Of a DNA stretch of 63,603 bases, positions 1 to 63,603 are shown one piece after another. Where the stretch lies: the IMG/VR virus record IMGVR_UViG_3300035665_000029. One strand, 5' to 3'. The stretch is from a virus. Every line of letters starts with the position of its first letter. Position 1 is the stretch's first letter. Below the pieces are notes generated by a model. It saw nothing but the letters and a program-made list of their open reading frames with translations, ran no database searches and was not told the DNA's origin. The position numbers were made by a program, and so were the translations under genes.

Positions 1-127
1 ATTGCCCTTAACGGGCCAACAACAAGTACCGTCTTAGACCCTGCAGGTGTTGTGGAGGTGTATAAACCTGCAGTCGTTATGCAAATCCCCTGCACATATG
101 ATGCGGAGTAGCGGCTACGGCTACGGC
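1..127. repeat. Window-end overlap: nt 1-127 are identical to nt 63477-63603 (circularisation overlap or terminal redundancy)
   Basis: Direct comparison of the first and last 127 nt. The same 127-mer also occurs at 62955-63081 inside the tandem array. Confidence 0.95.
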
Positions 128-415
128 AACGGCACCGGCAACGGCGACGGCTACGGCTACGGCGACGGCAACGGCAACGGCACCGGCAACGGCGACGGCG
201 ACGGCTACGGCAACGGCGACGGCTACGGCTACGGCTACGGCTACGGCAACGGCAACGGCAACGGCTACGGCGACGGCTACGGCAACGGCGACGGCAGAGG
301 CTACGGCAGAGGCAAAGAAAACCTATACACAACTAGGTTACTTATACCAGACGTAGACCCTGTGCTGTCTGTAGCTTATCAGTCGAGGTTAATGCATGAC
401 ATCGCAAGAGATTGA
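98..415 (+). CDS. Gly-X dipeptide-repeat protein, copy 5 (last of array, divergent C-terminus)
   Basis: ATGATG start (MMRSS) overlaps the end of the 79-aa gene that wraps from 63348-63587. Gly-X repeats are followed by KENLYTTRLLIPDVDPVL. The track ORF 47..415 is trimmed to the start shared with copy 1. Confidence 0.7.
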   Translation: MMRSSGYGYGNGTGNGDGYGYGDGNGNGTGNGDGDGYGNGDGYGYGYGYGNGNGNGYGDGYGNGDGRGYGRGKENLYTTRLLIPDVDPVLSVAYQSRLMHDIARD

Positions 416-608
416 CACAATATTACACATGTTAGGGTATAGGTACCACTATTCGTACCTGATACGTGCAGGTGAGTGCATACATAAAGAGCGCATATTT
501 TATGTGCAGGTCTCAGGCAAAAACACAACACAAACAAAGTACAAAACGTACTTAAAACTATTAGGAGAAATAAACCATGACAACAATCACATTAGCAGAA
601 GCATCTAA
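396..608 (+). CDS. Hypothetical 70-aa protein; small paralog family with 2780..3034 and 4959..5171
   Basis: Track ORF that overlaps both neighbours. Shares the N-terminal pattern S/T-x-E-E-I/L-x-x-I/L-L-x-x-M/V-G with two other ORFs. Confidence 0.5.
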   Translation: MTSQEIDTILHMLGYRYHYSYLIRAGECIHKERIFYVQVSGKNTTQTKYKTYLKLLGEINHDNNHISRSI

Positions 609-1626
609 CCTTATTGCGGCAGTAGGCGCACAACATACAGTACTCGTCCAAGGCGAGATGGGGTGTGGCAAATCCAGTATGCTCACCGAACTTAAACGTC
701 GGTATCCCGACCATCACCCTGCGTACTTCGACCTCACGACAAAGGCAGACATAGGTGATTTTATGACACCGTGGGTTACAGATGGTAAAGTCGACTTCAT
801 CCCCAACCCAGAGTTTGGTATAGATACAGGCAAGCCTATCTTGTTAATGTTGGACGAGATAGGTAAGAACAAGACTGTATTAAATGCCTGCTTACGTATC
901 ATGCAGGAACGTGTGATAGGTACACACAAACTACCTGAAGGTAGCATTGTATTCGCGACAACCAACCTTGCACAAGAAGGGTTAGGCGACAGTATGCCGC
1001 CTCATGCGAGAAATCGTATCGTCACGGTGCAGATCAGTAAACCTACTGCTGACGAGTGGATAGCGTGGGCGATGGGTAATGACGTCGAGCCAGTCGTGTT
1101 GGCAACAGTCAATGAGTTCCCTCAGATGCTATCTAGTTATACCGAGTACGACACACCGAACGCGAATCACTACATCAACGATCCACGCGCTCAACGTGCC
1201 GCGTTCGTAACCCCTCGCTCGCTATATGCGGCAAGTAACATCATCAAGCAAACACGACACTTACCTGAAACGGTATTGTTCGCCGCATTGTGCGGCACGA
1301 TAGGTGCACCAGCTGCATCCGATATGTTAGCAGTCTTACGCCTTGATGCTGAGTTACCCTCATGGAAAGAGATCATTGCCGACCCTAATACGGCCAAGGC
1401 ACCGACTAACGGTGCGGCGTTAGCAATGCTTATCTATCGTGCGATAGTGCGGGTTGATGCTGACTCATTCGACAACTGGCTTATCTACCTAGGTAGACTG
1501 AGCCGTGAGGCTCAAGCATTGTTCGCCCGTCAGATTATGACGCCATCATCAGGCAAGCTCAAGCTCGCCGCGACAAACAGAGAGATGGTCAAGCTCTGCA
1601 GTGAACTTAACTATTTATTCAAATAG
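577..1626 (+). CDS. AAA+ ATPase, MoxR/CobS-like
   Basis: Walker A GEMGCGKS, Walker B LLMLDEIG, sensor ATTN. RBS aggagaaataaacc lies before the ATG. Followed by a VWA partner gene. Confidence 0.8.
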   Translation: MTTITLAEASNLIAAVGAQHTVLVQGEMGCGKSSMLTELKRRYPDHHPAYFDLTTKADIGDFMTPWVTDGKVDFIPNPEFGIDTGKPILLMLDEIGKNKTVLNACLRIMQERVIGTHKLPEGSIVFATTNLAQEGLGDSMPPHARNRIVTVQISKPTADEWIAWAMGNDVEPVVLATVNEFPQMLSSYTEYDTPNANHYINDPRAQRAAFVTPRSLYAASNIIKQTRHLPETVLFAALCGTIGAPAASDMLAVLRLDAELPSWKEIIADPNTAKAPTNGAALAMLIYRAIVRVDADSFDNWLIYLGRLSREAQALFARQIMTPSSGKLKLAATNREMVKLCSELNYLFK

Positions 1627-1642
1627 TAGTGTAGACACTACG
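1625..1642 (+). promoter_or_regulatory. GTAGTG-taga-CACTAC hairpin/palindrome box (family member 1)
   Basis: Inverted repeat read directly from the sequence, between the ATPase stop and the VWA start. Confidence 0.5.
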
Positions 1643-1664
1643 TTAGCATCTATTGGAGAAACCA

Positions 1665-2783
1665 ATGAATAACTACACACCCAAGCAACGTATCGAGCGC
1701 ACACATGTGTGGCTCATGTCACAACCCGAGACAGCAGCATTTGCTGGACTGTTGATGGTAGGTAGAGTATCGCTATCAGACGAGGTACCCACTGCGGCAA
1801 CTGACGGACTTAACGTCATATACAACCCTGACTTCGTCACCAAGTTAACTGACCAAGAGCTACGAGGTCTCGTGCTGCACGAAGCCTTACATAAAGCATA
1901 TCGCCAAATCTGGTTATGGCGACACCTAGAGAACAAGCAGGTGCTCAACATGGCGATGGACTATGTCATCAACCTAGAGATTATTAGTATTCACCCAGAC
2001 GTAGCATTACCTGAGGGTGGGTGTATAGACAAACAATATCAAGGTATGGACACCTATCAGGTATACCAAAAGCTAATGCAGGAAGGCACTGGTACCGGCT
2101 CTTCATTTGATGAGCACGATTTTGAGGGGGCGCAGGATATGGATGGCCAAGCGCTTGAACGCGAGATTGATGCGGCCATACGTCAAGGTCAGATACTGGC
2201 AGGCAAAATCAAAGGTAACATACCGAGATCATTCACTGACATCACCGAGCCTAAGATTGACTGGAAGCAGGTCTTGCAGGATTTTATCCATACTGTTGTG
2301 CAGGGTAAAGATTACGCCACATGGCGTAAACCAAACCGACGCTACCTAGCGCAGGGTCTCTATATGCCGTCAACGATGGCCGAGTCGGTCGGTGAGTTGG
2401 TCATTGGTATAGATACATCAGGTAGTATTGACGACGCTACGCTATCACGGTTCCTTAGCGAGCTGGTGGGTATCGTCAAGACATCACCACCTGAGCGTGT
2501 CCATTTGTTGTGGTGGGACACTATCGTGCAGAAGCACGACATCTTTATGCCTGACGAGTACGACAACATGATAGCTAAACTAAAACCTGCGGGTGGTGGC
2601 GGCACAAGTGTTACATGCGTAACGGAATACATCAAACAGCAGCAACTTAATCCTGTTGCAGTCATCAACTTCACTGACGGTTATCTGTATGACGGTTTTG
2701 GTCAATGGTCATGTCCTGTGTTGTGGGCGATAGTTGACAACAAGAGCTGTGTTCCACCGGTAGGTGTGACGGTGTATATATGA
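1665..2783 (+). CDS. VWA-domain protein with N-terminal HExxH metallopeptidase-like domain (CobT/DUF2201-like partner of the MoxR ATPase)
   Basis: HEALH motif, MIDAS-like IGIDTSGSI, RBS GGAGAAACC 1 nt before ATG 1665. The track start at 1653 is TTG. Confidence 0.8.
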   Translation: MNNYTPKQRIERTHVWLMSQPETAAFAGLLMVGRVSLSDEVPTAATDGLNVIYNPDFVTKLTDQELRGLVLHEALHKAYRQIWLWRHLENKQVLNMAMDYVINLEIISIHPDVALPEGGCIDKQYQGMDTYQVYQKLMQEGTGTGSSFDEHDFEGAQDMDGQALEREIDAAIRQGQILAGKIKGNIPRSFTDITEPKIDWKQVLQDFIHTVVQGKDYATWRKPNRRYLAQGLYMPSTMAESVGELVIGIDTSGSIDDATLSRFLSELVGIVKTSPPERVHLLWWDTIVQKHDIFMPDEYDNMIAKLKPAGGGGTSVTCVTEYIKQQQLNPVAVINFTDGYLYDGFGQWSCPVLWAIVDNKSCVPPVGVTVYI

Positions 2784-3034
2784 GATCCATAGAGGAGATT
2801 GAAGCGATATTAACGGTGATGGGCGTAAATATGTTCTACGTCCAGAGTACGACAACTGGGTTGTGGTGGGCGCAGGTAGATGAGCGTAGAACCTCATGGA
2901 TGGATATATACACAGGCACAACACCGCTATATACATTAAAAGAGGGGGAAACTAATAGTTACCACGGCATACACAAAACCAAACAAGAAGCCTGTAATGC
3001 AGCATTAGATAATTTCATAGGAAAAACCAAATGA
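2780..3034 (+). CDS. Hypothetical 84-aa protein (paralog family with 396..608 and 4959..5171)
   Basis: ATGA overlap with the upstream gene and shared motifs SIEEIEAILTVMGV / FYVQ. Confidence 0.55.
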   Translation: MRSIEEIEAILTVMGVNMFYVQSTTTGLWWAQVDERRTSWMDIYTGTTPLYTLKEGETNSYHGIHKTKQEACNAALDNFIGKTK

Positions 3035-3795
3035 TAAGACACTTCAACAAAGCAAGAGATTTATACAACGCAATCAAACCAATCCGAGGTAATGCTGATG
3101 ACATCAGACCGTTAAAGATGCGTGAGCATACCCGACGGATAGTTAAACTCAACGACGACGCGTATTCTTACGTGCTGTATTCCACACGAGTTGTGACGTG
3201 CCTATCTGATGGAACGATTGAGTTACATTTAGGTGGGTGGAACACACCCACAACACGGGAATTTATTAACGATTACACACCGCTTAGGGTATATATGCGC
3301 AACGGTATATTGTGTGTATATAACGTGTATAGGGACGGTGAACACTACACATCACTACCTATTGATCCAGGCCAAACCACATTCTTCCGTGTAGATGATA
3401 TGGGCAAGGTGCACCTAGTAGGTAAAGTTGTAGCGTACAAAATGCAGGTTAACCGTGAGCGTAGTAAGAAAGTACGTGAACTCATCAAACCATTCTTAGA
3501 TTACTGTGACAGCCTGTTGACTATTATGGACTGGGTTGTAAGTTATGACGAGATAAAAAAGAACACCGCATGGCAGATAGACTACGACCAAATGGAGGAA
3601 GATAACTATTATCAATATATGCTGTGTGTGGTTATGTGGTGTGGAGAGTTTATATCTGTTGGGTCTAAGCACGTAACCAAAGAAAAGCTAAACACTGCTG
3701 TACGTAACGATGCATACAAACGCCTCAATGTATATGACACGGTCGAGTGTGCCCTTAATGCATCAACTATCGTAAAAATAGAATACATCAAGTAA
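3031..3795 (+). CDS. Hypothetical protein (254 aa)
   Basis: Track ORF with ATGA overlap to the upstream gene. Confidence 0.6.
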   Translation: MIRHFNKARDLYNAIKPIRGNADDIRPLKMREHTRRIVKLNDDAYSYVLYSTRVVTCLSDGTIELHLGGWNTPTTREFINDYTPLRVYMRNGILCVYNVYRDGEHYTSLPIDPGQTTFFRVDDMGKVHLVGKVVAYKMQVNRERSKKVRELIKPFLDYCDSLLTIMDWVVSYDEIKKNTAWQIDYDQMEEDNYYQYMLCVVMWCGEFISVGSKHVTKEKLNTAVRNDAYKRLNVYDTVECALNASTIVKIEYIK

Positions 3796-3805
3796 GGAGA
3801 AACCT

Positions 3806-4669
3806 ATGAACAACATATCACTATCATCATCTGCATTACTAGTAACCTTGTCGTTGTCAGCATATAGCGGCAACAAGCTCGACCGGTCTGTATCTGACGA
3901 GATCGACCACAGCAAGAATACCCAGACCCGTGCAGGTAAGTACACCAAGTCATTGTTTGCCGATGAGCAGACGCTCAAAGCTATCGGGCAGCACGACAGT
4001 GAAACACGGCAGATACATAAACAATATACATTACCTTGGGCATATTCAGGCGTTGCACTATTACCTATGGGCAATTACATGACCTACTTAAATATGATGG
4101 GTCAGCGAGAGAAGGAACGCGAGGCCCTAGTATCTGCCTTCCTCACCAACTACAGCACTATCATCGGTGCGCAGGCGTTCAAGCTGGGCGATTTGTTTGA
4201 TAAGGACGATTACCCAAGTGAGACTGAAGTAGCCACACGCTTCAAGTTCAACCTCCAGTTCAGCCCATTACCAGAGAGCGGTGACTTCCGTGTCGATATA
4301 GGTAACGAAGGACTAAACGAACTGCGGTCTAAGTACGACACACAACTGCAATCTGCTGTGAGTGTAGCCATGTCAGATCTGTCTGAACGGTTCAAAACAA
4401 TCTTAACCCGTATGGTCACACAGCTACGTGAGGTGCCTGAAGGGGAGAAACGGCCACGTATCTACGAGTCGTTATTAGGTAATGCACGTGATTTAATCGA
4501 ACTTATGCCGGCTATGAATATAGCTAACGACACACAGCTGGAGTATGCGAGACAGCAACTACTCGATGTCATCGACGGCGTGGAAACCGAAGACCTAAAA
4601 GATGACGACCTTATGCGTCGTAGGGTTCGTGAGGCGGCAAGTGACATCTTAGACAAATGGGATTTCTAA
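3806..4669 (+). CDS. Hypothetical protein (287 aa)
   Basis: Track ORF with RBS aaggagaaacc before the ATG. Confidence 0.65.
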   Translation: MNNISLSSSALLVTLSLSAYSGNKLDRSVSDEIDHSKNTQTRAGKYTKSLFADEQTLKAIGQHDSETRQIHKQYTLPWAYSGVALLPMGNYMTYLNMMGQREKEREALVSAFLTNYSTIIGAQAFKLGDLFDKDDYPSETEVATRFKFNLQFSPLPESGDFRVDIGNEGLNELRSKYDTQLQSAVSVAMSDLSERFKTILTRMVTQLREVPEGEKRPRIYESLLGNARDLIELMPAMNIANDTQLEYARQQLLDVIDGVETEDLKDDDLMRRRVREAASDILDKWDF

Positions 4670-4962
4670 TGGACGATAAACAGATACAAGATCGCTTTAT
4701 AGACTACATACATAGTATGTATGCCCACATCAAACATGCTTATGGTAACCCACCGATAATCGTGAACTTCAGTAGTCAACTACGTGACGCCGTCCATGAC
4801 GGCGTTCCACCTAAAGATATAGGTGATGAGTGGTTTCACATCGCGTTGGGTGTGTTTATCCGTTGTTGTAGTTGGGATACAAACGACGTAACTAAGCGTC
4901 TACACCCATCACCCGAACAGATGGAGCAGTACGTATTAGATAACTGGAGTGAACGTATATGA
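4669..4962 (+). CDS. Hypothetical protein (about 97 aa)
   Basis: TAATG overlap at 4669. The track ORF begins at 4657. Confidence 0.5.
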   Translation: MDDKQIQDRFIDYIHSMYAHIKHAYGNPPIIVNFSSQLRDAVHDGVPPKDIGDEWFHIALGVFIRCCSWDTNDVTKRLHPSPEQMEQYVLDNWSERI

Positions 4963-5171
4963 CACACACAGAAGAAGAACTCGAAGCATTAGCCGATGTT
5001 GCAGGTGTGCAATGGAAAACTGAGATAAGCTCAGCTGATGTACCGATATCAAACAGGTGGTATGTGTGGTTAGGGAATCACACAACGCTGTCGTATGGAG
5101 GAACAAGACAAGAAGCTATGAACCACTACTGGAACCGGTATATCAACGGTGAAGTTACTCCTTATAAGTGA
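4959..5171 (+). CDS. Hypothetical 70-aa protein (paralog family with 396..608 and 2780..3034)
   Basis: ATGA overlap; TEEELEALADVAGV and WYVW motifs. Confidence 0.55.
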   Translation: MTHTEEELEALADVAGVQWKTEISSADVPISNRWYVWLGNHTTLSYGGTRQEAMNHYWNRYINGEVTPYK

Positions 5172-5250
5172 CACCTAAATAAAACCATGATACCCTTGAG
5201 CCATCGTCAATTTAATTGACTGTACTAGGAGGTATAGATGGAGATTAGAT

Positions 5251-5664
5251 ATGAACAAACTACCTTTAATACTATTATTAGTATGCGGTTCAGTATCAGC
5301 TAATGAAGTTGAGTGTCTCGCTAAAACAATCTATGCAGAATCGAGAGGTGAGCAGATGATTGGACAGATAGCTGTAGGGTACACCGTGATAAACCGAAAG
5401 AAGCAGACAGGTAAAACTGTCTGCCACATAGTAAGCGCTGGGTATACTCAGCGCTGGATACCCGCTAATGATAGAGAAGAATTCGTTAAGATTAGTAAGC
5501 TGATCTTAACTGGGAAAATAGCCTCACCAATTGGTGATAGAGATAGCTTCGATGCGTATAGTCGACGCCCGCTGTGGGCTAGACATATAAAAAAGCCTGT
5601 GCGCATCGGCAACCATACATTTTATAGGAGCGACTATGGCAACAAGAAACATGACAACCATTAA
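5251..5664 (+). CDS. Cell-wall hydrolase, SleB/Hydrolase_2-like, with N-terminal signal peptide
   Basis: MNKLPLILLLVCGSVSA leader followed by the AKTIYAESRGE motif typical of the SleB family. Confidence 0.7.
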   Translation: MNKLPLILLLVCGSVSANEVECLAKTIYAESRGEQMIGQIAVGYTVINRKKQTGKTVCHIVSAGYTQRWIPANDREEFVKISKLILTGKIASPIGDRDSFDAYSRRPLWARHIKKPVRIGNHTFYRSDYGNKKHDNH

Positions 5665-5893
5665 AGAACTTAATACAGACGATGCCTCGTATCAAATATA
5701 CGACCGTAACGGGAGGGTATTCATCAGTGAACTGCAGGGTAAAGTATTACGTCGATTAAATGTCCCTAAACACGTAGCATCATTATTGATAGCTTACCCA
5801 TCACCGAGTACAATCATTGACCGATGTAAACTACTACTCGACGAGGCGCAGAAACAAGGCTCGTCTGATTTCTATTTGGTGAAAACGACATGA
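5636..5893 (+). CDS. Hypothetical protein (85 aa)
   Basis: Track ORF in the same operon. Confidence 0.5.
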   Translation: MATRNMTTIKELNTDDASYQIYDRNGRVFISELQGKVLRRLNVPKHVASLLIAYPSPSTIIDRCKLLLDEAQKQGSSDFYLVKTT

Positions 5894-6063
5894 CGAAACA
5901 AGAAGCAATTGAACTTAGGTGCGACTACTTAAAGAAACAGGGTGTGTGTTCAGAGGATGCACACCTCTTAGCTGAAATACAGATAACACATGAAGGTACA
6001 TACGATGACAATGCAACAAGAAATGATACAGAGTCTGAGAGAATTAGCAGGGAGACTGCATGA
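5890..6063 (+). CDS. Hypothetical small protein (57 aa, below the track cutoff)
   Basis: ATGA overlap with the 5636..5893 stop; translated by hand. Confidence 0.35.
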   Translation: MTKQEAIELRCDYLKKQGVCSEDAHLLAEIQITHEGTYDDNATRNDTESERISRETA

Positions 6064-6175
6064 TAAAGACGCCAACACCGATGCAGTATTAGTCTTACGT
6101 ACGATGGATGAGTTGGAGAGACTAAGCAAACTGTACTACCCACCGGAGTCATGTTTACCTAAGCGGGGTGGGTAA
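5990..6175 (+). CDS. Hypothetical small protein (start uncertain: 5990, 6005 or 6011)
   Basis: Track ORF; its stop overlaps the VRR-NUC start (TAATG). Confidence 0.45.
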   Translation: MKVHTMTMQQEMIQSLRELAGRLHDKDANTDAVLVLRTMDELERLSKLYYPPESCLPKRGG

Positions 6176-6465
6176 TGGCTAAAACACCTGAGGGGTTAGT
6201 GAAGAAACAAATCATGCAGATACTCGCTGAACATAGCGCATATTATGTAACACCCATGAGCTTCGGCTTTGGTAACAGCGGGGTTCCAGACGTGATCGCT
6301 GTTGTTAAAGGGCGGTTCATTGGTATAGAGGCGAAGGCTGGTAAGAACAAACCGACTGCATTGCAGTTGAAAAACCTTAAAGCTATACAAGAGTCCGGTG
6401 GTATAGCACTTGTCATTAACGAACATAATATAGATGAACTTAAAACAGCATTGGAGGGGTTATGA
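6175..6465 (+). CDS. VRR-NUC domain nuclease
   Basis: GVPDVIAV ... GIEAKAGKNKPTALQ pattern (PD-(D/E)XK core of VRR-NUC). Confidence 0.75.
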   Translation: MAKTPEGLVKKQIMQILAEHSAYYVTPMSFGFGNSGVPDVIAVVKGRFIGIEAKAGKNKPTALQLKNLKAIQESGGIALVINEHNIDELKTALEGL

Positions 6466-7040
6466 AGGTTACATTAGAACAATACACAGACCCATCTAAC
6501 TTGGGTCGTATGGCAGGAATATGTTACGGGAGAGAAGGAAATGATGATGCTAGACTGGCTCATATTATTAGTGTCGGACATCTTAGTGTTTTACGCTTTG
6601 GTCATGTCGTATTTAAAGTTGAAGGCATTAGTAGAGTATGCCTCGCTCAACTTACTCGTAGTAAGCATCTTGATTATCTTGTACGATCTAGTCGCTATTG
6701 CGATGAATCTGATGCGGAATTCATAAGACCGCCGGGGTTTGATAAGTTAAATGGTGATGTGAAAGACTCTATTATTTTGTTTGAACAAGAAGCCAGAGAG
6801 TTGTACAACGAATTACGCGGTGCTGGCATGTCTAAACAAGATGCTCGGTTCTGGTTACCCCAAGCCCAAGCAACTGAGTTATATGTTGCTGGCAATTATC
6901 AAGCGTTTAAAGACTTTATCGCGCTTAGGAATACCAAACACGCACAGAAAGAAGTGCGTGATGTAGCCGCAGAGATTGAGCGACAACTGCAAGAGATTGC
7001 ACCTGTGATCTATGGAGAAAAAATACAAGACATCGTGTAA
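6462..7040 (+). CDS. thyX: FAD-dependent thymidylate synthase ThyX (short, divergent signature)
   Basis: QLTRSKHLDYLVRSSRY aligns to the ThyX RHRxxxxxxxS..RY signature. The C-terminal ARFWLP...ALRNTKHAQKEVRDVA is ThyX-like. Confidence 0.65.
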   Translation: MKVTLEQYTDPSNLGRMAGICYGREGNDDARLAHIISVGHLSVLRFGHVVFKVEGISRVCLAQLTRSKHLDYLVRSSRYCDESDAEFIRPPGFDKLNGDVKDSIILFEQEARELYNELRGAGMSKQDARFWLPQAQATELYVAGNYQAFKDFIALRNTKHAQKEVRDVAAEIERQLQEIAPVIYGEKIQDIV

Positions 7041-7188
7041 ATGGTGCGGTAAAATTATTGAAACGAACTTTCCTACTAAGCTGTATCACGATGAATGTAG
7101 GCGAAGGTATACGGCCTACCGTGTTAACGGTTTGAAAGAAGAGAAAGCTCACATAGAACGATTGACTATGTTGTTACCACCCGATTAG
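7012..7188 (+). CDS. Small zinc-ribbon-like protein (58 aa, below the track cutoff)
   Basis: Hand translation: MEKKYKTSCKWCGK...LYHDECRRRY (CxxC...HxxC). Overlaps the thyX 3' end. Confidence 0.35.
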   Translation: MEKKYKTSCKWCGKIIETNFPTKLYHDECRRRYTAYRVNGLKEEKAHIERLTMLLPPD

Positions 7189-7781
7189 CAGTGATTGGGG
7201 TTATAAAAACTGCGAGTACGGAGTCATCCAAGTTTACATAGTGCTCTTGCTCCGGGGGTTTTCGTACCCCTTGATGACGGTCGTACTTACGAGTTAATTT
7301 GTCACAGAATTAATTGCTGGATAACGTAACCAGCACCATCAAGTGATTGGTATTGGATAGGGATTAACGGCTTTGCGCCAGCCTAACACCTACGGCGACA
7401 GTACCAATCACTTGATGGTGAACGATGTGGCTCGACTACTGGGATTCTATTTAGTAACCATCAGATTGTTAGCACTCTTGAGCAGTAAAAACAACGTCAC
7501 GCAGTCCTCATCCTGCGAGTTAAAAGGTGAGCAGTAAAGACCCTATGGGCAAAAGTTGGCGTTTGATTATGTTGGTTTAGCAATTCCGAGCATAATCACA
7601 TCCGCGCTGGCGATGTTAAAGGCCAGCACTATGAAGGAATACCACTGCCTGTAACACATAGGTGCTGCCGCATAGGCAGCTTAGAAATGTAACAGAAGGA
7701 CAGGTCGGAGTGCGGAAACGTGGTCGTAGTGGTATTCACTTGATAGTTTCTAAATAACGTCACTTTGAGTGACTGGGGAGT
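7189..7781 (+). ncRNA. ORF-free, stem-rich island; candidate large structured RNA or regulatory/origin region
   Basis: No ORF of 60 aa or more on either strand in an otherwise overlapping-gene genome. Perfect 19-bp inverted repeat at 7334-7352 / 7402-7420, plus many shorter nested hairpins. Confidence 0.3.
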
Positions 7782-7904
7782 ATGATGAGTAAGAATGTAT
7801 TGAATGGTCTACTCGTGCTGTTCTGGGCTATAGCTATGCTTGGAATTTACATGGTAGATGAGTGGATAGATAACTTACCTAGTATTGAACGGAGAATTAA
7901 ATGA
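7782..7904 (+). CDS. Small membrane peptide (40 aa)
   Basis: RBS ggggag before the ATG; hydrophobic LLVLFWAIAMLGIY segment; hand-translated. Confidence 0.45.
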   Translation: MMSKNVLNGLLVLFWAIAMLGIYMVDEWIDNLPSIERRIK

Positions 7905-8050
7905 TTTACGTGTTGATTTTGGTTATTGCGGGACACGCTGTACATACCCAAGAATTTAATAGTCAAGCAAGCTGTGAGGAAGCAGCAAGGATTTACACCG
8001 ATGCGTACCTTATTCGATGGGATTATAAAGCCCTGTGTGTCAAAAAATGA
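7901..8050 (+). CDS. Small protein with N-terminal hydrophobic segment (49 aa)
   Basis: ATGA overlaps at both ends; hand-translated. Confidence 0.45.
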   Translation: MIYVLILVIAGHAVHTQEFNSQASCEEAARIYTDAYLIRWDYKALCVKK

Positions 8051-8337
8051 AGCCGGAAGAAATGGACTACCACGATCTTAAAGTCTACGTTCATAACTTA
8101 AACAAGTTGTTGGCTGTGAAGGCGGAAGAGTATTGGCGAAACGCTGGGTATGAAACTATTGATCTTGGGTATGTGTCGCTCGATGACTATGAGCCTTTAA
8201 CGGATGATGAGATTAAGACTATTGTTCAAGCGGTGGCACTTCAATTTGTAACGTCTGAAGATTACGATTTGGTAATGGCTGTTGAGAAAGTGGTATTGGA
8301 GAAACTAAAAAATGAACCCAAAAAACATATGCCCTAA
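8047..8337 (+). CDS. Hypothetical acidic protein (96 aa)
   Basis: ATG at 8047 overlaps the upstream stop (ATGA). The track ORF begins at 8035 on a non-ATG codon. Confidence 0.55.
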   Translation: MKPEEMDYHDLKVYVHNLNKLLAVKAEEYWRNAGYETIDLGYVSLDDYEPLTDDEIKTIVQAVALQFVTSEDYDLVMAVEKVVLEKLKNEPKKHMP

Positions 8338-8458
8338 ATGCAAGGTCGGAATGGGTTTGTTTTATTCTTTGAGAATGAAGTGGTGCATCGACTGTGGCAC
8401 GAAGTACCCGTGGGAGCTGGACGAAGGACAGAAACCGTTAATTAAACATCAGAGGTAG
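8312..8458 (+). CDS. Small zinc-ribbon protein (48 aa)
   Basis: RBS GGAGAAAC upstream; CPKC...CIDC motifs; hand-translated. Confidence 0.5.
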   Translation: MNPKNICPKCKVGMGLFYSLRMKWCIDCGTKYPWELDEGQKPLIKHQR

Positions 8459-8467
8459 GAGAGAACG

Positions 8468-8719
8468 ATGAAACATGAAACAGCAGTAGCACTATCAAAC
8501 ATAAACAAACAACTGCGGATAATGAACAATAAATTAGATGAATTAGTTGAATTAACTGATCGACCCAAAAAAGTTAAGTGGTGGCGCAACATGCCGAAGC
8601 ACGGGGTTTTGGTAAGAAGTAAGCAGTTTGGTTGCATCTTTACGCTTGCGGATGAAGCGAGGTATACAGATGATTTGGTGCCGTTAACTAACGAAGAGAT
8701 CGAGGCTTTTAAACGATGA
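8468..8719 (+). CDS. Hypothetical protein (83 aa)
   Basis: Track ORF with RBS aggagag. Confidence 0.55.
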   Translation: MKHETAVALSNINKQLRIMNNKLDELVELTDRPKKVKWWRNMPKHGVLVRSKQFGCIFTLADEARYTDDLVPLTNEEIEAFKR

Positions 8720-9075
8720 ATAGTGTATGGGTAATAGCGATCTATAAAGAACGTAGTTGTGGATGGAATCAAACCGAAAAGACTATTGAGCTTAACCAAG
8801 AAGGGCTGTGGCGTGAAGATCAATTATCCCCAGCGTTTCAGTGTGAAGACGATGCAAGGGCTTACATTACTAAGCTACCAGAATCAAGTAGGCTTATTCA
8901 CGATTTACGCCCAGTAAAATTAGCGTTTTGGGGGGCTGACATAGGGTATTTAGCTGAACCATACCAAGAGTCACAAAATGAACCAGAACCTTCAGGGGTA
9001 AAATATCGAGGCCAATTAGTAGAGGAGCTACTTCCAAAGTTAAATGCGCTGTTTGGTATAGAGGATAAACGATGA
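8716..9075 (+). CDS. Hypothetical protein (119 aa); C-terminal peptide resembles the capsid N-terminus
   Basis: ATGA overlaps at both ends. C-terminal LVEELLPKLNALFGIE compares with MCP LLKELLPGLNALFGLE. Confidence 0.55.
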   Translation: MNSVWVIAIYKERSCGWNQTEKTIELNQEGLWREDQLSPAFQCEDDARAYITKLPESSRLIHDLRPVKLAFWGADIGYLAEPYQESQNEPEPSGVKYRGQLVEELLPKLNALFGIEDKR

Positions 9076-9872
9076 CTGATCGTATCACCTACGCGGAAGC
9101 CGCTGAGCTACTCAAGCTTCCCTATACAACCCTTCGTGCGTTTAGAAAGCGTATCGGAGCGCCAGAACCTGTCGTCGTTACATCAGGCACACAGCCAGCG
9201 TTGTTCAGTAAGCGTGAGTATGAGGAGTTCATGCTAGATCATAACGTAACGGCGCTAATAGCGGCAGAGCGGTACTTCGATAAGCACGGTGTATACCCGA
9301 ACCAAGGTGATGCTAAACCAACCTTCAATAAGATGGCATCAACGTTTCTGAAAGGTGCATACCTACCGCAGGAGGCACAGGCCAAGCGCGAAGCAATGAT
9401 GGCAATAGCTAAGCGTAACAAACCGAAGACAACACGTATGACGATTGAGTCTGAGTGGTCGATGAAACCTACTGATACAGGGTCTAAAGGACGAGTTAGA
9501 CTTGCTGTGATTGGTGCTAATGGTCTGCCGACTGGGGTGCATAAAACGCCACATAACACCTACAGGGTAAAGATTAAGTTCAACAAGGTTGAGTACAACT
9601 TAGGATCATTTGACACATTAAGTAAAGCGATTGATGCACGAGTTGCCGCAGAAGAGGACCTACGGGTTAATGGTAAGATAAGGAATGTTGTCTCTGCCAC
9701 TAAAAAAGGTTTACCGAAAGGTGTTCAACTTAGACCTAACGGTACATATGTAGCACGTATGAAGTGTAAAAGTATCGACTACAACTTAGGTACGTTTAAG
9801 ACATTAGAGGAAGCCGTTGCAGTAAGACGTGAGGCTGAGAAACAAATTAAAGAAACGGGGAGAATACGATGA
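9072..9872 (+). CDS. DNA-binding protein with N-terminal HTH-like region and two AP2-like repeats
   Basis: Two repeats of GLP.GV...NTYRVKIKFNKVEYNLGSFDTL..A / GLPKGVQLRPNGTYVARMKCKSIDYNLGTFKTLEEA. Confidence 0.6.
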   Translation: MTDRITYAEAAELLKLPYTTLRAFRKRIGAPEPVVVTSGTQPALFSKREYEEFMLDHNVTALIAAERYFDKHGVYPNQGDAKPTFNKMASTFLKGAYLPQEAQAKREAMMAIAKRNKPKTTRMTIESEWSMKPTDTGSKGRVRLAVIGANGLPTGVHKTPHNTYRVKIKFNKVEYNLGSFDTLSKAIDARVAAEEDLRVNGKIRNVVSATKKGLPKGVQLRPNGTYVARMKCKSIDYNLGTFKTLEEAVAVRREAEKQIKETGRIR

Positions 9873-10399
9873 AAGGTCAAACACACGGCGGCAAGGGTAG
9901 CACCCCACGCCCAACAAACAAGAGACGATTCGATGAAAATTACGAAGCGATATTTAACAAAAAAGCCAACGAAGAAAGGGTCGAATTGGATGAAGGGGTT
10001 CATACTGCCGAAAGCGATGGACGACAACGAGAAAGCAAGCTTCGAGAGCATGTTGAAGGTGCGGGAATACAAGGACAGGCAGACCAAGAGCAAGCGGTAA
10101 AATTTAACTTCTGTCCACGGTGCGGAAAACGATTATCAGGTAACCCTGATTGGGTACATACCTGCACACCACCGGAAGCATACGAGGGTGAAATAAGTAC
10201 AGTTACATTACCAGAAAATAAGCTGACAGAATTACAAATAAAGGCTTCACAGCGGGATGAATTGTTGGAAGCATTAATCAACGCTCTACCCAAGCTTCAT
10301 ACAGGTGATGAACTACCTATGAGCTACTACGCTGACAAGAAAGGCGTACTAGGTGATGCACTTCGGGCAATTGCTAAAGCTAAAGGAGAACAACAATGA
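9869..10399 (+). CDS. Hypothetical protein (176 aa) with CPRCGK zinc-ribbon-like motif
   Basis: Track ORF with ATGA overlap. Confidence 0.55.
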   Translation: MKGQTHGGKGSTPRPTNKRRFDENYEAIFNKKANEERVELDEGVHTAESDGRQRESKLREHVEGAGIQGQADQEQAVKFNFCPRCGKRLSGNPDWVHTCTPPEAYEGEISTVTLPENKLTELQIKASQRDELLEALINALPKLHTGDELPMSYYADKKGVLGDALRAIAKAKGEQQ

Positions 10400-10617
10400 G
10401 TATTAAAAGCGGTGGGCCAGCGTTTCCACACGCTATAGTGTATCCAGATAATGCGCATGAAGCGCATAGCGGCTTATCAACTCGCGATTATTTTGCGGCC
10501 AAGGCTATGCAAAGCCATATATCAGGCAACATTAGTCTAAGAATAGAGGAGGTCGCAAAATGGGCATATCAATATGCAGATGCCATGCTGGCTGAACGGG
10601 AGAAAACGAATGATTAG
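10396..10617 (+). CDS. Hypothetical protein (73 aa)
   Basis: Track ORF with ATGA overlap. Confidence 0.5.
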   Translation: MSIKSGGPAFPHAIVYPDNAHEAHSGLSTRDYFAAKAMQSHISGNISLRIEEVAKWAYQYADAMLAEREKTND

Positions 10618-10783
10618 AAAAGAATACAGAATAACCAACAGCACCTTATCTATAGTGCTATCAGATTCGCGATTGAACCGCAGGAAATTTGTAGCGATGG
10701 TGAGTAATAGAGAATCTCATCTGAGTTGGAAGAAACGATTACAAGCACACAATAAACACACAGTAGGGACGGAGGTCTGGTGA
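10610..10783 (+). CDS. Hypothetical protein (57 aa)
   Basis: ATG at 10610 lies next to the upstream stop. The track ORF begins at 10574. Confidence 0.4.
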   Translation: MIRKEYRITNSTLSIVLSDSRLNRRKFVAMVSNRESHLSWKKRLQAHNKHTVGTEVW

Positions 10784-11058
10784 TGCAAAGATACACAATA
10801 AAACAAATTTGGCGCAGTATGAAAGAAGCGGAGCAAGGTGAGTTTGTTCGGTATGAGGATAGTAAACAAGTAATAGACGATTACGTAGCTCAAGAACAGC
10901 TGATGTATGAACATTATAAAGAAGAGCAAGCAAGGAAATGGGAGGAGCGTAGGAAGGTTAAGCATTTAGAAGTAAGAGTTCGTGTGCTTTATTACATCAT
11001 CATGGCGATGATGGGTATGGTCGTTGGTAAGTTAGTTGGGTGGAGTTTTGGGCTATGA
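10783..11058 (+). CDS. Hypothetical protein with C-terminal transmembrane segment
   Basis: Track ORF; YYIIMAMMGMVVGKLVGW hydrophobic tail. Confidence 0.5.
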   Translation: MQRYTIKQIWRSMKEAEQGEFVRYEDSKQVIDDYVAQEQLMYEHYKEEQARKWEERRKVKHLEVRVRVLYYIIMAMMGMVVGKLVGWSFGL

Positions 11059-11285
11059 GAGCATTAGATGTACAAACAGGCGGGAGTCACTATAAAGATT
11101 TAAAGATTCAACCGGTGGAGTATACCCACGCTAATGGTTTAGGTTTCTGTGAGGGTAGTGTAATCAAATATATCACTCGATGGAGAGCGAAGAACGGTAT
11201 AGAAGATTTAAAGAAAGCGAGGCATTTTATCGACCTTTTGATTGAGCTTGAATCTAATGAGGTTTCCTCCGATAAATCTGTATAG
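11055..11285 (+). CDS. DUF3310-family phage protein
   Basis: GGSHYK...IQPVEY...GSVIKYITRW...DLKKARHFIDLL pattern; ATGA overlap at 11055. Confidence 0.6.
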   Translation: MRALDVQTGGSHYKDLKIQPVEYTHANGLGFCEGSVIKYITRWRAKNGIEDLKKARHFIDLLIELESNEVSSDKSV

Positions 11286-11319
11286 CCTCCCTAAACAATT
11301 ACGTGACTATGAGAAACCT

Positions 11320-13233
11320 ATGAAACTTTTTACCCTAGACTTTGAGTCTTTTTATTCCCGCACATTCAGCTTATCTAAACTTACCTACGATGAATATATC
11401 AATGATGACCAGTTTGAAGTTATCGGTGTAGGGGTAAAGAGAAACAGCGAACCAACACAATGGTTCAGCGGTACAAAGCAAGAGACACACGACTGGTTGG
11501 TTCAGTTCGATTTAGATAACAATGCAGTCATTATGCACAACGCGATGTTCGATGCGAGTATCTTAGCGTTTCACTTTGGTATCTACCCTAAAGTTATATT
11601 AGACACCTTAGCAATGGCTAGAGCACTACATGGTGCGACAGTAGGTAACAGCCTTAAACGCCTAGCCGAATACTATGGTGTAGGTGAGAAGGGTACAGAG
11701 GTGCATAACTTCATTGACTATCATAGAGATACGTTTACACCACAAGAACTAGCGGCCTATGGTGAATACTGCAAGCAAGACGTAAACCTCACTAAACAGA
11801 TATTTGATCTGATGCGGTCTAAGTTCAATCAGACTGAGTTAAAGCTGATTGATATGACCATCCGTATGTACACCGAACCTAAGTTTATGTACGACAGAGA
11901 GTTCTTAGTGCAGCATTTAAAAGAAGTCCAAGACAAACGAGAGGGCATTATCAACGATATAGCTAGACGTTTAGATTTCATAGAAGTTGGTATAAGTAAC
12001 CCTGATGAGGTTGTACTCGATGTATTAGGACCAGTAACACCTGAACGTAGAGATAAAGCGTTAAAAACTTTGCGGTCTAACCCAAAGTTTGCAGAACTGC
12101 TGCGCAGTTATGGTGTAGAACCTCCGATGAAAACTTCACTGACTACAGGTAAAGATACTTATGCTTTAGCTAAAACAGATGAAGGTATGAAGGCTTTACT
12201 TGAGCACGAGAACCCTGATGTTCAAGCACTTGCAGCTGCAAGGTTGGGTGTAAAAAGTTCACTAGAAGAAACGCGCACACAACGTCTAATAGATACAGGT
12301 GACCGCAATAATGGGTACTTACCTATTGGACTTAATTATTATGGTGCTCGCACAGGGCGGTGGTCGGCTACACAGGGGTTGCAGTTTCAAAACCTACCTA
12401 ACAAATCAGACTTAAAGCAGGGTGTGGTAGCGCCACCCGGGTATGTCATTATCGGGGCTGACTTATCTAACATTGAGTTAAGGGTTGGGTTATGGTTTGC
12501 GGGGCAGATGGATAAACTGCAACTACTTCAGGAAGGTAAAGACCTGTACAAAGACTTTGCCAGTTCTGTGTTTAATGTGCCGTATGATGACGTTGATAAA
12601 GACCAAAGGTTTATTGGTAAAACGAGTTCGTTGTCCCTTATTTACGGGGTCGGCGCAGGGAAACTACGCAATGCGATCAAACAAGGTTCAGGTAAAGATA
12701 TAGGTGAAATTGAAGCTAAACGTATCGTAGCTATGTATCGTGAAGACTACAGCGACGTGGCTGGTATGTGGCGTACCGGTGGTGAGGTTATCTCTGCTGT
12801 TGCAAACAATTACGGTATGGACTTCGGGTACAACAATCTTTGTGCTGTAGAAGGGGGCACTGGCATCCGCTTACCTTCAGGTTTGCACTTAGCGTATCCA
12901 AATTTACGTCAGCAGTACAATGACAAACAGAAGCTTGAGTGGGTGTACGACAAGTCGTCAAAAGAAATAGACCGCGTCTATGGCGCCAAGGTGTTTCAAG
13001 GAACTGTGCAAGCATTAGCTCGCTGTGTAATTGGTGAATCTATGGTACGTATCAACAAAAAATACCCTCTAGCATTAACTCTGCATGACGCTAACTACCT
13101 AACTGTACGGGAGCAATATGCTGATGAAGCGTTGAAGTTTGTAGAAGATGAGATGGTGCGAGCACCGTCATGGTTGCCCGGCATTGTGTTAGGTGTTGAA
13201 GGTCATATTGGACGTAACTTAAAAGAGGTTTAA
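11320..13233 (+). CDS. Family A DNA polymerase with 3'-5' exonuclease domain
   Basis: ExoI LDFES; motif A GADLSNIELR; motif B RFIGKTSSLSLIYG; motif C LTLHDA. Start could also be 11242. Confidence 0.85.
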   Translation: MKLFTLDFESFYSRTFSLSKLTYDEYINDDQFEVIGVGVKRNSEPTQWFSGTKQETHDWLVQFDLDNNAVIMHNAMFDASILAFHFGIYPKVILDTLAMARALHGATVGNSLKRLAEYYGVGEKGTEVHNFIDYHRDTFTPQELAAYGEYCKQDVNLTKQIFDLMRSKFNQTELKLIDMTIRMYTEPKFMYDREFLVQHLKEVQDKREGIINDIARRLDFIEVGISNPDEVVLDVLGPVTPERRDKALKTLRSNPKFAELLRSYGVEPPMKTSLTTGKDTYALAKTDEGMKALLEHENPDVQALAAARLGVKSSLEETRTQRLIDTGDRNNGYLPIGLNYYGARTGRWSATQGLQFQNLPNKSDLKQGVVAPPGYVIIGADLSNIELRVGLWFAGQMDKLQLLQEGKDLYKDFASSVFNVPYDDVDKDQRFIGKTSSLSLIYGVGAGKLRNAIKQGSGKDIGEIEAKRIVAMYREDYSDVAGMWRTGGEVISAVANNYGMDFGYNNLCAVEGGTGIRLPSGLHLAYPNLRQQYNDKQKLEWVYDKSSKEIDRVYGAKVFQGTVQALARCVIGESMVRINKKYPLALTLHDANYLTVREQYADEALKFVEDEMVRAPSWLPGIVLGVEGHIGRNLKEV

Positions 13234-13234
13234 G

Positions 13235-13471
13235 ATGGAAAACAAAAAAACAATACACGTTCCACTCATACTTAATATATCAAACAAGTTAATATCAGTA
13301 AGCCTTATGGGTTTTTCTGTGTCAGGTGAGTGTGTTGATGATGCCATACCTTTGGTGCAACTAGCCGCGGGGCGAATATATTTCCAGAAATTGGTGATCT
13401 CTTTTTTAGTTGCAGGGTTGCTGGTAACTAACGGCTTATGGGCTGCTTACCATTATGGTATACTTGGCTGA
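13235..13471 (+). CDS. Hypothetical membrane protein (78 aa)
   Basis: Track ORF with hydrophobic segments. Confidence 0.45.
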   Translation: MENKKTIHVPLILNISNKLISVSLMGFSVSGECVDDAIPLVQLAAGRIYFQKLVISFLVAGLLVTNGLWAAYHYGILG

Positions 13472-13501
13472 CGTGCATAGTTGTACTGAATCGAGGCGAT
13501 A

Positions 13502-14197
13502 ATGGAACCAAAATATACTATCCAACCGTGGAGCTATAGCTCACTGAGTACCTTTAAACAATGCCCACATAGATACATGCGGGAGAAAGTGGTCAGGGAT
13601 ATTCCTAGAGAACCTGATACTGACGCTATTATTTACGGTACAGAGCTGCATAAAGCGGCTGAAGAGTATATCGGGGAAGACAAACCATTGCCGCCTCAGT
13701 TCTCTTACATAAAGTCATACTTAGACAAACTCAAAGCTATACAGGGTGAGAAGTTTGTTGAACGTAAGATGGGTATTACCCGAAAGAACGGTGTGCTAGA
13801 GCCATGCGATTTCTTTGACAAAGAAGCGTGGTTTAGAGGTGTAGCCGACCTACTGATTGTAGACCATAAGAAACAAGTAGCCTATGTAGTGGACTACAAA
13901 ACAGGTAAGTCGTCCAAATATGCAGACCCACTGCAGTTACAACTTATGGCGGCCTGTGTATTCCTACTATTCCCAGAGATACAGCGGGTTAAAGGTATGC
14001 TGTTATTTGTATTATGTAGGGATATAATAAAAACTTCATACCCTAATGCGGAAAAGTTTAAAGTGTTTGAGCAACTCGATGAGGTGCTGCACCGTAGAAC
14101 GGTTGCGTATGAGACAGGGGTTTTTAACAAAACACAGAACGGTTTATGTAGAGGGTGGTGCCCTGTCGTAGACTGCGAGTTCAATGGGAGACGATAA
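13502..14197 (+). CDS. PD-(D/E)XK exonuclease, Cas4/RecB-like
   Basis: N-terminal CPHRY cysteine; core GVADLLIVD...VVDYKTGK; C-terminal CRGWCPVVDC cysteine cluster. Confidence 0.7.
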   Translation: MEPKYTIQPWSYSSLSTFKQCPHRYMREKVVRDIPREPDTDAIIYGTELHKAAEEYIGEDKPLPPQFSYIKSYLDKLKAIQGEKFVERKMGITRKNGVLEPCDFFDKEAWFRGVADLLIVDHKKQVAYVVDYKTGKSSKYADPLQLQLMAACVFLLFPEIQRVKGMLLFVLCRDIIKTSYPNAEKFKVFEQLDEVLHRRTVAYETGVFNKTQNGLCRGWCPVVDCEFNGRR

Positions 14198-14493
14198 TGC
14201 CATATGCAGATCCGAAAGATAGAGATTACAAACACGAGCATCGTTTAGAGATGCAAAAACCAAAAGCTCGTAAATTACGTGCGGAGCGTCAAAAAGCACG
14301 TAGAGCAATGGATAAAGCGGGTGTAGATAGAAAGGGCAAAGACATTGACCATATCAAGCCGTTATCTAAAGGTGGTTTGAATACCAAAAGTAACTTGCGG
14401 TTAGTATCACCTGAAACAAACAGAGCGTTTTCTCAAACGAAAGGGAAAACTGTTATGAATAAAAATCCCGGTAGTAGAAAGGTAAATAAATAA
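14197..14493 (+). CDS. HNH endonuclease (small)
   Basis: DIDHIKPLSKGGLNTKSNLRLVSPETN; TAATG overlap at 14197. Confidence 0.7.
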   Translation: MPYADPKDRDYKHEHRLEMQKPKARKLRAERQKARRAMDKAGVDRKGKDIDHIKPLSKGGLNTKSNLRLVSPETNRAFSQTKGKTVMNKNPGSRKVNK

Positions 14494-14699
14494 TGCAGCT
14501 TCCAACAGCAGCAATACGACAATACGCAAGAGATGCTGGATTAAGTGACGCCTTTTTAGTCCAGCATCAAGATCTTCTGGAAGCGTTCGCGTTACGTGTC
14601 GCTTCTGGTCAACGTAAGAAAGACCAACAAAGAGTCAGAGCTTGGTACTTTGACAGCAACCCAACTAAATGCCAACTATTCGAGATTTTGGAGGAGTAA
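14493..14699 (+). CDS. Hypothetical protein (68 aa)
   Basis: Track ORF with overlapping stop/start. Confidence 0.5.
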   Translation: MQLPTAAIRQYARDAGLSDAFLVQHQDLLEAFALRVASGQRKKDQQRVRAWYFDSNPTKCQLFEILEE

Positions 14700-14800
14700 T
14701 GGTTACAGATATATTTATGTCTTTAGTGACTATGGTTGTCGTGGGTGTGATTATGTTTTATACCTATGAATGGTTTAACGATGACGACGATTTAATTTAG
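14699..14800 (+). CDS. Small membrane peptide (33 aa)
   Basis: TAATG overlap; MSLVTMVVVGVIMFY hydrophobic core; hand-translated. Confidence 0.35.
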   Translation: MVTDIFMSLVTMVVVGVIMFYTYEWFNDDDDLI

Positions 14801-14837
14801 CTAGACCTTTTTCTTGCGTTTAACGCAATGGACTTAT

Positions 14838-16391
14838 ATGAGAATAATAGACAATAAAGCTATAGAGCTGCGTACAAAATACCCTGAACGTATTACGTCC
14901 ATCATACCCAAAAGTAAATTGCTACGTTGGGATGGCGGTGTTGCGACAGTAATAATCCATTGGGGGTTAGATGAAGTACGTGTACTACATAATTTAGGTT
15001 TCACTAAAATACCTTCGCCTATACTGAAAGACTACACATGGGCAGGTATATACACACCGTTTGACCACCAAAAGACAACGGCCAGCTTCCTGTCTGTAAA
15101 CAGACGCGCCTATGTATTATCAGAAATGGGTACAGGCAAGACCTCATCGTCTGCATGGGCTTTAGACTATCTGATGAATAAGAACCTAGTAAAACGTGTG
15201 TTAATCATCTGCCCACTATCTATCATGCAGTCAGCTTGGCAAAATGATTTGTTCAAGACTGTTATGCACCGTAGGGTAGGTATAGCGCACGGCACAGCGG
15301 TACAGCGTAAGAAAGTTATCCTGTCTGACGCTGAGATAGTGATTATCAACTTTGACGGTGTCGAGATCGCGCTTAACGACCTACTTAGGGGTAAGTTCGA
15401 CATGGTGATTATTGACGAAGCATCCGCTATAAAACGTCAAAACACTAACCGATGGAAAGCGATAAACCAGATACTGACCCCTGAATCATGGTTGTGGTTG
15501 ATGACAGGTACACCTGCTGCACAGTCGCCTGTGGATGCGTATGGGTTGGTTAGAATGATGCACCCGCACAAGGTAGACCGTACAGAGTACATGTTTAAAG
15601 ATCGCGTCATGCAGAAGGTGTCTACGTTCACATGGAGACCGCGCCCTGAAGCAAACGCTTATATCCACCAACTAATGCAACCGGCCATACGGTTCACTAA
15701 GGAGGAGTGTCTGGATCTACCAGAACTCATGTACCAAACGCGTGATGTACCTCTGACTAAACAACAACAGAAATACTACGACACACTTAAGCGTGAGATG
15801 TTGTTTGAGGTAGCAGGTAACGAGATCACATCGGTCAATGCCGCTGTTAACATGAACAAGCTTTTGCAGATCTCTGCCGGCGGTTGTTATACAGATAATG
15901 GAGAGGTTATAGACTTTGACTGTAAGACACGATACAACGAGCTGGTCAATGTGATTGAAGATAGTTCACATAGTGTCCTTGTGTTCTGCGCGTTTAGGCA
16001 TTCGATTGCTATGCTACAGGAAAAACTCGTAGCGTCAGGCTATGACGTCGATGTGATTCATGGCGGTGTTACACTAAAAAACCGTACAGAGATATTCGAC
16101 AAGTTTCAAACATCAGGTAAAAAACAGATGCTAGTTATCCAGCCTCAATCTGCATCTCACGGTGTAACGCTACATGCGGCTAACACCGTTGTGTGGTGGT
16201 CACCCACTACAAGCTATGAAACATACGCACAGGCTAATGCCCGTGTACATCGAGCAGGGCAGAAAAACCCATGCACTGTGGTGCATTTGCAGGGTAGCCC
16301 TGTAGAAAAACATTTGTATACTGCATTACAAACACGGGAGAGTAATCAAATAAACCTATTAGGTATGTATAAATCGCTATTGAATAGTTGA
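14838..16391 (+). CDS. SNF2-family (SF2) helicase/translocase
   Basis: Motif I SEMGTGKT, II DEAS, III MTGTP, VI RVHRAGQ. The track start at 14814 is TTG. Confidence 0.85.
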   Translation: MRIIDNKAIELRTKYPERITSIIPKSKLLRWDGGVATVIIHWGLDEVRVLHNLGFTKIPSPILKDYTWAGIYTPFDHQKTTASFLSVNRRAYVLSEMGTGKTSSSAWALDYLMNKNLVKRVLIICPLSIMQSAWQNDLFKTVMHRRVGIAHGTAVQRKKVILSDAEIVIINFDGVEIALNDLLRGKFDMVIIDEASAIKRQNTNRWKAINQILTPESWLWLMTGTPAAQSPVDAYGLVRMMHPHKVDRTEYMFKDRVMQKVSTFTWRPRPEANAYIHQLMQPAIRFTKEECLDLPELMYQTRDVPLTKQQQKYYDTLKREMLFEVAGNEITSVNAAVNMNKLLQISAGGCYTDNGEVIDFDCKTRYNELVNVIEDSSHSVLVFCAFRHSIAMLQEKLVASGYDVDVIHGGVTLKNRTEIFDKFQTSGKKQMLVIQPQSASHGVTLHAANTVVWWSPTTSYETYAQANARVHRAGQKNPCTVVHLQGSPVEKHLYTALQTRESNQINLLGMYKSLLNS

Positions 16392-16415
16392 CATTAGTAC
16401 ATTTTAGTATATTAT
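16388..16415 (+). promoter_or_regulatory. Sigma70-like promoter (TTGACA-16 nt-TATTAT)
   Basis: Read directly from the sequence, 44 nt upstream of the 16459 ATG. Confidence 0.55.
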
Positions 16416-16458
16416 ATGACCCACCTACCGGGGTTGCGGTAGTGAACTGGAGACTTTT

Positions 16459-16863
16459 ATGAGTGAAGCAACTGAATTAAACGTAGCAAAATTAACACGC
16501 ATCTATATTAAAATGCGTGAGAAGCGAGCACAGCTCGCCAAACAATATGAAACAGAAGATGCAGCTATTAAGGAACAACAAGACGCAGTTTCTAAACTGT
16601 TGTTAGAGGTATGTAAACGTGATGATGCAAACAGTATCAAGACAGATTCTGGTACTGTTATACGTTCAGTTAAAACACGTTACTGGACAAGCGATTGGCA
16701 CTCAATGTACGACTTCATCAAACAGCATGAAGCCTATGACCTGTTAGAGCAACGACTGCACCAAACGCACATAAAACAGTTTCTTGCAGAACACCCCGAG
16801 CTACTACCACCCGGCCTTAACCAAGACAGTGAATATACAATTAGTGTGAGGAAAGCAAAATGA
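16459..16863 (+). CDS. Hypothetical protein (134 aa), N-terminal coiled coil
   Basis: Track ORF downstream of the promoter. Confidence 0.6.
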   Translation: MSEATELNVAKLTRIYIKMREKRAQLAKQYETEDAAIKEQQDAVSKLLLEVCKRDDANSIKTDSGTVIRSVKTRYWTSDWHSMYDFIKQHEAYDLLEQRLHQTHIKQFLAEHPELLPPGLNQDSEYTISVRKAK

Positions 16864-17045
16864 ACGACATCCCCGTCATCTATACGGTGAAAGATATACA
16901 GAACATGTTAAGAGTATCGCGCCAGACTGCATATGACTTATGCAACTCTGGCAAAATAAAAACCCTTCGGGTAGGGACGAGCATTCGTGTAACCCGTGAA
17001 GCATTTGAAGAGTATTTAAATCAATCTGGAGATCAAAATGGCTAA
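16860..17045 (+). CDS. Excisionase/MerR-type helix-turn-helix DNA-binding protein
   Basis: VKDIQNMLRVSRQTAYDLCNSGKIKTLRVG.SIRV pattern. Confidence 0.6.
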   Translation: MNDIPVIYTVKDIQNMLRVSRQTAYDLCNSGKIKTLRVGTSIRVTREAFEEYLNQSGDQNG

Positions 17046-17928
17046 TGAAGTAGCATTATTTAATAGTAACACCGAAGTTGACTTGTCTTATTTGAAAGGT
17101 ATTGACGATCCACTAACAAAACAACTTGCCGGTAGTTCAGGCGGTAAACGTATTTCAATCCGTGGCGGTGTATTCCGTATGATGGTGTCAGGTCAGGAAG
17201 TGGCTAAATCATCAGACCGTCATTTGAATATCGTTGTTGTTGACGCATCACCTAGCGTTTCTCGTACCTACTACAAAGGTACATACCAAGAAGGTGTAAC
17301 CGTAGCACCTACCTGTTGGTCAGATGACGGTGTAAAACCTGATACTACGGTACCAGCACCAATGGGTAAAACCTGTAACGACTGTCCGATGAACGTCAAA
17401 GGTTCAGGACAGGGTGAGAGTAAAGCTTGTCGCTATTCACAACGTTTAGCAGTTGCCTTGGCCAACAATTTGGACGGTGATGTATACAACCTAACAGTTG
17501 CTGCAACATCTATCTTTGGTAAAGGTGATGACTCCCATATGCCGTTACAACAATACACCAAAAAGCTGGCTGGTCATGGGTTACCTATCCGTGCTGTTGT
17601 AACTAAAGCGCAATTTGATTTGGACAGTGCAACACCAAAACTGATATTCTCTGCGGAGCGTCCATTAAGCCAAGCTGAATATCAAACGGTTATCAGTCAA
17701 AGCGAAACGGAAGATTCGCGCTATGCCATTGCTGCCCCTAACTACACGCAGGTTGTATCGAAATCAAATACACCTGCGGTTGAAGCACCTAAACCCGCTA
17801 CACCTGCTCCTGCTCCTGTAGCGGAAGAAGTAGCGGAACCTACGGTACGTGAAAAACCTGCAGCTGCTAAACCTGCTGAAGCTAAGCAAGACATAGATCA
17901 ACTATTAGCTGACTGGGACGACGATTAA
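17038..17928 (+). CDS. Probable single-stranded DNA-binding protein (Cys4 cluster, acidic C-terminal tail)
   Basis: Position in the replication module; CWSDDG...CNDCP...C cluster; Pro/Ala-rich linker ending DWDDD. Confidence 0.45.
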   Translation: MANEVALFNSNTEVDLSYLKGIDDPLTKQLAGSSGGKRISIRGGVFRMMVSGQEVAKSSDRHLNIVVVDASPSVSRTYYKGTYQEGVTVAPTCWSDDGVKPDTTVPAPMGKTCNDCPMNVKGSGQGESKACRYSQRLAVALANNLDGDVYNLTVAATSIFGKGDDSHMPLQQYTKKLAGHGLPIRAVVTKAQFDLDSATPKLIFSAERPLSQAEYQTVISQSETEDSRYAIAAPNYTQVVSKSNTPAVEAPKPATPAPAPVAEEVAEPTVREKPAAAKPAEAKQDIDQLLADWDDD

Positions 17929-17939
17929 GTCTTCCTTGT

Positions 17940-17965
17940 GTGGGGCGGCAACGCCCCACCTTTTT
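17940..17965 (+). terminator. Rho-independent terminator-like hairpin
   Basis: gtggggcg-gcaa-cgccccac followed by cttttt. Confidence 0.6.
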
Positions 17966-17981
17966 AACCTACGGACATTTT

Positions 17982-20915
17982 ATGACTGGATACTCTAAAG
18001 CCGAGTTCTTACGGGCAGTATTACCATCGGAACAAAACGGGCAATACTACTGTTCTGTATTTATAGGTAAGAACGATAGGGATAGTAATATAGAACGTAC
18101 TATACAGAGATTCCACCGTACAGTAGATGAGTTAATTGAAGCAACAAGCAACCCACCTGATGGTATATGGAATACGTTTTACTTAGTCGCAGCATCAAGA
18201 ACCGAAAGCCGTAAACGTGAGTCTATAGTTCAACATAAAGCCTTCTTTGTTGACGTAGATTTAAAAGACTATAAAGATAAGAAAATAGCTTTTGGCGCAT
18301 TACAGAACTTTTACACAAATTTAGAACTGCCAGCACCTACGATTGTGGATTCTGGTAATGGTATCCATGCATATTGGGTATTAACTGAGGCTATACCTAC
18401 CTTTGAATGGCGTAGAGTAGCTGAACACCTCAAGCAGTTGTGTGTAGACAGCAAATTCTATGCTGACCCTACCTGTACAGCTGACACCTCACGTATCTTG
18501 CGCGTTCCAGACACATACAACATGAAAGACCCAGACAGTCCGAAACGCTGCGTGTGTGGACATATTGGTACACCGATAGAGTTTGATCTGTTTAAAGCCT
18601 TAATAGGTTACGTTGAGCGTGATTCTTTCGATGAGTTGGAGCACATGCTTCAACCGGTTATGGATACCGCCACGCAGAATATCTTAGCTGGCGCATCACA
18701 ACACAAGCTCTTCCAACAAGGTGTAATGCACAGTATGCAAGGCGTAGGGTGTGAGTACATTAAGCTGGCCTACCAACGTCAGGAAGTTATGACAGAACCT
18801 CAATGGCGGTCAGCATTAAGTATCGCTCAGTTCTGTAACGACCGTGATAAGGGTATCCATGCTATATCTAAAAAGTATCCGGGGTACTCAAAAGCTGACA
18901 CTGAGAAGAAAGCTGCAGGGATTGAAGCACCTCATACGTGTGACAATTTCAGAACAGTATTTGCTGTCATGGATAACACAATACCTACACCACCAGACGG
19001 TAAGTCATACTGCGATTTATGTGTACACCGTAAAACGATTAAATCACCTATATCTTTGTGCATTACTCATAAAGAAGCCTCTGCTGAAGACAGCGTTATT
19101 GATGCAGTCGATGAGTCTACCGGTACAAGCATTACAGTCAGTATCCCTGTGGAAACCTATCCATCACCCTACAGCCGACGCGAAGGTGGTGGGGTGTATA
19201 AACGTGCTCGCTTAGATGTGATGGAGAACGGTGATGTACCTTCAGTACAAGAACTACAAGGTAAACTTGTCTATGAGTATGACCTGTGGGTAGACAGCAT
19301 TCAGGTTGATCCTTTAGCGGGTGAAGTTATCGTATTGGTGTTGAAACAACCTAGACAACCCTTAGTCCGTTTTGCTATTCCGTTGAATAAGGTAACCGCA
19401 TTATCAGAGTTTACTGATGCCGTATCCAAGCATGGTATTGCGGCACCGAACTACAAAGAGTTGATGGAGTATGTGAAGGCTTTCGTTACTAAACTGCAGC
19501 GCACCACGGACAAGATCAAATGCCCTGCCAGTTTCGGTTGGGATGCAGACTACAGCTCGTTTGTTTTAGGTACTCGTAGGTACATGTCTACGGGTGAGAT
19601 CGAGTTTTGTTTACCGTCAGAAGCAACAGAGTTTGCATCGCAGCATTATGGTATGAAGAACCTGAGTAAAGTAGAAGGTTCGACTGACGATGATAAGATT
19701 AACCGTATGATGAACACATGGCAGTCGATATTTAAGCTTCACGATAGACCACGTCAGGAGCCTAGACTATTCGCTGTGTTCGTTAGTATGGGCAGTCCGA
19801 TGTTTGCCTTCTTTACCAACATTGATGGCGTTATGCTGCACCTTGTTAGTAAAGAGTCTGGTGTAGGTAAATCATCTGTGCAGCATGTGGCCAACAGTGT
19901 GTGGGGTGTACCTGATAAAAACACATTGATGAACCTGAACGATACTAAACTATCTGTACTGCAACACCTTGGTGTTCTACGTAATATCGCTATGTGTATT
20001 GATGAGATCACTACCATTGAGCCTGAGAAGCTATGCCAGTTCTGTTTCGACGTGTCGTCTGGTCGGGGTAGACATCGTATGGAGTCTCACTCCAACCGTA
20101 TGCGGTCTAATGTTACTGAGTGGCGCACACCGGTAATCACATCGGGCAACAACGGTCTACATCAGCTTATGACCCAATACAAACTCGTAGCTGATGGTGA
20201 GGCTATGCGTGTGATGGAGATGGAAGTATACCCAGATAGAGAACTGCAAGATCCAGTAAACAAAGCCATGACTGACCGCATGTTCTCTGAGGATTTGATG
20301 GCGTCATACGGTGTTGTTGGTGACAAGTTGTTGAAGTATTACGTCACCCATACGGAAGAGTGCAAAGCTGAGCTTATGGAGATTAGACGTCGTATAGACG
20401 TACGAGCTGGATTAACTCAGAGAGAACGGTATTACTCTGCGCTATGTAGTGTCGCTATGCTTGGCGCTACGGTCAGTAAACGTTTAGGTATCCATGACGT
20501 AGACTTAGATAAGTTCGAGAGCTGGGTAGTGTCACTATGTCGCACTAGCTCTGAGGAAGCTGAACTTAACCGCATCCCATTGATTGACCAGATGAAAGAG
20601 TTCTTACATGAGATGGTGCCGTTTACCGTTGCTGTAACTTCTGCACACGGTAAGGTTAGTATTATGCGGGACTCTGCTAGTGGCATAGTCCATGTGAAGC
20701 AGTTAAGAGATGAAAACCATGTGTATGTCTGTTTGAGTAGGTTAAAGTCTTGGTGTACCGATCATGGTGTACCTATTAACAATGTAATAGAAGCAATGGA
20801 AAACGAAGCCGGCGGGATAATAACCCCTTACCGGCTTGATCTAACTTCTACAGTTAACATCCGATGTTTACGTATGGACATTGATAAACTCGGAGATATA
20901 GAATCGCTCCTGTGA
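17982..20915 (+). CDS. Bifunctional primase-polymerase (AEP) / SF3 (D5-like) helicase
   Basis: FFVDVDLKD and SGNGIHAYW primase-polymerase motifs. Walker A SKESGVGKSS with Walker B CIDEIT. The track ORF start at 17940 lies inside the terminator hairpin. Confidence 0.75.
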   Translation: MTGYSKAEFLRAVLPSEQNGQYYCSVFIGKNDRDSNIERTIQRFHRTVDELIEATSNPPDGIWNTFYLVAASRTESRKRESIVQHKAFFVDVDLKDYKDKKIAFGALQNFYTNLELPAPTIVDSGNGIHAYWVLTEAIPTFEWRRVAEHLKQLCVDSKFYADPTCTADTSRILRVPDTYNMKDPDSPKRCVCGHIGTPIEFDLFKALIGYVERDSFDELEHMLQPVMDTATQNILAGASQHKLFQQGVMHSMQGVGCEYIKLAYQRQEVMTEPQWRSALSIAQFCNDRDKGIHAISKKYPGYSKADTEKKAAGIEAPHTCDNFRTVFAVMDNTIPTPPDGKSYCDLCVHRKTIKSPISLCITHKEASAEDSVIDAVDESTGTSITVSIPVETYPSPYSRREGGGVYKRARLDVMENGDVPSVQELQGKLVYEYDLWVDSIQVDPLAGEVIVLVLKQPRQPLVRFAIPLNKVTALSEFTDAVSKHGIAAPNYKELMEYVKAFVTKLQRTTDKIKCPASFGWDADYSSFVLGTRRYMSTGEIEFCLPSEATEFASQHYGMKNLSKVEGSTDDDKINRMMNTWQSIFKLHDRPRQEPRLFAVFVSMGSPMFAFFTNIDGVMLHLVSKESGVGKSSVQHVANSVWGVPDKNTLMNLNDTKLSVLQHLGVLRNIAMCIDEITTIEPEKLCQFCFDVSSGRGRHRMESHSNRMRSNVTEWRTPVITSGNNGLHQLMTQYKLVADGEAMRVMEMEVYPDRELQDPVNKAMTDRMFSEDLMASYGVVGDKLLKYYVTHTEECKAELMEIRRRIDVRAGLTQRERYYSALCSVAMLGATVSKRLGIHDVDLDKFESWVVSLCRTSSEEAELNRIPLIDQMKEFLHEMVPFTVAVTSAHGKVSIMRDSASGIVHVKQLRDENHVYVCLSRLKSWCTDHGVPINNVIEAMENEAGGIITPYRLDLTSTVNIRCLRMDIDKLGDIESLL

Positions 20916-20928
20916 TGCGACAACTCAA

Positions 20929-20950
20929 CCCCGCCTAGGCGGGGTCTTTT
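20929..20950 (+). terminator. Terminator hairpin between the convergent arms
   Basis: ccccgc-ctag-gcgggg followed by tctttttt. Confidence 0.7.
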
Positions 20951-20955
20951 TTGTT

Positions 20956-23900
20956 CTACATCTTGTCGCGGTATATCTTCTCAGCTTTAGCTGCAAGGGT
21001 GTTTATCATCCGTTTGCGCTGGTCAATACGCTCATTCCGAGTTGCTTCATTCATATCAGTATTAGCTTCAAGCATTTTTATCTCTTTGCCTAACTGCTGC
21101 ATCTGTCTACCGATCTGATCGTACACCGTAGCCATACCCAGTTTCTTTTTCACATCTGGATCTGCTGCCAGTTTTTCTACCTCTTCCTGACGTCCCTGAT
21201 CCTGTAATGTCTTCAAACGTGAACGGAAACTATCCAGATCTTCTTTATGTGTATAGAAGTCTGTCCGTTGCTGGCTCGCATACTTAGTACCAAATATACC
21301 CTTCAAACCTAAACCCGGTAGTTCTACAAAATCCTTACTCGGTTTGACTGGCGCGTTGTCTGGTTTAAGTACATTATCGGCCAACCATACAGCGGCCATA
21401 CCTAATTCAGCACCATAACCACGGAACAAGTTATCCCACATAGGTGCTGATATACCTGTTTTAGACAGCAGATTTGCTGTTGCGCTAGAGCGGTCTGATT
21501 CTAGTTGGTAATGCTCGCCTTTGGTCTCAATGTCTTCTCCAGTATAAAAAGACCGATTTATCCAGTTCTCAACTATAGGTTTCATAATTTGTGGGACAGG
21601 CAACAATGAATACCCCATACCACCCGGCACCATACCTTTAACTTGATCTGCAGCGGCAGCCATAAGTTGCTGTGCTGACTTTGTACCCATACCATACCGT
21701 ACCATCATTTCAGGCAACCACTTAATGAAAGCAAACTCTGGCGGTAACGCGATAGCCATTGGGTGATCTTTTATACCTGTGGGAAATATCCAGTTTGTGT
21801 AGCGTTTACTGTCTGGAATATTTTCGTACTCCTCACTACCACTCATGTACATAGTGTATGCCGTAGACAGCATACCGATAGTAGCCACTTTACCTAAGAA
21901 CTGACGTCTGAACTCCGCTCTGTCTTTCATTGGTATGTTAGATGCAGTAATCGCTTTTCGCATTAACTCCAGACCGTTAATACCTGCAGACAAGAATGGA
22001 ATCAACAGACGGGCCTGCTTCATCGCTTGAGAAGACCCAGTTACCGAGAAGTTGATGTTCTCTCTAGCCATCATAACTGCATAGTTTTCCGCGTCTTTAC
22101 CATGTAGACCTTCTTTAGCCGCTCTAAGCAATGCTTCTTTGTAAATAGCCACACGAGTCGCGCCGTCTACTGCTATGTGCGTTTTGTTTAAGAGAGTTGC
22201 ACCTTTGTCTACCGCAGCTGCTATGGCACCTTTGTTCTTCATTCTGGTACTTAAAGTATCCATAAAATGGTGGACATCACTAGCATTTACTGAAGGGTCA
22301 ACATGACCAATAACACCACGACGAGCCAACATGTCATACGTAGGGTTATTGCCCTGCATAATGCTAGTAAGCTCTTTCATGGTGTGAGCAGGTGTTATCC
22401 AACCTAAATTAGTAGCCAATGTAGCCGCAATTGGATCTCTCGCAATCTGACGTATCCAGTTGCCCGGGTTGTTTAATGCACCTGCACGTAGCATTTGTGT
22501 AGCGCCACGAGCCACTTTCATCAGAGGACCAAAATCCATCTGTACTTGCATCAATGACGGAATAAGTTCTGGGCTATCGACCTTATAGAACTTCCGCTCA
22601 CCGTTCACCATAACCGCTAGGTTACCCTGCAGCTCTTTCTTGACGGCACGTTCAACTTCACGTGCAGCACCTACAGCAACAAACTGCTCACCGATAGCTT
22701 TCTTGGTCTCATTCGCCATGATACCGAGCGTCATACCAGCATAGTGCCGTGTCATGTTTTCCCAGACGTTTACTTGATGTTCAGCCGCTGTACGTTCTCT
22801 AAACACTTTAGTCCGAGTGTTGCCCACCTCAGTAGGTTTACCTTCTTGTACACCTAAACGCTGTAGTACCTCTTCACGTAGCATGTAGCGAGGTGAGTAG
22901 CTGGCGTTTTTCATAAACACGTCACGTGTTTTCCTATTGATTAAACCTGAGTCAAATGCAGATTTAATCAGAGACTTGTTGATCTCACGCCACATATCAA
23001 GCGCATCATTCAGCTCAGGGTACTTAGCCCGTAAGTCAGCTACGTCTTTCTCGTGCTGTCTGAACTCAGCCATGTTGCCGGTGATGTGTTTACCTACTTT
23101 ACTCGGATCACGTTTCAATTGGTCAGCTGCATCCAATACGTAGGCTACATGGTTGAACAGGTCTCGACCCTCTTTACCGATCTTGTCTACTTGACGCTGC
23201 ATCTCATAGATAGACGCATTGACCACTTTGCCAGAACTTAACCGTACAGGGATCTTCGTGATGTCCATCGTGCCGTCTTTCAACAACTCGATACCACCCA
23301 TCTGTAGTGCATTGGTGATGAAGTTCGGTGCAGTAGACATAAAGCGTCCGACAAGATCTGCACGTTGCTTTTCACCGACCATCTTACCTAGATGTGGTGC
23401 CAACGTAGTCTCTACACCATGCCATTCATTGACAAACTTCTGGAAGAAACTATCCATCCAAGAGTTCATACCTTTCACACGCTCAGGAATAGTCTTAGGC
23501 GCTTCGATGTCTTTCATCGTTGTGTACCCTGAACCTACTGCACGTTTGATGAGCGGATCGTTTGTTTGTATAGACGCACTACGTTGTATTTCACCTACAG
23601 TACTGCCTTCTTCCTGACTTGTTGCATATTCATCTGTACGATCTTTGATCGAGTTTAAAAACTCAGCTACAGACTTTTCAGGTAGATACTCTTTATTTTT
23701 GGTGAAGAATTCACGTAGAATTTTGCCTAACCCTGCAAAGAACTTATCCACTACTGACCGTGGTTGCTCAGCGGATGTAGCCCATCTAGCTGTTTGGTTG
23801 GCAAACCACTCACTAAAACTTTTAGTGTAACTATTTAATCGTTCCCTTGGGATAGGTGCATGTATATTAGATTTCTTTGCTAATGCGGGCGGATAAAATA

Positions 23901-26900
23901 ATTCAGCTACGTCATGGGATGTAGCAGCTTTACCGTGAGCTTCAAGATACCTATTAAAATCCGCTTTGATGGCCGCTTGAACATCTTTAGGTGCAGCATT
24001 TAAATAGACTTTCTCTACAGTATGACCCATCTCATGGGATAGGACTTCCAACTGCTCTTGTGGTGTTAGCGTATTATCTATTGTAATTGCATAATCGCCG
24101 GTAAGCTTACCTTCTATATCATGTAGAGGTAAATGTAATCCATGTTCTGAAGATAGATCTGAATGAGCAACACCCTCTAATGACCCTTTGAGTTTGTTTT
24201 TTTGTGCCCACTCTTTGTCTGTAATGAATACACGTTTACTGTTAGGTAAACGATCAAGACCTAATTGCGTAGACCATACAGAAACAATCTTAGACAGTAC
24301 AGGATCACTAAGCTTCACAGCTATCTGACCATCACCAAACATAGCTTTCATCTGCTTATCCCCTGCAGCGAAAGACTCTTTTTTGAGTTGGTCAGCTTTG
24401 GCTACTAAGGATTGTTTTACGGTTGGATCTAACCAAGATACATTAGATACATCAGATCTACCGTATGAAATGCCATCTTTTCCTTTGTTAACAAACGGTA
24501 CGTAGAAAGTTACGCCTGTAAACATAGCTCTATTAGTCAGCAGCCCATGATTAGTTTCAGGGTCATAATAAACAACCCTGTCTTTAGGGATACTTAACTC
24601 TTTAGCTACATGGGATATAGCGGCGTCATACTCAGCTCTTTTGGCATTCTCTTCTGCAACTTTTAGTGCTTCTGCAGCTTCAGCTTTCAACTTTGCAGTT
24701 TTCGCTTCCTCTTTTATACGATCTTTTTCCGCTTGTGCAGCTATACGATCTTTTTCTGCCTGCTCTGCTACCTTATCTCGTTCATCCTGTTCTGCTTTAA
24801 GTTTAGCTGCATTTTTAGCTTCACGATTGGCTTTACGCTTTTCCTTTGCAGCCTCAGTGACTTTACGCTTTTTCTCTTCGATTTTCTCTTGCGTATTATC
24901 GAGGTTAATTACCGCATCTACAGCATTACCCGCGGTTTCGGCTGTTGGGTTTTCGTTATTGTCCGCAATGGCTTCTTCAGCACGTTTATGTGCAGCAGTT
25001 ACAATAGGATCAACGTCACCCGTAACACCCACGTCATCTGGGTCTGCCCAATTTTTAGCTTCTTGGTTTATCCCTACCACTGTTCTTACATCGTCATCCG
25101 GTAGTTTGGTTAGGGTAGGTTTTTTACCTAACTCAGTTTCTCTTGCACGAATAGCGGCATACCGATCCCGTTTCTCCTCATACTGTGGGTCAAGCTCATC
25201 AATAGTCTGTAATCTATCTCGCTCACTAGCCAGTTGCCCCTTACTCATAGATGCATATTCAGGGTATGAGATAGGCGCAACAGGTTCTTCCACCTTCGCT
25301 TCAGGCGCAGCGGTCTTTTCTACAGGTGTAGTAAGTTCTACAGACTTAGCTTTTTGTGCCTCGCGTTTAGCTATCTGATCATCGGTTAGTATATGTGCAG
25401 CAGCTTGTTTATCAGTCACAATATGTGATACACCTTCATCATACGTCTTAACTATTTGCCTTGTATCTTCGCTACTGGCAGCAACAACTTCGTTGTAATC
25501 CTGTTTTTGTTGCTCTAATTCAGCCTGTCTAACAGCTTCTTCCTCAGCGCTTTGTTCAGCAGCTATCTTTTGACGTTCAGCATCTCTTGCTGCATTAACT
25601 TTAAGTTCGTGGTATGCCTTAACATTCTGGGTGACTCTATCAATGTTTAGAGGTTTACCGGGCGTGTGTAACTTAGATATAGAGTCCCAAATAGTATCCC
25701 CCTCCATATCCGGCGGAGTGTTTTTAAGTTCCTCTATAGATACAGGTTCAACCTTAAGTTTACCTACAGCTTCCTGATAAGCTTTCTCGGGAGTATTGGT
25801 CTCAAAATACTTACGTACTGTTGTAGGCACAGTAAATGATTCTGGGTTTTTCCATTTACTATTTATTGTGCCATCCCAACTTTTCTTCACATTATCAGGA
25901 AGAGACGTAAAGTCTTCACCGGGGTAATGCTGCTCAAATAACTGTGCTGATACATCAGATATCTGTTTTCTTATATCCGCAGGTTTATTAGGACGCACTG
26001 TTGGCGGAGCTACATAGTCAGGTGTATGTGTAGGTGTAGCTAATTCCGCTCCCAATTCAGGTGTAGCTAATTCCGCTCCCAATTCAGGTGTAGCTAATTC
26101 CGCTCCCGCTTCAGGCACTGGTACCTTTTCTGGTTTACCCGCTATACGTTCAAAGGCTGTAAGTGTATTTTTCTTCGGTTCGTACACGCCCGGTTGATCT
26201 TTACTTTCGCGTGTTGCAGTGCCTTTGGCTTTTACTGCGTCGTTAAACCCTTTTCGTTGTTTATCTGATAAATCAGAGTATGCAGGGACATCGTCTCTGC
26301 CGGATTGTGTGCGTAGGGTTTCCCAGAGCTGGTCGGTAGATTGCTCAGGGTGGAAAGGTGTGTTGTCTATGTCGTACTGATCTTTTAGTTCTTGTGCTGC
26401 AGCAACGTCTTTTCTAGCATCAATAGCTTCAGGTGATACGCCCTCTGCTGTCGCTGCGCCTTCTGCTCGTAGCTTAGCTTCTCTGACAGGGTTGTGTAAT
26501 ACAGCATGACCTGCACCAAAGATCGGGGATAATAAAGCTAACTGTTGCGATAGTTCACCAGCTTCTTCAGTGGTCATCGGTTTCTCGCCTGTTGCGTGGC
26601 GAGTCAAGGCTTCACTAGCTAGTGATAATGGGATATTAACTGCAGCATTACCCGCTGCACCTGCCGCTACGTCACCTGCAAAACCACCCCAAGTACGTTG
26701 ACCCGGAACTTCTGTAGCTGCTCTAGTTGCTGCTTCTTGTGCTGCTTGAAATGGCGCTGCTTTGGCTTCTTGTGCAGCTAAATTCTCTACAGGACTTAGA
26801 GGACCTAAATCGCCCTTATTGGCTACGCCTGCTACTTCCGCAGCTTTTGCTTCTCGTGCTGCTAACGCAGCTTCTCTAACACCCGCTTCAGCGGCTTCAG

Positions 26901-27543
26901 GTGTTACACGCCCTAAACCTTTTGCGACAGCTTCTGACGCATAGGTACCTAATCGACCAGTCGGAATTTTAGCAACGTTCAATGCAGCTAATGGCCCACC
27001 GTAAAGCATGGATTCTGTATCATCACCACCACGATGTTTAACTTCACCAACTGAGGCTAGGTATTCATTTACCCCTGCAGCGGCTAGACCTAAGGGTCCA
27101 AACATAGGAGCACTCATAACCATAGTTGGTCCAAAACGACCGCCCATCTCACCTAAAGGTTCCGCAATATGCTTTTTACCTTTAGCCAACAGCTCTGCTA
27201 TAGGACCGTTCTCTGCTCTAGCTCTAGCAATGTCTTCCTCTGTAGTACCTTCATACATACCAGCTGCTTCTTTACGTGCAGCTTCAGACGAATTTAACCA
27301 GTCTTGCGAGTAGTTTTTCATACCCGCAGCGTCTAATAACGTGGCTATACCTTGTTCAGCTGATGCTTTACCTTCCGTTAACCCATGCTTAAACGCTGCA
27401 CCGATACCTGTCTTAGCTTCGTGTGCTTGTTGTTGGGTGTAAAGTAGGTGGGCCTGTTGTATTACCTCAGCTTCAGGTGCATTAGCTGGGCCTTCTACGG
27501 TTAATATTCTTCCGTCAGGACCTTGAACTTTGTATATAGCCAT
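20956..27543 (-). CDS. Giant virion-associated (ejection/polyvalent-type) protein, 2195 aa, with HExxH zincin-like motif
   Basis: Single long ORF at the distal end of the structural arm. Contains LSHEMGHTV, charged coiled-coil stretches and a 3 x 9-aa PELGAELAT repeat. Confidence 0.7.
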   Translation of the reverse strand: MAIYKVQGPDGRILTVEGPANAPEAEVIQQAHLLYTQQQAHEAKTGIGAAFKHGLTEGKASAEQGIATLLDAAGMKNYSQDWLNSSEAARKEAAGMYEGTTEEDIARARAENGPIAELLAKGKKHIAEPLGEMGGRFGPTMVMSAPMFGPLGLAAAGVNEYLASVGEVKHRGGDDTESMLYGGPLAALNVAKIPTGRLGTYASEAVAKGLGRVTPEAAEAGVREAALAAREAKAAEVAGVANKGDLGPLSPVENLAAQEAKAAPFQAAQEAATRAATEVPGQRTWGGFAGDVAAGAAGNAAVNIPLSLASEALTRHATGEKPMTTEEAGELSQQLALLSPIFGAGHAVLHNPVREAKLRAEGAATAEGVSPEAIDARKDVAAAQELKDQYDIDNTPFHPEQSTDQLWETLRTQSGRDDVPAYSDLSDKQRKGFNDAVKAKGTATRESKDQPGVYEPKKNTLTAFERIAGKPEKVPVPEAGAELATPELGAELATPELGAELATPTHTPDYVAPPTVRPNKPADIRKQISDVSAQLFEQHYPGEDFTSLPDNVKKSWDGTINSKWKNPESFTVPTTVRKYFETNTPEKAYQEAVGKLKVEPVSIEELKNTPPDMEGDTIWDSISKLHTPGKPLNIDRVTQNVKAYHELKVNAARDAERQKIAAEQSAEEEAVRQAELEQQKQDYNEVVAASSEDTRQIVKTYDEGVSHIVTDKQAAAHILTDDQIAKREAQKAKSVELTTPVEKTAAPEAKVEEPVAPISYPEYASMSKGQLASERDRLQTIDELDPQYEEKRDRYAAIRARETELGKKPTLTKLPDDDVRTVVGINQEAKNWADPDDVGVTGDVDPIVTAAHKRAEEAIADNNENPTAETAGNAVDAVINLDNTQEKIEEKKRKVTEAAKEKRKANREAKNAAKLKAEQDERDKVAEQAEKDRIAAQAEKDRIKEEAKTAKLKAEAAEALKVAEENAKRAEYDAAISHVAKELSIPKDRVVYYDPETNHGLLTNRAMFTGVTFYVPFVNKGKDGISYGRSDVSNVSWLDPTVKQSLVAKADQLKKESFAAGDKQMKAMFGDGQIAVKLSDPVLSKIVSVWSTQLGLDRLPNSKRVFITDKEWAQKNKLKGSLEGVAHSDLSSEHGLHLPLHDIEGKLTGDYAITIDNTLTPQEQLEVLSHEMGHTVEKVYLNAAPKDVQAAIKADFNRYLEAHGKAATSHDVAELFYPPALAKKSNIHAPIPRERLNSYTKSFSEWFANQTARWATSAEQPRSVVDKFFAGLGKILREFFTKNKEYLPEKSVAEFLNSIKDRTDEYATSQEEGSTVGEIQRSASIQTNDPLIKRAVGSGYTTMKDIEAPKTIPERVKGMNSWMDSFFQKFVNEWHGVETTLAPHLGKMVGEKQRADLVGRFMSTAPNFITNALQMGGIELLKDGTMDITKIPVRLSSGKVVNASIYEMQRQVDKIGKEGRDLFNHVAYVLDAADQLKRDPSKVGKHITGNMAEFRQHEKDVADLRAKYPELNDALDMWREINKSLIKSAFDSGLINRKTRDVFMKNASYSPRYMLREEVLQRLGVQEGKPTEVGNTRTKVFRERTAAEHQVNVWENMTRHYAGMTLGIMANETKKAIGEQFVAVGAAREVERAVKKELQGNLAVMVNGERKFYKVDSPELIPSLMQVQMDFGPLMKVARGATQMLRAGALNNPGNWIRQIARDPIAATLATNLGWITPAHTMKELTSIMQGNNPTYDMLARRGVIGHVDPSVNASDVHHFMDTLSTRMKNKGAIAAAVDKGATLLNKTHIAVDGATRVAIYKEALLRAAKEGLHGKDAENYAVMMARENINFSVTGSSQAMKQARLLIPFLSAGINGLELMRKAITASNIPMKDRAEFRRQFLGKVATIGMLSTAYTMYMSGSEEYENIPDSKRYTNWIFPTGIKDHPMAIALPPEFAFIKWLPEMMVRYGMGTKSAQQLMAAAADQVKGMVPGGMGYSLLPVPQIMKPIVENWINRSFYTGEDIETKGEHYQLESDRSSATANLLSKTGISAPMWDNLFRGYGAELGMAAVWLADNVLKPDNAPVKPSKDFVELPGLGLKGIFGTKYASQQRTDFYTHKEDLDSFRSRLKTLQDQGRQEEVEKLAADPDVKKKLGMATVYDQIGRQMQQLGKEIKMLEANTDMNEATRNERIDQRKRMINTLAAKAEKIYRDKM
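26033..26113 (-). repeat. 3 x 27-bp tandem repeat inside the giant gene (encodes ELGAELATP x3)
   Basis: ggtgtagctaattccgctcccaattca repeated; the third unit is slightly diverged. Confidence 0.85.
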
Positions 27544-27552
27544 ATGTATATC

Positions 27553-29679
27553 CTATTGCTGACTTAGTATTCTGTATCTGGGATCAGGTTGTGTCGACAT
27601 CATACCACTACCCATACTGGTACCCATACTATCGCCCATAAACCCTTCCATACGTCTATCAGTGCTAGTTTTTTTACGTTCAGCTTCAATAGCAATAGGG
27701 TTAGGGCTACCATCAGCATGTCGTAAATCAGGTCTCCATGTAGGGTTAGCCTCTAACGCTTCAACCACACGATTAAAATAGTTTTGTTGATCGGTCAGCT
27801 TAGTTGGTTTACCTGTACCACCATAAGCTGCGTTACGCGCATCAACAGCATATTTAGTGGCCCCTACTTGCATTCTTTCTCTTTCTAAATTTGCAGCATT
27901 AGTTCTATCGTGAATTAATACATCATTTGCCATTTTTTCACGTTCTAACCGCGCAGTCTGTTTAGCTTTTTTATCTGCTTGGACACTCTCTAAACCATAC
28001 TTAGCCGCCGCTAATTCCTCAGCTCGATGTGCATCTTCGAGTTTAGCTTGGATGTCAAAGCTCTTATCTTTAGCGTCTTCTAGTTTATTCATCGAGTTGA
28101 TGTAGGTTTGTGAACCAGACATAAGACCATGAGCAATGTTAGTCATAGCATTAGAAGAAGTACCCGCCATCATAGCTATACCCGCTTGCATCAATGCCAT
28201 CCCCGGTATACGGTCTTCTTCCTTAGCTAATCTTGCCTCTCTTTCACTCAATCGGTTTTGCAGAGCACCGATACCCTTATTCTCACCAGTTACCTCGCGG
28301 TACTGCTTCATGTAATCAGATAAAGAAAGGTCTTGCTCTTCTTGCTGTTGAGGCTGCGCCTGTTGAGCAGCTGGTGCTGATGGTTGAATTGCTTGAGCAT
28401 ATGGTGTTCTTGAAGGTGCAGCGCTACCCACTTGAGCTGGTCTTAACTGCATACGATCTGCCATTGTGCGCTGGTCAGCACCACCTATTTGTGGCTTTAT
28501 TAACTCAGCTTTGTCAATGACAGGTGCTGATTGCCCTTCAGGCGCTCTTCTATCTATAGCTACAGGCATTAGGTTGTTACCATAACCTTCTAGCATAGGT
28601 AAATTAGATTCCCCGAAAGGCTTAGCTCTAGCTTGTGTAACTAGGTCTTTAGGGTTTATTGTGGGTTTTGCTTCTTGAGGAATAGCTTGCCCTTCAGTCC
28701 CCCACATTATTCTATTAGCTATCGGCGCAGCATAATCATACCCTTCACTTAAACTTTCTCCCGCGCCTTGTATGACGTTTTTACCTGAAAGATACGCTTT
28801 TTTAGACGCATCTATAGCGGTACCTGCCACCCCTTTTCGGGTTAAATAGTCCCCTGCTTTATCTGCATACTTACCACCTTCTGTATACCACTCAGGAGTA
28901 GGTGCACCTTTTCTGTTAACGTAGTCCTCAAGTGACATCCGTAATGGGTCTTTTGGTTGGGGGGCTTCTGTTTTGAAATAGGGTACCTTTGAAGTGTGTT
29001 TACTAGGTGTAACATCAGGTGTTCCAACAAATGCACCGGGCTGCTTACTTAGCTCTTGCATACCATGCTTAACCGCCAACGCTTTCCCATTAGGGAACAT
29101 ACTATAATACTCGCGCTGCGCAGGCGTTAATGCGCGTAACGCAGTTGCTTCGTCTATACCTAAATCGCTTCCATATAGCGCTGCACTTGGCATGGTTGCA
29201 CGAGCTCCGCTTTGCGGTAATTGATCCTCTGAAAATGGCAACTGCCCACCCGGTATACCTTGACGTCTTCTCCATGTGTCAAAATCCATATCAGATGCAG
29301 CATCTAAAAAGTCAGGATTAACATACCCCCTCTCAGCAAAAGCAATCGGACCACCCTTCGCATAAGTTTCTTCAGCAGGTTTAGGTAGGAAACCTGAAAT
29401 ACCGCCCGTCTGACCCATCTCACCTTGCATCATACGAGCGCGTTCGCGCATCATATCTTCGACAGAAGCTTGTCTTGCTTCTTGACCTACTTGTTCTGCA
29501 ACTGACGGTCTTTTTGGTTGTTGGGCAGCCATACCCATCTGCATTTGCTTTGCCCGCTTAACCTTCTCTTGAAGCAAAGGAACGCCAATAAATGCAGGAA
29601 TAACACCACTTTGGATGGAACGTTGCAGTTCTGGAACGCTAAGCTTTTCAGCTTGAGACATAATAGTCATCGGATTCAT
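27553..29679 (-). CDS. Large virion/ejection protein candidate (708 aa)
   Basis: Track ORF; position among the large distal structural genes. Confidence 0.55.
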   Translation of the reverse strand: MNPMTIMSQAEKLSVPELQRSIQSGVIPAFIGVPLLQEKVKRAKQMQMGMAAQQPKRPSVAEQVGQEARQASVEDMMRERARMMQGEMGQTGGISGFLPKPAEETYAKGGPIAFAERGYVNPDFLDAASDMDFDTWRRRQGIPGGQLPFSEDQLPQSGARATMPSAALYGSDLGIDEATALRALTPAQREYYSMFPNGKALAVKHGMQELSKQPGAFVGTPDVTPSKHTSKVPYFKTEAPQPKDPLRMSLEDYVNRKGAPTPEWYTEGGKYADKAGDYLTRKGVAGTAIDASKKAYLSGKNVIQGAGESLSEGYDYAAPIANRIMWGTEGQAIPQEAKPTINPKDLVTQARAKPFGESNLPMLEGYGNNLMPVAIDRRAPEGQSAPVIDKAELIKPQIGGADQRTMADRMQLRPAQVGSAAPSRTPYAQAIQPSAPAAQQAQPQQQEEQDLSLSDYMKQYREVTGENKGIGALQNRLSEREARLAKEEDRIPGMALMQAGIAMMAGTSSNAMTNIAHGLMSGSQTYINSMNKLEDAKDKSFDIQAKLEDAHRAEELAAAKYGLESVQADKKAKQTARLEREKMANDVLIHDRTNAANLERERMQVGATKYAVDARNAAYGGTGKPTKLTDQQNYFNRVVEALEANPTWRPDLRHADGSPNPIAIEAERKKTSTDRRMEGFMGDSMGTSMGSGMMSTQPDPRYRILSQQ

Positions 29680-31283
29680 TACGCTTCTCCCATTGCGTGT
29701 GCAATTGCTAAATCTACAATACCGCCGGACTTGTACTTTTTAGGTTCGTCGATCACACCACCAGTCTTAGCTGACTTAGCCATATATGCACCTAACCCCG
29801 TTGCTGCTAAACCGCCAAGTTGAGACATAACACTTGGATTTGTCCCATAAACTGTTTGTGTAGAATCGGTCAACGGGGTACCACGAATCAGAGCACTATA
29901 AGTACCTAACTGCTGCAGTGGATACTGTTGCGTATTCGCGTAGTTTTGAATGTCAGCGTTAATAACGTCTTGATAGTACTGTCGTTCCTGAGCACCAAAG
30001 TTAGCTTGTTGATTAATAATACCTAACTGCGCATCCTGTTGAGCTGTACCAATATTTGCCAAATTTGTACCAGCAGTATTGGCTAAACCATAACCTGCTT
30101 GAGCGCCTTGTACACCTTTTAAACCTAGTTCAGCACCCTGCATACCTTGTGCAGTACCAGCCAAACCTAAGTTGCCGGCGTTAATGTACTGACCCACGCC
30201 TGATAGTCCTGTATTAGCTCCTTGTATACCTACTTGTTGCCCAGAAATAGCTTGACCGATACCTGACAAACCTAACTGACCACCAGATAGCGCGGTATTT
30301 AAACCTGTTTGAGCACCTTGTAAACCTGATAGCCCATATTGAGTGCCTTGACCAATGTTTGCAATTGCTTGGTTATATGCGTTTTGTCGACCTTGTACGT
30401 CTAAAGTTTGTAACTGTGTGTTTAAGTTACGTTGCGCTTCTGCGTTCTCGATAGCTTGTCTTGCTCCACCATAAGCACCAGATTTGGCGGCATTACCTTG
30501 ACGGTATGTTTGACCAACTTGAAATTCCCTCATAGCAGCTTGCTTAGCTTGGTCAGTCACCGCTTGTTGGTACGGGGACATAAACTGCTGCACATTAGCT
30601 TGGTTGGATATTTGGTTTAAATAGTCTTGGCCAGCACTAGCAGATTGAGCAGCATACCTTTGAGCTTGATCGCCTATTTGACGGCCATAGTCTTGTGCTT
30701 GAAGAGCCATCTCACCAATATTAGCCGCTCTTTGCCCATATCCTGCGCCTAGAGCGCCGTAGTTCTGCGCCATGTTTTGTGCATTTTGAGCAGACTGTAG
30801 GCCGAACTGTTGACCTGTTGCTCCTGATCGCGCACCTTGAGCACCATAACCCAATGTTTGCTGTGCCGATTGAAGACCGCCTTGACCCGCTGCGTTAGCA
30901 AAATCTGTTGCTTGGGCATATTGTCCCGGCAGTTGTAAACCCATAGCTGCGTGATACGCTTGCTGCTGGGGTGCAGCAAAGCCAGCAACATAAGCTTCTG
31001 GATCAGTGTTATACGGCGTATAACCTTTAATTCCAGTAATATCGTACTTGCCCGTTTTTGGGTTAAGTTTTGTATCGAATATCTGATTAGTTGCCTCCCC
31101 CAACATTGACTCTACATAAGGCATCAATTCTGGTGGGATATTATTCTGGTTTACGGTTGACGTAGTATTGCCACCACCACCACCACCACCTTTCTTAAAT
31201 AGCATAGGTACAAACTTGCAGAGCACGGTGCCATTGTCTATGTAAAATATTCTGAATGGGTTCCAGCGGTGTAATTTAATCAT
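29679..31283 (-). CDS. Gly/Gln/Ala-rich low-complexity virion protein (534 aa; start may be 31205)
   Basis: G7 tract and long GL.G/Q-rich degenerate repeats; ATGA overlap at 31283. Confidence 0.55.
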   Translation of the reverse strand: MIKLHRWNPFRIFYIDNGTVLCKFVPMLFKKGGGGGGGNTTSTVNQNNIPPELMPYVESMLGEATNQIFDTKLNPKTGKYDITGIKGYTPYNTDPEAYVAGFAAPQQQAYHAAMGLQLPGQYAQATDFANAAGQGGLQSAQQTLGYGAQGARSGATGQQFGLQSAQNAQNMAQNYGALGAGYGQRAANIGEMALQAQDYGRQIGDQAQRYAAQSASAGQDYLNQISNQANVQQFMSPYQQAVTDQAKQAAMREFQVGQTYRQGNAAKSGAYGGARQAIENAEAQRNLNTQLQTLDVQGRQNAYNQAIANIGQGTQYGLSGLQGAQTGLNTALSGGQLGLSGIGQAISGQQVGIQGANTGLSGVGQYINAGNLGLAGTAQGMQGAELGLKGVQGAQAGYGLANTAGTNLANIGTAQQDAQLGIINQQANFGAQERQYYQDVINADIQNYANTQQYPLQQLGTYSALIRGTPLTDSTQTVYGTNPSVMSQLGGLAATGLGAYMAKSAKTGGVIDEPKKYKSGGIVDLAIAHAMGEA

Positions 31284-31699
31284 AATAGTTGCTCCACCGT
31301 AGTGTAGGTAGGTTTAATATCAAATTTTCTTAACATACGGACTATGGAGGGTCTTCCATAAGCTTGAAGGATTGTGGCCCCATTCATCTTTGCTACAGCC
31401 CTTATTTGTGCCAATGTAGAAGCATTACACACCAGCTTACCCCCAAGTGATGAGACAAGTGCGACCCTGTGTAAAGGTTCGTTATAGAATGCCATAGTTA
31501 ATGCCCCATGTATTTTGTTATCTTCATCAACAAATACACACAACAAAGTTTGACCTGATGTTACCTTGGCTAACATATGGTCTATGGTCAGGAATTTTTC
31601 GCCAACCTCACCTATAGTTAAGCCGTCTTCAATATAGTGCTTAACCAACGGCCATGTAAGATGTACATGTTCTAAAGCTACGGGACGTAAAATCATCAT
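31280..31699 (-). CDS. Hypothetical protein (139 aa), possibly GNAT-like fold
   Basis: Track ORF with ATGA overlaps. The fold guess rests only on length and sequence pattern. Confidence 0.4.
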   Translation of the reverse strand: MMILRPVALEHVHLTWPLVKHYIEDGLTIGEVGEKFLTIDHMLAKVTSGQTLLCVFVDEDNKIHGALTMAFYNEPLHRVALVSSLGGKLVCNASTLAQIRAVAKMNGATILQAYGRPSIVRMLRKFDIKPTYTTVEQLL

Positions 31700-32964
31700 A
31701 CTGGCAAGTGTTTGTATGCTTTGGTGTCATTAGCAAACTGTTTTTTGCTACCCATAGATTTACTTCTACCTGCTTGGATTTTCTTAACCATCTCATCTAG
31801 TCGTTGAGCGCCGGCGTCAGTTGATCCATTACCTAGCTCAGATACAATTCTAGCTGGAACCACATATTCACCCGCTGCAAGGCGTGCAGGTTGTTTGCCA
31901 GCAATAGATGCAGGGATTGAATCACTAACACCGTCACCAACACCGTTAAGTAAGTTAGGTCTGCCACCAGTAGCATAGCCACCGAGATCTGCAATACCAC
32001 CTTGAGCCATTTGTTGAGGTGCAGCTACTTGCCCCGGTTGGTTGCCTACCATAGCCATTAGCTTTTTCTTTTCGTCAGGAGTAAGTGTTGCAATGTCTTC
32101 CGGCCTGTTAAACAACTCCCCGATTATCGGTAAATCACTTGCGTGTTCCCACCCAAAAATCATACCCGGTAATGAACTAGAGACTAAAGAATCGGCCATA
32201 CCTTCACCGCCCGGGATCAACTTACTGATACCACCTCCGGCCAACATCTGCATAGAACTTCCGCCGTATCCTTCTGGGTCGGCCACTTCTCTAGGATTAG
32301 GTATATTCTGAGCATTAGACATATAAGTATCTAGGTCAGTGATACCCCCAGCAGCATATTGAGGTGCATAGTTAAACTGTTTGTTGTACGCATAACGGTT
32401 TTTCATTTTTTGCTGTTCTGGAATAGTCGGATCAGATGCCATTGCCGAATCAAGCATTGATGTCGCCCCTAAACCAATAACCCCCTTACCGATGGTTTGA
32501 CCCATAGGTGATAGATTGTTCCATGCTTGACCAGCTTCACCTAGCAACCCTAAATTATTAACTGTTGGAGATGCATTTGCCACTGTAGCCCCGCCGATAC
32601 TCGGCATGGTTGCTTGCGACACATTTAAGGGTGATGCTACTGCTTGCATTTGCGCAGCAGGTGAACTTATACCAGCAAAGGCTTTGTCTACTCCTGATAT
32701 GGGCCCCGCGGTAATGCCAGAACCCACTGTGGAAGCATTAACCGTATTGGCTGCTGTCGCCGCATTACCTGCGGCACTTAGTCCTGCGCCCACACCACTA
32801 CCTATACCACCTGTTATCCCACCAAAAAGCGCACCTTCTCCCACATCACCACCAGTAAGTGCTGCACCGCCAGCACCAATCGCGGCACCAGTTAACATAC
32901 CCCCACCAATCGTACCGGCTAAGCCTGTAATACCAATACCTGCTAATGCTGTAACAAAACTCAT
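31696..32964 (-). CDS. Glycine-zipper-rich virion/membrane-active protein (422 aa)
   Basis: N-terminal GIGITGLAGTIGGGMLTGAAIGAGGAALTGG segments. Confidence 0.5.
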   Translation of the reverse strand: MSFVTALAGIGITGLAGTIGGGMLTGAAIGAGGAALTGGDVGEGALFGGITGGIGSGVGAGLSAAGNAATAANTVNASTVGSGITAGPISGVDKAFAGISSPAAQMQAVASPLNVSQATMPSIGGATVANASPTVNNLGLLGEAGQAWNNLSPMGQTIGKGVIGLGATSMLDSAMASDPTIPEQQKMKNRYAYNKQFNYAPQYAAGGITDLDTYMSNAQNIPNPREVADPEGYGGSSMQMLAGGGISKLIPGGEGMADSLVSSSLPGMIFGWEHASDLPIIGELFNRPEDIATLTPDEKKKLMAMVGNQPGQVAAPQQMAQGGIADLGGYATGGRPNLLNGVGDGVSDSIPASIAGKQPARLAAGEYVVPARIVSELGNGSTDAGAQRLDEMVKKIQAGRSKSMGSKKQFANDTKAYKHLPV

Positions 32965-33395
32965 ATAGGTCTCCCCAATCGCTTAATCTCAAATTCTTCA
33001 AAAGTATCGGAGACTAATTCGTCCTCGATGTCAGTAATCTCTTCTGCGTCTGTGCGATGCACAGATATAAACGTACAATCTGTTTCTGCGTAGCCTAAGC
33101 GTTTAATGCCGGGTTTATCCACCGATATATAAGGTGCTGACACTAACACACTTGTCTCACCATTGGTGATTCGCATAGTCCCTTGTGCTAGGATACCTAT
33201 ACTCTCAAAGTTGTGAATCTTACCGGTTACTAACATACCTGCTGGCACAAACATTGTCCGTGCGTAAACCCCTTTTATCTGATAATGCTGCGTATCGGTT
33301 TGCGCTTTAAGCGCTTCTTGGTCGAACGAAGCCAACATAACTTGTTCAATCGCCATTATCGCGGGGGTATTACCTTGTTCAGCTAAATTATCCAT
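32961..33395 (-). CDS. Hypothetical structural-module protein (144 aa)
   Basis: Track ORF with ATGA overlap. Confidence 0.5.
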   Translation of the reverse strand: MDNLAEQGNTPAIMAIEQVMLASFDQEALKAQTDTQHYQIKGVYARTMFVPAGMLVTGKIHNFESIGILAQGTMRITNGETSVLVSAPYISVDKPGIKRLGYAETDCTFISVHRTDAEEITDIEDELVSDTFEEFEIKRLGRPI

Positions 33396-33407
33396 ACCGC
33401 AATACTA

Positions 33408-34262
33408 TCAGGTATATAACGCTGAAACAAACGTAGCCGTTAGGATTATCGAGGGTGATGCCGGATGCACAGGTGCTGTTCCGGGAGGATAGGTAGCCGC
33501 TACAGTATTTCCAGAGTCTGAGGCCATAATCAATTGGAAGTAATCCCCTGCATTTAACGCCATGACTAGGTTCCAAGATACAATTGCAGCGCCGGGTTTG
33601 CCACCATGAATGGCTGGGATAGAAACAATACCTGCGCTATAAGGCACATCAACACCATTCTGTCTAAACCACAAAGTTACATTATCTATAGAAGAGTCAA
33701 AGGTTAGCAACTGCGCACTAAATTGAATGTTGTAATACCCTGCAACAGCGGCAACTACTTTTGTAATATCTGTAGGGTCAAGGTCTATACCATTTGCCGT
33801 ATCTGTGGCAGTTAAACTCACGACAAGTTCTGTCGTTGATGAAGGTACAGGTTGCGCCTCAGCAACATAAACCCCTGCCGTATGTGAAGCCTGTGATGAT
33901 CCATAAGCGCCACGGGTAATGCCTGTAAATGTGGTGGCTGTTTTTCCCGTATACTTAATTAACTCAGAACCAATAATAAGTGCGCCAGCAGATAAAAAGC
34001 CAGCAGTAGACGCTACTTGAATAGGGGTAGTTGATGTGTTTGTTAAACTAACTGCCAACGTAGTATAGCCGTCCTGATGCCAAGCTCCGTTAGGGAACTG
34101 CAAGAACGCACCGCCCGTAGAACCAATAAGCACAGAGTTCAAGTTGTTAAGTTGGTTAAAATACAAACGCAGCGTATTGTTAAGCTGCTCTTGGTACAAC
34201 GACTCATAGTCTTTTGTCGCTAACGGTAAGTTAGGTACTGCGGGGTTTATGATTGGTTTCAT
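33408..34262 (-). CDS. Tail-associated protein (284 aa)
   Basis: Track ORF; position next to the large tail gene. Confidence 0.45.
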   Translation of the reverse strand: MKPIINPAVPNLPLATKDYESLYQEQLNNTLRLYFNQLNNLNSVLIGSTGGAFLQFPNGAWHQDGYTTLAVSLTNTSTTPIQVASTAGFLSAGALIIGSELIKYTGKTATTFTGITRGAYGSSQASHTAGVYVAEAQPVPSSTTELVVSLTATDTANGIDLDPTDITKVVAAVAGYYNIQFSAQLLTFDSSIDNVTLWFRQNGVDVPYSAGIVSIPAIHGGKPGAAIVSWNLVMALNAGDYFQLIMASDSGNTVAATYPPGTAPVHPASPSIILTATFVSALYT

Positions 34263-36367
34263 TAGGTAGACCTACGGCCGTCATACTGGAAATCGCAACG
34301 AGGACTGCCTAGTTGCCAAGTCATATCGAGTTGATTAGATTCTATTTTAAAAGAAAATTGTCTACCTCTAACCCTAATAAATACTTGACCTGTAAATTCC
34401 TCGATAGGCACGACTGCGGTTCGCGTGACTAATGCGCTATCTACTCCCCCAACAGAAGCTGGATCGGTATACCCCGAACCAGAATTATTTAAAGGGATGA
34501 CTGACATGGTTACAGTAGGGTTATCAGCTGTAGAACCCCTAAAAGTTACGTCCGGCAATATTCTTCTAATAAACATGAACTTGTGCCCATCTTCATCTAG
34601 GTCAAACTCAGATGTAGTGACGTATGAGTAAATAGGTAGCGCACTAATACCTTCATAGTCATTTAACCCAAACTCGTGGCTAACTATGTTTTTAGTGTAC
34701 GTTGCAGCAATAGGATTATCAATCGTACCTGAATCTAACCATGCAGTACGAGCCATAGTGCCGTAATACCAAACGTTTTCTAAGTAGTTGTATACAACAT
34801 ATCTATCCATAGTTGTACTGTTAGCAGAGCAATAGAACCACCAGATTTCATTAAAGCGCTCATTACTCCCGCCATATACTTGATGTGCTTGACTGATATT
34901 AAAATCATTAAAGACGTATTCTTTTAAGTCGCATCGTAATGTTTGTACCCGACCGTCATACATATAGAATTTATCTATGCCCATCCAGTAAACAATACCA
35001 GAACCGATTGCTGTAGCGTTTTGTCCCATTATAGATATGTTGTCACCTAGAAGTTGAGCACTCCAAACATAAGGAGGACCTAGGTACTGTAGTGAATAGG
35101 CTGAAGAATCAGTCAAAACTATTAGTTCTTGCCTAGTTTGCATTACAGTAACTATTTCAGAACCATGAGATAGCCTAATACTACCCGCTTGGTTTGTCGC
35201 TGACGGCGTCCATGTTACAGCGTCTTCTTGATCTGACCATCTAATCAGCATTGGGTCTTGCGTAGTAGAGTCATAATCGTTACAACCAAAAGCAAGAACA
35301 AACCGATAGGTGTCCGATACGTATATGTAATTTTGTACAGTTGGTACATCTGATGCGCCTGATAAGCTAGATAAATTAATCGCTCTAGGGGAGATTGCAT
35401 GACTGCCTGATTGAGTTCCCGAGGTGCCTATTAAGGCGCCTGTAGGCGTGGATGACAAATTGCAAGTGTTAGTAATGTCATTGAAATTTCTGACATAGTA
35501 AACCGTACCCGTCGCTAAACCTGTAGGTAACGCGCCTGATGTTGTTAACGTAATGGCTTGTAAATTACTTAAGTTGGCATTCGTAGTCAAAACCGCTGTT
35601 GCTGCAATAGTTACAGTGAACGGTACTTCGGACACGCCTAGACTAACCGTCGAATAATATATGCCTCCGCCGCGAGGACCAAATATCAGGTCTTGGCCAA
35701 AATTGCTTTGGCTCCAAAGTTGCAATGCATTCTGCGACGTAGTTCCATAACCCCAAGTCCCATAACCCCAAGGACCTGCGCCCCAACCGACGTTTGGTGT
35801 TTCGTACTCAGGCCCGGTATTAATTTGATAAACTGCACGGACAGTACCGCCATGACCTGTATCAGATCCATTAGCATTTGTACCTACATCAATAGTGTAG
35901 GTGTTCACGTCAACAAAAGTAATCTGATATTCGCGGTTTAATAGACTTGCCGTGATAGTGCCACCCAGACCAGTAGCACCATTGTATGTTACAAAATCAC
36001 CATTTTGGCACCCATGAGCTGTATGAGCAACAGTAACTATTGATGAGCCAGTATGCGCAGTGAATGGGTTTGTTAAGTTTACCGCTGTACGAATTGGTGT
36101 AACGTCAAAATACGCCCCGCCACGACAAATATAAAACTTAAGATTAGTCCCAACGCCTATATATGTAACATTATTAAGGGCAAGCCAGTTCCATAATGAA
36201 CGGCATACACCTAAAAAAGTACTGTTTGATATTTTTTGCCATCCACCAATTTTCTGAGGTGTACCTTGTCTGAAGCGAATCTTGTCGCACTCATAGTACC
36301 CACCTTCTGTGGTATAGCGAGTGTTTTCACGGTTAACCCCACTTTTGAAACTTAGCTTTTTTAACAT
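34262..36367 (-). CDS. Large tail (nozzle/tubular-type) protein (701 aa)
   Basis: Size and position; beta-rich composition. Confidence 0.45.
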   Translation of the reverse strand: MLKKLSFKSGVNRENTRYTTEGGYYECDKIRFRQGTPQKIGGWQKISNSTFLGVCRSLWNWLALNNVTYIGVGTNLKFYICRGGAYFDVTPIRTAVNLTNPFTAHTGSSIVTVAHTAHGCQNGDFVTYNGATGLGGTITASLLNREYQITFVDVNTYTIDVGTNANGSDTGHGGTVRAVYQINTGPEYETPNVGWGAGPWGYGTWGYGTTSQNALQLWSQSNFGQDLIFGPRGGGIYYSTVSLGVSEVPFTVTIAATAVLTTNANLSNLQAITLTTSGALPTGLATGTVYYVRNFNDITNTCNLSSTPTGALIGTSGTQSGSHAISPRAINLSSLSGASDVPTVQNYIYVSDTYRFVLAFGCNDYDSTTQDPMLIRWSDQEDAVTWTPSATNQAGSIRLSHGSEIVTVMQTRQELIVLTDSSAYSLQYLGPPYVWSAQLLGDNISIMGQNATAIGSGIVYWMGIDKFYMYDGRVQTLRCDLKEYVFNDFNISQAHQVYGGSNERFNEIWWFYCSANSTTMDRYVVYNYLENVWYYGTMARTAWLDSGTIDNPIAATYTKNIVSHEFGLNDYEGISALPIYSYVTTSEFDLDEDGHKFMFIRRILPDVTFRGSTADNPTVTMSVIPLNNSGSGYTDPASVGGVDSALVTRTAVVPIEEFTGQVFIRVRGRQFSFKIESNQLDMTWQLGSPRCDFQYDGRRST

Positions 36368-36376
36368 CGTTAGCCC

Positions 36377-36844
36377 TTATATGTATGGTCTAATGCCCTT
36401 ACGGTCTATGATTAGCATAGAGTGTCTAGGTTTATCCACCGGAGTATTCGGCACACTGATATGAACCCAGCTATCAAACTCACGGATTAACTGGTCAAAC
36501 TTTATACCTGCACCTATTATAGCTTTCATTAACTCGTCAGGTTTAACCCCCTCAATTTTAATATCCGCTGCGCAACCTACTATGTGTTGGCTAGTATCCT
36601 TGCTGCCCACTGCATGATTAACTTTGAGACAGCGGTATCCGCTTGATACACGGATAGGTTTACCAACTGCATGTCGCACTTCTTCTAATACCATACATAA
36701 ACGCTTTAGGTTCTCAACAACGTAAGTAGGGGGCGTATTGTCTATACCCAACCGCGCAGCGGTATCTGACTCAGTTAATTCTTTAAGCGTAAAGTGTTCT
36801 GATAATTGCATTATGGGATAAGTACGTCCGTTATATCTAACCAT
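36377..36844 (-). CDS. Peptidase M15 family endolysin
   Basis: FTLKELTESDTA...GIDNTP...SSGYRC..VN..VGS...SQH..G.AADI...WVH (zinc ligands H/D/H). Confidence 0.8.
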   Translation of the reverse strand: MVRYNGRTYPIMQLSEHFTLKELTESDTAARLGIDNTPPTYVVENLKRLCMVLEEVRHAVGKPIRVSSGYRCLKVNHAVGSKDTSQHIVGCAADIKIEGVKPDELMKAIIGAGIKFDQLIREFDSWVHISVPNTPVDKPRHSMLIIDRKGIRPYI

Positions 36845-36893
36845 TTGAGTACATCAATAATGAGCTTTACAACGTCATGTAGTACCTGTTCCA

Positions 36894-37052
36894 TCACTTA
36901 CTCCGGTCGTTCATAATGAATAGAGAAGCACCAAGCGCTGCCAATGCTGTTCGCTGCGGTTCTGACAAATCAAAACCAAATGCAGAACCAACAGCAAAAA
37001 AGCCTAACCACGTAGTCTTTTCGCTTAACCAATTTACAATCCAAGTTTTCAT
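36894..37052 (-). CDS. Small membrane protein, holin candidate (52 aa)
   Basis: Hand translation MKTWIVNWLSEKTTWLGFFAVGSAFGF...; ATGA overlap; immediately upstream of the endolysin. Confidence 0.4.
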   Translation of the reverse strand: MKTWIVNWLSEKTTWLGFFAVGSAFGFDLSEPQRTALAALGASLFIMNDRSK

Positions 37053-37213
37053 CCCATTGCCTCTATTTTAGCCATCAGTAATTGCACTTCAGCCAATAAC
37101 TGATCTTTAGTTACTTCTGGGTTTTTAGCCGCCGTGTCTTTCTGCCATTGCAAAAATTCACTTTCAGTCATCTCACGGACCTCATCATCAATCTGTATTA
37201 GTGGTCTGCTCAT
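37049..37213 (-). CDS. Small hypothetical protein (54 aa)
   Basis: Hand translation; TAATG overlap with the fibre gene stop. Confidence 0.35.
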   Translation of the reverse strand: MSRPLIQIDDEVREMTESEFLQWQKDTAAKNPEVTKDQLLAEVQLLMAKIEAMG

Positions 37214-38223
37214 TAGTTTGCTCCGTAGATATATATTGAACCTACACCGGTGAATGAGCTGTAGACGGTAAACCGAATAGCGTTGATACTCCCAGTTGTT
37301 GGCGGGTAAGATAAAGCATAGGCGATCCCAGTATTACCATGTACAGTAAAGTAAGGCTTGCTACCAGACACATCACACCTATAGAAAGAAATGTAACCCG
37401 TTAGCGCGGCGCCGCTAAAAGCTGTGAACTGTACTGCTTGTCCATAAGATGATCCATTGTTAGAACTTAATGCTACACTAACACCCCCTGATGATGTACC
37501 TGATACCCCTAGAGTATCAGTAGTTATCACGATATTTTTATTAGGAACTAATCCCGTCACAGAAGCTGAAGTCACACCGTTAGCAGGCGTCACAGTTGCT
37601 AGTAGTGATAAACCTTGCGGACTTGCCCATACAGGTGCCCCGGTACCCGTGCTGGATAAAACCTGTCCTGTACTACCCACTGCTGTAAAACTCGTTGCAC
37701 CCACGCCTGTTTGATACGGTATGCTACCAGCTGTACCACTAAGTAAATTTGTTGCGTTTGTTGCGTTTGTTGCGTTTGTTGCGTTTGTTGCGTTTGTTGC
37801 GTTTGTTGCGTTTGTTGCGTTTGTAGGGGCGATCTCAATAAAATCTGACCCGTTCCACACTACTATTGTTCTTTGACCTGCAGCTATTGGTGTACCCGTT
37901 GTTGCAGCACCTTTAACTACCACTGTCCCATTAGACTGGTTAATTACTATGTAAGCTTTGTTGTGCGAAGGCGCAATGATATTTCTACTTACACCCGGAG
38001 TGCCCGTAGGGATAAGTACCGCCATACGCGCTTGGTTTGCTGCACCTGATCCTGTGGTAGTCAACGTCCAGTCACTAGCAGTCACATCTGCTGTAGCTGA
38101 GTTAGCAATTGAATCTTCTACAAGCTGAGTAATGCTGTTGTTTACAACATCCCCCCAAGTACCATCTAATTCACCGGGTACAGGAAGCGCCAACCCTAAA
38201 AGCGTAGTATATGAAGTCGTCAT
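37213..38223 (-). CDS. Tail fibre-like protein with (ATN)8 repeat
   Basis: Ser/Thr/Gly/Ala-rich beta-type composition; internal 9-bp tandem repeat. Confidence 0.55.
   Translation of the reverse strand: MTTSYTTLLGLALPVPGELDGTWGDVVNNSITQLVEDSIANSATADVTASDWTLTTTGSGAANQARMAVLIPTGTPGVSRNIIAPSHNKAYIVINQSNGTVVVKGAATTGTPIAAGQRTIVVWNGSDFIEIAPTNATNATNATNATNATNATNATNATNLLSGTAGSIPYQTGVGATSFTAVGSTGQVLSSTGTGAPVWASPQGLSLLATVTPANGVTSASVTGLVPNKNIVITTDTLGVSGTSSGGVSVALSSNNGSSYGQAVQFTAFSGAALTGYISFYRCDVSGSKPYFTVHGNTGIAYALSYPPTTGSINAIRFTVYSSFTGVGSIYIYGAN
37751..37822 (-). repeat. 8 x 9-bp perfect tandem repeat (gttgcgttt) encoding ATN x8
   Basis: Read directly from the sequence. Confidence 0.95.
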
Positions 38224-38270
38224 TATGCTGTTCCGAAATTATTAATTTGCTCACCTAACATTGTTATCTC

Positions 38271-38687
38271 CTAATTTGAAAACCGCAATATCGCGCTGTC
38301 TGCAGTATTAGCTGGAAAAGTCACAACGAATGTTTGTGTCGATGATTTATCTGCACCGAAGTCCAGCACTGCAATAGACTTGTTACTTTTACTTGCATTA
38401 TAGATTAATGCTCCACGTGCTGTAATAGCCGCACTCCATGAAGGATCTGCAAAATCTACATAGGCTGTACCGCCTGATGACCCGATGCTTGGAGACATTA
38501 GTTGTTGACCGCCAGCTGTATATCCTGAAGCTACCACTTCACCTGTACTGGTATAGACAGTGGTTGCTTGGTTTAAGTCGGCGTCAGCTGTATACAGGGC
38601 GATGTAAATGTTATCCGTTAATAGGTTGTGTACTGCTTGTGGCAGCTCAACCTTAAAGCTTGTGGTTTGTGTCTGAACTAAGCTCAT
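38271..38687 (-). CDS. Structural-module protein (138 aa)
   Basis: Track ORF. Confidence 0.5.
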   Translation of the reverse strand: MSLVQTQTTSFKVELPQAVHNLLTDNIYIALYTADADLNQATTVYTSTGEVVASGYTAGGQQLMSPSIGSSGGTAYVDFADPSWSAAITARGALIYNASKSNKSIAVLDFGADKSSTQTFVVTFPANTADSAILRFSN

Positions 38688-38688
38688 A

Positions 38689-39342
38689 TTACATCACCTT
38701 CAGTTTAACTTGACCGTCACGATATGCATCACCCCGCTCTTTCCCGTCACCCAACATTTTCAGCAGAGCTAAAGCCTCTTGATATCTATTTTGGTATACA
38801 GCTATTAATTCAGGTTCACCTTTTAAGAAGTGATATGCTTCAACAATTGAACCCCACAATAAAGCGGAATCAAAGTTATCACCTAACCATGTCTGCCCTG
38901 CAGTAACAATAGACTCTGGATAATAGAAATACTGAAGCTCTAAACTGTACGCACTGTTAGGAGTCGGCCCTAGTATAAACCTAAGTTCTGCGTCATCAGC
39001 CACTTGACCTCCAAACAATGCATAGTATTTGGGTTGAGCCGTTGTAGCTGCGCTAGGGTATGCCTCACGGATGTAGCTTACATCTTTATCCAATAGGAAA
39101 TAATAATCACCTAGCGCATCAATAACAGCCAAAGAAAACGTAGATAAGTAGTCATTAGGGCAGTTTAGATACGGGCTACTTGAGGTTGCAGTCAGCGTAG
39201 CTGTTTTGCGCAATGCAGGTAACTGCACAGAATTGTAGATACGCTGTTCCGCTTGCTGAGTAAAATTCGCAAGTTGGTCTGCAGAAAAACTATTCTCAAC
39301 GTAGTCTTGAATGTTTGTACAAAGCTGGGTGTAGGTCATCAT
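38689..39342 (-). CDS. Structural-module protein (217 aa), adaptor/connector candidate
   Basis: Track ORF; assigned from position only. Confidence 0.4.
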   Translation of the reverse strand: MMTYTQLCTNIQDYVENSFSADQLANFTQQAEQRIYNSVQLPALRKTATLTATSSSPYLNCPNDYLSTFSLAVIDALGDYYFLLDKDVSYIREAYPSAATTAQPKYYALFGGQVADDAELRFILGPTPNSAYSLELQYFYYPESIVTAGQTWLGDNFDSALLWGSIVEAYHFLKGEPELIAVYQNRYQEALALLKMLGDGKERGDAYRDGQVKLKVM

Positions 39343-39354
39343 AGTGGTATAGTC

Positions 39355-39576
39355 CTATGCTAAAGGCCCTCTAGCCTTCACGCCTTTTGTTGCAGCGCCT
39401 GTGCCACGGATTTTAATGCCCTCAGTTTTTTCTGGTGCATAGTTATACTTACCCACGTTACCGGCAGAGATATTCAACTCAGAGATACCATTACCAGACT
39501 TAGTAACAACACCTTTCATATCGACTTCTTTGTAACGACCAGCATAAGCTGATGCAGGTTTGTTTTCTTTAGCCAT
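39355..39576 (-). CDS. Small basic Gly/Lys-rich protein (73 aa)
   Basis: Track ORF. Confidence 0.5.
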   Translation of the reverse strand: MAKENKPASAYAGRYKEVDMKGVVTKSGNGISELNISAGNVGKYNYAPEKTEGIKIRGTGAATKGVKARGPLA

Positions 39577-39770
39577 TATTTGCCACCTTGGTTTTTAGCT
39601 CGGGCCATATTGCGACCGAATTTACGGAGGTTTTGGTTAGTGACGGTTTTTGCTTTACCACCTTTAGCAACGTCGCCGTCGATGCCTTTTTTAGCACCGT
39701 CGTCACCTAAGTTTTTACCTTTGGTTTTGCCTGATTTAGTAATACCGTCTGCTGCTGATTTGTATGCCAT
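39576..39770 (-). CDS. Small basic Lys/Gly-rich protein (64 aa)
   Basis: Track ORF; the antisense ORF 39580..39783 is treated as a shadow. Confidence 0.5.
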   Translation of the reverse strand: MAYKSAADGITKSGKTKGKNLGDDGAKKGIDGDVAKGGKAKTVTNQNLRKFGRNMARAKNQGGK

Positions 39771-39779
39771 GTTGTACTC

Positions 39780-40169
39780 CTAAGATACTGTGATTGTAAC
39801 TGTGCCGACAGAAGTTGTCGCCACTAAATAATTCGGTGTTAGCCCTGCATCACTTGCTCGTGATCCACCGGTTGGGTTCCAGCCCCACTGAAACACTCGA
39901 CTACCTTCACCTTGATACCCATCAACCCCTAATCCTGATGTTTGATAACTGTTGTCTGGGCGAGGTTCTCGTAAAGCCCAAGCGTCTTGTACAGGATACA
40001 TCCCTAATTGTAACTGGGGATGATCTGGGTTCCAACATTCGGGACAAGCTTTAATGCTAACTTGTTTGGTCTTAATTGTTAGTTTACGTAACTCTGCAAG
40101 CTTATACCGCTGATTGCATATATCACAAAAACCAAAAGCCCATTTACCAACTGCAAATTTAGTAGCCAT
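39780..40169 (-). CDS. Structural-module protein (129 aa) with Cys4 pattern
   Basis: CDIC...CPEC motifs. Confidence 0.5.
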   Translation of the reverse strand: MATKFAVGKWAFGFCDICNQRYKLAELRKLTIKTKQVSIKACPECWNPDHPQLQLGMYPVQDAWALREPRPDNSYQTSGLGVDGYQGEGSRVFQWGWNPTGGSRASDAGLTPNYLVATTSVGTVTITVS

Positions 40170-40907
40170 TTAACGTCCGTAAAACAAAACTCTAGGAACA
40201 AAACGATCACTAGCCTTTTCACGGTCCTCGTCGGCTGCCAATTGGAACTGTTGTTCATAATCAGCTTTAAGCATAGCTATGCGATTTGGGTCTACGTTAG
40301 GTAGTTTAGCCGATAAATAATATGCCAGACCTGCAACCATCGCGTTTAAAAAGCGAAACGGAATATCTTGTGTATCGTCACCATTACCCGCATCCTGAAT
40401 GCGGCGTAGTCTCCAGTACACAAAGTAATAGTATGGAGTAGCTACAGAACCTTGATCGGGTGTAGGCCACACATTAATCTGTGGATTTGCAACACCGGTA
40501 ACCGGATAAGTTGCACCGGACTGTCTATTAACCCACACTTGAATCGGTCTACCTGTAGCGTTCTTATTAGGGATAGTCGCATAGGTAGAGGATGAAATTC
40601 GGTTAATGTTGATGTCAGTTTGCTGTTGCCCTGAACCTGTACGTACAACTTGGTCTAATAAATCAATGGTGTCTACAGGCAGATCATAAGCAATCTGGTT
40701 AGGGTAAAGTGGAATAACACCTTCTTCGATTGTCCAAAGATTAATACCCCGATTCGCCCATTCGATTGTCATCAAGTTCAACGAGCGTCTAGCTGTACGT
40801 AAATCATAACCCGTGCGAAGTTCTTGCCCACAGCGTTCAAAAGCATCTTCGACAATGTCTGTGATTGATAGGTTAAAACTGCTGGTTCCTGATGTTGTCA
40901 TGCCCAA
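40170..40907 (-). CDS. Structural-module protein (245 aa), head-tail adaptor candidate
   Basis: Track ORF; assigned from position only. Confidence 0.4.
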   Translation of the reverse strand: MGMTTSGTSSFNLSITDIVEDAFERCGQELRTGYDLRTARRSLNLMTIEWANRGINLWTIEEGVIPLYPNQIAYDLPVDTIDLLDQVVRTGSGQQQTDININRISSSTYATIPNKNATGRPIQVWVNRQSGATYPVTGVANPQINVWPTPDQGSVATPYYYFVYWRLRRIQDAGNGDDTQDIPFRFLNAMVAGLAYYLSAKLPNVDPNRIAMLKADYEQQFQLAADEDREKASDRFVPRVLFYGR

Positions 40908-41152
40908 ACCCTTGAAGGTGTTTTTGGTTCGATTTTGTAAGTATCTAAAACAGGGATTTCTTCACCTGCTCTGACATTCACATGATAACCGTCTATTGCT
41001 GCAAACGCTGGATATTCGTTGCCATCTTCATCTTTCAGCATTTTACCCGTCGGCTTATGGATTGTTCCGATCACGTCAACCGATGCATTGATGTCGGTTA
41101 ATACTTTGTCAGCTTCAGCTTGGTCTTTAAACTTTAAGCAGTAATCAATCAT
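40898..41152 (-). CDS. Hypothetical protein (84 aa)
   Basis: Track ORF with overlapping junctions. Confidence 0.5.
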   Translation of the reverse strand: MIDYCLKFKDQAEADKVLTDINASVDVIGTIHKPTGKMLKDEDGNEYPAFAAIDGYHVNVRAGEEIPVLDTYKIEPKTPSRVWA

Positions 41153-44148
41153 GCTGTTAACCCTTGTAATGTGCCGTTAGGTAAACGTGTTGGGTAGTAT
41201 TTGATGGATTGGATGTGACCGTTTAGTTGATTGCTAGGATTTCTAAACCCAATGTTTAGCCTGTCAACCGTAGGTACATTACAGCTAGTATCTGTAGTTT
41301 TAGTAGAACCGTTAAAAGCAAATACAGTATCGTTTTGTTTATAAGCAACTGCCGATTTATTAAACCCATCTGCCCATACCCCGAACATATAGTTTAATTG
41401 TTGAGTTCCTGAAACTTTCATTTCAGTCGTCACGTGTACATTGCCACTGTTTCCGTAAATTGCTATTTCGTTAGAAGAATTTGTACCATCGCTGAGATTA
41501 GCTATGTACGGATACCCTACAAAATTACCTGTATAAATTCTATCAGCACTAGCATAAATAGTCCCTTCACTCTGGTTATACCAACTGCTAAAGTTACTAC
41601 CCACCATTGAAGCATTATCTGCCGCACGAGTTACGGTAGCTGAGGTTGTTGGGATGTATGAAGTTGGGAAAGCGCCTGCTTCTAGTTGAGCGCCCCAGAT
41701 ATATAGCCCTGAAGTGCCATCGCCTGTATATGATGGCAAACGAGAGTTTGTGTTAGCGTTTAATAAGGATACAGCGATTGTACCACTTGCTGTTATTGTT
41801 GCACTTGCTGTAATAGAACACCGATACCATCCATTACCAGCGTTTGTGATAGTTGCTATAGCAGAAGAACCAACAAAACCAACAGTACCGTCTGCTAAAT
41901 TAAAGTTACCCCAAACATTTGAGCCAAAAGTAGAAAATGAGCCACATACTTGTATGAATGTTCTTTCTTTCGCTTTAGCATAAATAGATAAGGTATATGC
42001 AACACCAGAGGTCAAAGAAGTATTTGTAGCTACTATATAATGTACAGCGGTTGAGGCTGACTCTACAATAGTGTCTGCACCTTGTGTACCATCAGGGCTT
42101 ACAGTTGTATTAGCTGTTACTGTTATACCATCCTTAAACCAAACAGCATTATCACACTCACTACTATAAGTCAGTAAATTAGTCCGCTGTTCTTCAATCA
42201 ACAAACCTTTTGGCGCTAATGTAGCAGGGTCGTAGTCGAATCTTGGGCCATAGTAAGCAGTAGAAGTTGGTGCTGCTACTGGATTATAGCTGTAAGGGTC
42301 TAATGAAGCTGAGTCTGATAACTGAGCGCCAAAGATGTAGATACCGGATGTACCATCGCCTGTGTATGATGACGGTGTACTTGAACTATTGGCTGATAGT
42401 CTTATTTGCGCTCCAGTAGAAGCTGCTGTTAATACTGATATGGTAAAACTACATCTAAACCAACCATTACCAATAGGTACTATTGTAGAAGTCCCTGCAT
42501 TGGGGGTGCCTGCTACGCCATTAGTTAAATCAAACCCAGCCACTAAGTTGGCTCCACCGGAACCTACACCAGTTAATATCAACTGTAGGAAAGTGCGTTC
42601 AGCAGCTTTAGTATAGACACTATAGGTCAACACCTGACCAACTGTAAACGATGGAGACGGTAACGGTTGAATATAATGCCCTACAGAAGCTGTAGTATTC
42701 TCAACCAACTTCTGACCACCATCAAACCCGAAAGGTCCTATAGCTTGTATCGGTGCTGAAGCTGATGTTGTAGCTGTGTATTCTTCCGGTGAAGTGCTTT
42801 GAACTAATTGTGCGCCCCATATATAAAGTTCATCACCAGCGGCTGATGCACTGCCAGAAGTTTGAGCTGCTACAATCCCATATGTAATAGAGGTTAATGC
42901 TGACAATACAGTAAATGTAACTGATATTCGATACCATCCATTACCTACTGATGTAATACTTGGCAGTAACGAACCAAAATCAACTGTAGGTACATTAGTT
43001 GCCGAAACAGTACCTGTAATAATATTAAAGTAAGAACTGAACGCTGTGCTGCCACCCCCAACAGCAGAAACCCGCAATCTACAAAATGAAGTATTGCTTG
43101 ACTTAACATAAGTAGATATTGTGTAAGTAGTAGTCGCGCTTGTTATAGTTTGCGATGGGGTTCCAGAAGCACCTGAATAAACCACTGTATCAGCTGTAGT
43201 TGTACCATCTGGTGCAGTAATTGTGTTGGCGCTTACAGTAGCATTAGTTTTTGCCCAAGCCGCATTATCAAACTCACTACTATAAGTCAGTAAATTATAA
43301 AGAACACTACTATTACTCTTAGTCCAAGCCGCATTTTCAAAGCTCTGGCTGTAACCGAGTAGGTTTTTAACAGTTGTAGTGTAGTAAGGCTGTAATGCAC
43401 CTTCGTTTAGTTGTGCGCCCCAGATGTATCCATATTCTGAACCAATCGCTGATGGTATCGCCCATCCAGATGGCGTAAACTGTACTCCAGTTGTATCTGA
43501 ACCAGCTAGCATATTTGCTGATGCCCATACTCTCCACCAACCATTACCTATATATTCCATTCCAGCAGTTCCGCCAGATACACTTCCAATATTTGATAAT
43601 GTATATGTTCCAGCATTTAAATCATATAATACTCTTAAATTACTACCAGGTGATAACCTAGAATACATTGTAATCAACGCAATTGGCTGTGAGCCTTGTT
43701 TAAAATAACAAGAAGCGCAATAAACAGTATTGTCAGCAGTAAATGCTCCAATTTTTCTTATATAAGTACCATTAGTAGTAGTATCTGTATTAGTCTGGGT
43801 ATCTGCTGTTAAAGTGCCGTCTGGAGCTATTAAAGTATTAGCATTTACAGTTGAGCCACTTCGCTTTGTCCAAGCCGCATTATCAAACTGTTCAGAATAA
43901 GTCAGTAAGTTGTGTGGGGCATACTGAATCAAACCATCAGAACCGACAACCGTGGCATTGCTGGTGCGGCTGAAAGTAATTCTTGGATCTAAAGACGTTG
44001 CGGTTTGGAAGTTCAAGCTTAAGGTAGTCGCACCGCTCCCATCCACCACAACCTCAAAGTCACCAACGCTACCTGTAGCATTAACATGCGAGGCTGTGCC
44101 GGGATATGTATTTGCGTAATCTACAACGCTTGCGCTTCCAACACCCAT
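41149..44148 (-). CDS. Tail fibre/spike with repeated lectin-like modules (999 aa)
   Basis: Module signature LL(T/G)YS..F(D/E)NAAW.K...V.ANT..APDGT..AD...Y(I/F)(W/F)GAQL recurs at least four times. Confidence 0.65.
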   Translation of the reverse strand: MGVGSASVVDYANTYPGTASHVNATGSVGDFEVVVDGSGATTLSLNFQTATSLDPRITFSRTSNATVVGSDGLIQYAPHNLLTYSEQFDNAAWTKRSGSTVNANTLIAPDGTLTADTQTNTDTTTNGTYIRKIGAFTADNTVYCASCYFKQGSQPIALITMYSRLSPGSNLRVLYDLNAGTYTLSNIGSVSGGTAGMEYIGNGWWRVWASANMLAGSDTTGVQFTPSGWAIPSAIGSEYGYIWGAQLNEGALQPYYTTTVKNLLGYSQSFENAAWTKSNSSVLYNLLTYSSEFDNAAWAKTNATVSANTITAPDGTTTADTVVYSGASGTPSQTITSATTTYTISTYVKSSNTSFCRLRVSAVGGGSTAFSSYFNIITGTVSATNVPTVDFGSLLPSITSVGNGWYRISVTFTVLSALTSITYGIVAAQTSGSASAAGDELYIWGAQLVQSTSPEEYTATTSASAPIQAIGPFGFDGGQKLVENTTASVGHYIQPLPSPSFTVGQVLTYSVYTKAAERTFLQLILTGVGSGGANLVAGFDLTNGVAGTPNAGTSTIVPIGNGWFRCSFTISVLTAASTGAQIRLSANSSSTPSSYTGDGTSGIYIFGAQLSDSASLDPYSYNPVAAPTSTAYYGPRFDYDPATLAPKGLLIEEQRTNLLTYSSECDNAVWFKDGITVTANTTVSPDGTQGADTIVESASTAVHYIVATNTSLTSGVAYTLSIYAKAKERTFIQVCGSFSTFGSNVWGNFNLADGTVGFVGSSAIATITNAGNGWYRCSITASATITASGTIAVSLLNANTNSRLPSYTGDGTSGLYIWGAQLEAGAFPTSYIPTTSATVTRAADNASMVGSNFSSWYNQSEGTIYASADRIYTGNFVGYPYIANLSDGTNSSNEIAIYGNSGNVHVTTEMKVSGTQQLNYMFGVWADGFNKSAVAYKQNDTVFAFNGSTKTTDTSCNVPTVDRLNIGFRNPSNQLNGHIQSIKYYPTRLPNGTLQGLTA

Positions 44149-44149
44149 A

Positions 44150-44446
44150 TTAACCGCCTACCTGACCTGCTTGAATAGCAGTCAATGTAGCAGTACCGCT
44201 ACCTGACAAGTTCGCTAACCGGATCTGTAAAACCGGAAACGCATAGTTACCATCTTGGTTAGTGGTCTGTGAAATTACAGTCGGGTGATTAAACCAGTTA
44301 GTCCCATCAAACGTATGCTGAATAGAATAGGTAATAGTGCCAGAGACAACCACACCAAAACCCACGTTAAATGGGGAGATGTAGTAGTCCATTGGAATAC
44401 CTGCACTGTTTGCTACACCGGTAACAGATTGTGTAATCGGTCTCAT
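44150..44446 (-). CDS. Structural-module protein (98 aa)
   Basis: Track ORF. Confidence 0.5.
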   Translation of the reverse strand: MRPITQSVTGVANSAGIPMDYYISPFNVGFGVVVSGTITYSIQHTFDGTNWFNHPTVISQTTNQDGNYAFPVLQIRLANLSGSGTATLTAIQAGQVGG

Positions 44447-44577
44447 TTAGTTTTCCTTTTAACTTTTCCGCCTTTCTTGTACATCTCTACGTCTTGCGGA
44501 TTGTCTTTACGTTTGATGGTTTTCTTGCCGGGCATTTTACTAGGGTTTATATCGCCCATACCCCGCGATTCCATCAT
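44443..44577 (-). CDS. Small Lys-rich basic peptide (44 aa)
   Basis: Hand translation; ATGA overlaps at both ends. Confidence 0.4.
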   Translation of the reverse strand: MMESRGMGDINPSKMPGKKTIKRKDNPQDVEMYKKGGKVKRKTK

Positions 44578-45053
44578 ACAAATTTGCCTTTAGTGTGACC
44601 TTTAGTCACGCAACCGTCGGCACGAGTCACACCGCCTTTAGCCATTTTAGTGCAACCACCTGTAGCTTTCTTAACTGCTCTAGCTTGGTTTGCCATTTCG
44701 CGTTGAATATCGGCGTTTCTAAGCTCATCACTTTTAACAGCACCGCCACCAGCGTAACATTTACCACCTTTCTTCATTTTCTTTTCCATCGCTTCGCCTT
44801 TCGCATATTGTTCAGGTGTGATTTTGCCGGACTTAATTGCTTTGCCTTCTTTCAGCTCTTCTTTATAAGTCTCTTTGCCTTTGAATAGTTTCTTTAAGTT
44901 AGCCACGTTGCCACCTCTATTAAATTTTTTGCCTTTATCGGCTTGATTAAACTCTTTAGCTACACTGACCGGTATACCTGCTTTCTTAGCGAACTCAGGG
45001 TTGTGAGCGGCGGCAGCCATAAAATTGCGCTGTTTCTTGCTAGTACTAGGCAC
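44574..45053 (-). CDS. Lys-rich basic protein (159 aa), DUF3008-like N-terminus
   Basis: MPSTSKKQRNFMAAAAHNPEFAKKAGIP motif. Confidence 0.5.
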   Translation of the reverse strand: MPSTSKKQRNFMAAAAHNPEFAKKAGIPVSVAKEFNQADKGKKFNRGGNVANLKKLFKGKETYKEELKEGKAIKSGKITPEQYAKGEAMEKKMKKGGKCYAGGGAVKSDELRNADIQREMANQARAVKKATGGCTKMAKGGVTRADGCVTKGHTKGKFV

Positions 45054-45054
45054 T

Positions 45055-45294
45055 TTACTTACCTATATGTTGGAGTAACCAGCTAATAGCACCACCAACA
45101 GTCGCAGCAGCACCACCAACCATAAGAAGTGTTTTCCACCCGCCTTTGGCTTCAGATAACGTTGCTTGTATGAGGGCTAAACTCTTTTTGATCTCAGCCA
45201 TCTCTTTGACCATCTTGTCCATGTCATCCTGCAAGTGCTTAATCTCTACATCGTGTACAGCTAAGTCTTTAATCATTTCAACAGAATCGTTCAT
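45055..45294 (-). CDS. Small protein with C-terminal transmembrane segment
   Basis: ATG at 45294 with RBS GGTGGA and ATGA overlap; LLMVGGAATVGGAISWLL segment. Confidence 0.5.
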   Translation of the reverse strand: MNDSVEMIKDLAVHDVEIKHLQDDMDKMVKEMAEIKKSLALIQATLSEAKGGWKTLLMVGGAAATVGGAISWLLQHIGK

Positions 45295-45560
45295 TTGCAG
45301 TTCCACCGTTTTAGTGAGGCTGCTTTACGGGTCGGTCTACCTTTCTCATCCTTCATAGGACCCGGCATCCCTGACATACGCGCACAAAACGATTTACGAC
45401 GCTTAGCATCTTTCTCTGACTTTGGGTGGGGTGCAGGGGCTTTTAGGTTTGATCCTGTGGCCCTATTGTACTTAGCGCGCCCCTTTGCAGTTAATCCTGC
45501 ACCTTTAGACACAGGTAACTTTTCACCACGTCCTACAGCCAATGAAGTAGTCTTAGCCAT
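45291..45560 (-). CDS. Small basic protein (89 aa)
   Basis: RBS GGAG 7 nt before ATG 45560; K/R-rich. Confidence 0.5.
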   Translation of the reverse strand: MAKTTSLAVGRGEKLPVSKGAGLTAKGRAKYNRATGSNLKAPAPHPKSEKDAKRRKSFCARMSGMPGPMKDEKGRPTRKAASLKRWNCK

Positions 45561-45577
45561 AATCAATCTCCTCAGTT

Positions 45578-45604
45578 AAAAGATGGGGAGCCGAAACTCC
45601 CCAG
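45578..45604 (-). terminator. Hairpin (ggggag-6 nt-ctcccc) downstream of the 45610..46083 gene
   Basis: The minus-strand stem is followed by atctttt. Confidence 0.45.
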
Positions 45605-45609
45605 ATCAA

Positions 45610-46083
45610 TTACGCTTGCTGTGCTGTTGGGTTAGCAGAACCGTCAGAATTACGTACCATGTACTTAATCACGATTACACCTGCACCTGTTGTCAATGAT
45701 GTACCCGCAACAGTAAAAGTAACAATAGCATCTGTACTACCCACGTTAGCAATCAAAGCTGTAGCAGCTGTAGTTGCTGCAACAGTCAAAGCTGTTGCAC
45801 CTAAGTTAGTTACAGTAGTTGCTGTAGTGATGTCGGTAGCACCGATGGTCAATTTGAGTGTAGCCGCTGATGAGAATGCTGCAGTGGTGATAAAGTCAAT
45901 CTCTGTGATGACTGAACCGGCAGGAAGAACGAAAGCTCTTGTACCTGCTGCATCAGCATAGGTGATAGCGTCTGTTTGACCTACAACAGTAGCGCCCATG
46001 TTACGGATTGTGCCGGCAGTTGTGCCGGTGGTGTTTTTAACGGTACCTAATAACCAAGGACCAACGTGAGAAGCGAAAGCCAT
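45610..46083 (-). CDS. Ala/Thr-rich structural protein (157 aa), possibly decoration or tail component
   Basis: RBS GGAG before ATG 46083; flanked by hairpins, which suggests high expression. Confidence 0.5.
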   Translation of the reverse strand: MAFASHVGPWLLGTVKNTTGTTAGTIRNMGATVVGQTDAITYADAAGTRAFVLPAGSVITEIDFITTAAFSSAATLKLTIGATDITTATTVTNLGATALTVAATTAATALIANVGSTDAIVTFTVAGTSLTTGAGVIVIKYMVRNSDGSANPTAQQA

Positions 46084-46204
46084 TTTAATCTCCAAATGCA
46101 CTGTTCCGCGTCGTCTTGTGCGAGCCTGCTAGGTCAGTCGACGCAGAGAATTAATCCTAGACTCGACTCGCATATTACCTGAATGGTTGGGAAGTGCAAG
46201 AGGT

Positions 46205-46912
46205 TTATTCGTATGAAATACTACACCCAATAAATTTCCCTTTTTTAAAAGGTTTACTAGATTTCAAAGCCCTATTAACGGTAGTTGGTGTAACTCCTAA
46301 AGTTTCTCTAAGCTTTAATATGCTGTCATACCTAGTAGGTATACCGTTTGCGTCTGTAAAAATAACAACTTTACTGACTTTACCCCCGTGATCAGGTCTT
46401 TTCTTACCATACCAAAAGTTACCCTCTCCCGATAGTGTTTTACTTATTTTATCTCGCGTACTCCGCAACACTTGGTGTCCTTGCATTGTTTTTACGCGTT
46501 TCACTTTTGTTTCCTTTGATTGTTTTCGTCCTTTTCCTGCTTCACTTATTTTCTGTTTAGTTTCTTCTGTATGCTTATACCCCCAAGTAGGGCTTAATTC
46601 CCCATACATACCTAGCATTGGTGCTGTAGCGTCAACTCCTATGTTATAGCAATAGTTCTTACCAACATGTTGTTTTAACCATATATTTTCTGCAGCTAAT
46701 GTGTCTTCATCACCTTTTAATTCTTGGACCACTGCAAATATAAAAGAACTTTCTCCGTATTTATCCCAAGCTGCCTGTAGGCGGCGGTTATTGTGTTTTC
46801 CTTTACGTAGTTCGGAAAAATGTTTACTTTTTCTTCGTCCTAAGTTTACTGCACTACCCACATAAAATTTATTATTGACTATATTAATTATTTTATAGAT
46901 ACCCCTAGCCAT
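46205..46912 (-). CDS. GIY-YIG homing endonuclease (free-standing, Seg/I-TevI-like)
   Basis: GIYKIINIVNNKFYVGSAVNLGRRKSKH; NUMOD3-like repeats HTEETKQKISEAGKGRKQSKETK; C-terminal HTH-like tail. Confidence 0.85.
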   Translation of the reverse strand: MARGIYKIINIVNNKFYVGSAVNLGRRKSKHFSELRKGKHNNRRLQAAWDKYGESSFIFAVVQELKGDEDTLAAENIWLKQHVGKNYCYNIGVDATAPMLGMYGELSPTWGYKHTEETKQKISEAGKGRKQSKETKVKRVKTMQGHQVLRSTRDKISKTLSGEGNFWYGKKRPDHGGKVSKVVIFTDANGIPTRYDSILKLRETLGVTPTTVNRALKSSKPFKKGKFIGCSISYE

Positions 46913-46973
46913 TTCTACTCCTAGTTATGTTTTGTAAGTATATTACACCATCTTAACAAATAACACAACTAGT

Positions 46974-47000
46974 CATAAAAAAGCCCTCCGAAGAGGGCTT
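46974..47000 (-). terminator. Rho-independent terminator after the capsid gene
   Basis: Minus strand reads aagccctc-ttcg-gagggctt followed by tttttat. Confidence 0.75.
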
Positions 47001-47025
47001 ATAACACCTAAGTGTTTGATTTTAC

Positions 47026-47934
47026 TTAAGAACCGGTTGAGCCGTAAATCGAAAGCGGATCGGAATAGCCAAATGAATATCTTTCTCTCGCTTTATAACG
47101 TACGTTGCCCGTATCAAAATCCCCGTCCATTGAGTTAGTTAATGGACTACGAACGAAATGTTTCAACCCGTTTGGCACGTCCGTGGTTAAGAACCAAGCG
47201 TTGGTGTCAGTCAAGAAGTGGTTGATAGCATAGCCTTCAGGAACAGCACCATTGTTTTTCAACGCGTTGATGTCATTGTCGGTTGTACCAACACGAAGTT
47301 CAGTTTCCAACAAACGAGTTGCAACGAATTGCAATGCTGGTGGAACGATCAACTTCTTAGGTTTAGCAGCAATCAATAAACCACGTTCGTCAGTCCATGC
47401 AGCGATTTGGATCACAGCATTTTCCAATGAAGTTTCGTTTAAGTCAGCGGCGGTAGATGGGATGTTGCTGTTTGTGCCACCATTCACCAATGGGTGAGCA
47501 GCACTGAACAAAGATACACCGTCACCACCAGTAACAGCTGCGCTGAAACCGTTGTTTAAAACGTTAGCTGCTTTAACCTGTTTGGTGTAAGCCATAGCAC
47601 GAGCCAATGCTTTTGTATAACGAGCAGACAAAGAGTCATACAAGTTATCTTCGATAGCTTCTTCAGTTAAGCTGAAGCCCAAAGCAATTGTTTCGTGGTT
47701 GTATCGTGCAGTCCAAGCTTCTTGAGCATTGTCATATTGAAGAGCTGAGCCTTCATTTTTGACAGGAGCTGCTGAGAAACCAGACAGTTTTGTTTCTTCT
47801 TCAAAAGAACGTTCAGAAGTCTCTGTTTCGTAGATTTCTTTATGTTCTTCACCGTAACGAGCGTATTCCAAACCGAACAAAGCGTTCAGACCCGGTAACA
47901 ACTCTTTTAATAGCTGGGCGCGTGAAATTGCCAT
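47026..47934 (-). CDS. Major capsid protein (HK97-fold, Mu gpT-like pattern)
   Basis: Position after the scaffold gene, a strong terminator downstream, and the ...GFSLTEEAIEDNLY... pattern. Confidence 0.6.
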   Translation of the reverse strand: MAISRAQLLKELLPGLNALFGLEYARYGEEHKEIYETETSERSFEEETKLSGFSAAPVKNEGSALQYDNAQEAWTARYNHETIALGFSLTEEAIEDNLYDSLSARYTKALARAMAYTKQVKAANVLNNGFSAAVTGGDGVSLFSAAHPLVNGGTNSNIPSTAADLNETSLENAVIQIAAWTDERGLLIAAKPKKLIVPPALQFVATRLLETELRVGTTDNDINALKNNGAVPEGYAINHFLTDTNAWFLTTDVPNGLKHFVRSPLTNSMDGDFDTGNVRYKARERYSFGYSDPLSIYGSTGS

Positions 47935-47948
47935 TAATCAACTCCTAA

Positions 47949-48776
47949 TTAAACTGCTGTAGCAGAATAGTAACCGTGATAACCGAAGTTAAACTTCACG
48001 AGCACTTCTGGGTACTGGGTGAACACCAATGTTGAACCAGCTGCAAAAGCTGTAGTTGGCGCAGCATTAATGGTTACAGAGGTAGCGCCTGCAGCGGCAG
48101 CGGCTGACACGAATGAACCACTTTGAATCACCTGACCAGCAGAATCCAAAGAACCAACATCAGTACCAATCACCAACGCTTGTGGTAACGCACTAGTTGT
48201 TAAAGTTGTAGATGCACCCGATACGAAAGTTGCAGTACCCAAAGACACAGCAGTATCACGAACGATGTCAATAACACGGAATGGTAAGGTCGCAGTGCTT
48301 AATGCAGTTGGAACCAAAATCGCGTTAGCTGAGTCACCGGTATTAGCGCTACCTGCGTTAGTGGTAATACCACCTACGTTAGAGCCCACCATTACTTGAG
48401 CAGCAGAACCAATATTTGCTGCAGAAGTGCACATAACCGCTCTGATAACGATGTCTGGATCATCAGAGATAATCGCAGTGATGTCACCAGCAGCAATGTT
48501 GCCCGGATAATACTGGCTCCACAACCGTTGTTTGGTTGACGGGCTAGTGTAGTAACAACCTAAGAAAATACCGGTTGTTTGGTTAGCAGTAGTAGCAGAT
48601 GCGATAGACGCACGAGTTACGAAGCCGTTAACTTCTTTAATTGCATCGCCAAAGTAAATTGCTGTAGCGTAGTTGTATTGGATTTGCACATTACGTGTAG
48701 AACCCGAGAATACTTGACCGCCTAACAAATTTACCGGCTTGTACCCATATGGGGCTGAAACGACAGGATAAGCCAT
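47949..48776 (-). CDS. Head-associated protein (275 aa), decoration or second capsid component
   Basis: Track ORF; assigned from position only. Confidence 0.4.
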   Translation of the reverse strand: MAYPVVSAPYGYKPVNLLGGQVFSGSTRNVQIQYNYATAIYFGDAIKEVNGFVTRASIASATTANQTTGIFLGCYYTSPSTKQRLWSQYYPGNIAAGDITAIISDDPDIVIRAVMCTSAANIGSAAQVMVGSNVGGITTNAGSANTGDSANAILVPTALSTATLPFRVIDIVRDTAVSLGTATFVSGASTTLTTSALPQALVIGTDVGSLDSAGQVIQSGSFVSAAAAAGATSVTINAAPTTAFAAGSTLVFTQYPEVLVKFNFGYHGYYSATAV

Positions 48777-48792
48777 TATAAACTCCTAAAAA

Positions 48793-49248
48793 TTAAGAAC
48801 CTTTACCGAAAGAAGTTGTTGATTTGCGTTCTCTAAACAGAGGCATACGCGCATCATTTTCTCTCATAAAACTATTGTCTACTGCACTCGCTTGAGATTC
48901 TGTGGCGTTAGCATAATGTGCTCTACGTTGGTCCATAAATTCTTTAGGGATCTTGCATAACAATAGGCCGCCAATTTCGATGTTGTCTTTATATCGACCC
49001 TCGCCAGAGGCTAACAGTGTGTATTTTGGTTGCTCTTCAATTCTTACTGGTTCCCAACCCTCACGAAACGATTTCGAAATGTTGCTAGGGTCATCTTTGT
49101 TCAGCATTGAAACGCGAATCCATCTATAGGCGAAACCATCCTCTTTGTCAGGTTCAGGGAGCGCTTCAGGTGGCATCCACTGCTTAGGACGCTCTGTTAG
49201 TGCTCTGGTTTCTAGCTCGCGAGTTATTCTGTTTTGTGTAGTAGCCAT
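48793..49248 (-). CDS. Head-module protein (151 aa)
   Basis: Track ORF. Confidence 0.45.
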   Translation of the reverse strand: MATTQNRITRELETRALTERPKQWMPPEALPEPDKEDGFAYRWIRVSMLNKDDPSNISKSFREGWEPVRIEEQPKYTLLASGEGRYKDNIEIGGLLLCKIPKEFMDQRRAHYANATESQASAVDNSFMRENDARMPLFRERKSTTSFGKGS

Positions 49249-50159
49249 TATTTATTCTCCAATTTTAAAACTTCTCTAGCGTAAACTTCAGGGGTTAGAC
49301 CAAACTTTTTGGCAATTTGGACCTGACTCTGAGTAAGTCTTATCTTATTCGAGGATGTGCTACGGGTTGCCGGCGCTACGACTGTGCGTGGTTTTGCCTT
49401 GGGTTCCCCAAAATGCTCGCTAAACCTTGTGCGCATCGTCTTGTCCAATGTGCTGTAGTATTCGTCAGAACCTACTTCAACGCCACTATTTACTAGCTTC
49501 TGGTGTAAGCCTAATGCCGCTGCTGTCATCTCCTCATCCTTACCAAACCAGCTGTTGCGTTCTTGCCACGCTTGCGCTTTACGGTCAGGTTGTACGGCTT
49601 GAGGCTGTACAGGTCGTTCTTCACGGCGCTGTTGTACAATATCTCCGGGTTCTTGTAAAGGGGTTTCCTTTAAACTCTCTGCACGAAGTACCTTTAATTG
49701 CGCCAAATTCATCTTTTCTTGCGCTGCAATCACACCGTCGGTGTCGCCAGACTCGTAAGCTTCTCTGTACGCGCGTCTAGCAGCGTCCATTTCCATTTGC
49801 GCGTTAGTTTGTGTGGTAGAGATGTATTCCTTCTCACCGGTGCTGTATGCAGAACGTAATTTTTGGTTCTCTTCATATAAACGTCTAGCTACCGCTAAAG
49901 CTTCTTCTTGCTCTCTAGCCAACTGTTCTTTAGCTCTACGTTCATCATGCCAAACCTTTTTAAGCTGTTTCAGCTTCTGTTTAACCCCTTCGTCATACTC
50001 TTCAAGTTCATCACGATCTAAATCGTCAACAATCTCTTTAGGCATGGGTTGACGGCCTCGGTCTTCCTCCGGGGTATCATCTTCAATCTCGATTTCAATA
50101 TCAAGCTCATTGTTCTGATCTTGTTCGTCTGGGAATTTATATTCTTCGTATTCAGCCAT
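49248..50159 (-). CDS. Scaffolding protein candidate (303 aa)
   Basis: Highly acidic N-terminus, long coiled-coil-like charged helices, located between portal and capsid. Confidence 0.5.
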   Translation of the reverse strand: MAEYEEYKFPDEQDQNNELDIEIEIEDDTPEEDRGRQPMPKEIVDDLDRDELEEYDEGVKQKLKQLKKVWHDERRAKEQLAREQEEALAVARRLYEENQKLRSAYSTGEKEYISTTQTNAQMEMDAARRAYREAYESGDTDGVIAAQEKMNLAQLKVLRAESLKETPLQEPGDIVQQRREERPVQPQAVQPDRKAQAWQERNSWFGKDEEMTAAALGLHQKLVNSGVEVGSDEYYSTLDKTMRTRFSEHFGEPKAKPRTVVAPATRSTSSNKIRLTQSQVQIAKKFGLTPEVYAREVLKLENK

Positions 50160-50169
50160 GTTCTACTCC

Positions 50170-50583
50170 TTATGCTCTCTTTATGCCGCGAGGGTCCTGA
50201 ACGACCGCTTCAACTGAGTCATCATTGATAATTCGCATTTCTCGACCGTGAATCTTTAGTCGTGAGCCAGCGTTCGGTCTAACCAAAATAAAATCACCTA
50301 CCTTGCACCAAGGACCACTAGGGAACTTCTCTTCTGGGTAGCAATCTGGACCTAAAGCAACTACGAATAAAACAGTGGTTAATACTTCTTCGTGCTTCAT
50401 AGTGACATCAGCTTTAATGATGCCGCTTTCGTATTCCTTTTCTACTTCAGGAATAGCACATAAGATGCGGTAACCCGATGGTTTAGGTAGCTGGCTTGCT
50501 TTCTCTTCAGGGGTGGCTTCCAAGTTAACAGCACCAACTACTTGCGGTTTACTGGGGTTTGTAGCCAGTAATATCTCAGTCAT
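50170..50583 (-). CDS. GroES-like fold protein (137 aa)
   Basis: YRILCAIPEVEKEYESGII...VVALGP...KVGDFILVRP...DSVEAVV aligns by eye to the GroES pattern. Confidence 0.35.
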   Translation of the reverse strand: MTEILLATNPSKPQVVGAVNLEATPEEKASQLPKPSGYRILCAIPEVEKEYESGIIKADVTMKHEEVLTTVLFVVALGPDCYPEEKFPSGPWCKVGDFILVRPNAGSRLKIHGREMRIINDDSVEAVVQDPRGIKRA

Positions 50584-50764
50584 CTGAGTTCTCCATTTTG
50601 TTTCTAAGGGTTTCAGTTAATTCCCTAGCGATGAGTAACCCTCGTACCTCACCACAGAGCCGTTTATATTCGTCAAAACTATCCGCCTTCCCGTGGCAGA
50701 TAGCGTTTTGGATTAGTTCGACTTCCTCATTGATCTGTTGGATCAATAATTCAAATGCGTTCAT
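50576..50764 (-). CDS. Hypothetical protein (62 aa)
   Basis: Track ORF with overlapping junctions. Confidence 0.45.
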   Translation of the reverse strand: MNAFELLIQQINEEVELIQNAICHGKADSFDEYKRLCGEVRGLLIARELTETLRNKMENSDD

Positions 50765-53307
50765 TATTCACCTTTTGCCGGTTTGTTTTTTGTCTGAGCT
50801 TCTAGCGTTGCCGCTGTTTTCAACGCATCAATAGCCATCTTCTGATTGCTACTGCGTTTCTGTTCAGTAACCTGTGCTGCTGTTTTTAAACCATCAATTT
50901 TCAATCGAGTGGCGTCACCATCACGTTTAGCAGTTAGCTCTGCCGCAGATTTCAACGAGTTCACCTTATTGGTTTGTGCTGCTGTACGTTCTTGTGCTGC
51001 AATACGCTCACGTTCAACTTGGATCTGCTGTGATTTCAGCTGAATATCCGCTTGGTCTTTCTGGGCTTTGCGCTGCTGCTCCGCCGCTTTTAACTGCAAC
51101 TCTTGCATCTGCATCTGAACCAATGGGTCTTGCGCTTGTTGTTGCGCCTGTTTTTGAGCCATTTCCGCTTGATTGCTCTGTAACAACTGCTGTGCTGCTT
51201 GAGCCAATAAAGGCGATAACTTAGCTTCCACTTCAGGGTCCATGTGAATGTCTTCACCTGACTCGTCTTTTTGTGGTGGCAATGCAAAACCTAACTGCTG
51301 TTCAATCTGTTTGCGGTACTCAAACCCTAAATGCTCAGCAATATGTGCTTGAGCTGCCGCTGCAATCTGAGGTGCTGCTGGACTATTCTGTAGCATCTGT
51401 TGGATTTTTGGGTCTTGTATAGCAGCCATATGTACTTGGATATGTGCTTGGTGATCTTGGTTTATAAACGCTTTGACCGGTTTCATCGCCAAGATGTTTT
51501 GATTTTCTGTAATCGGGTCTAACGGTTTCATATCCTCAGCCATCGGTACTAACTTCTGAGCGTCTTTAATACCCAATACATCCAGCATCTGACGATGTAA
51601 CAACGGCATGTTGTAGATTTGAGGCGACTGCTGAGCCAGCTGTAGTACCGCTTGGTATTGGACAATCTTCTGCGCCATTGTAGAGGCGTTCGGATCAGAC
51701 ACAGGAATAACGTCAACCATCGAATAGTCAGAGCGTTTAGCCTTTCTATTACCGGTATCTGGCTCGTAGTTGTAGTCTTCCGGTGCATAGGCAGCGATGA
51801 TGCCTTTTAACAGTACCAATTCTTGTTTAAAGCTGTAGTGAACCCGTGCTTGAATCGCACTCATTGACTTCAAAGTACGTTCTAAAATAGCCAGCGTGGT
51901 ACCTACCGGCGCTTGGCCTGACATATCCGCTACTTGTAGGTCAGCCGCGTTAGCAAATCGTCTACCCTCATCAACAATCTGGTTAAGCAACGCCATTAAT
52001 GTCTGGCTAGGTTCTTTATATGGTAGTGGGATGATGTTATCGCGCATTGCGCCACTTGGTACGTCTACATCACGCCATTCACCCGGGGCTATCGGGGTGT
52101 CATCACCTTTAATCCGCATTCCTCTAGCTTTGAAGCCACCCGGGAGGTTAGATAATGTACCTGCGTCCACAAGCTGTCTAATAAGAGAAGTGCCAGATTT
52201 AGCAAAAGTGCCAACAAGATGAATAAGCCCGAAACAATAAAAGCCAAAACCCGGCACATAGCCGTAATGCACGAAATGCTGACGTTTTTGATAAGATTCA
52301 TCGCCTTCTTCCCAGTTTCTGCGAATAGATAAGATTGTGTTGCTGCCTTTCTCAACGGTAACCACGTATGGCAACGCAATACCGGTCGTTTCCCCGTCTT
52401 CTTCATGCTCAAAACCCGGCAAATCGAGGTCAACGTGCATCTCCAACACCTTGTATCGGTCGTCAGATGTCGCTCTAAAACCCATCTTTTCGGCAATTTT
52501 CTTCTCGACTTCGTCCAAAACGTTGTCTGGTTCACCCAAATCAATGTCTCTATAGAACCCTGCGACCTGCAAACGACGTAATTCGTTCTCTGTTTTACGC
52601 ATTACATGAGTTACACGCTCTGCTTGTTCTAAATTCATCGCACCATAAGGCACAACAAGGTCTTCAGCAGGTACAAATACGGAAACTTGACGGTCTAAAT
52701 GCGGATCGAAGTACACTTTCTTGAACGCATTACCTGACATACCTAAGCCCCACAGCATACGCTCGTGTTCTGGCCTAAATTCGGTCATCTCATCAGTCAA
52801 CTGATAGTTCATGTCCTCTTGGACACGTACCGCTGCGTCTTTTTTCTCTTGCGTTTCTTTACCAATAATCTGAGTTTTAACCGGACCCGCTGCAGGGAAC
52901 GTACTCATCATGGTTTCAGCTTGGAATTTAACCAACGCCTCGCTTAACAGCGGGTGATACACACCACAAGCGCCTTCCCAAGGCTCTGACCGCTCCTCAA
53001 TCTTCATACCTAACAGCTCAATACCGTCGACATATGTTTGCATCCAGTCTTTTCTGGAGGCTATATCATCATCAAAGTCAGACAGTAAGTCGCCGGCTAG
53101 AGTTAACAGGTCTTTCTCATCCATTTCTTCCGCTAAGTTAGCGTTGAAATCTTCAGACATGTCTCTATCAGGCATCAAGTCGATCTCTATACCACCGATT
53201 GTCATTGTGACATCATCAGGGTTCTCAATTTCGATCTCTAAGTCCGGTGTTTCGGGTAATGAGCCAATGCCTTGTGGGGCTTGGTATAACGATTTATCAA
53301 TTGCCAT
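50764..53307 (-). CDS. Portal protein with Gln/Ala/Lys-rich C-terminal extension
   Basis: Size and position directly after the terminase. ATG at 53307 is preferred over the TTG at 53325. Confidence 0.6.
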   Translation of the reverse strand: MAIDKSLYQAPQGIGSLPETPDLEIEIENPDDVTMTIGGIEIDLMPDRDMSEDFNANLAEEMDEKDLLTLAGDLLSDFDDDIASRKDWMQTYVDGIELLGMKIEERSEPWEGACGVYHPLLSEALVKFQAETMMSTFPAAGPVKTQIIGKETQEKKDAAVRVQEDMNYQLTDEMTEFRPEHERMLWGLGMSGNAFKKVYFDPHLDRQVSVFVPAEDLVVPYGAMNLEQAERVTHVMRKTENELRRLQVAGFYRDIDLGEPDNVLDEVEKKIAEKMGFRATSDDRYKVLEMHVDLDLPGFEHEEDGETTGIALPYVVTVEKGSNTILSIRRNWEEGDESYQKRQHFVHYGYVPGFGFYCFGLIHLVGTFAKSGTSLIRQLVDAGTLSNLPGGFKARGMRIKGDDTPIAPGEWRDVDVPSGAMRDNIIPLPYKEPSQTLMALLNQIVDEGRRFANAADLQVADMSGQAPVGTTLAILERTLKSMSAIQARVHYSFKQELVLLKGIIAAYAPEDYNYEPDTGNRKAKRSDYSMVDVIPVSDPNASTMAQKIVQYQAVLQLAQQSPQIYNMPLLHRQMLDVLGIKDAQKLVPMAEDMKPLDPITENQNILAMKPVKAFINQDHQAHIQVHMAAIQDPKIQQMLQNSPAAPQIAAAAQAHIAEHLGFEYRKQIEQQLGFALPPQKDESGEDIHMDPEVEAKLSPLLAQAAQQLLQSNQAEMAQKQAQQQAQDPLVQMQMQELQLKAAEQQRKAQKDQADIQLKSQQIQVERERIAAQERTAAQTNKVNSLKSAAELTAKRDGDATRLKIDGLKTAAQVTEQKRSSNQKMAIDALKTAATLEAQTKNKPAKGE

Positions 53308-53321
53308 GTCGGGTAATCCTT

Positions 53322-53588
53322 TCAAGTAGTTGTGTTTTGTCTCGTGTTTATACCTTTAAAATGCACTCTATACAATTCGGGATTATCTTGTATCAATTCC
53401 TCTATTATATTGCTCAAATCAACAACACCTTCAGTGTTAACTTCATATACCATACGAACGGCTTCAAAATCTGTTGGTACCTTTGCATCTTGTGGGATAG
53501 CCGCAGTCTCACTCTCTAGCGTTTTACGCATCTGCTTTATCCGCGCTCGAGTCTCAAAGTAACTCACAATTCTCTCTGCTATAGTCAT
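53322..53588 (-). CDS. Hypothetical protein (88 aa)
   Basis: Track ORF with overlapping junctions. Confidence 0.45.
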   Translation of the reverse strand: MTIAERIVSYFETRARIKQMRKTLESETAAIPQDAKVPTDFEAVRMVYEVNTEGVVDLSNIIEELIQDNPELYRVHFKGINTRQNTTT

Positions 53589-54724
53589 CAGTAATACGCC
53601 ACCTTTCGTCTAAAGTAATGTTCCTCTTCCGGTTCATCCATTTTTGTGCCGATGAACCCACCTTGGCGGAACCTTAGCATTGCTTGTGAAACTGTATCGA
53701 CAAGGTCGTCGTGCGTTCCTGCTGGGAAAGAGGCAACGTCATCTATCAGCTCATCAGCCCATCTTGCCTCCGGCGCCCACACGAACCCCGATGCAAATAT
53801 ATCAGCCACACTGTTAAGTCTTGAAATCTTGTCATTACCTTTAGTCGGCGTGTACTCCTGCACCGGCACACCCATACGACGCAACTCTTGTATTAATGAC
53901 GCACCAGAAGCCCGTTTCTCGATGATGACACTATCTGGTTGCCACTCTTGATACGCCTCGTATGCCCACTCCTTTAGCTCTGGGAACTCCACACGCTTCT
54001 TAACAGCATCAAGCAGGATGATATTCGGGCGTAAAACCCCTTCCTCATCCTCTATATAAAACACACCCCACACCGTCAACGCACTGTAGTCAGCCCGGTT
54101 ATGCTTCTCGAACGCGGTATCCCACGACAGTAGTGTGAACTCGATATTATTAGGTGGTGCATCTCTATCCCAGACTCTCCACCACTCACGCTTGATAATC
54201 GCACCTTCTTCGGACGTCGGGTTCTGTTGGTACTGTGCTTGCCAGAACCGGTTATCCAGAGAGATCTTGGTTTTCTCTAGCTCTTCAAGCTTCCAGAACT
54301 CCGGCCATACCGGTTGCCCACTTGGTAAGATTGCAGGGAACTCAAGCACTTCCCATTGATCGCCGTCTGGATTCCGTATCATGTTATCAATAAGTCGCCC
54401 TACTAAGTCCCTTTTCGACCATCGAGTCATAACCACTATCAAAGCCCCGCCCGGCTGTAACCGCTGACGAGGACCTGTCATATAGTAATCATACACAGCA
54501 TCAAACACTTTAGGGTCGTTACTCTTACCTTCTTGTTCACTTAAAGGGTCATCGATGATACAATTATGGGTTAAAATTAACCTCTTGTTTGTAGGGTTAC
54601 CAACGTAGTAAGTATTACTACCGTTTACATGTAAATTGTAAAAGATCTCTGATGGTATAGAGACTGTATTTACAGTCTCTACAACGATTTCACGGGTAAA
54701 AAACTGTTTAATCTTTTTCAGCAT
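53588..54724 (-). CDS. terL: Terminase large subunit, C-terminal fragment preceded by the split-intein C half (IntC, 54 aa)
   Basis: ...FYNLHVNGSNTYYV...LILTHN|CIIDDP junction. Nuclease motifs LSWDTAF..ADYSA and HDDLVDTVSQA. Confidence 0.85.
   Translation of the reverse strand: MLKKIKQFFTREIVVETVNTVSIPSEIFYNLHVNGSNTYYVGNPTNKRLILTHNCIIDDPLSEQEGKSNDPKVFDAVYDYYMTGPRQRLQPGGALIVVMTRWSKRDLVGRLIDNMIRNPDGDQWEVLEFPAILPSGQPVWPEFWKLEELEKTKISLDNRFWQAQYQQNPTSEEGAIIKREWWRVWDRDAPPNNIEFTLLSWDTAFEKHNRADYSALTVWGVFYIEDEEGVLRPNIILLDAVKKRVEFPELKEWAYEAYQEWQPDSVIIEKRASGASLIQELRRMGVPVQEYTPTKGNDKISRLNSVADIFASGFVWAPEARWADELIDDVASFPAGTHDDLVDTVSQAMLRFRQGGFIGTKMDEPEEEHYFRRKVAYY
54563..54724 (-). mobile_element. Split intein, C-terminal half (ends ...THN; +1 Cys codon at 54562-54560)
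   Basis: Block F/G-like sequence; own ATG with GGAG upstream. Confidence 0.75.
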
Positions 54725-55307
54725 AACTCCACTTATACCCTATAGCCGTTTTTGCTTTTCCAGCTATAGCTGGATATATCGACCGTTTATCCACACCTAA
54801 GGCTTTAGCTGCTGCACCTAATGATGGATACTCAGCAATGAATTCACCCTCTTTTGTGTACTGATGTACTTTACGGATAACATGGCTCATCCTAGGTGCT
54901 TGTATAGCTTCTTCTGGTGTCATTCCCATCACATATATCCTGTGGTGGATCATATCCCTAGTAAGGCCTGTGCGCCTAACCCATTGTGCTATACCTAGTG
55001 TTTCCCCAAAAACTGTTATACGGATTGTGTTGCGCTTGTTATTTTGTTGTGTCTCTTTAGACGCCCAACGACAGTTACTTGGTTCATAGTCCCCTGCAGT
55101 ATCTATACGATCAAGTGTGAACTCATCTGGGCATGGTCCCATATCTTCGTAGAAATTAGAATACCTACCCCATCTATCTGCAACAGAAACCCCTTTACCT
55201 CCATAATTAGGGTAGTTTTCCGCCTTTGGGTTATTGCATCTTTGCCGCATCATCGCCCAAATATTGTATTCACGTTGTGATGTAGTACCTGTTTTACCTT
55301 TAGCCAT
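54708..55307 (-). CDS. Free-standing HNH-type homing endonuclease with C-terminal NUMOD1/IENR1-like HTH, located between the two intein halves
   Basis: YNIWAMMRQRCNNP..NYPNYGGKGVSV..RW, LDRID...NCRWA...Q.NNKRN, and C-terminal LGAAAKALGVDKRSIY. RBS GGAGAC before ATG 55307. Confidence 0.75.
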   Translation of the reverse strand: MAKGKTGTTSQREYNIWAMMRQRCNNPKAENYPNYGGKGVSVADRWGRYSNFYEDMGPCPDEFTLDRIDTAGDYEPSNCRWASKETQQNNKRNTIRITVFGETLGIAQWVRRTGLTRDMIHHRIYVMGMTPEEAIQAPRMSHVIRKVHQYTKEGEFIAEYPSLGAAAKALGVDKRSIYPAIAGKAKTAIGYKWSYAEKD

Positions 55308-55603
55308 TGTAGTCTCCACATTTGTGTATAAGACTTTATGATAACCCTTAGTGGGGTCATCGTCAATATATCCCCCGGCTTTACCTCTTCAGCAGGTACC
55401 CACCCTCTGTTTTTCGTCCATATAGGGTGGTTTGGGGTGAATGTGTATTCCCCGTTAATACGTGTCTCTATACTAGATTCAGACGTCAGTGTATGCAAAA
55501 CAGTCACATACCCTTCCTCTGCTAAAACCAAATCCCCTACTTCTATTTGTTCTATCGGTGTGTAACCCTTATGTGTTTTTACTAACGACCCTACCTTCAC
55601 ACA
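55250..55603 (-). mobile_element. Split intein, N-terminal half (starts at Cys codon 55603-55601)
   Basis: CVKVGSLVKTHKGYTPIEQIEVGDLV (block A) and TPNHPIW (block B), directly after the terminase ...GKGADL. Confidence 0.75.
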
Positions 55604-56128
55604 GAGGTCAGCACCTTTACCTGCTACCGCACCACCAACACCCATCGCGATATAGACACCATTCTTGTCCGTATTCCATCGAGCTGCAGCAGTTGAGTCA
55701 CGTCGCAGGCGTGTATCAGGAAATATCGTGTGGTACAAATCAGAGTCAACCAAGTTCCTTACTTTACGACCAAACCCTTCAGCTAGGTCTGCCGTATGTG
55801 AAAGCTGCATGATTTGTCTGTTCGGGTGTAGCCCTAAATACCACGCTGGAAGTAGGTATGATGCAAATTCAGACTTCGTGTGTCTAGGTGCAAGACATAC
55901 TATTAACCGTTTAAGCTCCCCTTTTGCTACCCGCTCAAACGCTCTAGCCATCTTCGCATGGTGTGATCCGTGAATAAACTCAGGCCACATCACCTTAACA
56001 AACTCAAGAAAGTCTTTCTGGGCTGCTTCACGTTTTTTGCGACTCTCAATCTCTGACAAAAGCTCTAAGGCTTTTATCCTGTCTGTCTCAGACATCTGTA
56101 GGAGAATGTTAGGTGCAATATTAGTCAT
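55250..56128 (-). CDS. terL: Terminase large subunit, N-terminal (ATPase) fragment fused to the split-intein N half
   Basis: The 175-aa N-extein ends GVGGAVAGKGADL, which is the Walker B region completed by CIIDDP in the other fragment. Confidence 0.8.
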   Translation of the reverse strand: MTNIAPNILLQMSETDRIKALELLSEIESRKKREAAQKDFLEFVKVMWPEFIHGSHHAKMARAFERVAKGELKRLIVCLAPRHTKSEFASYLLPAWYLGLHPNRQIMQLSHTADLAEGFGRKVRNLVDSDLYHTIFPDTRLRRDSTAAARWNTDKNGVYIAMGVGGAVAGKGADLCVKVGSLVKTHKGYTPIEQIEVGDLVLAEEGYVTVLHTLTSESSIETRINGEYTFTPNHPIWTKNRGWVPAEEVKPGDILTMTPLRVIIKSYTQMWRLQWLKVKQVLHHNVNTIFGR

Positions 56129-56609
56129 CAGGGTTGATAACCTTCAGCTCGTTCATGTACTTACCTAACAAGGACTGTAAGTCCTTCTCTAGCTCATCAG
56201 TGGGTTTTTTATTGATGTCGACAGTGATCTTAGTCTCGAAAAGTCCTACCTCGGCAATCTTACCGATCTTCTCTATAGCACCTAGGGCTATATTCTCTTT
56301 CTCGCTTTCAGCAAGGTCAAGTAAACGTGAGATGGCATAGGTACGTAATCGGGCAGACTCATCTGCCATAGAGAAATCGTATCGCTGCAGTAACCGACGT
56401 ACCGCATTGGCAGCACCGGGGGTTGATGGTTTAGCGGGCGCGGAAGGTGTTTGGAAAACAATGGCGCGAGCTTCGCGTTCGTCATCTGACGTTGACGAGG
56501 GGTCTAATTCATTGGCCGTAATAAAGTCTGGATCGCAGCAGGCTGCATTCCATAAGTCGGCAATTGGTCTATCTGTGGTCCAGATGAAGTTCAGGATGTT
56601 TGTGTCCAT
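56121..56609 (-). CDS. Terminase small subunit candidate (162 aa)
   Basis: First gene of the late arm, overlapping the terL start. Assigned from position only. Confidence 0.35.
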   Translation of the reverse strand: MDTNILNFIWTTDRPIADLWNAACCDPDFITANELDPSSTSDDEREARAIVFQTPSAPAKPSTPGAANAVRRLLQRYDFSMADESARLRTYAISRLLDLAESEKENIALGAIEKIGKIAEVGLFETKITVDINKKPTDELEKDLQSLLGKYMNELKVINPDD

Positions 56610-56732
56610 AAGTGTGGCGGGTGAGCCAGAATGACTGCATTGTAAGGGTCTAAAAATTTTTATGCAAAATTTTTGACAGGGGCGCTTTTTGTTTGAGGGG
56701 GTGGGTGCTGGTGGGGGAAAATCAGTGGGCTG

Positions 56733-56761
56733 ATTTTAACATGGATAGCGGGGTGGGTCAA
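56733..56761 (-). promoter_or_regulatory. Sigma70-like promoter for the minus-strand arm (TTGACC-17 nt-TAAAAT)
   Basis: Read on the reverse complement, about 120 nt upstream of the 56609 ATG. Confidence 0.4.
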
Positions 56762-56907
56762 GAAAATTTATATGCATAAAAATTTTAGGGTCATTGTGGG
56801 GGGTAATCAGGAATTTTTGCGGTTGAGTGGCGAAATTCGAGATACGTAGTATCGTGCGCGAAGTGGCCGAATTCGGGGGGTGGGGGGTGTACCCCGTATG
56901 ACTGGGG

Positions 56908-56935
56908 TTGACAAAAAAAGATTTGTTGGTATAAT
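56908..56935 (+). promoter_or_regulatory. Consensus sigma70 promoter for the early arm (TTGACA-16 nt-TATAAT)
   Basis: Perfect -35 and -10 hexamers, about 115 nt upstream of the 57051 ATG. Confidence 0.7.
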
Positions 56936-57004
56936 AGCACATGTTTTGAGTGAACTCGAAACGGCCAGACGGCCACGCTCTTTTATATAGGCATTTCGCC
57001 AAAA

Positions 57005-57022
57005 CGTAGTGCTGACACTACG
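57005..57022 (+). promoter_or_regulatory. CGTAGTG-ctga-CACTACG hairpin/palindrome box (family member 2)
   Basis: Perfect 7-bp inverted repeat, 29 nt before the first early ATG. Confidence 0.6.
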
Positions 57023-57050
57023 ATTAATCACTTAATTAATAGGAAAAACC

Positions 57051-57764
57051 ATGAACACAACAATTGACAACGCAACTCAAACCGTTATCACTAACGCACC
57101 TATCGTCAACGGTATTGATGATCTATTGTATGACATTAGCCGCGCTAGCGCGGACGTAGACAGTGCAGAAAGTTTCGCACGTGGCTCGAAAGAGCGGCTA
57201 ACAAAACTATTGGCTGATTTGCGTGAAACAGGTGCGGTGCTATCAGGCGACACCCGCACCAATCCGACACGCGCTAAACTGCGCGACTTTATCGCGGAGA
57301 CTGGTTTATCTGAACAGCGTGTTAAGGATATAGTTTCATTTCTTACTTTATATTATGACAGCGTAACCGCTGTTACCACGCTACAAAGCAACAGCGCAGT
57401 AAAAGACAGTATAGCGCGTCAAATAAAAGATAGAGTGATCCCAGACGAAGAGGAAAACATAGTGCAAGGCACTATAAAAAAGGCTGCAAAGCCTAAGAAA
57501 ACAGACGCTGAAAAGGCGGCTGAAAAACAAGAAAAGCTAGAGTCTGAATACTCGGCTAAACTTATGGGTGACAGCATTGAAGCTACGGCCACGAGACTTG
57601 ATGAGCATCCTGAATTCCACCACCTTGTCGCTTTTATAGCGGATACAGGTTCGCTAGACTTGGATGCCTTCACTAAGTACATGATTGAAAAGCGTACTGA
57701 AAAGGCACGCTTAAACGAAGAGCTTCAAGCACAGATAGCAGCATTACAAGCCCAACTTAAATAA
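57051..57764 (+). CDS. First early protein (237 aa), hypothetical
   Basis: Track ORF with RBS aggaaaaacc, followed by a terminator. Confidence 0.65.
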   Translation: MNTTIDNATQTVITNAPIVNGIDDLLYDISRASADVDSAESFARGSKERLTKLLADLRETGAVLSGDTRTNPTRAKLRDFIAETGLSEQRVKDIVSFLTLYYDSVTAVTTLQSNSAVKDSIARQIKDRVIPDEEENIVQGTIKKAAKPKKTDAEKAAEKQEKLESEYSAKLMGDSIEATATRLDEHPEFHHLVAFIADTGSLDLDAFTKYMIEKRTEKARLNEELQAQIAALQAQLK

Positions 57765-57780
57765 CCAACCACTAAACACT

Positions 57781-57806
57781 AAGCCCGCGTTACGCGGGCT
57801 TTTTTG
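57781..57806 (+). terminator. Rho-independent terminator
   Basis: aagcccgcg-tta-cgcgggctt followed by ttttt. Confidence 0.8.
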
Positions 57807-57822
57807 TGTCTATCGTTTTTAT

Positions 57823-57848
57823 ATAACGTAGTGCACACACTACGTTAT
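57823..57848 (+). promoter_or_regulatory. ATAACGTAGTG-caca-CACTACGTTAT hairpin box (family member 3, 11-bp stem)
   Basis: Read directly from the sequence. Confidence 0.6.
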
Positions 57849-57895
57849 TGATACCAGTGACGTAAGATGCGAGATGCGATGACTTTTCGCGCAAT

Positions 57896-57913
57896 TGTAG
57901 TGCGCGCACTACG
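57896..57913 (+). promoter_or_regulatory. TGTAGTG-cgcg-CACTACG hairpin box (family member 4)
   Basis: Read directly from the sequence. Confidence 0.55.
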
Positions 57914-58033
57914 TTTTAACTAGCACCGTCTTTACGGCGCGATAATTTTAAACTGCCACGTTTACTTAAGTCCGTTTTTTTCGCTCAATAAAGACGGTGC
58001 TACGTGGCTCTATTTAAGCTTTTTGGAGGCATT

Positions 58034-58120
58034 ATGCCAAGCATTTGGGAAGTAATCGGCATTATTTGGGTCTTGTTTGTGATGATTGTGGCATTTACGG
58101 GGTTTATTTGCGGGTACTAG
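58034..58120 (+). CDS. Small hydrophobic peptide (28 aa)
   Basis: RBS ggagg 4 nt upstream; MPSIWEVIGIIWVLFVMIVAFTGFICGY. Confidence 0.4.
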   Translation: MPSIWEVIGIIWVLFVMIVAFTGFICGY

Positions 58121-58140
58121 TCTACATGTTAATATAAAAA

Positions 58141-58162
58141 CTATATGTAGGTTGGAACATTG
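58141..58162. repeat. Left arm of 22-bp perfect inverted repeat (ctatatgtaggttggaacattg)
   Basis: Reverse complement is identical to 58446-58467. Confidence 0.9.
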
Positions 58163-58170
58163 GGGCGCGG

Positions 58171-58186
58171 CAATTCCAACCTACAT
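58171..58186. repeat. Third, slightly shortened copy of the same element (caattccaacctacat), forming a local 13-bp hairpin with the left arm
   Basis: Read directly from the sequence. Confidence 0.8.
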
Positions 58187-58445
58187 TTATCGGATAACTG
58201 CAATCAAATCAAGGGGTTAAGTTATTTGTCTATATATTTAGATTATTATTTACATTAAGTTAGAGTTTTTATATAGCCCCCAATAACTTTTTGTTTTCCC
58301 TTACCCCCCCTCTCTCTTAATCTCTAAGTGCAGGTATAAAATGCTTAACTCAATGTAAATTGTATTCTGAACATGTAGATATGTTCACATACCCCGCAGC
58401 ACACCTGCAATAACCGTCTATATGTATATTGGAATAATCAAACCT

Positions 58446-58467
58446 CAATGTTCCAACCTACATATAG
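58446..58467. repeat. Right arm of 22-bp perfect inverted repeat (caatgttccaacctacatatag)
   Basis: Read directly from the sequence. Confidence 0.9.
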
Positions 58468-58701
58468 AATTTACATTAATATATACACAAGGCTACAGCC
58501 CGCATTATACTTAAAGTAGCCTAAATAAACGGTGTTAAATTTGTACACACCAGCACCAAATATTACGATAACTGTAAGACAAGTTAGTGTTAGTTTCACC
58601 ACTTCGTACACTTAGCTTCTCTGTGATATAGTTTCCCATACACGTACACTAACTAACATTCTACACACCCGTACAGGTAGTTTGACTTACAGTATTACCG
58701 A

Positions 58702-59508
58702 ATGTATTATACACATTCCTACAACAACACAGATTTGAGGTCTAAAATGCGTCGAGATATTTCTATAGACAAATTACGTACCATGATTGAGTACGACCCC
58801 CTTACAGGTATGTTCACGTGGCTTGAGCGAAGTCGAGGAAGACCTTTAGGCATTTTTGCCGGAACACCGGTAACTAAGATATACCGTGGACTGTTTACGC
58901 GGGTGTATGACCCTGTTACTGGCGAGTTTTTGCGGTCTATTCCTGCACCCGACAAGGTCGAGCATCTAGGTTACGTGCTGCGCATCGAGGGCAGAACATA
59001 TCCCGCGCATACCTTAGGGTATGCACTACACACAGGTAAATGGCACCGTGTATCGCATATAAATGGGGATAAGTATGATAATCGGTGGGTCAATCTCACA
59101 ACTGACCGTGAGAAGTCACGGTTACTTAGTGCTCAAAGGGAAACTGTAATTCAGCGTGCCGTTGATGAGCAACTAAAAGCTAAAGCCGCTAAAGCCGCTA
59201 AAGATATGCAGCGGAATAAAGACATCGCAGATGCTGTTTGGCGGTTGTATAAATACAACCCTGATAACGGGCTCTTCATGCGGATACATGACAAATATGA
59301 AGACTGGACTATAGGCACTCCAGTTAAGGGTAATGGGTCACGCACATTGAGCTTCAGGGATAAGATTACAGGGGCAAAAAGTAACTGCCCATGCCATATA
59401 GCAGCTTTTATACTGCACACAGGTGCATACCCTGAAGGGCGAGTGACTCACCTCAATGGTGACAAGAACGACAATAGATGGTCAAACCTGACCATCAAAC
59501 AATCGTAG
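58702..59508 (+). CDS. Tandem-duplicated HNH_3-type (homing) endonuclease-like protein
   Basis: Two copies of the pattern ...YPAHTLGYALHTGKW..VSHINGDKYDNRWVNL / ...CHIAAFILHTGAYP..VTHLNGDKNDNRWSNL. Start may be 58747. Confidence 0.65.
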   Translation: MYYTHSYNNTDLRSKMRRDISIDKLRTMIEYDPLTGMFTWLERSRGRPLGIFAGTPVTKIYRGLFTRVYDPVTGEFLRSIPAPDKVEHLGYVLRIEGRTYPAHTLGYALHTGKWHRVSHINGDKYDNRWVNLTTDREKSRLLSAQRETVIQRAVDEQLKAKAAKAAKDMQRNKDIADAVWRLYKYNPDNGLFMRIHDKYEDWTIGTPVKGNGSRTLSFRDKITGAKSNCPCHIAAFILHTGAYPEGRVTHLNGDKNDNRWSNLTIKQS

Positions 59509-59539
59509 TGCCTGCACTACGTTAACAACCACAATAAGA
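59500..59539 (+). repeat. 40-bp perfect direct repeat, copy 1 (contains hairpin box 5, CGTAGTG-cctg-CACTACG at 59504-59521)
   Basis: Identical to 59892-59931. Confidence 0.95.
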
Positions 59540-59554
59540 AAGGAGAAAAACAAT

Positions 59555-59917
59555 ATGAGTTTAGGATACAACGCTGGCGCTGGCATGGGTGCAACAAGAA
59601 ACGAAGGCTTGGCTGAACGCCAAGCAGGGGAAGGTCAAGCGTATCTAGCCGCATGGACAGCGGCTAGAAATGCCGAAACTTCGGCAAAGTTTGCCGGAAA
59701 AACTGGCAGGTGTGCTGTCACATACAAAAACGAAGAAGGGGGCTGGGAAGTCCTCAAGAGCCCAGCTTTGCCTAAAGAAGAGGCCGAGGCGTGGGTTAGA
59801 GAGTGGCTACGCGCGTTTCGAAGCGAGACTGGGCGCTCAGCATGCGAGTACGGCTCCTTCGAGGTTGCCGAGGTTGAGCAGGCCACCAATCCAATCGTAG
59901 TGCCTGCACTACGTTAA
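59555..59917 (+). CDS. Hypothetical protein (120 aa) in a GC-rich cassette
   Basis: RBS aaaggagaaaaac; visibly higher GC than the flanks; bounded by 40-bp direct repeats. Confidence 0.55.
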   Translation: MSLGYNAGAGMGATRNEGLAERQAGEGQAYLAAWTAARNAETSAKFAGKTGRCAVTYKNEEGGWEVLKSPALPKEEAEAWVREWLRAFRSETGRSACEYGSFEVAEVEQATNPIVVPALR

Positions 59918-59931
59918 CAACCACAATAAGA
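59892..59931 (+). repeat. 40-bp perfect direct repeat, copy 2 (contains hairpin box 6 at 59896-59913)
   Basis: Identical to 59500-59539. Confidence 0.95.
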
Positions 59932-59960
59932 GCGGCACGACAGCATCTTAGGAGAAACCC

Positions 59961-60560
59961 ATGACAAACCAAATAACTAAAATAGAAGTCGAAGTGACAA
60001 CCAATAATCCCGGCTGGTATGTTCCAGCCGGGGCGGCTAATGTTGTTTTAAACATAGCTGGGGAGTATTTCTACCCAGCGGGAACCGTAACACAGGGGCG
60101 TGACGGTATATCAGTCATGTTAGAACGGGAAACCGTTCAGCAGGTTTTGGGTGACCAAAACCTATTTGAAGCGGCATGTGACAGCGTATGCCGCGCGGCT
60201 GTTGGTGTTGTGAACTTAACACAGCATGAGGCTACCACTGACCAGCGTGACGCGGGTGTGGTTTCACCACCATACAACGCGCATATAAAAGCGTTGTTAA
60301 CTTTTGATGTCATTCCATCTGCGAGTGACATTGAAGAGCGAGCTGTAAAGCTCGCGGAATACGCTTACATTAGCAAATGTAAGCTAGCCATGATTGGTGG
60401 CGCCCCGTATTTGATGTCTGCTTTAGAGCGGGCATTAAAAGCACAGGGGATAACCCCTGTTTATGCTTTCTCTCAACGAGAAAGTGTTGAAACCGTCAAG
60501 GAAGATGATTCGGTAGTAAAAACCAATGTGTTCAAACATGTTGGTTTTGTGAAAGTGTAG
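59961..60560 (+). CDS. Hypothetical protein (199 aa)
   Basis: RBS aggagaaaccc before the ATG. Confidence 0.6.
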   Translation: MTNQITKIEVEVTTNNPGWYVPAGAANVVLNIAGEYFYPAGTVTQGRDGISVMLERETVQQVLGDQNLFEAACDSVCRAAVGVVNLTQHEATTDQRDAGVVSPPYNAHIKALLTFDVIPSASDIEERAVKLAEYAYISKCKLAMIGGAPYLMSALERALKAQGITPVYAFSQRESVETVKEDDSVVKTNVFKHVGFVKV

Positions 60561-60571
60561 GAGAAACCACC

Positions 60572-60721
60572 ATGAGACTAAAAACCTTTCAAATCAAAAA
60601 CGAGTGGGCGTATGCCCTGTGGAACGACGACGAGCTGATTGATTGCGTAGCGGGGTTCACGTCAGAAGCCGATGCCCGTGTAGCGGGTGAAGGTGTAATG
60701 AAGTATTACCAACAAAGATAG
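60572..60721 (+). CDS. Small hypothetical protein (49 aa)
   Basis: RBS aggagaaaccacc; hand-translated. Confidence 0.45.
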   Translation: MRLKTFQIKNEWAYALWNDDELIDCVAGFTSEADARVAGEGVMKYYQQR

Positions 60722-60731
60722 GATAAACCCA

Positions 60732-61253
60732 ATGGAAAGACCAACATACAAACTAGAAATAACCCATGACGACTATCCTGACAACCCACGGGATTGGGAT
60801 AACCCATGCACCATGTGGTGCAGTCATAGCCGATACAACCTAGGCGACAAGCAGATAGACGCCGGCAAATACGAGAACTGGGATGACGTGCTGACCACAA
60901 TCGACTACGTAGTAGCTCTGCCACTCTACCTTTATGACCACTCAGAGATAACGATGTCAACAACCCCGTTCACATGCCGTTGGGATAGTGGTCAGGTGGG
61001 ATGGATAACCATGAGCAAGGAACAGATGCTGTCCACTTTCGGTGGTAAGCGGGTAACACAAAAGAAAAAAGAGCAAGCGCTCGCTCTAATGCGGTCTGAT
61101 GTAAAAACCTATGACTGCTACCTAACAGGCGAGGTGTATTACTACGCTATCACTGATGCCGATGATGAGGTAGTCGAGTCGTGCGGTGGGTATTACGGCA
61201 GACAGTATGCCGAGCAGGACGGTGCAGAAGCATTAGTGAGGTGGGAGCGATGA
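60732..61253 (+). CDS. Conserved-looking phage protein of unknown function (173 aa)
   Basis: Track ORF; motifs DNPRDWDN...RYNLGD...LYLYDHS.ITMS...WDSGQVGW. Confidence 0.6.
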   Translation: MERPTYKLEITHDDYPDNPRDWDNPCTMWCSHSRYNLGDKQIDAGKYENWDDVLTTIDYVVALPLYLYDHSEITMSTTPFTCRWDSGQVGWITMSKEQMLSTFGGKRVTQKKKEQALALMRSDVKTYDCYLTGEVYYYAITDADDEVVESCGGYYGRQYAEQDGAEALVRWER

Positions 61254-61413
61254 GAGTCCTATTAGTCATGTTATTAATCGGAATAGCTACAGTATCCCAC
61301 CAAATCGGCTATCGCCTAGCTGAGATACATACCCATAAAGGCGTCAGCTGGGTGGACATCACCAGAAAGAATGTCGTGCCGACACGACACCGCTGGTCAG
61401 CGGAGTATAAACT

Positions 61414-61417
<4 letters not shown>
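61250..61417 (+). CDS. Small membrane protein (55 aa) leading into the array
   Basis: ATGA overlaps at both ends; MRVLLVMLLIGIATV hydrophobic N-terminus. Confidence 0.5.
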
Positions 61418-61715
<298 letters not shown>

Positions 61716-61719
<4 letters not shown>

Positions 61720-61955
61720 AGAAAATCGTAGTAATTACATCGGGCTGGGTAGTGATGGGTGACGTCACTGAGCATGAAGATAGACTAACTATTGACGACG
61801 CAAGCGTCATCAGGGTATGGGGTACCACCGCTGGGTTAGGTGAGATTGCCCTTAACGGGCCAACAACAAGTACCGTCTTAGACCCTGCAGGTGTTGTGGA
61901 GGTGTATAAACCTGCAGTCGTTATGCAAATCCCCTGCACTTATGATGTTAGATAA
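61716..61955 (+). CDS. Conserved 79-aa array partner protein, copy 1
   Basis: MKKIVVITSGWVVMGDVTEHEDRLTIDDASVIRVWGTTAGLGEIALNGPTT...; ATGA overlap with the upstream stop. Confidence 0.7.
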
Positions 61956-62283
61956 CGGCTACGGCGACGGCAGAGGCAACGGCGACGGCAGAGGTAACGG
62001 CTACGGCTACGGCTACGGCAACGGCAGAGGCGACGGCTACGGCCACGGCTACGGCGACGGCCACGGCGACGGCGACAGCGACGGCTACGGCAGAGGCAAC
62101 GGCAGAGGCGACGGCAGAGGCTACGGCTACGGCAACGGTAACGGCAGAGGCAACGGCGACAGCGACGGCTACGACAGAGGCAACGGCAAAGAAATCTCAT
62201 ACACAACTAGACTACTTATACCAGACGTAGACCCTGTGCTAGCTGCAGCTTATCAATCACAAATAATAGGAATAAACCAATGA
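61942..62283 (+). CDS. Gly-X dipeptide-repeat protein, copy 2 (113 aa)
   Basis: The ATGATG start is inside the last codons of the 79-aa gene; conserved tail (KEISYTT... variant). Confidence 0.7.
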   Translation: MMLDNGYGDGRGNGDGRGNGYGYGYGNGRGDGYGHGYGDGHGDGDSDGYGRGNGRGDGRGYGYGNGNGRGNGDSDGYDRGNGKEISYTTRLLIPDVDPVLAAAYQSQIIGINQ

Positions 62284-62519
62284 AGAAAATCGTAGTAATT
62301 ACATCAGGCTGGGTAGTGATGGGTGACGTCACTGAGCATGAAGATAGACTAACTATTGACGACGCAAGCGTCATCAGGGTATGGGGTACCACCGCTGGGT
62401 TAGGTGAGATTGCCCTTAACGGGCCAACAACAAGTACCGTCTTAGACCCTGCAGGTGTTGTGGAGGTGTATAAACCTGCAGTCGTTATGCAAATCCCCTG
62501 CACTTATGATGTTAGATAA
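62280..62519 (+). CDS. Conserved 79-aa array partner protein, copy 2
   Basis: Differs from copy 1 by one synonymous nucleotide (by eye). Confidence 0.7.
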   Translation: MKKIVVITSGWVVMGDVTEHEDRLTIDDASVIRVWGTTAGLGEIALNGPTTSTVLDPAGVVEVYKPAVVMQIPCTYDVR

Positions 62520-62829
62520 CGGCTACGGCGACGGCAGAGGCGACGGCGACGGCGACGGCGACGGCAACGGCGACGGCTACGGCAGAGGCGACGGCTACGG
62601 CTACGACTACGGCGACGGCTACGGCAGAGGCGACGGCGACGGCAGAGGCTACGGCTACGGCGACGGCAACGGCAGAGGCTACGGCAGAGGCTACGGCAGA
62701 GGCAACGGCAGAGGCAACGGCAACGGCTACGGCAAAGAAAACCCATACACAACTAGGTTACTTATACCAGACGTAGACCCTGTGCTAACTGCAGCTTATC
62801 AATCACAATTAATAGGAATAAATCAATGA
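62506..62829 (+). CDS. Gly-X dipeptide-repeat protein, copy 3 (107 aa)
   Basis: Same architecture as copy 1. Confidence 0.7.
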   Translation: MMLDNGYGDGRGDGDGDGDGNGDGYGRGDGYGYDYGDGYGRGDGDGRGYGYGDGNGRGYGRGYGRGNGRGNGNGYGKENPYTTRLLIPDVDPVLTAAYQSQLIGINQ

Positions 62830-63065
62830 AGAAAATCGTAGTAATTACATCAGGCTGGGTAGTGATGGGTGACGTCACTGAGCATGAAGATAGACTAACT
62901 ATTGACGACGCAAGCGTCATCAGGGTATGGGGTACCACCGCTGGGTTAGGTGAGATTGCCCTTAACGGGCCAACAACAAGTACCGTCTTAGACCCTGCAG
63001 GTGTTGTGGAGGTGTATAAACCTGCAGTCGTTATGCAAATCCCCTGCACATATGATGCGGAGTAG
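62826..63065 (+). CDS. Conserved 79-aa array partner protein, copy 3 (C-terminus ...TYDAE)
   Basis: Same as copy 1 except the last codons. Confidence 0.7.
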   Translation: MKKIVVITSGWVVMGDVTEHEDRLTIDDASVIRVWGTTAGLGEIALNGPTTSTVLDPAGVVEVYKPAVVMQIPCTYDAE

Positions 63066-63351
63066 CGGCTACGGCTACGGCTACGGCAACGGCACCGGCA
63101 ACGGCGACGGCTACGGCTACGGCTACGGCTACGGCGACGGCTACGGCAGAGGCGACGGCGACGGCTACGGCTACGGCTACGGCTACGGCAACGGCAACGG
63201 CTACGGCAGAGGCTACGGCAGAGGCAACGGCAGAGGCAACGGCAACGGCAACGGCAAAGAAAACCCATACACAACTAGGTTACTTATACCAGACGTAGAC
63301 CCTGTGCTAACTGCAGCTTATCAATCACAATTAATAGGAATAAATCAATGA
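63052..63351 (+). CDS. Gly-X dipeptide-repeat protein, copy 4 (99 aa, MMRSS leader)
   Basis: Same architecture as copy 1. Confidence 0.7.
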   Translation: MMRSSGYGYGYGNGTGNGDGYGYGYGYGDGYGRGDGDGYGYGYGYGNGNGYGRGYGRGNGRGNGNGNGKENPYTTRLLIPDVDPVLTAAYQSQLIGINQ

Positions 63352-63587
63352 AGAAAATCGTAGTAATTACATCAGGCTGGGTAGTGATGGGTGACGTCAC
63401 TGAGCATGAAGATAGACTAACTATTGACGACGCAAGCGTCATCAGGGTATGGGGTACCACCGCTGGGTTAGGTGAGATTGCCCTTAACGGGCCAACAACA
63501 AGTACCGTCTTAGACCCTGCAGGTGTTGTGGAGGTGTATAAACCTGCAGTCGTTATGCAAATCCCCTGCACATATGATGCGGAGTAG
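63348..63587 (+). CDS. Conserved 79-aa array partner protein, copy 4
   Basis: Its 3' part is duplicated at window positions 1-111. Confidence 0.7.
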   Translation: MKKIVVITSGWVVMGDVTEHEDRLTIDDASVIRVWGTTAGLGEIALNGPTTSTVLDPAGVVEVYKPAVVMQIPCTYDAE

Positions 63588-63603
63588 CGGCTACGGCTAC
63601 GGC

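Follow-up and report, generated by a model that had tools for sequence, protein, structure and literature searches.

Organization of the terL locus

The question raised by this locus is whether a phage gene that appears in pieces is a single gene made discontinuous by a mobile element and, if so, how its product could be restored. In the window, that is, the whole stretch of 63,603 nucleotides analysed here (IMG/VR virus record IMGVR_UViG_3300035665_000029), terL, the large-terminase gene of a marine phage (~64 kb), consists of two gene halves with an endonuclease gene between them, all on the minus strand. Our reading, to which we assign a probability of about 0.85, is that this is a genuine fractured terL, in which the phage's one large-terminase gene carries, within its Walker B beta-strand, a composite 1041-nt element of split intein and endonuclease gene. 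A search within the window for a second terL, paralogous inteins, and paralogous endonucleases found none.

A preliminary description of this DNA had reported three open reading frames, and all of the features it listed are present on the minus strand (Table 1). The upstream frame (ORF-N) carries intein blocks A and B (Cys1 and TPNHPIW) and then terminates; the middle ORF, in a separate frame, has its own GGAGAC, which was read from the sequence 6 nt before the ATG; and the downstream frame (ORF-C) has its own ATG, followed by blocks F and G and by the terminase nuclease domain, the last confirmed by a Terminase_6C match. The interpretation given there, a terL fractured by a split intein and a free-standing endonuclease gene, is supported by the comparative evidence described below.

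ORF-N and ORF-C are in a common frame, 1404 nt apart, but this frame is interrupted between the two by 13 stop codons. At its 5' end the endonuclease gene runs over the stop of ORF-N (an overlap of 58 nt counted from the ATG or 70 nt from the alternative GTG), and its 3' end, which overlaps ORF-C by 17 nt, provides the ATG of ORF-C. The same arrangement of 292, 199, and 378 aa was seen identically on 13 contigs from at least six independent samples and different assemblers. Variants at 99.2% and 98.5% identity differ by 27-47 substitutions and no indels, and relatives at 67% nucleotide identity retain the three-ORF layout.

Table 1. Features of the terL locus, in order along the minus strand (positions are those of the window)
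Feature	Position	Strand	Description
ORF-N	56128..55250	minus	292 aa: TerL 1-175 plus 117-aa N-intein, then stop
N-extein	55604..56128	minus	TerL 1-175; Walker A-like APRHTKSE (residues 80-87); ends GADL
Whole mobile insert	54563..55603	minus	N-intein, endonuclease gene, and C-intein; exactly 1041 nt
N-intein	55253..55603	minus	117 aa; Cys1 (block A), TPNH (block B); stop 55250-55252
Promoter-like TTGACG-17-TATCAT	55338..55366	minus	within N-intein coding sequence, just before endonuclease gene; 10/12 consensus matches
Predicted RNA hairpin	55311..55335	minus	would sequester endonuclease Shine-Dalgarno; folding z-score -2.2
Shine-Dalgarno-like GGAGAC	55312..55317	minus	6 nt (from GGAG) before endonuclease ATG
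Endonuclease ORF	55307..54708	minus	199 aa; ATG 55307, alternative GTG 55319; own frame
ORF-C	54724..53588	minus	378 aa: 54-aa C-intein plus TerL 176-499; ATG start
C-intein	54563..54724	minus	54 aa; block F FYNLHVNGSNTYYV, block G LILTHN
C-extein	53588..54562	minus	TerL 176-499; Cys+1, Walker B IIDD, RNase H-like nuclease domain, stop

The two TerL halves

Together the halves have the features of a phage large terminase, an ATPase with Walker A and Walker B followed by a C-terminal RNase H-like nuclease; Walker A is on one polypeptide, and Walker B and the nuclease domain are on the other. The N half matched the PHROG terminase large subunit families phrog_4758 (E 1e-40) and phrog_38 (E 1e-38), and the C half matched phrog_38 (E 2e-62), Terminase_6C of Pfam (E 5.7e-12), and TIGR01630 (E 5.6e-16). 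The matches to phrog_38 are colinear across the halves (N half, positions 253-406; C half, positions 406-713). The mature TerL of 175 + 324 aa that had been predicted from the sequence agrees in length and colinearity with uninterrupted homologues: the 499-aa product can be aligned over its full length with the TerL of Pelagibacter phage HTVC027P (492 aa, 53% identity, with APRHTKSE and (C)IIDD conserved) and without gaps with the 499-aa intein-less metagenomic allele P0012, to which the C-extein is 94% identical. These alignments place the insertion site in the Walker B strand, between GADL and IIDDP. The earlier view that splicing restores GADL-IIDDP holds for the rejoined Walker B but not for the exact junction, which is actually GADL-C-IIDDP; Cys+1 stands for the Leu of intein-less alleles (GADL-L-IIDDP), and the predicted splice-junction peptide of the joined TerL is GADLCIIDDPLSEQEGK.

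By sequence, the nearest solved relative of this TerL is T7 gp19 (E 0.17), whose RADIIIADD aligns with the Walker B region. The nearest cultured relatives are HTVC023P-type pelagiphages, with ~50% TerL identity; a megablast search of the region against cultured phage genomes gave no match, and the relatives were found at the protein level only.

The intein halves

The extein/intein junction of ORF-N reads ...GVGGAVAGKGADL / CVKVGSLVKTHKGYTPIEQIEVGDLV...TPNHPIW, and the intein/extein junction of ORF-C reads ...FYNLHVNGSNTYYV...LILTHN / CIIDDPLSE. The motifs of a class 1 intein are thus present: Cys1 in block A, TxxH in block B, His-Asn in block G, and Cys+1. Hint_2, PT-HINT, and Vint matched from Cys176 onward, but at scores under Pfam's own cut-offs. 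A profile of the fused halves matched solved inteins (8w20, E 1e-10; the BIL domain 2lwy, 5e-10; gp41-1, 2e-6) over both the N and C blocks. Furthermore, a natural contiguous mini-intein that occupies the same site (P0255) aligns colinearly with the fused halves (hhalign probability 99.6%), and in this alignment the break maps to the canonical endonuclease-insertion loop. Judged from its motifs and this alignment, the intein is of class 1 type and is broken at the canonical endonuclease-insertion loop.

The residues for splicing (Cys1, TxxH, His-Asn, and Cys+1) are conserved among the sequences that could be aligned; in the N-intein alignment, all 11 split homologues have Cys1 and the block B His, and all six fused split inteins have the terminal His-Asn. 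The canonical Asp and His of block F are absent from the window intein, which has Asn at both positions (FYNLHV..SNTYYV). Not all inteins have these block F residues; Asn is likewise found at the first position in the BIL domain 2lwy, and the type-2 relatives have a canonical block F, MVDITVEPSHEF. The tail of the N-intein (~30 aa) overlaps the start of the endonuclease gene. Charge complementarity between the halves is weak and inconsistent among relatives, and the AF2 model predicted for the fused intein from its sequence alone had too low a confidence (pLDDT 31) to be informative.

The endonuclease

The middle ORF matched phrog_3377, an HNH endonuclease family (E 4e-51), and NUMOD1 of Pfam (E 4e-7). 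Its N-terminus is a His-Me-finger-like nuclease module (DR...Y...N...N), followed by NUMOD1/HTH DNA-binding modules. In the AF2 model (pLDDT 89), strands at 63-67 and 79-83 are followed by a helix at 84-89, and the best PDB match found by Foldseek was I-HmuI (1u3e, E 2.8e-5). I-HmuI was also the top hit in the profile comparison, and the alignment to 1u3e places DRiD opposite DHKD and the C-terminal HTH opposite I-HmuI residues 117-171. Thus, the module order of the I-HmuI group is present, that is, a beta-beta-alpha-metal core and then NUMOD/HTH modules. However, Arg67 stands where the first beta-strand ends and a catalytic His would be expected; Arg occupies this position in all 43 close homologues and in 158 of the 159 motif instances among distant representatives. 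The previous assignment to an HNH-type endonuclease with a NUMOD1/IENR1-like HTH therefore stands for the I-HmuI-like fold and for NUMOD1, but not for the HNH catalytic His.

I-HmuI is encoded in an intron and has a catalytic Asp-His pair, whereas the window endonuclease has Asp-Arg and a Tyr in the omega-loop (Tyr74), invariant in its family, which recalls PacI, a His-Me finger enzyme that lacks the His and cleaves through an omega-loop Tyr (PMC5714182). In many family members the nuclease module is repeated two to four times per protein, and the module gave no match to Pfam-A or NCBIfam at E <= 0.1. The endonuclease points to a huge endonuclease-like family that has Arg in place of the catalytic His and a nuclease module outside the Pfam-A and NCBIfam matches.

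Alleles at the insertion site and mobility

At the same site, some alleles are empty and one has a contiguous mini-intein; among the split inteins, there are decayed endonuclease genes and one case of endonuclease deletion. The empty allele (L013/P0012) encodes 499 aa; it and the spliced coding sequence are each 1500 nt. In a blastn comparison with the intein-less L013, the match breaks at the last base of the N-extein and resumes in the C-extein, leaving the 1041-nt insert. Another empty allele still carries Cys+1 at the site. L052 has kept the split intein but lost the endonuclease gene, of which just a 3' remnant is left; this retention argues that the split form is viable without the endonuclease. 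Its terL is still in two genes, the second of them preceded by a strong Shine-Dalgarno sequence of its own. In L012/P0030, a frameshift joins the N-intein to the C-terminal half of the endonuclease. L008 resembles the window in having its N and C halves in one frame; in L011 their frames differ. The occurrence of the endonuclease ORF follows that of the intein and not that of terL itself. A scan of IMG/VR with a narrow N-intein profile gave 35 loci, among which L016 is the only same-site split terL; most of the others are contiguous inteins that have the block B motif HPxWTxNRGW in common and lie in different exteins.

Compared with L003, the window has one difference in the 1041-nt element and 46 in 2073 nt of flank (binomial P = 1.2e-7); compared with L004, the sequence is unchanged through the N-extein and the element and up to 250 nt into the C-extein (P = 1e-9). 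The exteins differ from those of L003 and L004 at 35 positions, and 34 of these changes are synonymous, a sign of functional constraint. Against the empty allele, mismatches reach 19% near the site (from ~350 nt before it to 250 nt after it) and 4.6% elsewhere (Fisher P = 3e-19). The near-identical element between diverged flanks, together with the divergence from the empty allele centred on the site, points to recent homing. The element varies among members of the phage population and is of much more recent origin than its flanks.

Proposed mechanism

The course of events that we propose is as follows. The three genes would be transcribed together with the late packaging operon, and a hairpin over the Shine-Dalgarno sequence of the endonuclease gene may reduce its translation. 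Once associated, the two intein halves would trans-splice to give the 499-aa TerL with Cys for Leu176 (GADL-C-IIDDP). During co-infection, the endonuclease would cut intein-less terL alleles, and repair would then copy the whole element together with a few hundred nucleotides of flank. As far as the sequence allows judgement, TerL is probably stitched together after translation, with the only terL copy being cut in two; that packaging depends on trans-splicing is a reasonable inference, and we infer site-specific cleavage of the element-less allele by the endonuclease, for which the near-identity of the element between diverged flanks and the conversion-like tracts around it give indirect support.

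A more tentative proposal, which we regard as possible but doubtful, is that this one Walker B site, in a clade of marine phage terL genes, preserves every stage of the proposed gene-breaking cycle in living populations and that the element is driven by a His-less branch of endonucleases cleaving through a PacI-like tyrosine mechanism. The stages counted are empty, empty with Cys+1, contiguous mini-intein, and split with an intact, decayed, or deleted endonuclease. If this were true, the site would offer a chance to observe in nature how an essential gene is broken, the endonuclease would be a new catalytic variant of homing enzymes, and the driving branch would be a very large, uncurated His-Me finger group (Asp-Arg...Tyr...Asn).

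Alternative explanations

Three ORFs could arise if a contiguous intein with an in-frame HNH domain were broken up by sequencing or assembly frameshifts, and the common frame of ORF-N and ORF-C, as well as the frameshift by which the N-intein of L012/P0030 runs into the endonuclease, would fit such an artefact. However, two compensating frameshifts would be needed, whereas the same ORFs recur across the independent assemblies, the variants are without gaps, the relatives at 67% identity keep three ORFs, the halves of L011 differ in frame, and the endonuclease ORF is equipped with a Shine-Dalgarno sequence and an ATG of its own. An artefact, for which resequencing had been proposed as a check, is thus effectively refuted by these independent assemblies, indel-free variants, and divergent relatives. 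Removal at the RNA level, for example of a group I intron with an HNH ORF, could also restore an uninterrupted mini-intein gene; introns are the classical location of genes for I-HmuI-type enzymes, and the halves are in frame in the window and L008. However, a search of Rfam with positions 53300-56700 on both strands gave no family at E <= 1, the endonuclease ORF overlaps both of its neighbours, so that a ribozyme core would find no non-coding space, L011 has its halves in different frames, and L052, without the endonuclease, still has its halves as separate genes with a strong downstream Shine-Dalgarno sequence. On these grounds removal at the RNA level is very unlikely.

The two TerL fragments might instead form a non-covalent two-subunit enzyme in which the intein halves only associate, as in the NrdA of phage Aeh1, whose gene is divided by the endonuclease gene mobE. 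Phage enzymes in fragments that assemble without splicing are documented (PMC3045599), and the non-canonical block F, with Asn at the usual Asp and His positions, would agree with such an arrangement. However, the splice-junction nucleophiles, TxxH, and His-Asn are invariant across lineages whose N-inteins have only 22-56% identity to that of the window, which would be unexpected if association alone were important; furthermore, an intein of ~170 aa left within the Walker B strand of the ATPase would probably be disruptive. We therefore consider non-covalent assembly improbable. Unlikely, too, is that the middle ORF is no active homing endonuclease but an inactivated His-Me finger that merely binds DNA or a packaging HNH protein, and that the element spread by ordinary recombination. 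HNH proteins beside terminases can act as packaging cofactors, and the substitution of Arg for the catalytic His throughout the close homologues and in nearly all distant motif instances, the repeated module, which could mean DNA binding rather than catalysis, and the lack of a Pfam or NCBIfam match for it all fit this explanation. Nevertheless, the ORF tracks the presence of the intein and not of terL, the element has a far more recent origin than its flanks and lies amid conversion-like tracts, as active homing predicts, and the modular layout is the I-HmuI-like one typical of homing enzymes. Cleavage without the His is possible in a His-Me finger, as PacI demonstrates with its omega-loop Tyr (PMC5714182), and the window endonuclease has the invariant Tyr74 in the corresponding loop.

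Comparison with known systems

Dassa et al. first described fractured genes in 2009, for gp41 helicase, NrdA, NrdJ, IMPDH, DnaE, DNA ligase, and a phage terminase (PMC2677866). The preliminary description was not aware of such an arrangement for a terminase; this does not hold, because a terminase is on that list and because GOS-TerL and AceL-TerL are characterised natural split inteins of phage large terminases from aquatic metagenomes, with Cys+1 and tabulated trans-splicing rates (PMC11766414). From these measured rates, TerL can mature by trans-splicing.

Judged by its sequence features, the window layout matches the gene-breaking model of Dassa et al. point by point. In both, a free-standing endonuclease gene separates adjacent same-strand halves with split-intein ends and runs at its 3' end into the beginning of the downstream half, and the source is marine phage metagenomes. 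A hairpin lies ahead of the endonuclease gene in their loci, and one is predicted there in the window (z -2.2); endonuclease-less derivatives are represented by gp41-7 in their study and by L052 here. The block B motif of the window also resembles that of NrdJ-1 (TPDHPVYTKNRGYV in comparison with TPNHPIWTKNRGWV). However, the endonucleases of Dassa et al. are GIY-YIG or Vsr-like, whereas that of the window is I-HmuI-like (His-Me finger and NUMOD1), and their terminase is gp17-like with an unusual break and a 122-aa C-part, whereas the window intein is broken at the canonical loop (117/54 aa) and lies in the Walker B strand. GOS-TerL and AceL-TerL are atypical in the sizes of their parts (N-part 25-37 aa, C-part 104-115 aa, compared with 117 and 54 aa in the window), and the atypical break near the N-terminus, with an N-part of 25-37 aa and a C-part of more than 100 aa, is not found in the window intein. 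The window locus is thus different from the known TerL split inteins in its canonical break point and its endonuclease family.

PolB of the Pseudomonas jumbo phage MIJ3 has a split intein with an HNH endonuclease ORF between the halves, reported from a single genome (PMC6892783). It is like the window in that a phage gene is divided into two ORFs by intein halves with an HNH-family ORF between them; it differs in the host gene and the intein, and was reported without population evidence. TerL inteins of actinobacteriophages are contiguous, mostly have LAGLIDADG endonucleases, and favour the nucleotide-binding region of the ATPase, and endonuclease ORFs out of frame within inteins have been noted in these phages (bioRxiv 10.1101/2025.01.02.630785). 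The host protein, TerL, is that of the window and is a favoured target of inteins, but the TerL lineages are unrelated to that of the window and the sites are different.

Expression signals near the endonuclease gene

The predicted hairpin over the Shine-Dalgarno sequence of the endonuclease has an analogue of different sequence in the relative L008 (67% identity; z -3.6), and in type-2 relatives it is absent or inconsistent; as a real feature, the hairpin is suggestive only. Promoter-like sites in the region are not significantly enriched (11, compared with 7.5 +/- 2.5 in shuffled sequences), and the promoter-like sequence before the endonuclease gene is a weak candidate.

Significance

TerL is essential and is encoded by one copy per phage genome. 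Since the only copy is split across the ATPase active site, reassembly would be needed for every burst, and the locus is a strong natural test of the trans-splicing efficiency that is required. A TerL split intein with the canonical break may be useful for protein ligation beside gp41-1, NrdJ-1, and the atypical TerL inteins, and the allele set documents the whole proposed gene-breaking cycle at a single site. In public annotations, ORF-N is without a name and the endonuclease is labelled as "hypothetical protein"; automated pipelines would therefore undercount intact terminases in these marine phages.

Organization of the split terL gene

The large terminase (TerL) locus of the window consists of three open reading frames, which lie exactly where the preliminary description had placed them, all on the minus strand (see the table). 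ORF-N carries the first part of TerL and an N-intein of 117 residues; ORF-C carries a C-intein followed, after LILTHN, by CIIDDPLSE and the Terminase_6C nuclease domain. The two share one frame, with 13 in-frame stop codons between them. The PHROG terminase family phrog_38 is matched at positions 253-406 by ORF-N and at positions 406-713 by ORF-C, and from Cys176 onward ORF-N gives Hint-family Pfam matches, under Pfam's own cut-offs. The ATG of the endonuclease ORF is preceded at 6 nt by GGAGAC. In the public annotation ORF-N has no name and the endonuclease is a "hypothetical protein". Two neighbouring ORFs gave no PHROG match at E <= 1e-5: one of 162 aa (ATGACTAA), which occupies the small-terminase position and shares 8 nt with the start of ORF-N, and one of 88 aa, which separates terL from the portal gene.

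Features of the split terL locus and its surroundings (window coordinates)
Feature	Position	Strand	Remarks
ORF-N	56128..55250	minus	292 aa; TerL residues 1-175, last residues GADL, then CVKVGSLV...TPNHPIW..., stop codon
Endonuclease ORF	ATG 55307 (or GTG 55319) to 54708	minus	frame differs from neighbours
Nuclease module	54978-55307	minus	
ORF-C	54724..53588	minus	378 aa; first 54 residues end ...FYNLHVNGSNTYYV...LILTHN
Insert in terL	55603..54563	minus	1041 nt
162-aa ORF	56121-56609	minus	
88-aa ORF	53322-53588	minus	
Promoter-like site	56908-56935	plus	perfect TTGACA-16-TATAAT, TG upstream
Promoter-like site	56761-56733	minus	TTGACC-17-TAAAAT
Second HNH gene	58702-59508	plus	268 aa; phrog_99, E 6e-33
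Small-ORF array	61414-63603 and 47-415		at least 5 paralogues, ~100-130 aa

At least six independent samples (ENA, Logan) yielded the exact ORF-N protein, on 13 contigs in all, each with gene calls of 292/199/378 aa. Against the window, two of these loci show 27 and 47 substitutions in 3.1-3.4 kb and zero indels. A frameshift artefact, for which the preliminary description had proposed a check, is therefore excluded. The three-gene layout is also kept in phages less closely related to the window: in L008, L009, L010 and L016 (297/203/377 aa, 67% nucleotide identity), in L054 and L055, and in the GC-rich L011, where the N and C halves are in different frames. Among the best 120 ORF-N homologues, about 27 clusters are N-fragments that stop soon after the N-intein. 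In L008 and L009 the Walker B motif reads CIIDYP, not the CIIDDP of the near-identical L016; this could reflect a tolerated variant, a defective genome or a faulty assembly.

Comparison with uninterrupted homologues, also suggested earlier, fixed the insertion site. Among near-identical alleles that lack the intein, P0012 matches the length predicted for the spliced protein exactly (499 aa), and P0015 and P0017 have 500 aa; the 90%-identity cluster of the C-extein includes many proteins of 488-499 aa. In the DNA alignment with L013, an empty locus, the match stops at the final base of codon 175 and picks up again in the C-extein; this gives the extent of the insert, and the junction falls between GADL and (C/L)IIDDP. 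At this site L013 reads GGT AAA GGT GCT GAC CTG | CTG ATC ATC GAT GAC. This stretch aligns with RADIIIADD of T7 gp19 (the nearest solved TerL by sequence, E 0.17), which we take to be the Walker B strand. Thus Walker A (APRHTKSE) lies on one polypeptide, and Walker B and the nuclease on the other; either fragment alone should be inactive. A trans-spliced TerL would have a mass of about 57 kDa and carry the tryptic junction peptide GADLCIIDDPLSEQEGK.

The intein and alternatives to protein splicing

Class 1 splicing needs Cys1, a block B Thr/Ser-x-x-His, a terminal His-Asn and a Cys at the +1 position. All of these are invariant across the aligned lineages, whose N-inteins are just 22-56% identical to that of the window. 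A fused profile of both halves (n=6) matches solved inteins (8w20, E 1.4e-10; the BIL 2lwy, 4.8e-10; gp41-1, 2e-6) over both the N-terminal and the C-terminal blocks, and is colinear with the contiguous 129-aa mini-intein of P0255 at the same site (probability 99.6%, E 8e-25). The sole gap in the latter alignment is the break between the halves, which is the canonical endonuclease-insertion loop. Block F of the window intein is non-canonical, with Asn in both places where Asp and His are usual; the canonical form (MVDITVEPSHEF) is found in another intein lineage at this site. An alignment-free structure prediction of the fused halves gave no usable model. A block B motif, HPxWTxNRGW, is common to 35 IMG/VR loci with many different exteins.

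That the split terL is genuine is well supported. Removal of the intervening sequence as a group I intron is unlikely, because the Rfam search gave no match at E <= 1 and non-coding space is absent. It is likewise unlikely that the split gene is a pseudogene, as the exteins are under purifying selection and no second terL was found within the window. Assembly of the two TerL fragments by non-covalent contacts, with splicing absent, is improbable, and it would leave the conservation of every splice nucleophile unexplained.

Endonuclease and mobility of the element

The endonuclease ORF matches PHROG families annotated as HNH endonuclease (E 4e-51) and contains NUMOD1 (E 4e-7). Its nuclease module is covered by no Pfam, NCBIfam or PDB sequence match; for Pfam-A and NCBIfam this holds at E <= 0.1. 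A confident AF2 model (pLDDT 89, 43 homologues as input) has the homing endonuclease I-HmuI as its top PDB match (E 2.8e-5); I-HmuI is also the top profile match, in an alignment that takes in the C-terminal HTH. The profile alignment sets Asp66-Arg67 against the catalytic Asp-His pair of I-HmuI, and Arg occupies the position of the catalytic His in all 43 homologues and in 158 of 159 motif instances in the best 150 of 111,074 representatives. The family is very large, with 111,074 representative clusters at E <= 1e-3; proteins with 2-4 copies of the module are frequent. PacI, which is without the His, uses an omega-loop Tyr instead (His-Me finger review, PMC5714182); the window family keeps an invariant omega-loop Tyr74. 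Taken together, these features make the predicted endonuclease activity plausible.

The protein might instead be an inactive DNA binder, but the contrast in age between the element and its flanks points the other way. Between the window and the related locus L003 there is one difference inside the 1041-nt element, against 46 over the 2073 nt of flank (P = 1.2e-7); L004 is identical to the window from the N-extein through the element and 250 nt into the C-extein (P = 1e-9). Nearly all of the flank differences are synonymous. Compared with the empty allele, the spliced CDS of the window has 19% mismatches at nt 181-780 and 4.6% over the rest (Fisher P = 3e-19). Such contrasts would be expected from recent homing with co-conversion of the flanks. 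Replacement through recombination with an empty allele would leave the same pattern.

Alleles at the Walker B site

Related loci present several states of this site. Besides empty alleles (P0012 and others), the 501-aa P0245 is empty and has Cys at +1 (GSHL-C-LIDDP), and its N-extein end (HALGFGTNAAGKGSHL) is that of the split N-fragment P0028; this is either the scar of an intein that was lost precisely or a site already adapted to insertion. The flanks of the contiguous mini-intein (P0255/L057) share 95% identity with those of the L055/L056 lineage, where the intein is split and accompanied by a 253-aa endonuclease. Endonuclease genes are frameshifted or broken in L012, L051 and possibly L056. 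In L052 (940-1100) the intein is split and the endonuclease gene deleted; a 122-nt spacer keeps the last codons of the lost gene (...GGxxxAGGYKWRY), and this remnant now gives the downstream half its AGGAGG (Shine-Dalgarno) and ATG. P0023 and P0026/L053 have a related split intein, its endonuclease from the same family, six residues downstream, between LLIIDDP and C, a second insertion site within the Walker B motif. In the gene-breaking model proposed by Dassa et al. these stages correspond to steps I-III, and the overlap of the endonuclease gene with both of its neighbours agrees as well; a hairpin predicted over the endonuclease Shine-Dalgarno in window-type elements is a suggestive further match. 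Two IMG/VR loci of the same TerL family, L030 and L033, have a long contiguous intein at another nearby site, just ahead of the GVGG motif, where C follows ...GEYFA or ...GEFFA; with the C-extein counted, ~670 aa separate the intein Cys from the end of the ORF.

The arrangement is a member of the "fractured gene" class. The preliminary description was not aware of a fractured terminase, but the founding paper of that class already has one, gp17-like and with an unusual break point (PMC2677866), and the natural TerL split inteins GOS-TerL and AceL-TerL (N-parts of 25-37 aa) have been characterised and their trans-splicing rates measured (PMC11766414); the claim of novelty therefore fails. In phage MIJ3, PolB is reported to contain a split intein accompanied by an HNH ORF (PMC6892783). 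What is new here is a canonical-break intein in terL, the endonuclease family of the element and the population-level picture of the element; novelty is not claimed for the insertion site itself.

Other features of the window

The second free-standing HNH endonuclease gene lies ~2.5 kb from terL inside a divergently transcribed cluster and shows no sequence relation to the terL-borne endonuclease. An HNH_3 ORF of close size (253 aa) at the upstream end of the related contig L002 is possibly the same gene. Divergent promoter-like sites (56733-56935) occur where the packaging/structural cluster is separated from the plus-strand cluster by a gap of 440 nt. The tandem small ORFs, spaced ~520-565 nt apart, consist mainly of Gly-Asp/Asn/Arg-Gly-Tyr repeats with a 12-nt period, and their C-terminus is conserved (...NPYTTRLLIPDVDPVLAAAYQSQLIGINQ). 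Because the opening 30 nt of the window are found again at 61845, 62409, 62955 and 63477, the array appears to cross the contig ends.
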